In this document: positions 1 to 36,175 of the stretch, piece after piece
How the letters are laid out: every line of letters begins with the position of its first letter
Position numbering within the stretch: position 1 is the stretch's first letter
Virus record (IMG/VR): IMGVR_UViG_2832442593_000001
Coordinates: 51,845-88,019 of that record
Origin: a virus
Taxonomy: Duplodnaviria; Heunggongvirae; Uroviricota; Caudoviricetes
Direction: 5' to 3' (one strand)
DNA: 36,175 nt
Made by a program: the position numbers and the translations under genes
The notes under the pieces: generated by a model
The model's database searches: none
The model's input: the letters and a program-made list of their open reading frames with translations, nothing else
Told to the model about the DNA's origin: nothing

Positions 1-5
1 GGCCA

Positions 6-3000
6 TTATTTTTTGATTTTGAGAACTTCGATAATGTCGTTGACCATGCGGCGGGATACAGCTTCATGCTGCTTAACCGTATCTCCGTCCGCACCTTTGA
101 TGATTGTGTCGCCGAAGGTAACGTTCGTGACGTTCTCACGCGGGATCGTGACAACTTCACGGTTTACGCCGGAAACAGGCATCTGAGCGGCCTTGGACAG
201 GTCGGGCAGGGCAGAAGCGGACAAACCGCTGGTAATGGCGGACATTACCTTGAGAATGGAGTCGAGCGACTGCTGTTTGGGCTTGTCGAGCACGATTTCG
301 CCCTTTTGCAGAATCGCCATCATCTCGTCTTGACGCAGGGTAGAGGCATCGCCGACAACGCCGCCGGTGTGGTATATACCGAGGTACTTATCATAGATGT
401 TATTGCCATACTTGTCATACCAAACACCAGTGTGACCATCATAGTGAACACCGAGATCGTACTGGCTGTTGAGTTGACCAGCATAGTCGGCATTCTTTTG
501 GTTGAGCGCTTTCTTCTGCTCCACCGTCATGTTGGCAGACCAAGTATCACTGTTCTTCTTCATCTTCGCCACGATTCGAGCGATCCCAGCCGCATCTGCA
601 TCCCCAGTGCCGTATTTATTCGAATCGCCAATGATATTGGAGTTGGAACCGTTGGAAGAAGAATTGGAACCGTTTTCACCAAGACGATCATAGACTTCGA
701 GGTAAGTAGCATTGTACTTCTCCATAGCCTTTTGGGCGTCTTGCCATGCTTGCGTAACCTTGGCATTGATGTCCGAACCCGCACGAGTGTTATATTCAAT
801 TAAATCATCGTAAAGTGTTGCCCAACCATCTTGTATTCTCTTTCGAGCCATTTGGTAAAGTTTTTCCTCCGATGAAATTGAATCCTGCAGTTTCTTAATC
901 TCGGCGTCCTTTTCCTTCTCGTAAGCCTCCTGCATCTTATCAAGATTATCGGTCTGACGGTCATAGGCTTCATTTGCCTGCGTCTCGCCAAGTTCTTTTT
1001 GGAGATCGGCGAGTTGTTCTTCAAGGTCTTTACGCTTTGCGATTGACTCGCGGCTGTCATCCAGAGACAGAGCGTTAATCTTCTCTTGGAGCTTTGCCAT
1101 TTCCTTGACCTTGTCGGCTACCTCGTCCTGATAGTCGGCTTCGTCCTTGCTCAGTTGCAGGCTTTCCTTCTTCTTATCGATGATCTCGCTATACTTATCC
1201 TTCAGCTCTTCCAGAGCGTCAACCTGCTGGTCGATTTCGTCTCGAATCATATCCTCGACGTACTTGAACAGAGCGTCAACGCTATCCTTGGTGTCATCGA
1301 AGTCGATTCCGACGCCGGCTTTTACGTTAGCCAGAACGCTGCGGTATGCATCTACATTCTTAACTGCCTGCTCGTAGCCTTCCTTAGTGAGGTCAAGCAT
1401 AGCGAGTTGCGCGTACACAGAACTCCACTGAACCTCAGTCAGGTCGGCCGTTGCGTTCAGCAGATTATTTAGAGAAACAACGTCGTTCTCCTGCAGAGCC
1501 ATGCGCAGACGCTCCACATAAGCGGAGGCGCTTTCCAAAGCCATCTGATCAGTCTTAGCTTTGATAACGCGGTTGATGGCTTCCTCGTTGATGGTCAGAA
1601 GACCATTCTCGTCTTTGAGGTATCCCATGTATTCGACGCCAAGTTTGGAGATTTCTTGGAAGGTATCGACGGAGATGAAACCACCATTTGTCGAGTATTC
1701 CTCGGCGGCCTTCTTGAACGTGTCGAGAACGTCCTGAATCGTATCAACAGAGTCGCTTGCCGCATCAACGATATCAGAGAGATAGTCGATGACTTTCTGC
1801 TTAACATCCTTAACAGCGTCTTCGTACTCCCACCACTGGTCGGAGAGATCGGCCACTTCGTCACTGAGATCGGAATATCCCATGCCGCGGTAATACTGCG
1901 CTTCCTTGTGCAGGTTCTTCTGAGCTTCGCGATAATGGTCAATGATGCCGTTGAGCGTGGACTCAATTGCATCGCCATCGATAGACGAGAAGATAGTATC
2001 GACCGTCTTGGTTTCGAAACTGTCTGCAACGCCGCTGAAGATGCCGGCCAGAGGGTTGCCCTTCTTGGCGACACCGTTCAGAATATTCTGCGACAGCTTT
2101 GCCGAATTGAAAATCTTACGCTGAGCACGAGTGAAAGAGCGCTCGAGCTTATCAGTATCGAGCAGGCGGTCAAGGCTTCGCTCGGCCAGTTTGATAGCAT
2201 TTTCATGTTCCGACGTGATCTTGTCGTACATGTCCTTCATCGTGTCGATGATGCTGTCATGCGCTTCCCACCATGTCTTTTGCTGTGACCTCACATACTC
2301 TGATGAATCCTTTTGGCCTTGGGCGCGAAATCTATCGGCGGCCTTCTTGGCTTCGTCTTGAATCTGCTTATAATATGCAACAATCTGCATCGGGTCGCCA
2401 CGCTGCTTTTCGACGAGGTAGATCTTATGCTCAAGCTGATCGATGATGTCCTCGACTTCTTCTTTGATTTTGTCAAGAGCTTCCTTCGCTGCGTCCTCGA
2501 GTTTAGAAGTATCAGCGGTTACCTTAACCTTCTGAGTCTTGGTTTTCGCGGATGAAGGGCCTTTCCAGTTATAATACTTACCGCCAGTTCCATAATCCAG
2601 ATTTGATAGCGCACCGGATGAAGATGCTCCATTATACGATTGTTTGAGACCACCGCGGATAAGACCAGCAGTAATGTTCGCAGGAACGATAGCATCACCG
2701 CGTTTGGTATCGATGACCTCCATGCCATGTTTGCCGACAATTTTGCTGTGTTTGCCATCGCGAGAAATCCACTGCTCAGGGCCAAGCTCACCAACAAGGG
2801 TTTTGCCGCCGACGGATTGACCACCGGAAGCCATGCCGGTCATAGTCCCGGTGAATCCGGTGTAACCGCCAGTGTATTTGTTTTTACCGGGGCCTGAGCT
2901 ACCAGTCGTTGTTGTCTCGTATGTTTTTTTATTAACGGTAATGGTAACAGTCTTGCTTCTGACACTATTCATCAACCCAGCCAAGCTGCTAACATTGGAA

Positions 3001-6000
3001 ATAGCCGCAGAAGTATTTACATTGACTACACGCTGTTTGTTGATAGCTGAGTCTAATGCTTTTCCCATTTCCTGAGCGGCCGGAGTAACAGGATCATTAG
3101 GAGTATCAACATTTGCCGAAACTTGCACGCCTACCTGTTTCGAACCATTAAGCAGCGACTGAGTTTCTTGATCAGCGTTAGTGGAAGCATTTACTGTAAC
3201 TGGAATACTCGGGGATAAAGTTCCGTTAATTATTGTCTGCGCGGGCGAATCCATATGAGTAGTCGCGTTTATTGAGACCGATTGACTATTGTCTACTAAT
3301 TTCTGTCCCGCCAAAAACTTCTGGGCGTTTTCATCCATATGCGTCACTACATTGATGTCAACTTCCGGATCGATTATTCCTGCTTCTTGAAGATCTTGAA
3401 GATTCTGTTTGGCTTGATCAAGTTGTGTCGTATCTGTTTTGAATACAATTGGTTTTGGCTGATATTCAGGACCAATCGGCTCACTATACTTTACTCCACC
3501 TGATTTGTCTGATGTGTCCGTAGTTCCTGTACGATAAGATCCGTCTGCAAATGATTTACATTTTTCGATAAGAGCATCAATTTTTGCCTCGGCCTCTGTC
3601 GTGTCGATGTTGAGATTGTACTTATGCTCGAACACTTCCGTCAGGTCGTCCATCATCCGCTGTGTTGTGTCTTCTTCGGTAATAGGAGCCTCACCGTTAA
3701 TAGTAAACTTATACGGGTCACCGTTTTCGCGAGTCTTGGTATTAAGCAGATTCAGCATGGTCGGCAAATCGCCTTCACTGATATTCAACCCAGACAATTC
3801 TTTTACTTTATCAACAAAAGCAGATACATTCTTGATATCAATAGACTGCGTACCATCGGACAGTTTCTCAACAGTAACAACACTTTCACCTATGCCAGAA
3901 AAGAATTTTTCGACATTCGCGGTCGAAAAATCTTTCCCCATTGCCGCGTTAAGCGCATTATACGAGTCAGTCAGTCGCTCGATGTCGTTGTACGTCATCT
4001 GAGTCGGATCAATGCCCGTATTTTTCGTTGCTGCTTCAAGCGCTTGTTTTTCAGCAACCGTCAAAGAATCCCATGCGGCTTTCGATGCTCGAAGAGAAGG
4101 TTCAATGTTCTTGCCGGCATCTATAGTTGCCTGATTCAGCTGATCTACGGTGTCCGAGACCGTGGAAATATTTGTTTCTGTTGGGTTGGAGTACGAGTCA
4201 ACCAGATCAAAGAACTGCTGCAGCGACGCGGTAGACATACCGAACGCGCGAGCGAGGTCAACAACATCGTTCGCCGCGACAGAAATACTGCCGTTCTTCC
4301 AATCTACCTGCATCATGCCGTCAACAAGAGCCTTCTGGTCTTTGCTGAGTGCGTTATATTTCTTGTGAAGTGTATTGAATCCGCCGGTCAGATCTTGTCC
4401 GACTTTATCTTCATCTTTACCGGTGAGGAAGAAACCTTGGTTTTCACTAATCCACTTTTTGGCTTCTTTGAGATCTACGACCTTACCAATGAGCAGCTCC
4501 ATCTGAGCACGAGCAGTATCGGTATTGATCTGCCCTTTTTTGACAGACTTTGCAAACTCATCGTAAATGCTGACCATATTTTCGTGGGTCTCAACATTGT
4601 CCGTTGATTTCTCAAGAGCAGTTTTATAGTCGGTGAGATCTTGCGCTACCGTTCTTACAGCTCCGGATTGAGCCTGTAACTTCTTGTTGAATTCATCTAA
4701 GAACTCTCCAAGGTGCCCAGCTTGATCAATCGCTTGCAGTTTACCAAGGTATTCCGAGACATTATCTCCACTGGTAGCGATAATCTTGTCAAATGTGCTA
4801 ATCTGGTCGCCGGTGAGATTGTCAAGGTTGAAGTCCTGCGCGGTCATGGTCATGGCTGCGAGAGCCTTTATTGCGTCTTCACTGCCACTCTGAATAGCGT
4901 TGAAGAATTCTCCGGTAGAATATCCGTTCGTTTTGCAGAAGTCCTGAATTGCGGAGGAAATTTGAGCAAGGGCACCGTCCGACCCAGCGAAATGCATGAT
5001 ATCTGCAGTACGTTCTGCGGTAGCGCCGATGTCAGCTATAATACCATATTGTGCTTTGTCTAATTTCAAGATATTGTCTGCCAATTCGCCCGGCATTGAA
5101 GCGGCTCTGCCTACGATGCCATTGATATAGCTATTTACCTCATCAGAACTCAGCGGAGTCAATGTACCATTAGCGTCCAGTAGGGGAGTGAATGCAATCG
5201 GTATTTTGTCTTTACCGAATTCACCCCACGAGCCAAGTACGGTAGAAACAGAACCGTCCATATCCTTGACGAAATTCTGCCAGTATTTCCCCATCGCTTT
5301 AGTGTCGTTTTCCCATTTTTTCTTTTCCTTTTCAGGAGCCCAGCTTAAAAACTCACTTTTATACTTCTCAAGATTTTCTTTCGTCCACTGAATGGACGAA
5401 CGATCATTCAGATCTAGATTGCCAAAAGTAGCCTTGTTAAGTTCCTCTGAAGTAACGCCCAATTTGGACATCTCTTTGTGAAGATCGACCCAGTTTTGAT
5501 AAAGACCTACAATTTCTTCCATCTTTCCGGGATCAGTAATCTTAACATCAGACAAATTATCTGTGATGGTCGCCTTCAGATCATCTGTTTGTTTCTGGAG
5601 ATCCTCGAGTCCGAACATCTTGCGGAAGTCAATGGCGTCTAGTTCTTCTTTTGATAATTCACTTCTCAAAGCTCCCTTGAGTGACAACATCGCTTTCTGA
5701 GCTTTTTCCTGATATTCAGAAACAGTCATGCTACCGCGATTTTCAATTAGGTCGGCGTAGTCTTCCATCGACTTTTTAGCATTATCATTATACTTCGCGA
5801 CCTTCATCATTGCTTCGGCATAATCAGTTGCAGCATTTTCAACACCGGCTGCATTAAGTTTAGATGCGTCGAGACTGTTGGCAAACGTAGAAAGGAATTG
5901 CTGTTGCTCGGGCGTCATGTCATAATACTTTTCGTTCGCCTGAAAAGCCGTATCTATCATCTGAGATACAGTATCTGTGGTGGATTCAATAGTGTCACCG

Positions 6001-7809
6001 GCTACATTCCATCCTTGAGCCACATTATTAGCTTCGGCGGCCAACTCGTTTGACAAAAGTCCGGCGTCACTTAATTGCGCCACAATAACCGCTAAGTTTT
6101 CTTTGATAGCGGCAGCGTTGGATTCAAAATATTCTTTTCTCCAGCCGGTAGAACTGAATCGTCCAGCAATACCTAACGAGCCTTTTATTTCGCCCTCTTT
6201 TACAAAATCATCATATGATTCGCCGGTAGCCTTTTGGATGATAGACATTACCTTGTTGGCATTTTTATCACTTTTATCTTTAGCGGCGGAGTAAATTTTA
6301 GTAAATAGATTTGCGGCTTTCTTATCTACTTCTTTCTCTCCGGCACGAGCGTTCTTATATTCTTCCCGGAACGCTACATACGCCGTTTGAGCGTTGTTGA
6401 GCCCGCCATCGTTGTCTGATGTTCCACCATATACGGTACTCTTCGCTTCCTCGACACGCTGTTGTTTCAGTAGCTCGATAGTTCGCTCAATCGAGTTGTT
6501 TTTGTCGATGATAGCCTGATTTTCATTGTTATATCCTTGCACCAAAGCAGGATTGATAGCAACCAGCTGTGAAACGATATCGTTATATTCTTGAAACTGT
6601 TCGGTGGATAGACTGATGTTTTCGCCACTGCTGGATACGCCCTTTGCCAGTTCTTCGAACCTGTCGCGCAGCCCCTCTACAGAGGATATATTTTCTTCGA
6701 TAGCTTTAGAACTTGAAGTGTAATTCTCTAAATTTTTACTGGTTACTTCCACAGCTTCTGCGCCGGTCATAAATGATTTGTCGATTGTTGCAATGGTACC
6801 TTCGATCAGTTTCGACACTGCCCAGATTGCTGCCATCGACACGGCCATGCTTGCAATAGCAGACCCGATTCCCTTAAAAGTTGATGTAATCTTGGCTCCA
6901 AGCGTTCCTATTTTTTCTTGCTTTGCAGTAAAGTTATCGATTTGTCCGCTAACAACATCCCATTCATTCCCGACGGTATCAAGGGATTTAGCGAACTCAC
7001 GGCTTTGAATAGCTGCGCCAGAAAGAGCTTTTTCAAAATCAGCACCTCTAAGTTTTTGCTTCATCTGAGCGTAGCTTTTCAGAATTTCATTTTGTTCCTG
7101 CCAATAGTCGTGGTTTTTGGTGTTATAATTTTTAAGCGAACTGAATAACCCGCTCCCACCAAAGATGGTTTCTCCGTATTCTCCTTTCCCGCCGATAACG
7201 CCTTTTCCGTTTATTGACAGAAGCAGGGAAGCAACAGGAGCGAGAAGCCCCGGAAGGATGCCAAGTTTATCAATCAGAGTGTTGAAGAACCCGAGAATGC
7301 CAGAACCAGCGTCGATAGTTCCTTTCACAAGACCAGAATCAAGAACACTCGTGCTTGCGGCCTGGAATTGCGCTTGGAACTGCGCAAGTTTACCTTGAAT
7401 AGAATCAAGATATTTTGCATTCTCAGCATCGGCTGAGCCAGTTGCGTTTTTAGTTGACTCGATGACGTCCTCAACGGTCGACCAGTTCTGGATGAGCGCA
7501 GCAGTTGTATTAGCTAATCTCTTGCCAGAAATGGTTTTGAGCAAAGCGGCTTGATCTATGTCGCTAAGACTGTCATAAACACCTGCAATTTCACGCATAA
7601 TTTGCGTGGTGCTCTTAAATTGCGTTCCAGCCTCGTCAGACATAATGTCCACTTTGTCGTGAGTTAAAGTTTTGATGGTTTTGCGAAGCTCACTTACAGA
7701 GTTTGCCATACCATCCGTTTCGATTCCGGCCTCTTCAGCATCAGCTTTAGCGGCACGGAGGTACATACTAAGGGTTTTAGCCCATGTTCCTACTGTATCA
7801 GGATCTTGT
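6..7809 (-). CDS. Tape measure protein, exon 4 (spliced gene: join 11473-9798, 9520-9498, 9155-9050, 7809-6; 9609 nt, 3202 aa)
   Basis: The 2586 aa ORF stays in frame upstream to A|CAA GAT CCT GAT ACA GTA GGA ACA TGG GCT AAA ACC CTT AGT ATG (QDPDTVGTWAKTLSMYLR). It is Ala/Glu/Lys-rich and helical/coiled-coil-like, with TMP-type C-terminal motifs (ASGG..VGELGPE, YHTGG..GEIVL). It lies downstream of the tail genes. Confidence 0.93.
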
Positions 7810-9049
7810 CGTTTCTGTTACTTGTTAGCGCTGATATACCGCTAATCTGACCGCAAAAGCGGCGGCAAGGTCTTTCGGCCTTACTCTCACGTTTCATTTC
7901 ATTATTGCGTGAGTCCGGACTGTATATTACACCCTTCCCGAAGGAGTGGGGTGGATCACTTCAGTGACAATGTTACCATTGTCACCCCGCAGTCTCTACG
8001 GATAAATGCAATGAATCTTTCAATATTTCTTCGATATTATGATATTGATAATACCAAATTTCAATGAGATTGATATGCTTTAGAGTAGCATACTCTCTCT
8101 TGCGTCGATCATGTTCTTGCTGAACAATAAACAATTCCGCATTACTCAAGCGAGCAGTTCCATCGTGAAATTCGCCCTGATATTCTATCAATGCATTATG
8201 CGACGGAATAAAGAAATCATATGACAATGATCTGCCTTTAACTCCAACAAGACCGCTAAATCGTTTCTGTTCTGTGAAATCAATGTGATTTTGTTGTAGA
8301 AAATTGGATATTTTCTTTTCGCCTTTGCTACGGTTACAGTATGGACAGAACTGCCGTTGTGCATTAGAATAAGACATTCTCTGAATGCCTTTATCTTTAT
8401 GATGATAGCAAATATATTTAAGCGGAGTATTTCCGTTAATATACGGCTGCTCTATCAAGAACATATCATGTGCATTAAATGTAGCTTTTACTTCTTGATA
8501 AGGGGTTCTTCTCTTTTCTGACGCTCTTTCTTGTCCGCAAAACGGACAGCCATAACCACTTTTAAGATTGTTATATGTGATAAACTGAGATCCCTGTTCT
8601 TGATGCTTAGGGCAAATGTATTCATATTTCTCTTTTGCTTTCAATTTCTTGTTTGTAATTAAGAAATAGTCTCTGGCATCAAACGCTGTTTTAATATCAT
8701 CAAAAGATGGCCCTTGTAATTCATCAAAACAATTCTTGCTACAGCAGATATGCTTCCGTTTACCGCTGTTCAACTGGTTTATTTTCGTAGATGACACTAA
8801 GAACTGTTTCCCACAATTATCACAAGAATACAAACATGGAGCGCCTGTAGCCGCGCGACGACAAGCTGCAGAACAGAATTTCGAATTTGGACGATCTTTT
8901 CGCCCGCGATACTCTTTCCCGCAATATTGACATATTTTCATTTTTATCTCTTTTCATTGCAAATTTTCCTCGGTCTCTGCTGTCTCCAGCCTTTGACCGA
9001 TATAGTGATCTACTTGCGAACGTATTACTACGCCGCGTGGCAAAGATCT
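7810..9049 (-). mobile_element. Group I intron 3 of the tape measure gene (1240 nt), carrying an endonuclease ORF
   Basis: Exon end GUGGU pairs with GCCAC in the intron (P1 with the U.G pair). R-like CCGTAGAGACTG and S-like AATATACAGTCC give P7 GACTG/CAGTC. The intron ends in G (…AGAAACG). Removal restores AANEVVQDPD. Confidence 0.92.
7982..8941 (-). CDS. Intron-encoded putative homing endonuclease (zinc-finger repeats plus a C-terminal DUF559/Vsr-like PD-(D/E)xK-type nuclease)
   Basis: 319 aa, AT-rich. Two CxxC…CSxxC motifs, two CxxH…CPxC motifs, and a C-terminal YDFFIP…LIEYQGEFHDG…HDRRKREYA…LIEIWY. The ORF runs into the intron R/P7 element. Confidence 0.82.
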   Translation of the reverse strand: MKICQYCGKEYRGRKDRPNSKFCSAACRRAATGAPCLYSCDNCGKQFLVSSTKINQLNSGKRKHICCSKNCFDELQGPSFDDIKTAFDARDYFLITNKKLKAKEKYEYICPKHQEQGSQFITYNNLKSGYGCPFCGQERASEKRRTPYQEVKATFNAHDMFLIEQPYINGNTPLKYICYHHKDKGIQRMSYSNAQRQFCPYCNRSKGEKKISNFLQQNHIDFTEQKRFSGLVGVKGRSLSYDFFIPSHNALIEYQGEFHDGTARLSNAELFIVQQEHDRRKREYATLKHINLIEIWYYQYHNIEEILKDSLHLSVETAG

Positions 9050-9155
9050 ACCACTTCGTTTGCTGCTGTTACGAGGCCCAAGCTCTCATCGAGAGAGTTG
9101 CCGCCTGCGTTCAGAGCCGCTGCTGATCTTTTGAGGGCTTCGCCAAGCCCTTCTG
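9050..9155 (-). CDS. Tape measure protein, exon 3 (106 nt)
   Basis: Reads (S)EGLGEALKRSAAALNAGGNSLDESLGLVTAANEV(V), the conserved TP901-type TMP repeat core. It is missing from the ORF track. Confidence 0.9.
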
Positions 9156-9497
9156 CGTACCTTTAGCGCGGGTCGTTACTCCGCACCGACATAAAGTCCT
9201 CCGTCTTTCAACGGAGCCGAGATCATATCTTCACCCCATAGGGTGCCTACCACTTTCAGAGCACTCGCCCCTACTTTGATCGTTGAACCTTCCTCTGTTC
9301 GAGGCTTGGCTGCTGATTATCCATTGTCACGGCGTTTAGGGTTTAACCTTGCGCCATCTCTCATTTTTTTTCTGCTTTCGCCGCATTCACGTTTGCGCCT
9401 GTTCGGCACTGCGTTGTAGCATGAGAGCTTTAGGACGTCCCAGCAATTCAATAGGTGATTTTGCGAACACATTTCTGTGAACGAAGTCCAATGATTA
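9156..9497 (-). mobile_element. Group I intron 2 of the tape measure gene (342 nt, no ORF)
   Basis: P1 AAGUU/GACUU. P motif AATTGCTGGGA, Q motif AATCAGCAG, R motif GTTCAACGATCA, S motif AAGATATGATCT (P7 GATCA/TGATC). Terminal G at 9156. Removal restores NYAISSEGLGEAL. Confidence 0.92.
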
Positions 9498-9520
9498 AAC
9501 TTATCGCGTAGTTGTTTCCG
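9498..9520 (-). CDS. Tape measure protein, exon 2 (23 nt micro-exon)
   Basis: C GGA AAC AAC TAC GCG ATA AGT T encodes (V)GNNYAIS(S) and bridges introns 1 and 2 in frame. Confidence 0.88.
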
Positions 9521-9797
9521 CTGTTTGTTACTTTTTTCCTTAAAAACGAAAAGAACAGGTCATTTCTGCCTGTTTCTGCAATTTCATTATTCGATTATAT
9601 TTGCAGACCCGACTATATCTTCACCTCCAAAAAAGGAGGGGATGGCATGACTCTGCACGTTACCGTGCAAAATCGGTTAGTCTGTACGGATTCTTGTGGT
9701 CAAACACAAGTCTTTCCTCGGTATTGCCCATCTCTGGGTGTTCACCGATATAGCCATCTTTTACGCTGCACATCGCTGTGCAGGGAGGCCGGTCAAA
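9521..9797 (-). mobile_element. Group I intron 1 of the tape measure gene (277 nt, no ORF)
   Basis: P1 GAGGU/GCCUC. P3 ATGGC/GCCAT. P4 TATCGGTG/AATACCGAG. R-like CCGTACAGACTA and S motif AAGATATAGTCG. Ends …AACAAACAG. Removal restores DRFNEVGNNYA. Confidence 0.92.
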
Positions 9798-11473
9798 ACC
9801 TCATTGAAACGGTCTACGACGCTTCCAACATCATCAGCAGCAAGATGGAAGCCCTGCAGAGTAGAAACAAGCGACTGTGCCGCGTCCTCAATGTTCGTGT
9901 ATTCCGACACGTTCATATATTTGGTCGCCCAGTCGCCAAGATTGGAGGCATCCTCCAAATTAAATCCGAGTCGGCTAAACTCAGATGTTGCTCCAATTAC
10001 ATCCGTAATCGAAGCGCCGAGGCTCTTCGCGCGTTCACCAGCGCTGTCAAGATAATTAGCGTAATCCTGACTTGAGCCTTCCGAAACCTTTTTCAGGTCG
10101 GTCATCGCCGTGTCAACGTCGATAACATTCTGGAGCGTCTGCTGTAAGCCGTTCTGCAATAAGTGCAGTCCTGCCATCGCAATAGCCGTGTTAAAGTGAT
10201 CCTTGAACAGACGAGTCAGCTTCTGCCCGACAGTTTCAGACGTAAACCCGAGTTCTTCCATACTGGAGCGAACTGCCGCGAGGTCTCTTTGAAGTCCCTC
10301 AACGCTGTCACCTTCGCCCGGGTTTCTCGCACGGCTCATAATGTTCTGCAGTTCGCCTTGAAAATAAGAACCCGCCGCTTTTGGGTTATTTTTAAGTGTT
10401 TCGCTGGCCTGCCGATAAATGTTCGCCAAATGTTCCTGCGATCTCTGAGAACGAACGGTCGCAGTTTGCTTAGCATTAAACAAATCCGCCTGTGCGCTCG
10501 CATCAGCCCACGCGGAACGGAGTCCATTCAGGCCCTGCTCCAGCTCATAAGTACCGGCCGCCGCATTCTGGAAAACAGATTTTGCATTCTCGAATGCCGT
10601 CCAGTCATAATTCTGTAGCGTCCCTTTATCTTTTAGAGCCTGAAGCTGCGTTATATATTTCTGGCCGGATGCCAAAACATTATCAGTAACCGACTGAGAG
10701 TTCTGTCTGGACACTGTAGTCCACATCTTCTTGATGCTTTTCTCAAGCGCATACTTCTCTGGCGTAAAATCCGCCATGCTCTTGTACTGTTTGAGCATCT
10801 TATCAAGGCTTGCTACATTCTCCTCACCAAAAAGGTTGCCCTGCTTGAGCTTTCCAAACTTAGAGCGAATCTGCTGAACATCCAACATAGATCGCTCGGC
10901 CTTTTCTGCAGCCTTCAAATTGTTGCGAGAGAACGCAATATTGGTCGCTTGCTGTGCCTCTTTCAGCGCGTTAACGCTTTCTACAGTTCCCTTGGTCGTT
11001 GACTCAAACTTCTTCATCGCAGTTTCAGCCGCCGAGATTGCCTTTGAGTCGATAGGACTCGCCATGTTCTTCAGATACGACATCGTCTGTCTCAAGCCGG
11101 TCGCCTGACGCTCCATTGTGCGCAACTGCCGTTCCACAGCCTTTTCTGCATCTGTTTTACCCGATGTAGAGCTTTTAGACGAGCTGCTCTTCGTGGTAGA
11201 AGAGCGAGTTGAAGCCGCAGAAGACTTAGCTTTGCCGGAGCTGTTTGTTCCAGTTCCGGCCGCCGATATAGCCTTTTTAATCTGAGCAGTGATATTTGCA
11301 GTATCAACCTTGATCGTAATCGGCGTTTTTGTAGCCGCGTCAATCGCATTCTTGATGTTCTGCGTCAACTCAGCAGAGTTGACATTGATAGGGAAGTCTT
11401 TGTAATTTTTAAGCGCAGTTTCCAACTGATCGCACTTGGGGATAAGTTCGACAGTAACGCCTAAATCAGCCAT
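9798..11473 (-). CDS. Tape measure protein, exon 1
   Basis: Helical N-terminus, then TP901-type TMP core (DVDTAMTDLKKVS…IGATSEFSRLGF…DRFNEV). RBS AAGGAAGG upstream of the ATG at 11473. Confidence 0.92.
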
Positions 11474-11493
11474 AAATTCACCTTCCTTATAGC

Positions 11494-11518
11494 AAAAAAG
11501 CCGCGGAAAGGCGCGGCT
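11494..11518 (-). terminator. Rho-independent terminator-like hairpin between phoH and the tape measure gene
   Basis: AGCCGCG-CCTTTC-CGCGGCT followed by a T run on the minus strand. Confidence 0.65.
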
Positions 11519-11524
11519 GTTAAA

Positions 11525-12697
11525 TTACTTAAATAATTCCGCGAACAGTTTACTTGCGCTGCTTCTTACATCCTCATCAAGGTAAATGCACCCAAAGGAC
11601 TTCTCGCCGCGCAGTTCATTACACATCTTTACCAGTGGATTGTTCGCAGTTCTGTCCACCAGTGACTGACCATAATCGCCGCTCAAGAAAATACGGCTGT
11701 TCTGGCCGAGACGAGTTCCTACAAGTCGAATCTGTGCTTCAGACAAGTCTTCCGCCTCGTCCACAAGCATAATCGTGTCGTTGTAGGTCGTGCCCTTCAT
11801 ATAATAGGGGATGTTCGTATCAAGCTGGCCACGCTGACGAAGAGCTTCAAGCTCAAACTCGCCGCCCTTTAGCTGCTGTTCAATCGGCAGAAAGAAGTTG
11901 CGCGTCTTGTCCTCAAGCGTGCCCTTCAAATAGCCGACCGAAGCACCTTCACCGGCAGGCTCACGGATTCCCAACAGCTTACTCTGGTTGCCCTTTTCCA
12001 GCACATGATACAGCCCCATCTGGGTGGTCAGAAAAGACTTGCCACTACCGTAGGTGCCGAGAATTGCCACAATGTCAATATCACGGTTCATCAGCAGGTC
12101 GAGAGCACAACGCTGAAGCGAGTTCTTTCCCTTTAGATAACCGGAATGCGGCAAGCGTAGATCAACAAACTTCTCGCCGTCGAATCGCATTTCGCTTGTC
12201 TTGCCGGTTTCCGTATCCGTCAGCAGAATGTACTGATTAGGGAACAACGCAGAGGTGTCCAGAGCCGCCATATAATCATTGATTTCGTCAGGTGTTCCCT
12301 TAAACTCGATATAACCTTTATAGATATCTTCATCTGCATCAGAAGAAACAACATCCAGATGATAAATATCTCGTGCGATACATCTGCAAGACAAATCGTC
12401 CGTCACAAACACAATCGGTTCATCTTCTGCAATTTGAACGGCAGATAAGCAAATCATACTGTCTGCATCAAGTTCGCTGTTAAGGCGCATCGCGTAACCA
12501 GAGACCTCATACATTTCTGGGTGATTTGCAAGCAGTCGCGTTACTTTACGGGCCTTATGCTTAATTTCGGCGTCTTTGTTGCGGCTTGTCTTGATGTTCT
12601 CAAGCTCGCGCAAAGTGATAAGCGAAACACAAAAAGGCTCCGCGAACGCACGTTCACCGGCGTTCAGCAGAGCACAAGTGTCATAGAATTTCTTCAT
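11525..12697 (-). CDS. phoH: PIN domain + PhoH-family ATPase (PhoH2-like)
   Basis: N-terminal PIN signature (FYDTCALL…LRELENIK…DADSMI…VTDD), Walker A GTYGSGKS, Walker B LVDEAEDL, TRLGQNSRIFLSGD, C-terminal VRSSASKLFAEL. Confidence 0.9.
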   Translation of the reverse strand: MKKFYDTCALLNAGERAFAEPFCVSLITLRELENIKTSRNKDAEIKHKARKVTRLLANHPEMYEVSGYAMRLNSELDADSMICLSAVQIAEDEPIVFVTDDLSCRCIARDIYHLDVVSSDADEDIYKGYIEFKGTPDEINDYMAALDTSALFPNQYILLTDTETGKTSEMRFDGEKFVDLRLPHSGYLKGKNSLQRCALDLLMNRDIDIVAILGTYGSGKSFLTTQMGLYHVLEKGNQSKLLGIREPAGEGASVGYLKGTLEDKTRNFFLPIEQQLKGGEFELEALRQRGQLDTNIPYYMKGTTYNDTIMLVDEAEDLSEAQIRLVGTRLGQNSRIFLSGDYGQSLVDRTANNPLVKMCNELRGEKSFGCIYLDEDVRSSASKLFAELFK

Positions 12698-13275
12698 TAC
12701 AGCACCTCATCCACAAGACCATACTTGAGCATATCATCCGAGTCCATGTACCACTCGTAGCGTTCCATGCGTTCGTATTCATCCTCCGTGATCTTGGAAT
12801 GAGAGAGTGTGTAGTCGCGAAGACGCTGTTCAAAGCGTTCCGTAAACTTAAACGTATCCTTCACCGACGAGCTCGTGCCTTCCATATAGCTGGAGCCACC
12901 GTGCAGCAGGGCAGTGGAGTGCTTGAAGCACTTCTTGGTTACGTTCGGGTTGCTGTATCCGGCCATCAGAAAATAGCCGCCCATCGAATAGGCGTGGCCG
13001 GTCACCAAAATGGTTGTCGGAGTCTTGAGATTGTCAATAATATCACAAAGAGGCATGCCGTCAAACAGCGAGCCGCCACAGGTGTTCAGCACAATCGTAA
13101 TTGGCTTGCCACTGCCGTCGTTGTCCATCTCCAGCAGGGGGAGCATAACACTCTCGACAATGCGGTCGTCAACCTCATCGTTGAATACGATGCGGCGATC
13201 CTGCAAACCCTTAAAATACTGATAGGTGGTCGGGTCCATTGCGTCTTTTGCAATATTCTCCAGAAAAAGTTCCAT
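12697..13275 (-). CDS. clpP: ClpP-like serine protease
   Basis: RRIVFNDEVD…ITIVLNTCGGSLFDG…GHAYSMGG (catalytic Ser)…LLHGGS (His)…WYMDSDDMLKYGLVDEV. Confidence 0.85.
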   Translation of the reverse strand: MELFLENIAKDAMDPTTYQYFKGLQDRRIVFNDEVDDRIVESVMLPLLEMDNDGSGKPITIVLNTCGGSLFDGMPLCDIIDNLKTPTTILVTGHAYSMGGYFLMAGYSNPNVTKKCFKHSTALLHGGSSYMEGTSSSVKDTFKFTERFEQRLRDYTLSHSKITEDEYERMERYEWYMDSDDMLKYGLVDEVL

Positions 13276-13335
13276 TTGGTTTCTCCTTAAATTTTAGAAA
13301 ATTTGAGCGAATGCTCATTAGTATGAGGAAATCCC

Positions 13336-13773
13336 TCAGATGTTGGCTAAAAAGCCGGCGCGAACCACAGAAATAAGCTCGCTGGAACCGTTAAGGTCTG
13401 CAACCGCAGCATCATAGAACTTACGCGGATGCATCCACGGATAATCGGCATTGTTGAATACGTTTGGCGCACCAGTGTCGTTAATCATCTGGGCGAAATA
13501 TCCGGGGCCCGGAGGGCTGCCGCTCCTCTGCGGTGTGTTTGCAGAGCTGATATCATAAATGCGAAGATTGTACCCACTTGGGATGAGTGCAAACGTAGTG
13601 CCAAGCGTATTTCGACGAGGATACATAACAGGTGAGTAACTGCCGTAAACAACTTCCTGTGCTTTTTCTCGAATTTTATGCTCAACTAGCGTTGCAACCT
13701 GATTGCGTAAGGTTACTTGTGCCGATCTCTTGGCAGCAGCTTCCAGAGCTGCAAGACTCTTAAAGGTTTTCAT
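13336..13773 (-). CDS. Hypothetical protein (possible tail completion protein)
   Basis: 145 aa ORF with RBS GGAGG in the structural operon. The C-terminal WMHPRKFY resembles gp10-like tail completion proteins (weak). Confidence 0.5.
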   Translation of the reverse strand: MKTFKSLAALEAAAKRSAQVTLRNQVATLVEHKIREKAQEVVYGSYSPVMYPRRNTLGTTFALIPSGYNLRIYDISSANTPQRSGSPPGPGYFAQMINDTGAPNVFNNADYPWMHPRKFYDAAVADLNGSSELISVVRAGFLANI

Positions 13774-13787
13774 AAGTCAGCCTCCAA

Positions 13788-14795
13788 TCACTTTTCGGCT
13801 TCTTCTGCCTCCGCGGCGCGTTTGTTCTCAAAGAACTTGCTCAGTCGTTCACTGGCCGGCACATCGTTATAAACCTGTACCATCGCGCTGTTTGCCCAGC
13901 CGACCACATCGGTAATGTCGCTCTCGGACATACCGTCGCGTACCAGATTGGACACGAAAAGGTGCCGCATCGAGTGCCAGTAGAACGGCTTAACGGTAAA
14001 TCGGTCAATCGTCTGTGCCCAGCTGTTCAAAGTTTCGGCCGAAGCCTGCTCGTAACCTTTATCTGTTTTGGTCACGAACAGCCACTCGCTGTTAATGCTG
14101 AGGTCTTTACGCTGCTGTAACCAGCGTTTCAGGTACGGGTCAAATCCTGATTTTATAACGTAGCAGTCGATCATCTTAGCACCCTTGGTCAAAACCTTCT
14201 CAGGAGTGCAGTAAAAATAGTCAAAAACCACGTTTTCAGGCTTAAACCAGTCCACTTTGAATCGAGTAAGTTCTGCCTTTCGGCGACCGCTGTAGACCGC
14301 CAGAGCGAGAGCACAGGCAATCTGAAACTTACCCGCCTCAGTCAGCTTCTGCAGAATTACCTCCATCTCCTCGGTGGAGAAGACGCTCTTCTCACGGACG
14401 GGCGTATTCTGCGGGTTCTCAATCTTGCGGATGATCGGACGGAAGTCCTCATATTCATCATCAAGAATGTTCTCGATGTAGTTCGAGAGAGAAGAAAGCG
14501 CCGCCTTTACACGGCGCACACGGGCGGGGGAGTTGCCGTTTTCATTGATCAGCCAGTTCTGGAGAGATACAATCTCTCGCTTTTTCAAATCAATAAACGA
14601 CTTATTCCCGCAGTGCTGGAGCACATAAGTGAATACGATAAGCAGGTCGCTCTTGTATCCTTTAATCGTGCCTTCGCTGCGTTTCAGAGAACGAAGATAC
14701 TCCAGAAAATCATTCATCAACTGAATGTTCTCCGGATTTATCTGCTTCGTCAGCTCCGGAGAGGTCAGCTTGTTCATCTGTGTCTGGCGTCCCAT
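13788..14795 (-). CDS. Tyrosine recombinase / integrase family protein
   Basis: Likely start ATG at 14795 (RBS AAAGGAGG). SAM-like N-terminus and catalytic residues SGRRKAEL (R), TKG (K), WHSMRH (HxxR), VVGW…MVQVY (W, Y). Confidence 0.9.
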   Translation of the reverse strand: MGRQTQMNKLTSPELTKQINPENIQLMNDFLEYLRSLKRSEGTIKGYKSDLLIVFTYVLQHCGNKSFIDLKKREIVSLQNWLINENGNSPARVRRVKAALSSLSNYIENILDDEYEDFRPIIRKIENPQNTPVREKSVFSTEEMEVILQKLTEAGKFQIACALALAVYSGRRKAELTRFKVDWFKPENVVFDYFYCTPEKVLTKGAKMIDCYVIKSGFDPYLKRWLQQRKDLSINSEWLFVTKTDKGYEQASAETLNSWAQTIDRFTVKPFYWHSMRHLFVSNLVRDGMSESDITDVVGWANSAMVQVYNDVPASERLSKFFENKRAAEAEEAEK

Positions 14796-15375
14796 CTTCA
14801 CCCTCCTTTCCGAAAAGGCCGTAGACGAGGTTGTCTGCTGCAGAATCATCCAGCGCGCCGGACAGCAGCGCCTTCGCAGTATCAACATCAATGCCGGTAA
14901 TCACATTCTTCAGACCACTCATCAGGTCGGTCGCCGCGTCTGCGATGCGGTCAAACGGGTTGGACTGGGTCATTGCCTGCATCAGTACCAACTCGGTATC
15001 AATCGCGGCGTTAATCTGCTTGTAACAAACCTCTTCCAGCTCAGCCAGTTTATCCTCGCCGATAACCTCTGCGATCAGAGCATAGATATCGGTCTTATAC
15101 AACAGAGCAGCTTCAAAGCCACCATCCAGTGAGATATGCAGGTCAGTGCAAATCTTCACGACAGCGGAGCGGAAAGCCCAGTCAACCAGACCAAAATTGC
15201 GGCCGTCACCGTCATCAATATGCTGACCGACCTCGTTTACAATAGTCGCACGCATCTTCGGGGTAATCAGCGGCTTAATCTTGATTGGAATAATGGTCTC
15301 GCCGATAGTGAGATCCTTGGTTACAGACTCTACATACGGAGTCAGAGCCGCCATAATATCAGTCTTCTTGGACAT
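14710..15375 (-). CDS. Hypothetical protein (possible tail assembly chaperone)
   Basis: 221 aa acidic ORF with RBS GGAGG, translationally coupled to ruvC. Function inferred only from position. Confidence 0.55.
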   Translation of the reverse strand: MSKKTDIMAALTPYVESVTKDLTIGETIIPIKIKPLITPKMRATIVNEVGQHIDDGDGRNFGLVDWAFRSAVVKICTDLHISLDGGFEAALLYKTDIYALIAEVIGEDKLAELEEVCYKQINAAIDTELVLMQAMTQSNPFDRIADAATDLMSGLKNVITGIDVDTAKALLSGALDDSAADNLVYGLFGKEGEDGTPDTDEQADLSGADEADKSGEHSVDE

Positions 15376-15859
15376 TTTTCTTTTGTTCCTCCAAATTTTT
15401 AAGATACGCCAACGCGATGCAAAGCGCGTCAGCTTCGTCCGTTTCCACGGACAAGTTATAGGTTTCGCGAATCAGGTCGATAGCCTGTTGTTTCAGATTT
15501 TCGCGAGTGACGCGCCCTTGCTTAAAGCCGAGCACCTTTCGCCACTGGGTAGGCAGGTAAATCGTTACGGGAACCTGAAAAATGTGACAGTATCCCAGAA
15601 TGACACCCTGCAGTCGGGCAAGAACAATAAGCGCCTGCGCCGACTTCATGTACATAACATCCTCGACAACCACTTGGTCGGGCTTGTATTTTGTGATGAC
15701 ATCACGGATGGCAAGACACATCTCCGTAAAGCGTATACTGCCGTCTTTCTGGCTGTGCAAGTCGATCATTCCGTGACGGACATATTTACCGTCATCAAAA
15801 ACAGCCCAGCCGGTTATCAAGGTTGATTGGTCAAAACTTAATACGCGCATTGGATTCAC
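15359..15859 (-). CDS. ruvC: Holliday junction resolvase, RuvC family
   Basis: VLSFDQSTLITGWAVF (Asp), VVVEDV (Glu), YLPTQWRKVLG, TDEADALCIA. Confidence 0.88.
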   Translation of the reverse strand: MNPMRVLSFDQSTLITGWAVFDDGKYVRHGMIDLHSQKDGSIRFTEMCLAIRDVITKYKPDQVVVEDVMYMKSAQALIVLARLQGVILGYCHIFQVPVTIYLPTQWRKVLGFKQGRVTRENLKQQAIDLIRETYNLSVETDEADALCIALAYLKNLEEQKKNVQED

Positions 15860-16689
15860 TCAACCTTATCCAATACACGCGCAATGACCGCTGCGAGTTC
15901 CTCTCGGGTTACAGCAGCCTTTGGTCGGAACTTCCCGTTCGCGTCTCCCTGCATAATGCCAGATGCAACCATCTTCTCAACATAGGGCCGTGCCCAGCTT
16001 GCAATCTCGTTATGGTCGGCCAACTTCGCGAGCGGGTCTTCCTTCAGATATACACAGAACACGTTGTCCACCGGTCGGTTTTCAATCGGCACATTCACAA
16101 CCTTGTTCTCGTGCATCTTGCGGACAGAACCTCCGCCATCGAGGTTCATCGCATACTGAGCATCGTATTCAACGAAGATTTTCGCCATCTCAGCAAACTT
16201 CATGCCCGGTTTGTCTACCGTCAGGATAAGAAGCGTTCCATCCTCACGAACCCCCACCGCCGAGCGCAAGGTTAAGTAGTTGAGGTTAGAAGCATTGCCG
16301 TAAACGGTGTTTGCCTTGCCGTTAATAACGAGCATAGGGTATGCGGTCATGAAATATTTCCACTTCCGCGCCTTGTCAGTTCCGTATACCAACTTCGCCG
16401 GGTCGCTGCCAAGCACACCCATACCTGTAAAGCCGTTCTGGTAGTTCTGTTCCTTTCCGTCGCAGACAAAGGACATAACGTTGTGCCCGGTGGACATATT
16501 AAAGAGACCGCCGTTAATCATGATCTGCGGCTTCTTTTCCTTGCTGGAATAGTAACTGCCGAGTGTCTCTTTCGGGTCAGCGCATTTTTCAAAAGCCACA
16601 GCCTCAATCGAGCTGTGCGGCACGATGTCAAGCTGTGTGTAGCTGTTGACCTTTACCGTCTGAAACGGTTTATAATCGGTTAAAGCCAT
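15856..16689 (-). CDS. Phosphodiester glycosidase (NAGPA/DUF2233) with a C-terminal SLH domain
   Basis: Likely start ATG at 16689 (RBS GGAGG). MINGGLF…YPMLV…RSAVG…AMNLDGGGS motifs. C-terminal SWARPYVEKMVASGIMQGDANGKFRPKAAVTREELA is an SLH repeat. Confidence 0.85.
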   Translation of the reverse strand: MALTDYKPFQTVKVNSYTQLDIVPHSSIEAVAFEKCADPKETLGSYYSSKEKKPQIMINGGLFNMSTGHNVMSFVCDGKEQNYQNGFTGMGVLGSDPAKLVYGTDKARKWKYFMTAYPMLVINGKANTVYGNASNLNYLTLRSAVGVREDGTLLILTVDKPGMKFAEMAKIFVEYDAQYAMNLDGGGSVRKMHENKVVNVPIENRPVDNVFCVYLKEDPLAKLADHNEIASWARPYVEKMVASGIMQGDANGKFRPKAAVTREELAAVIARVLDKVE

Positions 16690-16741
16690 TCGCGTTCGCC
16701 TCCATTCAAAAAATTTTCGTTTTATTTGCAAAATGTAAAGA

Positions 16742-16772
16742 AACCGAGGACAAAAACGGTCATTCCTCGGTT
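16742..16772 (-). terminator. Terminator-like hairpin overlapping the stop of the 93 aa ORF
   Basis: AACCGAGGA-13 nt-TCCTCGGTT followed by TCTTT. Confidence 0.4.
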
Positions 16773-17041
16773 GATACACTTACATCCGCGTCATATACAT
16801 CCTCAGCAGGACGCGAATCCTCATAGGCGATGGTCGGAGTCTCCGCGATAACGGGAGTTTCTACGACCGGTTCCTTTGCCGCAGCTTCAGCGGCTTTGCG
16901 TGCGCGAACAGTGTCTACCCAGATATTCCAGCATTCAGGCGAGCATGCTACAGCACGCCAGCTGCCGATCTGTTCACACTTCTCGCAATGGTGATACTTT
17001 TTACCGCAGACTTTGCAGACTGCGTTCAGATATTCAGCCAT
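16760..17041 (-). CDS. Small Cys-rich (zinc-binding) hypothetical protein
   Basis: CKVC…CEKC…CSPEC motifs, RBS AAAGGA, acidic Pro-rich tail. Confidence 0.75.
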   Translation of the reverse strand: MAEYLNAVCKVCGKKYHHCEKCEQIGSWRAVACSPECWNIWVDTVRARKAAEAAAKEPVVETPVIAETPTIAYEDSRPAEDVYDADVSVSTEE

Positions 17042-17066
17042 AATAGTTTCCTTTCTTATTCAAAAT

Positions 17067-17142
17067 TGGCACGAGTGCTTCGAGTCGAACGAAGATCGGA
17101 GAATTTTGGAGATTCCCAGTTTCCCAATTAGCCTACACTCGC
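17067..17142 (-). tRNA. tRNA-Trp (CCA)
   Basis: 76 nt cloverleaf: GCGAGTG/CACTCGT, anticodon arm GGAAT-CTCCAAA-ATTCT, T arm CTTCG-TTCGACT-CGAAG, G73, encoded CCA. One mismatch in the D stem. Confidence 0.9.
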
Positions 17143-17145
17143 ATG

Positions 17146-17238
17146 TGGCAGAGATGGTTGGATTCGAACCAACGAGCGAGAGCGTTACCTCTCTTGGCGG
17201 AGTCAAATTCCGCTGCCTTACCGCTTGGCCACACCTCT
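17146..17238 (-). tRNA. tRNA-Gln (UUG) with an atypical 23 nt variable region
   Basis: 93 nt: AGAGGTG/CATCTCT, D arm GCCAAGCGGTAAGGC, anticodon arm GCGGA-ATTTGAC-TCCGC, V arm GAGAG-GTAACG-CTCTC, T arm GTTGG-TTCGAAT-CCAAC, G73, encoded CCA. Confidence 0.88.
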
Positions 17239-17242
17239 ATAT

Positions 17243-17267
17243 AAAAGGGAGGCTCGAAAGCCTCCCG
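17243..17267 (-). terminator. Rho-independent terminator-like hairpin after the major tail gene
   Basis: GGGAGGC-TTTCGA-GCCTCCC followed by TTTTATAT, ending 4 nt before the tRNA 5' end. Confidence 0.7.
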
Positions 17268-17281
17268 ATGAATCAGATAAC

Positions 17282-18085
17282 TTAGGCTACCAGATAGATG
17301 TTCCAGAGGGTCTTGTCCTTGGCGCATACGTCGGTCAGAGTCTTAGCGCTGAACGCATGAACAGCCGGCTCGTCACCGATATCCAGAGTGTAGTTGCCGT
17401 CGATCTTAGCCTTCGGAATCTCGAGGATTGCATGGTGCTTGATGTTCTCGTCGCACTTCTCAGCAACGGTGCAGTCAACCAGAATGCGTGCATTCTTAGA
17501 GAAGTTGTCTGCGATGTTGGAAATCTTGCGGCCCTCGGTGATCTCGTGGTCGTAAGCAACGTAGATCTCGGAACCCTTCTTCAGGTCATCAGCTGCGAAG
17601 GTGATGGTCTTTTCTGCAGCATTAACAGTGAAGGACTTGCCCTTAACCGGGGTGTCAGCAACAACAGTGTACTCAGCACCCTGCGTGCCATCGCTTGCAA
17701 CCAACCAGATGCGCTTAACCTCAGCACCCTCAACGCCTACCGGAACGTAGGACAGCTTAGCAGTGGTGTCGGTGTCCAGCTCAACGCGCTCGAAGTTCGG
17801 AACCTGAATCTTGTTGTCCTCAGATGCCTCTTCAATGTCGGTACCAGCCTGAGCAGCCAGCAGACCAGCTACGAGGAATGCGTTGTTCCAAGTGATCGTT
17901 GCAGCCTTGTTACGGTCGAGGGAAGCGAGCAGCATGCCCATCTTACCGGTAACATCGCTGGAATCAACGGTGTTCTCCAGAGAACCATCCTTAATCTGGT
18001 CGCACAGTGCGTACAGCTCACCGGTGGTGATGTCGTAGATAGACGCCAGATCGAAGGACTCCAGAAGGAAATTCTCCATATTCAT
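17282..18085 (-). CDS. Major tail tube protein (putative)
   Basis: Acidic, beta-rich 267 aa protein from ATG 18085 (RBS AAAGGAAG), with highly biased codon usage and followed by a terminator. Position matches the SPbeta-like tail tube. Confidence 0.65.
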   Translation of the reverse strand: MNMENFLLESFDLASIYDITTGELYALCDQIKDGSLENTVDSSDVTGKMGMLLASLDRNKAATITWNNAFLVAGLLAAQAGTDIEEASEDNKIQVPNFERVELDTDTTAKLSYVPVGVEGAEVKRIWLVASDGTQGAEYTVVADTPVKGKSFTVNAAEKTITFAADDLKKGSEIYVAYDHEITEGRKISNIADNFSKNARILVDCTVAEKCDENIKHHAILEIPKAKIDGNYTLDIGDEPAVHAFSAKTLTDVCAKDKTLWNIYLVA

Positions 18086-18129
18086 AGTGTGTCTCTTCCT
18101 TTCTTTAGTGTAAGTTAGTAAAGGAAACC

Positions 18130-18855
18130 TCAACTCAGGTTCCCTAACCAGTTCAGAGCGTCATCGCTGATGCTCTTTTTATCCAACGTGCCGGCATATA
18201 ATCCGGCCGTCAGTTGCCTTGCTTCGGTGATTTTCTGTGTCCGCTTTAAGCTGTCATAAAACACAAAAATCCGCACATCCCAAACCGTATCGGGGTTGTA
18301 TTTGAACCCCTCATGGTTGCAAAGTGCGGAAATCAAAGGGAACAGGACAGATTCAAAGTGCGGGTGGCGGCGAGCGTACTTTGCAGCGCGTCTCTCCTTG
18401 GCCAGCATATATTCTCTGTCATGCTCGGTTACCGTCTTGACGATCTTCTTCGTCATGGAGTGCATCTGACGAATGAATGACGTGATCTGTTGATAGATCG
18501 CGTTGTCAACGACGGATTGTGTTTTAGGATTGTATAAGCGAAGCTGACCGTCCTGTGGGTTGAGCTGCGGCTCATAAGCAGACAAGTCTAAATCGCCGAG
18601 TAAAATACGGGTATCATCTGGTGTTAAGTTGCGAGTGAGCATCAAGAACAGTTGAAAGTCCGTGATCTCCTCGTATCGGATACCCATGTCATCAAGTGCC
18701 ACCATAAAGTCGCTCGGCGAACCACAGATAGCGGAAAGCATCTGAAAATAACGCTCTTCGCCAAAATCTGCAATCTCTCCGAGTGTCGGCTGCCGCACTT
18801 GGATTAAGTCATTGATGACCAAAGGGTCGCCTCGGTACATTTTCAGGTCATTCAA
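18130..18855 (-). CDS. Conserved phage structural-module protein (hypothetical)
   Basis: 241 aa ORF coupled by overlap to the upstream gene. Starts LKMYRGDPLVINDLIQVRQPTLGEI. Confidence 0.6.
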   Translation of the reverse strand: MNDLKMYRGDPLVINDLIQVRQPTLGEIADFGEERYFQMLSAICGSPSDFMVALDDMGIRYEEITDFQLFLMLTRNLTPDDTRILLGDLDLSAYEPQLNPQDGQLRLYNPKTQSVVDNAIYQQITSFIRQMHSMTKKIVKTVTEHDREYMLAKERRAAKYARRHPHFESVLFPLISALCNHEGFKYNPDTVWDVRIFVFYDSLKRTQKITEARQLTAGLYAGTLDKKSISDDALNWLGNLS

Positions 18856-19355
18856 TGAATATTGGCCTGCCCATTCTTCAGGTCATTGCCGCGAATTGCG
18901 GTAAACTGCAATGTTCTGAAATAGTATTGCTGAGCAGACATAACGCCTTCCTGCTCATTTACGAGTTTCAAACGGAACATGCCGAGGCTGCGGTTCCAGT
19001 TGAGCGTTTCTGAAATATCTCCGGCGAGAATATCAGTGCGCGTACCTTTCTGTCCTTTAACCTGCATATTGGTAATCGGGCAAAAGGCCGTCACTGTTAC
19101 AAGCAGTTGCTTGAATCGGTCGTTCTCCAGCGGGCCATTGGAGTCAATGGTCACACCGATGAAAGTGCCAACCTCCTCCTGAATATTAGCCAGCTTTACA
19201 TATGGGAAAATACAAACCCATTCAGCGGTATCTGGGCAGTCAGGGTCAACCTGCTCGTTGTCCAGAATTTCAATGATTTCAGGATTGGAATACAGCAGCT
19301 TGATAATCTCTCGCTTGAGCTTCGTCACTTCGGACTGCTTGTCTCCGTCTCTCAC
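18852..19355 (-). CDS. Putative tail terminator / neck protein
   Basis: 167 aa, position after the head-closure-like gene, ATGA overlap with its neighbours. Confidence 0.5.
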   Translation of the reverse strand: MRDGDKQSEVTKLKREIIKLLYSNPEIIEILDNEQVDPDCPDTAEWVCIFPYVKLANIQEEVGTFIGVTIDSNGPLENDRFKQLLVTVTAFCPITNMQVKGQKGTRTDILAGDISETLNWNRSLGMFRLKLVNEQEGVMSAQQYYFRTLQFTAIRGNDLKNGQANIH

Positions 19356-20374
19356 GAAACCACCTCCACATCCAGACTTCCTTCAATCTCGCCATGCTTA
19401 GCGATAAGCTGAACCACTACGCCTTGCAATTCGACAAAATCCATAGCCGCCAGACGAGCAAAAGCGCCGCTCGGTGTCAATGTGAATTTATCCATCAGTA
19501 CGCCATCCACAGCAATACTCCACTCAAACTCAGCATCAAGAATCTCATTATCCGCGCTGTCATACAGATGTGCGGTGAACTTCTTAGCTGAACCGCCTTG
19601 ACGAATCGTTGCGTTGCCATTATAGGTGAACGTAATTTTTCCGTCATCGGCAGGGGATGGTGTTGGGTCTGGCATTTGCGCCGGTTCAACATAGTCGCAA
19701 AGGAGCAAGTCCTTACGGTCGGTCTTGGGGTTGTAAAGGTCTTGTGTTACGTTGAGCACCAAGAATCCGCGAATCTCGCCGCTCTGGTAAGAACGCGCGG
19801 TAATGGTATCGACAGCAGTAACCTTGTACGTTTTCGGACTTTCACCGATGATTTCGAGCATGAATCGCTTGTCTACGTCGATAAGAGAGGTCTCTTCGTC
19901 GAACGTAACCTGAATCTTGTACTCACGACTGGAAACTGTGAGTGGCTTTGCCTCATCCAGATTGGAGTAATACGGCTTTTCGGCCGTAACCCAACGGCGA
20001 AGAATCTCGCCGGTATGGCGATTCTGCCAGATAAGCTCGCGGTTACAGAGCTGCATAATGCCCTTGGTGTATACTTCTTTGTTCTGATCAACTTCTGTGA
20101 TCAGCCACTTGGCATTAAGTGCATCTACCACATCACCCGCATAAAAGGTTTCGCCCGGATAGGCGTAAATACGACGGGTGTTGGTAACGCTCTTGTTTTT
20201 TGCCACAATTAGTTCTTGTTGTTTTCCATTGACCTTCGCTTCCGGCTGATAATCAATCGAATCTTTGAAGTGATTTGCAAAGTCCTTTTGAAGAGCAGCA
20301 ATACGCGAGTCTTTGGCGTAAGTGGCTTCTTTGCCGAAACAAATCCAACGGTTTTTTTCCAGCGCGTTCATCAA
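19352..20374 (-). CDS. Putative head-closure / neck protein
   Basis: 340 aa, motif GETFYAGDVV…WLIT…KGIMQLCN, possible Ig-like C-terminus. Synteny with the SPbeta-like neck region. Confidence 0.55.
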   Translation of the reverse strand: MMNALEKNRWICFGKEATYAKDSRIAALQKDFANHFKDSIDYQPEAKVNGKQQELIVAKNKSVTNTRRIYAYPGETFYAGDVVDALNAKWLITEVDQNKEVYTKGIMQLCNRELIWQNRHTGEILRRWVTAEKPYYSNLDEAKPLTVSSREYKIQVTFDEETSLIDVDKRFMLEIIGESPKTYKVTAVDTITARSYQSGEIRGFLVLNVTQDLYNPKTDRKDLLLCDYVEPAQMPDPTPSPADDGKITFTYNGNATIRQGGSAKKFTAHLYDSADNEILDAEFEWSIAVDGVLMDKFTLTPSGAFARLAAMDFVELQGVVVQLIAKHGEIEGSLDVEVVS

Positions 20375-20886
20375 CTTTCCTCCGTTTCGTAGGAGGTATA
20401 GTCAATACTGCGCTGCTTACCGGTCGTTCGGTCTCTGCGAGCATAACGGTCGAGCTTAACCTTGTTCTCCTCTACGACCGTATTGTACATAGCCATAAAG
20501 GTCTTTCGATCATTAGCAGGGGAGAATACCTGAAGGTCGCTCGGCGTATATTGGTGCTGGAATGCACGGAGCTTGGAAACATCTCGCTTCAGATAGCCCT
20601 CATACATCAGGTTGGCGAGAAGGTCGATTTCGAAGGGAGTTAAGTCAGCAGTGAAAAACTCCTTTTGTTTGCGCCCTTCGCCTTCCGTATAGATGTCAGT
20701 GAAGTCGATTTCAGTATCGCATTCCATCTGCATTCTGATTGCAGCGTCGCGGAGCAGAGCTTTTGCTCGCTGAAGGGCAAGCATGTAACTCTCTTCGTCA
20801 GTCGCTTCATAGTAGTTGAAAAAGTCACGATCTTCTTCAATCAAGTCGAAGAAAACATCGTAGACAGATTCACAAGGAGTGGACAT
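20371..20886 (-). CDS. Putative head-tail adaptor
   Basis: 171 aa helical protein starting MSTPCESVYDVFF…, with LLANLMYEGYL. Downstream of the capsid genes. Confidence 0.55.
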   Translation of the reverse strand: MSTPCESVYDVFFDLIEEDRDFFNYYEATDEESYMLALQRAKALLRDAAIRMQMECDTEIDFTDIYTEGEGRKQKEFFTADLTPFEIDLLANLMYEGYLKRDVSKLRAFQHQYTPSDLQVFSPANDRKTFMAMYNTVVEENKVKLDRYARRDRTTGKQRSIDYTSYETEES

Positions 20887-20907
20887 TGGGCGTACACCTC
20901 CTCGTGT

Positions 20908-21573
20908 TTACTCAGCGTCGGTCTTTGCAGCCGGAGCAGTCTTCTTGCGAGTGGTCTGCTTCTTCGGCGCGGGCGCAGTCGCAGTCTGCGATGCAGTCTG
21001 CATAGCCGCCAGCTGCGCCTGAAGTGCAGCCATCTGTTCCATCATTACCGAGATACGCGGGTCTTCGTCCTGCTGGGCACGCTGCTTTGCCTTGCCGAGA
21101 TTGATCCCAGAACGGCGAATGCCATGATTGATCTCGTCGTATCGCTTGTCAATGACATCAATCATGCGATTGGATACATCAACATTTGGGTCATTCGACA
21201 GCGCGACCATGTGGCTACGAACACGATGAATTTCAGCAACATCGGTGATATCGATGAACTTCTGTGCTGCATCCATATCGCCATCGCGGATAATGCGCTC
21301 GATCTCTTCATCGAACAGAACCGTGTCCTTCCAGTTGTCGAGATACAGCGCATGATAGATATCGTCGCGCTCATTCTCAGCGAACTGTACACGACCGTTA
21401 CGGAATACCGGAGTACGAGAGTTAATGTACTCCACATCCGAGAACGGCATGGTCAGAACGGTCGGCACGCCGCGAGAGCTGTCGAGAAAATACTCGCGGA
21501 ACTGACCGGGCAGATTGATAGAACTGATACTGTGATTAAATACCTTTACCGGGGTATCTGCTTTATAATTCAA
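20908..21573 (-). CDS. Hypothetical phage protein (post-capsid)
   Basis: 221 aa ORF with RBS AAGGAG and a coiled-coil, Lys/Ala-rich C-terminus. Confidence 0.6.
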   Translation of the reverse strand: MNYKADTPVKVFNHSISSINLPGQFREYFLDSSRGVPTVLTMPFSDVEYINSRTPVFRNGRVQFAENERDDIYHALYLDNWKDTVLFDEEIERIIRDGDMDAAQKFIDITDVAEIHRVRSHMVALSNDPNVDVSNRMIDVIDKRYDEINHGIRRSGINLGKAKQRAQQDEDPRISVMMEQMAALQAQLAAMQTASQTATAPAPKKQTTRKKTAPAAKTDAE

Positions 21574-21603
21574 AACTTGAATCTCCTTGAAAATTTATTT
21601 TTT

Positions 21604-21623
21604 GGGCGGGCGTTTGCCCGCCC
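21604..21623. other. GC-rich hairpin after the major capsid gene
   Basis: GGGCGGGC-GTTT-GCCCGCCC. It is followed by A's rather than U's on the sense strand, so it may be an mRNA stabiliser rather than a terminator. Confidence 0.5.
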
Positions 21624-21637
21624 GGAGCAACAGCCGA

Positions 21638-22639
21638 TTACTTAGCGTAAACGACCTTTGCAGCCTTGGAAATGTCAGTGATGACGGAACCGAACGAGTA
21701 GCCAGTAACCTTGATGTGGATCTGCTCGTTGTTGATATCAGTCTCCTGATATGTGCGGGTCTCGCCGCGGGTGATGACCTTGCCGATCTTGCCAGCAGCT
21801 GCAAACAGGCGCTTGTCAGGAATGATGAAGTTGCCGTTAGCCAGCTTCTTAACACCAGACAGGCCGAACAGACGGCAGCCAGCGTACAGGTCAAACTTGC
21901 CGAGCTTGTTGTACTGGTTCTTGACGTCCTCAGACAGACCGGTAGTAGCAGACGGCAGGGTGGTCATACCAACGATGTACTTGTTCTGGCCGAAAATTGC
22001 CGGGGTCTCGCCATTCTCAGCAACGTCCATCAGATAGGTTGCCAGCTTACGGCAAACTGCATCAGACGGAACAGCCTCAGCCTCGTTGAATACGTTGTCG
22101 CCATCAGCCAGAGCCTTGTCAACGATATCCAGAATACGAGCAACGCGCTCCAGCTCGAAAGCCTCGTTGATGTAGGTGATGAGGTTTGCAACGGTCTTGT
22201 AGCCGCCGCGGCGGATCTGCTCAAGGGTCAGAGATGTTTCAGCCTGCAGATTGCAGAATTTCGGCTTCAGAGCCTTGTGGTCGATGAAGGAACGCGGTAC
22301 GTTGCCGCCAGTGGTTGCGTCATACACCTGAATGGTATTCTTCGGATCGACGGTCGTGCGATAATCATCGAACTCACCGATGGAGTCGGTGTCGAACAGC
22401 ATATCAATCAGCTCAGACGGAGCGGAAACGGTCTCCGGAGTGAAGGTCTTGGTGATCAGAGCAGACAGCTCGTGATCCTTGTCAAAGCCGGTCTTGCCCA
22501 GCTCGCGTACCCACGCGTCGGTAACAGCGGAGATCTCCTTGTCCTCGGATGTCAGCTCCGCCGGGGAATACTTGATTGCATTAGCCCACTCGACCATGCG
22601 GCCAGACTGGTCCATAATTGCACTGATTTCAGTGTTCAT
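21638..22639 (-). CDS. Major capsid protein
   Basis: 333 aa with strongly biased codons, after scaffold and decoration genes. C-terminal ETDINNEQIHIKVTGYSFG…KAAKV is HK97-like. Confidence 0.8.
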   Translation of the reverse strand: MNTEISAIMDQSGRMVEWANAIKYSPAELTSEDKEISAVTDAWVRELGKTGFDKDHELSALITKTFTPETVSAPSELIDMLFDTDSIGEFDDYRTTVDPKNTIQVYDATTGGNVPRSFIDHKALKPKFCNLQAETSLTLEQIRRGGYKTVANLITYINEAFELERVARILDIVDKALADGDNVFNEAEAVPSDAVCRKLATYLMDVAENGETPAIFGQNKYIVGMTTLPSATTGLSEDVKNQYNKLGKFDLYAGCRLFGLSGVKKLANGNFIIPDKRLFAAAGKIGKVITRGETRTYQETDINNEQIHIKVTGYSFGSVITDISKAAKVVYAK

Positions 22640-22715
22640 TGTTGTATCTTCCTTTCTTCAAATTATAGGAAATGAGCCGTAACATGGCTCCTAAGTCGTT
22701 CTTTGTGTCCGTAGA

Positions 22716-23162
22716 TTACGCTACAGTGGTAATCTCGGTGCGGACGATGATGCCCATCTTGATGCCAGTCGGGTCAGAGTAAATGCCGCGATACTCCCAA
22801 GCAGAAGCGCCGGACTCAGCCTTTACATACTTACCGTTGGATGCCTTCAGCGGCTCGCCATCCTTCAGGGTAGCGGTGTCCAGCTCGGAGGTAGCGTACA
22901 TCTCGCCCGGCAGAGTCTGGATAACGCGTACACGAACGCCAGCCTTAGCCTCCTCAAAGTCAGCATCAGTCGGCTCAACAATGGAATTGATGCCCTCGTA
23001 GGTCGGATTGATGTCAACCAGCTTGGTGCCGAGGCCGTCAGCAGTTGCCTTTACGGTCTTGTCCTCGGAGTCTACGTCAACCGGAGCGCCCTTCTTTACA
23101 GCGGCGGAGGTCAGGAGCAGCTCTACCGGCTTGCCCTGTACGGTTTCAAGTTCACGGATCAT
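22716..23162 (-). CDS. Putative capsid decoration protein
   Basis: 148 aa between scaffold and capsid, with highly expressed codon style. Confidence 0.6.
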   Translation of the reverse strand: MIRELETVQGKPVELLLTSAAVKKGAPVDVDSEDKTVKATADGLGTKLVDINPTYEGINSIVEPTDADFEEAKAGVRVRVIQTLPGEMYATSELDTATLKDGEPLKASNGKYVKAESGASAWEYRGIYSDPTGIKMGIIVRTEITTVA

Positions 23163-23188
23163 GTGAATAACTTCCTTTCTTTCTTGAT

Positions 23189-24721
23189 TTAGTGTTTAAG
23201 AAACGCACGCATAACGGATGCTGCGTCAATGGACGGCTCATTGACCGTCAGATTTGCAGTATTGGACAGCTGCTGATGCTGTGCAACAACAGGAGTCTGC
23301 GACTGCTGAGCCTGCGCCGCTACGACACGGTCAGCAACCATAATCTTCAGCGCGGACTCATCCAGTTCGCTGAAAATCTTGCTCATTTTCTCGCTCAGCA
23401 GTTCCTCTTCGGTGAACTGCTGAGAGTTCTCTGCATATGCGCGGAGCTGAGCTTCTCTCTCATCATGAGCCGCCTTCTCGGCAGCTTCCCGGAACGGAGT
23501 CAGGGTCTCAACCTCAGATTTGAGCGTGTTAACCTGCTCGTTCAGAGATGCAATAGTCTCGGCCATTTCGCCAAACTTCTCGTTCATCTGCGCGACAGAA
23601 ATGGTCAGCTTGACATCAACCAGATCAGAAATCGTTACTTCCTCGTCGGAAATGGAGTACGTTACCTGCTTGTAGGACAGTTCGTCTGAACCTTCCAGCT
23701 TCAGCAGGGCTTTATGCTCCTCTGGGAACAGGAAGCTCACATAGAACCAGCCGTTGATCTCGTCTCTGAGTGCTTTATAAATCCTGTCCTGAATATCCCA
23801 CGGGGTAAGTGAAGATACGACCGGCTCCGGTTCAGAAGTAGCCTGTGCGGGTTCTGCCGTCGGCTCAGAGGTCGGTTCAGGGTCTGCCGAAGCAGGGTCA
23901 ACCTGCGGCTCGGCCTGCGGTTCAGTTGCCTGAGCGGGTTCAGCTACCTGGGCAGGCTCGGTTACGGGTTCCGCAACTGGGTCGGTCTGCGGTTCTGCAA
24001 CCTGCGGGTCAACAGCCCGCGGGTCAGCTGACGCAGAAGTATTCTTCTTCTTCAATTTGTTATCCTCCTTATTCGAATTTTGGTCGATAAGGTCGCGACT
24101 AAGCGCTTCAGCGACCATAAGCTCTGCGGTCTGAGACAGTGAAAGTACCTTTGCGTCCTTGCCATAAGCAGGGTCGGCAAATTCGTACCCCAGAAATGTA
24201 TTGCCTTCAAATTCGTAACCGCTGATGGTCTTTACACCGTTCGCGAAGCTGTATTCATAGCTGGCAATCTCCCATGAATTGTGAAGTTCGCCCTCCGCGA
24301 ACAGACGACGTATTGCTGAAATAGCGTTTTTATTGCGCTTCCATATCTTTTGAGTTGCAAAAAGGCAGGGAAGTGTCTCTAATTTGCCGTTTACATCCAC
24401 CGTATCGTTCTTGATTTCAACAGAGGTGTGTACGCCAATCGGCACGGTATCAAAGAAGAGCTCTCCATCTGCGTCAAGTGCAACTTCGTGGCTGCCAAAG
24501 GTTGGCTCGCCATCTGCATTCGTCCGGCATTTTGCATATACCGGCATATCAATCAGTGACTTCGCACACTCTTCGGCAGTGTCAGAGGGAAGCAGAACCG
24601 AATTCAGATTAGGTTCATCGTAGTAACAGATACGGTTCACAAGAGTAAGACACTGAGAATTCTCCTCGTCCTCGCTCAGTTCAATCGTGCTACTGGTCAG
24701 AAATGTCTTTTCTTTATTCAT
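23189..24721 (-). CDS. Putative prohead protease / scaffold protein
   Basis: N-terminal protease-like domain (FGSHE…KIWKR…HNSWEI…FEGNTFLG…PAYG), Pro/Glu linker, coiled-coil C-terminus. Lies between portal and capsid. Confidence 0.7.
   Translation of the reverse strand: MNKEKTFLTSSTIELSEDEENSQCLTLVNRICYYDEPNLNSVLLPSDTAEECAKSLIDMPVYAKCRTNADGEPTFGSHEVALDADGELFFDTVPIGVHTSVEIKNDTVDVNGKLETLPCLFATQKIWKRNKNAISAIRRLFAEGELHNSWEIASYEYSFANGVKTISGYEFEGNTFLGYEFADPAYGKDAKVLSLSQTAELMVAEALSRDLIDQNSNKEDNKLKKKNTSASADPRAVDPQVAEPQTDPVAEPVTEPAQVAEPAQATEPQAEPQVDPASADPEPTSEPTAEPAQATSEPEPVVSSLTPWDIQDRIYKALRDEINGWFYVSFLFPEEHKALLKLEGSDELSYKQVTYSISDEEVTISDLVDVKLTISVAQMNEKFGEMAETIASLNEQVNTLKSEVETLTPFREAAEKAAHDEREAQLRAYAENSQQFTEEELLSEKMSKIFSELDESALKIMVADRVVAAQAQQSQTPVVAQHQQLSNTANLTVNEPSIDAASVMRAFLKH
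23820..24035 (-). repeat. Low-complexity (A/T)EP(A/Q) peptide repeats in the scaffold linker
   Basis: DPQVAEPQTDPVAEPVTEPAQVAEPAQATEPQAEPQVDP…TSEPTAEPAQATSEPEP. Boundaries approximate. Confidence 0.7.
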
Positions 24722-24899
24722 CGGTCTCGTTCACCTCCTTCGTCACGCCAAACTCCAGGCCGCGCTCTTTCAGCTTTTGTGCGATCAGTTCAGCGTTTTC
24801 TTCTTCAAAAAAGGCATCCGCGGGTTTGCAGATGCCTGATTTGCATAATAGAAAGTAGTCCCGCTTGCAATGCGGGCAAACCAGTTTCAACTTTGCCAT
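24714..24899 (-). CDS. Small hypothetical protein with CxxC
   Basis: 61 aa ORF filling the portal-scaffold gap. The downstream RBS GGAGGTG lies inside it. Confidence 0.55.
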   Translation of the reverse strand: MAKLKLVCPHCKRDYFLLCKSGICKPADAFFEEENAELIAQKLKERGLEFGVTKEVNETDE

Positions 24900-24901
24900 A
24901 A

Positions 24902-26497
24902 TCAGTTCCTCGTATCGTTGTAGGTCTGATCGTAGCCCTGCTTATCCGGATCGTTTGAATCAGCCGGTCGGCCGGGTTCGCTCTCTCCGTCAGCGTTGCC
25001 ATCAGAATTATACGAGGTAGCATACGGCAGGAAGATATCGCTGAGGCCGTCAGCCTCTTCCTTTTCGCGCTTAACCCGTTCATCCTCAAGGTCGATGCCG
25101 ACCATGCCGAGGGCGGTTTCACGGCTGACAGCAAACGTGCTGTACAACAGCTTACTAAGCTCCATACGCATATCCATATCGAGCAGTTCAGAGTCGATAA
25201 TCTTTACACTCGGGATATACTCGGTACCAATACCGTTGAGCGACAGAACCTGACGATAGAAATGCTCCAGCATACGCTCTACCTGCTCAGAGATAGAGTT
25301 GATACACTTGAGCAGCTGAGACAGGTTGATGTTGGCAGTGGAAGCCGTCTGGGACTTGTCTGCTGCCAGAAAGGCGACGCCCAGAGACGAAAGAACCTTG
25401 TTGCGGTACAAGTTCACCGTTTCTGCAGAGGTTTCGTTTACCTCTGGCTCAACATACTTGATTTCCTTAACGGATGGGCCAGTGGTAACAACAACCGTAC
25501 TGGCTTTCCACGCTTGCATCAGGTTGTCATGGTTGTATGCCTGTTCTTCAAAGCAACGGCGGTCAGCACTGGGACCAAGACATTTCTCATTCATCACCTG
25601 ATGGATGATTTTCTTAGCCTTGCTTTTCGCCGTGGTCTCATCTGCGTTGCGGTAAGTCTCCAACATCAAAACAGAAGACATTGCGCGGAAGATAGGGGAG
25701 ACACCATATTTCTTGCCAAAATTGTTGACGCGAACCATGTAAGTATAGTTGTTGTCAAGAATAGCATAGGTCTCCTTAGCCTTCATCGCTTCACCGACCT
25801 CTTTCGGGAAGGTTGCTTCAACCTCTTCCTGCGTGTCGTTGAAGAACAGAGGCTTGCGCTGCTTGTTCTTGAGCATGGTCTTCTGCAGTGCAGACTTCAG
25901 GTTTTCGATACCCACCAGAAGAACCGGATTGCCATTGCTCTCATAGCCGGAGTTCTCGATAATATCCAGCGGGAGCCAATCAATCTGCCAGTTCTCCGTA
26001 TTGTTGCGAAGCACAGCCGCGAAGTTGCCCTCAATATATGCCGTGATGATCGCTTCTCGGATAAACTGCTCGACTCGCACCTGAGAGTTGAAATCATTCA
26101 GGATAGCCTGTGCCTTCTCCAACGTTTTGGTCTTGTTGCGGGCACCGTTGAAGTTGCGGTACGACAGCCGTATATCCGTGTTGATGTTGTTCTGGATGGA
26201 CTGTACGACCATGCCAACAATGTCATCAATGTTGATGTACTTGCGGATAATAGCATTGATGCTCTGGACACTGGACAGGTTGGATTGCGCTCCTTCGCCC
26301 AGAGAGGAAATCGTGCTGGTCGTCAGCGTGCTTGCTGAAGCGCCATCGTTGAGATATGCGCTGTACATGCGGTTTTGCGGGTCATATGTCGCAACAGCGT
26401 GCTTGTATCGTTCCGCAGTCTCGCGGTCGGCAAATGAGGTGACGATAGTTGCACCATCTTCCGCCTCATCAATCAGCGGCTTTGGATTCTCAGCCAT
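24902..26497 (-). CDS. Portal protein
   Basis: 531 aa immediately after TerL. Motifs KKYGVSPIFRAM and KIIHQVM, with helical C-terminus RETALGMVGIDLEDE. Confidence 0.8.
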   Translation of the reverse strand: MAENPKPLIDEAEDGATIVTSFADRETAERYKHAVATYDPQNRMYSAYLNDGASASTLTTSTISSLGEGAQSNLSSVQSINAIIRKYINIDDIVGMVVQSIQNNINTDIRLSYRNFNGARNKTKTLEKAQAILNDFNSQVRVEQFIREAIITAYIEGNFAAVLRNNTENWQIDWLPLDIIENSGYESNGNPVLLVGIENLKSALQKTMLKNKQRKPLFFNDTQEEVEATFPKEVGEAMKAKETYAILDNNYTYMVRVNNFGKKYGVSPIFRAMSSVLMLETYRNADETTAKSKAKKIIHQVMNEKCLGPSADRRCFEEQAYNHDNLMQAWKASTVVVTTGPSVKEIKYVEPEVNETSAETVNLYRNKVLSSLGVAFLAADKSQTASTANINLSQLLKCINSISEQVERMLEHFYRQVLSLNGIGTEYIPSVKIIDSELLDMDMRMELSKLLYSTFAVSRETALGMVGIDLEDERVKREKEEADGLSDIFLPYATSYNSDGNADGESEPGRPADSNDPDKQGYDQTYNDTRN

Positions 26498-26512
26498 GAT
26501 GTCACCTCCAAA

Positions 26513-28225
26513 TTAAAATTCCACGGTCGAAACGCACCGTGGCGCGTATTTGAATTCATCCGTTGACCGTCGGCGCAGGTCGCGCTCCAGTTCGGATGCG
26601 ATGTAATTGGCGTAAGCCAGACTCGAGTAACGGTCTTTACGCATTCCGGATACTTCGTACACCCTGATGTTCTGACCGGCCATCTCGTATTCGAGGTTGA
26701 TCGTCTCGTTTACAAAGGCGGTAGTCTGGTAGTACGGGTGCTGGTATGCAACCTGTTCCTCAACGGAGAGCTTGCGGTAAGCCTTGCTCTTTTCGAGCAG
26801 CTCAACGCCGTCAATTTCGTTGATGAGCAGGCGTAGTTTGCCTCGCTTGATGCAGTCTCGCAGGGAAACTGCCATCTCAGAGTTCTTACTAGCACTCGCT
26901 TTAATGGAGTACACAACACGCGGCGCATTCGGATTACGGCTGCGAGCAGCCATATTCTCATCGTTAATGCACGACCACGCTTTGTATTCCACTCCTCGGG
27001 TCTCGTCATAAAGGTCTTGAACAAGCTGGTCGAAAATTGAGATGCCTACACCATTGGTATCAACTACGACATAATCCACATCCAAATCGTCATAAAGCTG
27101 ACGGATGCGGATTGCTTGATCTTGACCATGACCACCATCAATGGTCTCCATGTAACACTCATTACGGATATACTGTCCGGAGTTGTTAGGCAGGAGCTGC
27201 AACAGGGTGATCGCTGTTGCGTCGTTCTTCGCGCCGCCGGAGGTTGCGATATCGCAGCTCAGCAGGCGAATTTCCCCCGGTTCCTTGCTTGGGTACTTCA
27301 GCTTGGGATCGCCAAGTGCCGCATACATAGGCCGCGGATAGATTGGGCGCGTGATGCGCCGTACAGAGTTCAGGTCTGTAAAAGAGAAGAATGCACGTTC
27401 AGATTCGCCATAGAATTCTGAGCACATTTCCATGCTCCATGAGATTTCGTTGAAATCATCTTCCTGCATCTCTTCTCGAATCTGTTCCATCGGATAATAT
27501 CCTGCAGAAACAGGCAACTGATAAGGGAAACCGCACACGATATACGGCTCGCTCTTGATCATCGACTTAAAATAAGCCTTAAATTTCGCCCAGCTGTAAT
27601 GCCATTTGAAGTATGCCGAGCTGATATAAGTCTCCGTGTTACGTTCCTTTGGATAGTTCTTATATTTTGGGAAACTGTAAAAGCCCGGAGTGCGTTCTCC
27701 GGCTTTGAACTTTCTGAGCACCTTATCAATAATATCCTTCGGAATCTGCACGAATTCGTCCGCAATCATCCAGTTTGTACGCGCAGAACGTGAAGAATCA
27801 CGCGCTGTTACAACTTTGACCACGGAGCCATTCTTGAATTTGATGTACGCCTCGCTGGGCGTCACCTTGTAATCTTCAATCTCGTTCGTTAGATTGGGTG
27901 AGTCAGGCATAAACTTTTCGACTATCTTGTTCAATAGGTTCGTCGACTGACTTCGGACGCCGGCCGCGACAGTGACTTCCAGACCGGGATACAAAATGCA
28001 CCGAACACAAATAGCCGCCGCCACGATCATGGACTTACCCATGCCGCGAGAAGCGATAATCATCACATAGGTGTTCAGACAGATTAAGTCCAGTAGAATG
28101 CACTGGAACATCGCCAGCCATTTCATGCCGAGATAATCCTGAGCAAAACGATGTGGATTAGCTCGATAGAAACTAACCCACTTGCACATACCTCGTTCAA
28201 TTTTTTCAGCTTTGGTGGCATCCAT
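26513..28225 (-). CDS. Terminase large subunit
   Basis: Walker A ASRGMGKS, Walker B MIADEF, nuclease SCDIATSGG…ND and RKDRYSSLAYANY. Confidence 0.92.
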   Translation of the reverse strand: MDATKAEKIERGMCKWVSFYRANPHRFAQDYLGMKWLAMFQCILLDLICLNTYVMIIASRGMGKSMIVAAAICVRCILYPGLEVTVAAGVRSQSTNLLNKIVEKFMPDSPNLTNEIEDYKVTPSEAYIKFKNGSVVKVVTARDSSRSARTNWMIADEFVQIPKDIIDKVLRKFKAGERTPGFYSFPKYKNYPKERNTETYISSAYFKWHYSWAKFKAYFKSMIKSEPYIVCGFPYQLPVSAGYYPMEQIREEMQEDDFNEISWSMEMCSEFYGESERAFFSFTDLNSVRRITRPIYPRPMYAALGDPKLKYPSKEPGEIRLLSCDIATSGGAKNDATAITLLQLLPNNSGQYIRNECYMETIDGGHGQDQAIRIRQLYDDLDVDYVVVDTNGVGISIFDQLVQDLYDETRGVEYKAWSCINDENMAARSRNPNAPRVVYSIKASASKNSEMAVSLRDCIKRGKLRLLINEIDGVELLEKSKAYRKLSVEEQVAYQHPYYQTTAFVNETINLEYEMAGQNIRVYEVSGMRKDRYSSLAYANYIASELERDLRRRSTDEFKYAPRCVSTVEF

Positions 28226-29292
28226 CAGGCATCACCGCCGTTCTCTTCTCCGGCTTCCTTTTCTGCCAGAAGGTCAACACCCTCCATAGCGCGATTCATA
28301 ATGGCGTCAAAGACGTCCTCATCATCGAGATCCTCCAAATCAGGGTCATCGACGCGATATTTGTTCATTTCGTCCTCGTACATCTTGGCGTGTCGGTTCT
28401 TGATGCCAAGCATATGGCACAAATGGCCGAGGAAGTAAATGCTGATGAGACGGATGATACCGTCTACATCCTTCCACTCTGGAAGCGGTTCCGGAATCGG
28501 GTCATGATCCTCGAATCGCTTAATCATCTTTCCAAGCGGGATTTCCGACTCTCGATCCTTTGCTTCGACGATTTTAGGCGTCAGTGCAGCACGGTCGAGT
28601 GTTTTCTGGTAGGTGTCGGTCAATTTCTGATATACGTCCACCTTGCCGTCCAACAGCATCTTGTTCTGCTGCAGCTTGATAATACAGAGCTCGCGAACCA
28701 GAGATTGCTGTGATTTGCCTTTAACGACACACTTCGCCAGCCAGTCCTCATACTCATTCTGCAAGAATTCATACTCGGTGGCGGTAAAGTTAAGCCCCCA
28801 CTCATTCATCAGTTCCTTGGTTACTTGGAAATCTGTCTGCTGAGTAGGGGTTTCGGTATCTTCATAGGTCTGCAAAGCCAAGTCCTGTTCCTCACGAATC
28901 GTCGAATCGTAAGTCTTGCTGTCATAAGCGTTGAGGTTCAGTTTTGCGATATAAGCCGACATACGGCTCTTATGCGCTCCCATCTCTTTGGATGCTTCAA
29001 CCAGAGTGGGGGAGTAGTATAGATCAAACTTCATGCAGATACGCCGAATCGCCGTGTCTGCGTCGAACATTTCCTGATAGCGGTCGAACAGCGCATCAAT
29101 ACAGCCGCGACAGACAGGAAGTCGGCCGCTGTTGTTGCGATACAGAATTGTGTTCGGTGCGTTGTAAAAGTCGGTCGCGCGGGAATATTCCGTCCCGCAG
29201 CAGACGCATCTCTTAATCTGGTGCGGCTTTACTGCGGGTGTGAGCTTGTCTTCTTTTTTAGGGATGGTGGGAATCTTAGGCACCAATGCCAT
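28225..29292 (-). CDS. Putative terminase small subunit (Zn-finger N-terminus)
   Basis: 355 aa coupled to TerL, with CVCC…CRGC motifs and a helical C-terminus. Function from synteny. Confidence 0.55.
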   Translation of the reverse strand: MALVPKIPTIPKKEDKLTPAVKPHQIKRCVCCGTEYSRATDFYNAPNTILYRNNSGRLPVCRGCIDALFDRYQEMFDADTAIRRICMKFDLYYSPTLVEASKEMGAHKSRMSAYIAKLNLNAYDSKTYDSTIREEQDLALQTYEDTETPTQQTDFQVTKELMNEWGLNFTATEYEFLQNEYEDWLAKCVVKGKSQQSLVRELCIIKLQQNKMLLDGKVDVYQKLTDTYQKTLDRAALTPKIVEAKDRESEIPLGKMIKRFEDHDPIPEPLPEWKDVDGIIRLISIYFLGHLCHMLGIKNRHAKMYEDEMNKYRVDDPDLEDLDDEDVFDAIMNRAMEGVDLLAEKEAGEENGGDA

Positions 29293-29651
29293 TAACCCTC
29301 ACCACCTTCCGCCTCCTGCATCGTAGCGTAGAACTGGTCGGAGGCTTCGTTCAGCTTCGGAAAAGCAGTGAATCGTACCGTGTGCTTAGTCGGTACAATG
29401 CGCTTCTTGCCATCAGAACCTGGGAAGTTGTCTACCATCTGGTAAGATTTACGCTCATGGTTTTCAAACTTGCCGAAGTCCGGCAGCGAGAGCACCTCGC
29501 ATTCCTTGAGAAGCTGCTTAATGCTGTTCAGCACGCTGTTTACAACCTTCTTGCTGTCTTCATAAGCCATCTCGTACAGTTCGGAGTGCTTCGAGTACAG
29601 TGCAGCGTAACACAGCGTGTTCTTATCTTCTTTCTTCTTGGCTCTTGCCAT
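29292..29651 (-). CDS. hup: HU/IHF-like DNA-binding protein
   Basis: VVNSVLNSIKQLL…LSLPDFGKFENHERK…IVPTKHTVRFTAFPKL. Confidence 0.85.
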   Translation of the reverse strand: MARAKKKEDKNTLCYAALYSKHSELYEMAYEDSKKVVNSVLNSIKQLLKECEVLSLPDFGKFENHERKSYQMVDNFPGSDGKKRIVPTKHTVRFTAFPKLNEASDQFYATMQEAEGGEG

Positions 29652-29654
29652 GCT

Positions 29655-30860
29655 TTAATTTTCCTCCAGTTTGAGATAATACACGGCATCGCGGCCATAG
29701 TCCTGCTCGAAAGTCATCAGGAGCTGGCTCGGCTTAGCATAAAGTCGCTTGCCGTGTGCATGATTGTCCGAACCGCAAAGAGCCGGCGCGATCATGCTGT
29801 CCACACCGAATCGGTCAAGCGATTCTGCATGGTGCTTGTCACCCATGATGGCAATATCCACCGGAGTGCCAAGGTCGCGCGACAGCAGCATATTCGCCGT
29901 CACGCCAAAGTCTCGAACCGTGTCCAGATCGCCGTGTGTAGAAACAACGGTCTTGCCGCTGATGAAGTCTGTGATGAACTCCTCGCACATCGGGCAGACG
30001 TTGATGGTATCGTCATCCTTGAGTCGTGTTGCCAGCCACCAAGGGATGATTTTCTCCATGTTATCGGCGTGGATGCTTTCTTTCTTGTTCTGGACGGTTC
30101 GCATATGATTGCCGTAAGTAGCAAACACATCTACACGGTCTACAGCCGCAGAAATCTCATGAATTGCCTCGGCGAGAATTTCTGAGACGCGCATCAGCTG
30201 GTCACAGGTGTTCTCGACGGATTCCAGTCGCACCGTAGGATGAATTGCTCCATGAGCAAAATCGCCCAGCAGATGAATATGCAGGTCGGTAACCTGATGC
30301 ATCAGCAGACGCTCTACCGTCTCATCAATCAGACGGCGGACACGCTGAGCACATACCTCTGGGTTATAGCTATTGAACGGATTGTCGCATACCATGCCAT
30401 AGTGCCAATCGGTCAGAACCAGCAGGGCTTCCGTCCCGAGGCGATGGACTTCTCCCGCTCGAGACAGCGGAACCAGTGGCTTGCTCATATTGAGCTGCTC
30501 AGCTGAGCGGATAATACACTCGTGCAGGCTTTCTTCGCGTGCCTTTGCGTTGACTACGCGGGTCAGTGCCTGACGCTGGTCGTAGAACTTGCGCTGCTCC
30601 TTGCGGAGCTCAAGCTCGCGCTGTTCAATCTCGTGAAGCTGAGCACTGTTATCAGTCAACTTATCGCGGTTGGCTTCAAAGAGTTTGCAGAATGCCGCAT
30701 AGTCCTTGCGGTACTTGCTCTCGGTGTACTGATAGCCAAGCTGATAGTTCAGCAGGTCAGCTACGTCCTGCCAAGAACCAATCTGCTCTTTGATGTTGCC
30801 GATACGGTAAATGTAGGCGTACTCGCTCTCATCTTCTTTTCTGAGCCAGTCAGTCTTCAC
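29655..30860 (-). CDS. Calcineurin-like metallophosphoesterase with N-terminal helical/coiled-coil region
   Basis: TDWHYG, LLGDFAHG, YGNH, THGD, GDKHH motifs. Confidence 0.85.
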   Translation of the reverse strand: MKTDWLRKEDESEYAYIYRIGNIKEQIGSWQDVADLLNYQLGYQYTESKYRKDYAAFCKLFEANRDKLTDNSAQLHEIEQRELELRKEQRKFYDQRQALTRVVNAKAREESLHECIIRSAEQLNMSKPLVPLSRAGEVHRLGTEALLVLTDWHYGMVCDNPFNSYNPEVCAQRVRRLIDETVERLLMHQVTDLHIHLLGDFAHGAIHPTVRLESVENTCDQLMRVSEILAEAIHEISAAVDRVDVFATYGNHMRTVQNKKESIHADNMEKIIPWWLATRLKDDDTINVCPMCEEFITDFISGKTVVSTHGDLDTVRDFGVTANMLLSRDLGTPVDIAIMGDKHHAESLDRFGVDSMIAPALCGSDNHAHGKRLYAKPSQLLMTFEQDYGRDAVYYLKLEEN

Positions 30861-31069
30861 GCATTAGCCTCCTCGGCAAGGGCAGCCAGTCGTGCGCGGC
30901 GACGGTCGATAACGTCAAGCAGTGCAGCGGCGTCCTTGTTATGTGGGATAACGCGGAGGTACTTTTCTTCCTCGCACAGCCAATACTTGCCGGTGGCGGT
31001 ACGCGGAACACGAAGCTCTGGATAAAGTTTGTAGATGGTGGCTCTCTCAGCCTTGGTAATTCGGATCAA
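30857..31069 (-). CDS. Small hypothetical protein (first gene after the RNAP hairpin)
   Basis: 70 aa, RBS AAGGAG, TTG start, coupled to the next gene. Confidence 0.7.
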   Translation of the reverse strand: MIRITKAERATIYKLYPELRVPRTATGKYWLCEEEKYLRVIPHNKDAAALLDVIDRRRARLAALAEEANA

Positions 31070-31148
31070 ATCGTTATGTCTCCTTAAAAAATGATACGGA
31101 AGAGGTGCGAAAAATCGCTTATCTATCCTGGAGAAAAAGAATAAGATA

Positions 31149-31184
31149 ACGCCCCTGTTCCCGAAAATTCGGGAACAGGGGCGT
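31149..31184 (-). terminator. Perfect 17-bp inverted repeat (terminator) after the RNA polymerase gene
   Basis: ACGCCCCTGTTCCCGAA-TT-TTCGGGAACAGGGGCGT followed by TATCTTATTCTTTTT. Confidence 0.75.
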
Positions 31185-31232
31185 CTTTACTAAGCAGTTT
31201 TTCCTGTAATTTTTACACTTTTTTGCACGCTT

Positions 31233-32052
31233 TTATTTGTTCATATTTTCCCGAAGTATCTTCGCAATCTCCTGCATGGTATGTGGCCTGTTCCGTTCTT
31301 TCCTACGAGCTTCCTTTTCTGCTTGATAAAGCTCCTCGAAAGCTCGGCGTTTTGCTTCATACGCTTCAAACGTGTAACCGTACAGCATAACGCTGCCGGT
31401 CAGACATTCGGTTGCAATCTGAATCGGCTCGCGGCTACTTTCGATCATATCATAGAACGAAGAATTCGCCGTGCCGAAAAGCGCATCGAAGAGCGCCGCG
31501 CTGATGTCTTTGTTTTCTTCCTTTTCCAAATCCCGCAAAATAACATACATCGTAGCAGGATTGCATTTGTACTTAGCTACAAACTCGATAAGTTCTGCTT
31601 TAGCGGCTTTTACTTCTTCCCACGCGAACGCCGATTTAGCTGACGCATCGATGGAATCGTTAATTTCAAGAGAAGATTTCAGTTCCGTGTAGATAGCTGA
31701 AACTTTCTGACGCAGCACACGAGCGGCGTCAATGAACTTCCGCACCAGCTCATAACGCGCCCCAGCCGTGCCGACCATTACCGGGTCGATTACATAACTA
31801 AAGGGTTTGTTTGCTTTGTACGAGCCTCGCCAGAACCGGCAGCGGTTAATCGTATGCTGAACGTAGTCCATCGTGGTCTTGTGAAACAGGTAGGCTTTCT
31901 TTTCGCTGTCGTAGTATCCTTTACGGCGAGCCAGCGTCCCGAAGAAGTTCGGTTTAATCGCGCGACCCTTGTCGTCACGGCGTTCATACTTAGCTTTCAG
32001 GCGCTTGTACTCGTCTCGGTTGTTTACCACGAATTCTTTTTTTGCTTTGTCG
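31233..32052 (-). CDS. yonO: YonO-like RNA polymerase, exon 3
   Basis: In frame from C GAC AAA GCA AAA AAA GAA TTC (IDKAKKEF), then IKPNFF. Confidence 0.88.
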
Positions 32053-32391
32053 CTGTTGTGTTAATCCCGGTCGCTACTCGGGATGGGCAGTTGCCCCTCA
32101 CGGTTTCCCGTGAGCACAGACTATATCTTCACCTCCACGGAGGGAGGGGACACCACAGGCCGCGGCTTCGCGGCGCTTAGTCGTTGAACCTTGCCCCTGT
32201 CGGGGCCTTGGATGCTGATTGCCAATTATAAGCGCTTAGGATTTAACCATACGCCATCCGAACCATTTTTTCTGCTTTCGCCGCATTCACGTTCACGGTT
32301 TCCCGCCGCGTTGTAGCTGATTCGGCTTTACGGTATTCCAGCAATTCAATGCCATTCACTCGCACATCACTGTACGAGAGGACTCTTTCGA
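32053..32391 (-). mobile_element. Group I intron 2 of the RNA polymerase gene (339 nt, no ORF)
   Basis: P motif AATTGCTGGAA, Q motif AATCAGCATCC, R motif GTTCAACGACTA, S motif AAGATATAGTCT. Exon ends in U, intron ends …ACAACAG. Removal restores MSGIEIDKAKK. Confidence 0.93.
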
Positions 32392-32699
32392 ATCTCAATA
32401 CCCGACATGACGTCCAGCATAGACGTATCATAGTAAATCTCAGCCACATCCTCAAAAGCCGCGCCGCTGTTGAGCTTATCCCAAAGCAGGCTGTTAAGCT
32501 CCTGAGAGAGGTTGATAATCTCGCCGATCATGTTTTCGCTGGTTTTGATATCAAGGTCGGTTTGCTGTGCGCTCGTGTAGGAACGCTTGGTTTTCTTGGA
32601 TTCCACCAGAGAGGTGGGTACTTTGAAAAGATGGTAGTTTTTCTCGGCTGCCCGAATGAGCAGCTCGTTGTCTGTGAGCATCATAGTGTCTGAGTCGAA
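32392..32699 (-). CDS. yonO: YonO-like RNA polymerase, exon 2
   Basis: FDSDTMMLTDN…IGEIINLSQELNS…LDVMSGIE(I). 308 nt. Confidence 0.9.
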
Positions 32700-32992
32700 C
32701 CTTTATACCCTCGGTTTCCCGATATTTGAGTAGGGGAGTAGATCATCTCTTCAGGTCAGAGACCTGTTCGGCACTTCCCGCGACGGAATTTCGCCGCCGC
32801 AGTATGGACTTCATCGACCTATAAGGCCGGTATGCCCTGATCGTTACACCTTCGGGGGCATTGCTGCCCGAGCTTGGCACGGTATTACCATTGCGATACG
32901 CAAAGGCGTCCACCGTTAGCTTACACACCCCAGATTTCTGGGTTCACCGAATTTTTACTGCGCCCTCGCGAACGCAGGCGACCTTTATGGTA
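32700..32992 (-). mobile_element. Group I intron 1 of the RNA polymerase gene (293 nt, no ORF)
   Basis: P1 GCGAU/GUCGC. P4 AACGGTG/AATACCGTG. R-like GGTGTAACGATCA and S-like AAGAGATGATCT. Terminal G at 32700. Removal restores LSGCD|FDSD. Confidence 0.92.
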
Positions 32993-34792
32993 ATCGCAAC
33001 CGCTCAAACGCTGGAGAATATTCTCTCCAACTGAATTGATGCACACAATTTCTTCCGTCAGATTCATATACTGGTTGACTTCCGGTACATGGATATTGTC
33101 AGTCAGCAAGATATTACCCTGACACACATGCGGACTGCGTGACCCCAGCAGGCGCTGACCGTCATCAAACCGCAGTGACATCACATGACCGACCGGGATA
33201 GACGACTCGCCGTCGAACTGCCCGATAGACGCCTTCAGCATTTCCAGTGGATTGCCGACCAGAGTTGAATAATTACCGTTAACCAAAACATGGCCGCGAC
33301 GGATGTTGTTCTGATACGAACGAATTAGCCCGTCTCGGAACTCGGCATACATCTGTGTCTGTGCGAATCTGTCGTTGATACCCAACAGACGGAAGATAAT
33401 ATCGTTTCTGGTCAGCAGGGGAGACTTCATCTCACTGGCCGCCGACTGCTGTTTCAGATGATAGCGCATAACCGCCGGATTGTTCTTCAGCTGTCGCATG
33501 TACTCGATGGACGGTTCGAGGAACTCATCCACCTCTTCCTGCGACATCTGCAGAGTATTCAGCAACTGATAATGGGTAGACACCATACGTCCGTCAAAGA
33601 AGTGCGTCTTCTTCTCATGCTTTACCACACCAAACATAGGGTCAGTACGTTTCAGCCACTCGCGCAGCCGGCCAAACTTCAAATACTTAATACTGGACGG
33701 CGTAGTGATCAGCTTGATGTCCTCGATAGACTTCGCCAACGTGAATCCGTTCAGCTGCTCGATTTTCGTAATCCCGTGGTCAGCAAGGAACTGCTGAATG
33801 TTTGCGTTGAAGCAGCAGGACTTAAAAAATCGGTTTCGGAGCAGCAGCATACCGTACTGTTCGTACTTGGGGCCAAACAGAGACTTGTCCATCAAAGACT
33901 GGCCGTCCCAGATGCTGTTCGTGATCTCAACGTGTTCAGGACCAGACACCAGATGACCGTCCTCACGCACTCTGGTCGCGATAACGTCATCCGTGAACGT
34001 GCTCTCAAAATCATCGATTACCAGAAAATTCTCCGGTCGCACCTCCAGCGTGTCCACAATAGAGCTTGCCGTCAGCGCGATATAGCTTTCCAGAGCAGCG
34101 AGATCAATCGCCTGTCCCGGTTGCACTTTAATGCCGCACATCTCCCACTTGTGCATAGCAGGGTAGAGGCGTTCGTCGATGTACAAACATTTGCCGACAC
34201 GAGAGGAACCGGCCGACCGCTTGTAACGAACATAATGGATGCCGTCACAATAGAAGCCCTTTTCGTAAAGCTCCTCGCGGATTTCAGCAACACTAACCTC
34301 GGTGGCAATGTTAATCTTTGCTTTGTACTGGCCGTCTTCCAGATAGAAATACTTGCCAAGTACGGAAGGGGGTAGGGGGTTCTGGACATTCGTGTCGCAC
34401 TGGATGGCAATCAGCTCGCCGTCAACAACATACGCGCAGTCATCCATGTTCTCGGCGATCTCATCGTATCGCCAGCCGTTTTTGATGTACAGCGTCTTGC
34501 GGATACGGTTGTATGCCTTGACTGCGTAATGCGCCGTCACGTTGATAACACGGTGGGTGTATTCCTTGCCGCCCAACTCAAAAGAGAAATTCCTGCGGCG
34601 GTATACCCGCTCGTAGACGTCTCTCAGCTTGAGCAGGTCGAGCGAGTAATCCAGCGTGTTTCTGAATCGCTTCAGATTGAACCCGCCGTCCGAAGACCGG
34701 ATGTTATATCCGATCTCGGTTGGGCGGTCATAGTGGTTTGCGAGGTAGACATCCTTGCCGTCCACACTTGGAATGTATACGGCATTCGTCAT
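32993..34792 (-). CDS. yonO: YonO-like single-subunit DNA-dependent RNA polymerase, exon 1 (spliced product 975 aa)
   Basis: KRSAGSSRVGKCLYI, WDGQSLMD, LRNRFFKSCCF, HYQLLNTL, GNYSTLVGNPLEML, GSRSPH…GN, and the spliced catalytic DFDSD motif. Lies upstream of the late structural operon. Confidence 0.9.
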
Positions 34793-35013
34793 TCAGCCAC
34801 CTCGCCACTGTACTCGGCGCGGAGACGATCACGCATAGACAAGTGCGCGTCAGGGTCGCCCGCTTGGTAGTAACTCATTTCGAGCCAATATTCACTTGGC
34901 TCAAGATCTACCTATACAACTGCGTACCCGCAGACATCATCTGCTGTCAGGTTGCAGGAGTTGTAGCGCGAGCAATACTCGCAGTCATCGTGGATGCAGT
35001 GGTTTTTCTTCAT
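34789..35013 (-). CDS. Small Cys-rich ORF with one in-frame TAG (33 aa, or 74 codons by readthrough; possibly a pseudogene)
   Basis: RBS AAAGGAG and ATG at 35013: MKKNHCIHDDCEYCSRYNSCNLTADDVCGYAVV*VDLEPSEYWLEMSYYQAGDPDAHLSMRDRLRAEYSGEVAE. The final TGA overlaps the RNAP ATG. Confidence 0.5.
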
Positions 35014-35076
35014 TTAGTTTTCTCCTTTTATTGGTTTTTCTGGCGGCAAAAGCGGCCGCCTCGCTCTCCTTGCTTT

Positions 35077-35841
35077 TTAAGCCTCAGCCGCGAACTTCTC
35101 GAACAGCTTCTGCTGACCCTTGCCGGTAATGGAAGGAACGGTGAAGGCGTGACCGGCCTTGATGACCTCGTAGGTCTTGAACCAGCCGTTGTTGATGTAA
35201 CGCTGATACGGCATATTGTTAGCCTGCAAGAAGCCATTCTTGCGGAGCCACTGGAACATGCGGTTGCGGCCGGTCTGGATGCCGAGTTTCTCAGTTACGA
35301 GCTTTGCAAAACGCTCGATGGTGAGAGTTGCGGAAGTGCTGCCGACCGCGTTGTAGAAATCAACCTTATGCTCATCGGCGGCAATCTTAGCCTCAGCTTC
35401 CATTCGGCGCTGTTTTTCTTCCTTCAGCGTGGTAGCCATCTGAATGATAAAGTCTGGATTGGTCAGCGCCTTCTCGATGACATCCATATCCATATAAGCG
35501 CCATGCTTGCGGATGGTCGGCAGAACCTCGGAGGTCACCCAGCGCTTAAATTCCTTGGCGGTCGGCAGCTTGCTCGAAACGATGAGACTGTAAAGACCAG
35601 ATTCGTTGATAATAGTTAAGCCGCGATTCGGAATTTCAAAGGTCGCGTTTTCCGACCTTTGAAGAATAGCGCGATCTTCTTCATCAATGTGACTCAAAAG
35701 AGCGTCTTTTGTGTTGCCGTATCCAAGAACGATAGCCACATCTTTGCCTACAAACCACGGCTCGCCGTCACGGACAACCGTGCGTACCTGCTGGTCGTTA
35801 AAGAGGAATTCCTTGGTTACATAGTTGGTGTTTGCGTTCAT
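35077..35841 (-). CDS. Bro-N domain / phage antirepressor (KilAC-type C-terminus)
   Basis: Start ATG 35841 (RBS AAGGAG). VRTVVRDGEPWFVGKDVA…INESGLYSLI…FKRWVTSEVLPTIRKHG…GRNRMFQWLRKNG…ITGKGQ. Confidence 0.92.
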   Translation of the reverse strand: MNANTNYVTKEFLFNDQQVRTVVRDGEPWFVGKDVAIVLGYGNTKDALLSHIDEEDRAILQRSENATFEIPNRGLTIINESGLYSLIVSSKLPTAKEFKRWVTSEVLPTIRKHGAYMDMDVIEKALTNPDFIIQMATTLKEEKQRRMEAEAKIAADEHKVDFYNAVGSTSATLTIERFAKLVTEKLGIQTGRNRMFQWLRKNGFLQANNMPYQRYINNGWFKTYEVIKAGHAFTVPSITGKGQQKLFEKFAAEA

Positions 35842-35863
35842 AATTCTTGCACTCCTTGTAATA

Positions 35864-36175
35864 TTAGTTTTCTGTTTTCTTGCGTCGTTTTTTATACTTG
35901 CCGCGCCTTCGCACCAGAAACAGAGGTTCAAGCTCGGCGGCTATCGCTTTGTTACCGGTGTAAAATACACGGGGATTTAACATAATGCTTCCGACCGGCA
36001 AACCGTGGAACGGTTCTTTCAGCCGGGTCATAATCGTCTCCGTTCCTTTGCTGGTTCGGATGACTTGGTTGTAATAGAGGCTGGTCAACTCTCCGTAACC
36101 GCTTCGCTCATAGCCACCAGCGGCACAAAGCCGAGCGGCGGTAAGAGGAGCCACCAGAAACGGATCATCCTGAAA
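35864..36175 (-). CDS. Hypothetical protein, 3' part (open to the window edge)
   Basis: The frame stays open from 36175 (FQDDPFLVAPLT…) to TAA at 35864. Confidence 0.6.
   Translation of the reverse strand, partial: FQDDPFLVAPLTAARLCAAGGYERSGYGELTSLYYNQVIRTSKGTETIMTRLKEPFHGLPVGSIMLNPRVFYTGNKAIAAELEPLFLVRRRGKYKKRRKKTEN

Follow-up and report, generated by a model that had tools for sequence, protein, structure and literature searches.

Two large open reading frames (ORFs) lie on the minus strand of the window, a 36,175-nt stretch of viral DNA whose parent record is classed as a provirus: one of 570 aa at 9761..11473 and one of 2586 aa at 6..7766. The earlier note had read them as a single gene, and sequence comparison bears this out: they supply the first and the last exon of one gene for the tail tape measure protein (TMP), with a spliced frame that is free of internal stops and a product that aligns continuously with its homologues. 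Between them lie two short exons, three putative group I introns, and, within the third of these, an ORF that appears to encode a homing endonuclease (Table 1). The phage itself is a temperate, SPbeta-like phage of gut Clostridia.

Table 1. Exons, predicted introns, and the intron-borne ORF of the TMP gene, in order of transcription
Feature	Positions	Strand	Length and characteristics	Basis
TMP exon 1	9798..11473	minus	1676 nt; 3' end ...GAC CGT TTC AAT GAG GT	ORF and blastn to L012
Group I intron 1 (predicted)	9521..9797	minus	277 nt, without ORF; P1 GAGGU/GCCUC; terminal G	
Micro-exon 2	9498..9520	minus	23 nt, CGGAAACAACTACGCGATAAGTT; third base of a Val codon, GNNYAIS, first base of the next Ser codon	blastn to uninterrupted gene and protein alignment
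Group I intron 2 (predicted)	9156..9497	minus	342 nt, without ORF; P1 AAGUU/GACUU; terminal G	boundaries by blastn to uninterrupted gene
Exon 3	9050..9155	minus	106 nt; ...EGLGEALKRSAAALNAGGNSLDESLGLVTAANEV.	blastn to uninterrupted gene, 94% identity; protein alignment
Group I intron 3 (predicted)	7810..9049	minus	1240 nt; P1 GUGGU/GCCAC; terminal G	boundaries by blastn
Putative homing endonuclease ORF in intron 3	7982..8941	minus	319 aa	PHROG profiles and Foldseek
TMP exon 4	6..7809	minus	7804 nt including stop; starts A CAA GAT CCT =.QDP...	ORF and blastn

Reconstruction of the tape measure gene

Joining 11473..9798, 9520..9498, 9155..9050, and 7809..6 on the minus strand gives 9609 nt, or 3202 codons and a stop, in agreement with the 3202-aa product proposed in the earlier note, and the frame contains no internal stop. 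The exon ends are fixed by a homologous gene that is uninterrupted. When that gene (L012:3001-12570) was compared with the window by blastn, the alignment broke exactly at the predicted exon ends: query positions 1-197 ran to 9798, 198-220 corresponded to 9520..9498, 221-326 to 9155..9050, and the last segment ran from query position 328 onward, starting at 7808, with position 327 a mismatch at 7809. The dimensions originally put forward—introns of 277, 342, and 1240 nt, a micro-exon of 23 nt, and 129 nt of coding sequence enclosed between the introns—are thus exact. Even the micro-exon, short as it is, matches the corresponding stretch of the uninterrupted gene at 21 of its 23 nt, and the residues that it encodes align with those of homologues. 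A full-length comparison with the uninterrupted gene reveals no further interruptions in exon 4.

The protein tells the same story. Alignment to homologues had been suggested as a check on the gene model, and the reconstructed TMP gives a gapless alignment, continuous across all junctions, with ten uninterrupted homologues that range from 2945 to 3202 aa. For exon 1 alone, the PF10145 profile reaches 26.9 bits against a cut-off of 33.2 and covers only positions 3-85 of 201, whereas in the uninterrupted homologue P0016 the domain is complete (residues 481-697, 72.2 bits, full profile). The TMP profile phrog_4211 matches exon 1 over positions 569-720 (E 9e-29) and exon 4 over positions 766-1416 (E 2e-67), leaving a gap of 45 profile positions that fits the 43 aa encoded by exons 2 and 3. 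Homologous regions are annotated as TMP in the cultured phages Sundance and Tsamsa-like phages. The spliced product would have a mass of roughly 350 kDa, and its predicted junction peptides are …NEVGNNYAISSEGLGEALK… and …AANEVVQDPDTVGTWAK…. Taken as one explanation, this gene with its boundaries, its three group I introns, and its predicted splicing to a 3202-aa TMP is, in our judgment, highly probable.

Three predicted ribozymes around two short exons

All three P1 pairings proposed at the outset are present, each 5' exon ends in U, and each intron ends in G. A covariance-model search, which the earlier note had recommended, divides the introns. Intron 2 matches the group I model RF00028 at 69.2 bits, where the gathering score is 50 (E 1e-15 in a search of the whole window, 7e-17 in a scan of 2.5 kb); its P5 region is enlarged by a long insert, and a tail of 43 nt extends past the Rfam match. 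Intron 1 is found below that threshold, at 32.7 bits (E 5.9e-6 in the 2.5-kb scan), and intron 3 gives no match, even when an ORF-less copy is scanned alone, and presents instead a covarying group I core. The Rfam E values in the 2.5-kb scan, 7e-17 for intron 2 and 6e-6 for intron 1, together with the gapless alignment to homologues, exclude a chance origin of the arrangement.

Since RF00028 gives no match to intron 3, its assignment rests on our own helix model and pair counts. The ribozyme core is divided by the ORF, which is inserted in the P6 loop; an ORF-less form of 281-284 nt occupies the same site in 20 related loci, and DNA contigs from pig and mouse gut carry this form, skipping 8004-8971. 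In the P1-P9 model, compensatory changes fall in P1, P2, P3, P5, P9, and P9.2. Three changes in P3 affect both sides of the helix when the window's copy is set against the ORF-less ones. Comparison with the paralogous intron 3b, in a MAFFT alignment that is out of register in P3, P6, P7.1, and P8, adds two in P1, four in P2, three in P5, and one each in P9 and P9.2, with few or no non-canonical cells in the helices. P7 is invariant (GACUG/CAGUC), and the hairpin between P7 and P3' retains its GUAA cap although its stems are unrelated. The compensatory changes support the assignment of intron 3 to group I.

The guide pairings of the other two introns follow their exons. In intron 1, which is missing at exactly the same point in uninterrupted alleles, P1 becomes GAGAU/GUCUC in two related loci (L039 and L040), and in intron 2 it becomes UAGUU/GACUA in two others (L025 and L041). 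The 5' and 3' parts of intron 1 are similar to intron 3b; intron 2 shares 74% identity over 176 nt with a further intron that the window carries at about 32.1-32.4 kb.

We envisage three independent group I introns inserted within 129 nt of the most conserved region of the TMP, its PF10145 domain, such that the late transcript would have to lose all three to yield the 3202-aa protein. The ribozyme features of introns 1-3 suggest that they self-splice. Among the sequencing runs listed for 7600-10000 and for 9000-10900, none was an RNA run that contains the stretch, and one run labelled metatranscriptomic gave only an unrelated contig with two short matches. By the usual group I route, guanosine would attack just 3' of the U in the P1 U.G pair, and the freed 5' exon would then attack after the terminal G. 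The 23-nt micro-exon would serve both as 3' exon for intron 1 and as P1 strand for intron 2.

Mobility and site occupancy across related phages

The 319-aa ORF in intron 3 combines N-terminal zinc-ribbon repeats with a putative C-terminal Vsr-like PD-(D/E)xK nuclease domain. It matches phrog_559 (E 1e-41), phrog_9084, annotated as homing endonuclease (E 3e-23), and phrog_7140, annotated as intron encoded nuclease (E 2e-10), while sequence and profile searches of Pfam, NCBIfam, and the PDB gave nothing significant. It has more than 800 homologues. Its invariant residues are D242, E253, Q255, H259, D278, and K281, and for the zinc-ribbon part, homologues carry PF05265, PF14311, and PF21817. With an AF2 model of pLDDT 90, the best Foldseek matches of the nuclease domain are Vsr (1cw0; probability 1.00, TM-score to target 0.52, at a weak E of 5e-3) and I-Bth0305I (3r3p; probability 1.00, TM-score to target 0.69, at a weak E of 6e-2). 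The model suggests a Vsr/I-Bth0305I-like homing endonuclease, which would cleave the intron-less allele near the insertion site and promote homing; indirect support comes from the position of the ORF in the P6 loop of a mobile intron, from the coexistence of ORF-less and ORF-bearing forms, and from the PHROG annotations. The C-terminal domain of the intron 3 ORF is predicted to resemble I-Bth0305I (PDB 3R3P) in fold, and the ORF sits in a loop of a group I intron; the two differ in sequence (identity 12-15%, the motif in the intron 3 ORF being E-Y-Q-G-E-x-H-D) and in that the N-terminal part of the intron 3 ORF consists of zinc-ribbon repeats.

Across more than 40 related gut-phage contigs, six insertion sites fall in one 416-nt stretch, all of them within PF10145. 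These sites are filled or empty independently from genome to genome, at 0 to 6 introns per genome, and micro-exons measure 22-25 nt; sites 3 and 3b, for instance, are 22 nt apart, and sites 4a and 4b 25 nt. Removal of the predicted introns restores the frame across every junction in 29 of the 31 intron-bearing loci, six-intron loci included. The three-intron layout or a larger set turns up, with frames intact, in many independent contigs of varied origin: human, pig, and mouse gut, and wastewater. The introns are 93-97% identical between lineages whose adjacent exon is 73-75% identical (93% against 73% for intron 1). The gene carried by intron 3b in relatives is lipoprotein-like and fast-evolving, in place of an endonuclease gene. 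Searches further afield yielded little: megablast of the region against GenBank phages returned only a 58-nt match to Enterocloster phage CB457P1, RF00028 found no match in the gap of that phage (a cultured phage of Enterocloster bolteae whose TMP, like that of its relatives, also looks split), and a search of genome contigs for the exon 1 peptide pattern gave 62 pattern matches, none of them confirmed.

Intron 3, with a putative Vsr/I-Bth0305I-like endonuclease in its P6 loop, is probably actively mobile. For introns 1 and 2, which lack an ORF, we infer that spread and persistence most likely come about by co-conversion with nearby endonuclease-driven events or, alternatively, through ORF-bearing relatives acting in trans. 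More broadly, we lean toward the view that the PF10145 core of this gut-phage TMP family is a breeding ground for group I introns by way of duplication and retargeting. Introns may be copied, with guide sequences altered to fit a new site only a few codons from the old one; the window's three-intron allele may be one state of this system, and intron 3b may serve to carry a gene for host interaction or exclusion. Were this reading true, the intron packing in the family would rank with the densest on record for a phage gene.

Other explanations deserve consideration. The two large ORFs could be separate genes or a naturally split TMP, with the 2 kb between them made up of intergenic DNA and a free-standing endonuclease gene, an idea to which the many database entries of about 2575-2593 aa that begin just after intron 3, without PF10145, lend some appeal. 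Yet the residues that the ORFs lack between them are exactly those encoded by the 23-nt and 106-nt pieces, uninterrupted alleles exist with 88-92% identity over the first 450 residues of exon 4, and the group I covariance model finds matches in two of the three spacers; with the split structure refuted by the protein alignment to homologues and by the blastn breakpoints, we give it practically no credence. An intein, translational bypass, and an assembly artifact are also out, in view of stops in all frames of the spacers, the ribozyme matches, and the occurrence of the layout in many independent assemblies. The introns may, alternatively, be real while at least one of them no longer splices, leaving a provirus with a dead TMP and a defective phage. 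A provirus may indeed be a decaying copy, and both the score of intron 1 (32.7 bits against 50) and the lack of an RF00028 match to intron 3 could be read in that light, but 9.6 kb of exon sequence stands without stop or frameshift, and the same or larger intron sets occur with intact frames in many independent contigs. In addition, P1 guides track exon changes and ribozyme helices stay paired through compensatory changes, which points to continued selection for splicing; we regard a dead TMP as very unlikely.

A further possibility is that the introns do splice, with a requirement for a phage or host protein cofactor or for cooperation between neighboring ribozymes, and that part of the transcripts skip exons. 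Skipping of the 23-nt exon alone or the 106-nt exon alone would shift the frame, but a jump from exon 1 to exon 4 drops 23 + 106 = 129 nt, or 43 codons, in frame, and the product would be a slightly shorter TMP. There is precedent as well: the 23-nt exon of Twort orf142 is skipped and, in the same account, so are exons between tandem introns in engineered constructs (PMC10136302), and skipping affects 47% of the transcripts of a Bastillevirinae polymerase gene (PMC11878797). That account, however, puts the Twort skipping down to two highly similar flanking introns that combine into one hybrid ribozyme (PMC10136302), whereas in the window's gene intron 1 is from another sequence family than intron 2, and blastn finds no direct similarity between it and intron 3. 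The 43 residues, moreover, lie in the conserved PF10145 core and are present in all homologues. Such skipping or dependence on helpers strikes us as unlikely.

Precedents and implications

The earlier note had also presented a triple intron cluster in a TMP gene as unusual, which overstates the case. TMP introns at three sites were described in 2008 (PMC2504315), and a tail tube gene that combines three group I introns with a 23-nt internal exon and exon skipping, Twort orf142, goes back to 1999 (PMC10136302, PMC11878797; originally Landthaler & Shub 1999). The kind is already known, and the window is a dense new example of a multi-intron phage tail gene. As these accounts portray it, orf142 is a parallel in layout: a phage tail structural gene with three close group I introns, of the phage IA type as here, and a 23-nt exon between two of them. 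It differs in encoding a tail tube protein rather than a tape measure, in that Twort introns 2 and 3 are highly similar whereas no close paralogy links the two introns around the micro-exon here, and in holding three introns where relatives of this phage hold up to six. Splicing and skipping in Twort were shown by experiment, while in the window's gene splicing is predicted and skipping would be a possibility.

The group I introns TMP-IVS1, IVS2, and IVS3a/b in the TMP of lambdaBa01-like prophages of the Bacillus cereus group (Tourasse & Kolsto 2008, PMC2504315) are a second precedent. According to what that paper sets out, these too are group I introns (IA1/IA2) in the TMP of a Firmicutes prophage, with several sites, patchy occupancy, paralogues at neighboring sites retargeted through P1, and most copies without a complete endonuclease gene. 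They occupy three sites, with one or two introns per gene in the strains detailed there and no micro-exon mentioned in its description of them; the window packs three introns into 129 nt, and its family six sites into 416 nt. Gut phages offer a further comparison. In the "Jug" jumbo phages, metatranscriptome reads backed the splicing of 37 of 76 predicted introns (PMC12880540); these are likewise gut phages with many group I introns in essential genes, although their genomes are of 360-402 kb, their hosts are Bacteroides/Phocaeicola, and the interrupted genes are terL, nrdD, and the DNA polymerase gene rather than TMP.

About 100 of the best 120 database proteins are fragments of a split TMP. 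Gene callers split the TMP and so lose its sole recognizable domain, so that tail genes are mis-annotated across a widespread group of gut phages, and tail-length estimates drawn from TMP size would be wrong for genes called in this way. The family also provides a natural allele series whose members hold from none to six introns at six sites separated by a few codons, with paralogues retargeted through P1 and both ORF-less and ORF-bearing forms of intron 3. Such a series is well suited to asking how group I introns reach new sites, how ORF-less introns persist beside endonuclease-bearing ones, and what lets several ribozymes fold properly and splice around exons of 22-25 nt without skipping them. 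A recent survey places most split phage genes in nucleotide and DNA metabolism (PMC11878797); the present case joins reports in the literature that point to TMP genes as a recurrent target of introns.

Structure of the interrupted gene

The earlier note proposed that ORFs of 570 and 2586 aa, about 2 kb apart, are a single gene encoding a 3202-aa tape measure protein (TMP), split by spacers of 277, 342 and 1240 nt around a 23-nt micro-exon. Joining 11473..9798, 9520..9498, 9155..9050 and 7809..6 gives 9609 nt and 3202 residues with no internal stop, and each excised stretch, of precisely these sizes, is preceded by U and ends in the predicted G. Ten long homologues, the suggested test of continuity, align with the reconstructed protein without a gap across all three junctions. 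At the DNA level, the uninterrupted gene of L012, a human gut metagenome locus, aligns in four blocks ending exactly at 9798, 9520/9498, 9155/9050 and 7809, the micro-exon forming its own block. Protein continuity and DNA breakpoints thus establish the proposed structure as correct to the base. Comparison with the uninterrupted gene over the whole 9.6 kb disclosed no further interruption.

By its matches, the interrupted gene encodes a tape measure protein. PHROG 4211 (tail length tape measure protein) is covered by exon 1 at profile positions 569-720 and by exon 4 at 766-1416; the 45 positions unmatched between them fall where the micro-exon and exon 3 supply 43 residues. PF10145 (PhageMin_Tail) matches exon 1 alone only over profile positions 3-85 of 201, below threshold, and the uninterrupted homologue P0016 over the full profile (residues 481-697, 72 bits). 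When the beginning of exon 4 served as a protein query, many homologues of 3185-3202 aa containing PF10145 were retrieved, and many shorter proteins (about 2575-2593, 2487-2505 and 2074-2092 aa) without it. By tblastn, the corresponding region carries a tape measure annotation in Brevibacillus phage Sundance (42% identity), Tsamsa-like Bacillus phages and others. The window belongs to a 152-kb IMG/VR provirus record, and genes adjoining TMP in relatives (YomN, ClpP, PhoH, DUF6558) suggest a temperate, SPbeta-like phage with gut Clostridia as hosts. The window also encodes a tRNA; its counterparts in relatives precede the tail module and have another tRNA next to them.

Features of the window and of related loci
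Feature	Locus	Position	Strand	Remark
570-aa ORF	window	11473..9761	minus	ORF listing
2586-aa ORF	window	7766..6	minus	ORF listing
Intron 1	window	9521..9797	minus	
Intron 2	window	9156..9497	minus	
Intron 3	window	7810..9049	minus	
Intron 3 ORF, 319 aa	window	8941..7982	minus	P6 loop position
PhoH-like gene end to TMP start	window	11474-11524		51 nt
tRNA, long variable arm	window	17149-17238	minus	90 nt; Rfam RF00005, 53 bits
Second Rfam-positive group I intron	window	32097-32401	minus	RF00028, 56.6 bits
Uninterrupted reference gene	L012	3001-12570		
Additional 195-aa gene, family unknown, between PhoH-like gene and TMP	L012	2084-3000		absent from window
Intron 3b	L001	8656-9514		ORF 8808-9326; absent from window
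Intron 4a	L001	9754-10159		
Different element at site 1	L029	1-7775		locus extent
Different element at site 1	L032	1-3145		locus extent
TMP homology in two parts	L044	7038-9235		Enterocloster phage CB457P1, OP172753.1

Ribozyme cores and the intron 3 ORF

The expectation that covariance models would recognize the introns held for intron 2, which passes the Rfam group I model RF00028 (69.2 bits; gathering score 50), and in part for intron 1, which is significant (32.7 bits, E 5.9e-6 in a 2.5-kb scan) yet under the curated cut-off. It failed for intron 3, where neither the window copy nor the natural ORF-less form of relatives, scanned alone, gave a match. Because the model was silent on both forms, intron 3 helices were drawn by hand and, with ORF loops removed, pairs were counted in a set of introns 3 and paralogous 3b comprising 27 distinct copies. 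In P3, the window's GAUCAC/GUGAUC contrasts with GAUUGG/CCAAUC in the ORF-less copies, three pairs having changed on both sides. Between introns 3 and 3b, compensatory changes fall in P1, P2, P5, P9 and P9.2 with few or no broken pairs; the counts understate pairing in P3, P6, P7.1 and P8, where the automatic alignment of 3b is out of register. P7 (GACUG/CAGUC) is invariant among these copies, and a GUAA-capped hairpin between P7 and P3' is retained with unrelated stem sequences, an extra hairpin there being typical of subgroup IA introns. In divergent lineages, exon and guide covary in P1 of intron 1 (GAGGU/GCCUC to GAGAU/GUCUC) and of intron 2 (AAGUU/GACUU to UAGUU/GACUA), lending independent support to group I identity. 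On the model scores of introns 1 and 2, the core pairs of intron 3 and P1 covariation, the three spacers are group I introns, as proposed.

The intron 3 ORF takes the position of a short P6 loop: in relatives, and in pig and mouse gut DNA contigs, this intron has 10 nt where the window has 966 nt. A Pfam search of this ORF gave no match; PHROG families whose annotation is HNH, homing or intron-encoded nuclease do match (best E 1e-41), and the ORF has >800 homologues. Residues D242, E253, Q255, H259, D278 and K281 are invariant. In an AlphaFold model built on 25 homologues (pLDDT 90), the C-terminal domain best matches Vsr endonuclease and the homing endonuclease I-Bth0305I (probability 1.00, E-values weak). 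We read the ORF as a predicted homing endonuclease of the Vsr-like PD-(D/E)xK type, whose zinc-ribbon repeats would bind DNA.

Six insertion sites in related loci

Across forty-odd related loci from IMG/VR and metagenomes, introns occupy six sites (1, 2, 3, 3b, 4a and 4b), which in the uninterrupted coding sequence follow nt 1676, 1699, 1805, 1827, about 2066 and 2091. All six lie inside PF10145, in a span of 416 nt, and six-intron alleles contain micro-exons of 23, 22 and 25 nt. Removal of the predicted introns in silico restored the frame over every junction in 29 of the 31 intron-bearing loci, the exceptions being L032, a contig fragment of 3 kb, and L039, where the locus is cut shortly past the insertion. 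No sampled locus had intron 2 without an intron at site 1.

Site occupancy by locus
Introns	Loci
0	L012-14, L016, L021, L033
1	L015, L027, L029, L036, L039
2	L009, L020 (contig cut), L030, L032, L037, L038
3	window, L040
4	L005, L018, L025, L026, L028
5	L002-4, L019, L023, L024, L041
6	L001, L006, L007, L017, L022, L031

Introns 1, 3 and 3b form one sequence family and introns 4a and 4b are 71% identical, so adjacent sites are filled by retargeted paralogues; PMC2504315 likewise describes IVS1 and IVS2 of B. cereus prophages as retargeted paralogues at neighbouring sites. Intron 2 belongs instead with a further intron of the window, located near 32.1-32.4 kb (74% identity over 176 nt, long P5-region insert included); in the gene containing that further intron, RF00028 matches no other. 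Introns 1, 3 and 4a are 93-97% identical between lineages where the adjoining exon is only 73-75% identical, which indicates recent horizontal spread.

Several relatives carry further variants. In L029 and L032, a different 1.7-1.9-kb element with zinc-ribbon-rich ORFs (113 and 368 aa, or 423 aa) lies at, or ≤2 nt from, site 1; unrelated to intron 1 and about 80% identical to intron 2 over 64 nt, it seems to show one site being used by different introns, boundaries being approximate. The P6 loop of intron 3b holds, instead of an endonuclease, a 153-223-aa ORF with a signal peptide and lipobox-like Cys. Its variants are about 25% identical mutually, against about 85% for the surrounding 3' ribozyme arm, and phrog_3727, a family whose function is unknown, is the only one it matches. 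The ORF may represent cargo, for example an exclusion lipoprotein gene. Intron 4a is preceded by C, not U (…CAGGC↓A…, guide GCCUG), so that its predicted P1 places a C-G pair at the splice site, where U.G is near-universal; RF00028 does not match it, while intron 4b scores 61 bits. In the cultured phage CB457P1, TMP homology is split: residues 450-707 and residues 702-807 align to two pieces, each annotated as a hypothetical protein of its own, and the roughly 1.1 kb that separates them contains a 157-aa ORF. The break falls near site 4b. An RF00028 scan of this spacer gave no match; its 3' end, …GTTGTAACAG, resembles those of introns 1, 3 and 3b. CB457P1 could serve as a bench system.

Splicing, mobility and precedent

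Three group I splicing reactions on the late transcript would be needed for the tape measure protein; on an unspliced message, ribosomes would meet a stop 12 codons into intron 1. The predicted endonuclease of intron 3 probably makes that intron mobile, and introns 1 and 2, lying just 106-129 nt upstream of it, could travel by co-conversion. From exon lengths, loss of either the micro-exon or exon 3 on its own would shift the frame, while exon 1 joined straight to exon 4 would lose 43 codons in frame. Exon skipping in Twort, as described in PMC10136302, involves near-identical flanking introns, whereas those around the window's micro-exon are not near-identical.

The cluster is present, but the earlier note overstated its rarity. 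Group I introns were described in 2008 at three TMP-gene sites of B. cereus-group prophages, as paralogues adapted through P1 (PMC2504315), and the Twort tail tube gene orf142 has three group I introns, a 23-nt exon and exon skipping (PMC10136302, PMC11878797). Introns are also spliced in capsid and tail genes of Cluster J mycobacteriophages (PMC3706429), and genomes of gut Jug phages contain 18.5 introns on average (PMC12880540). Our literature search found no publication on this gut-phage family, nor on six sites within one TMP domain. In essence, the proposed reading of the TMP gene is supported at the level of sequence, and the window is a dense example of a phenomenon already known. More interesting than this allele is the family-level pattern: six sites holding zero to six introns, retargeted paralogues and, in relatives, a non-nuclease cargo ORF.
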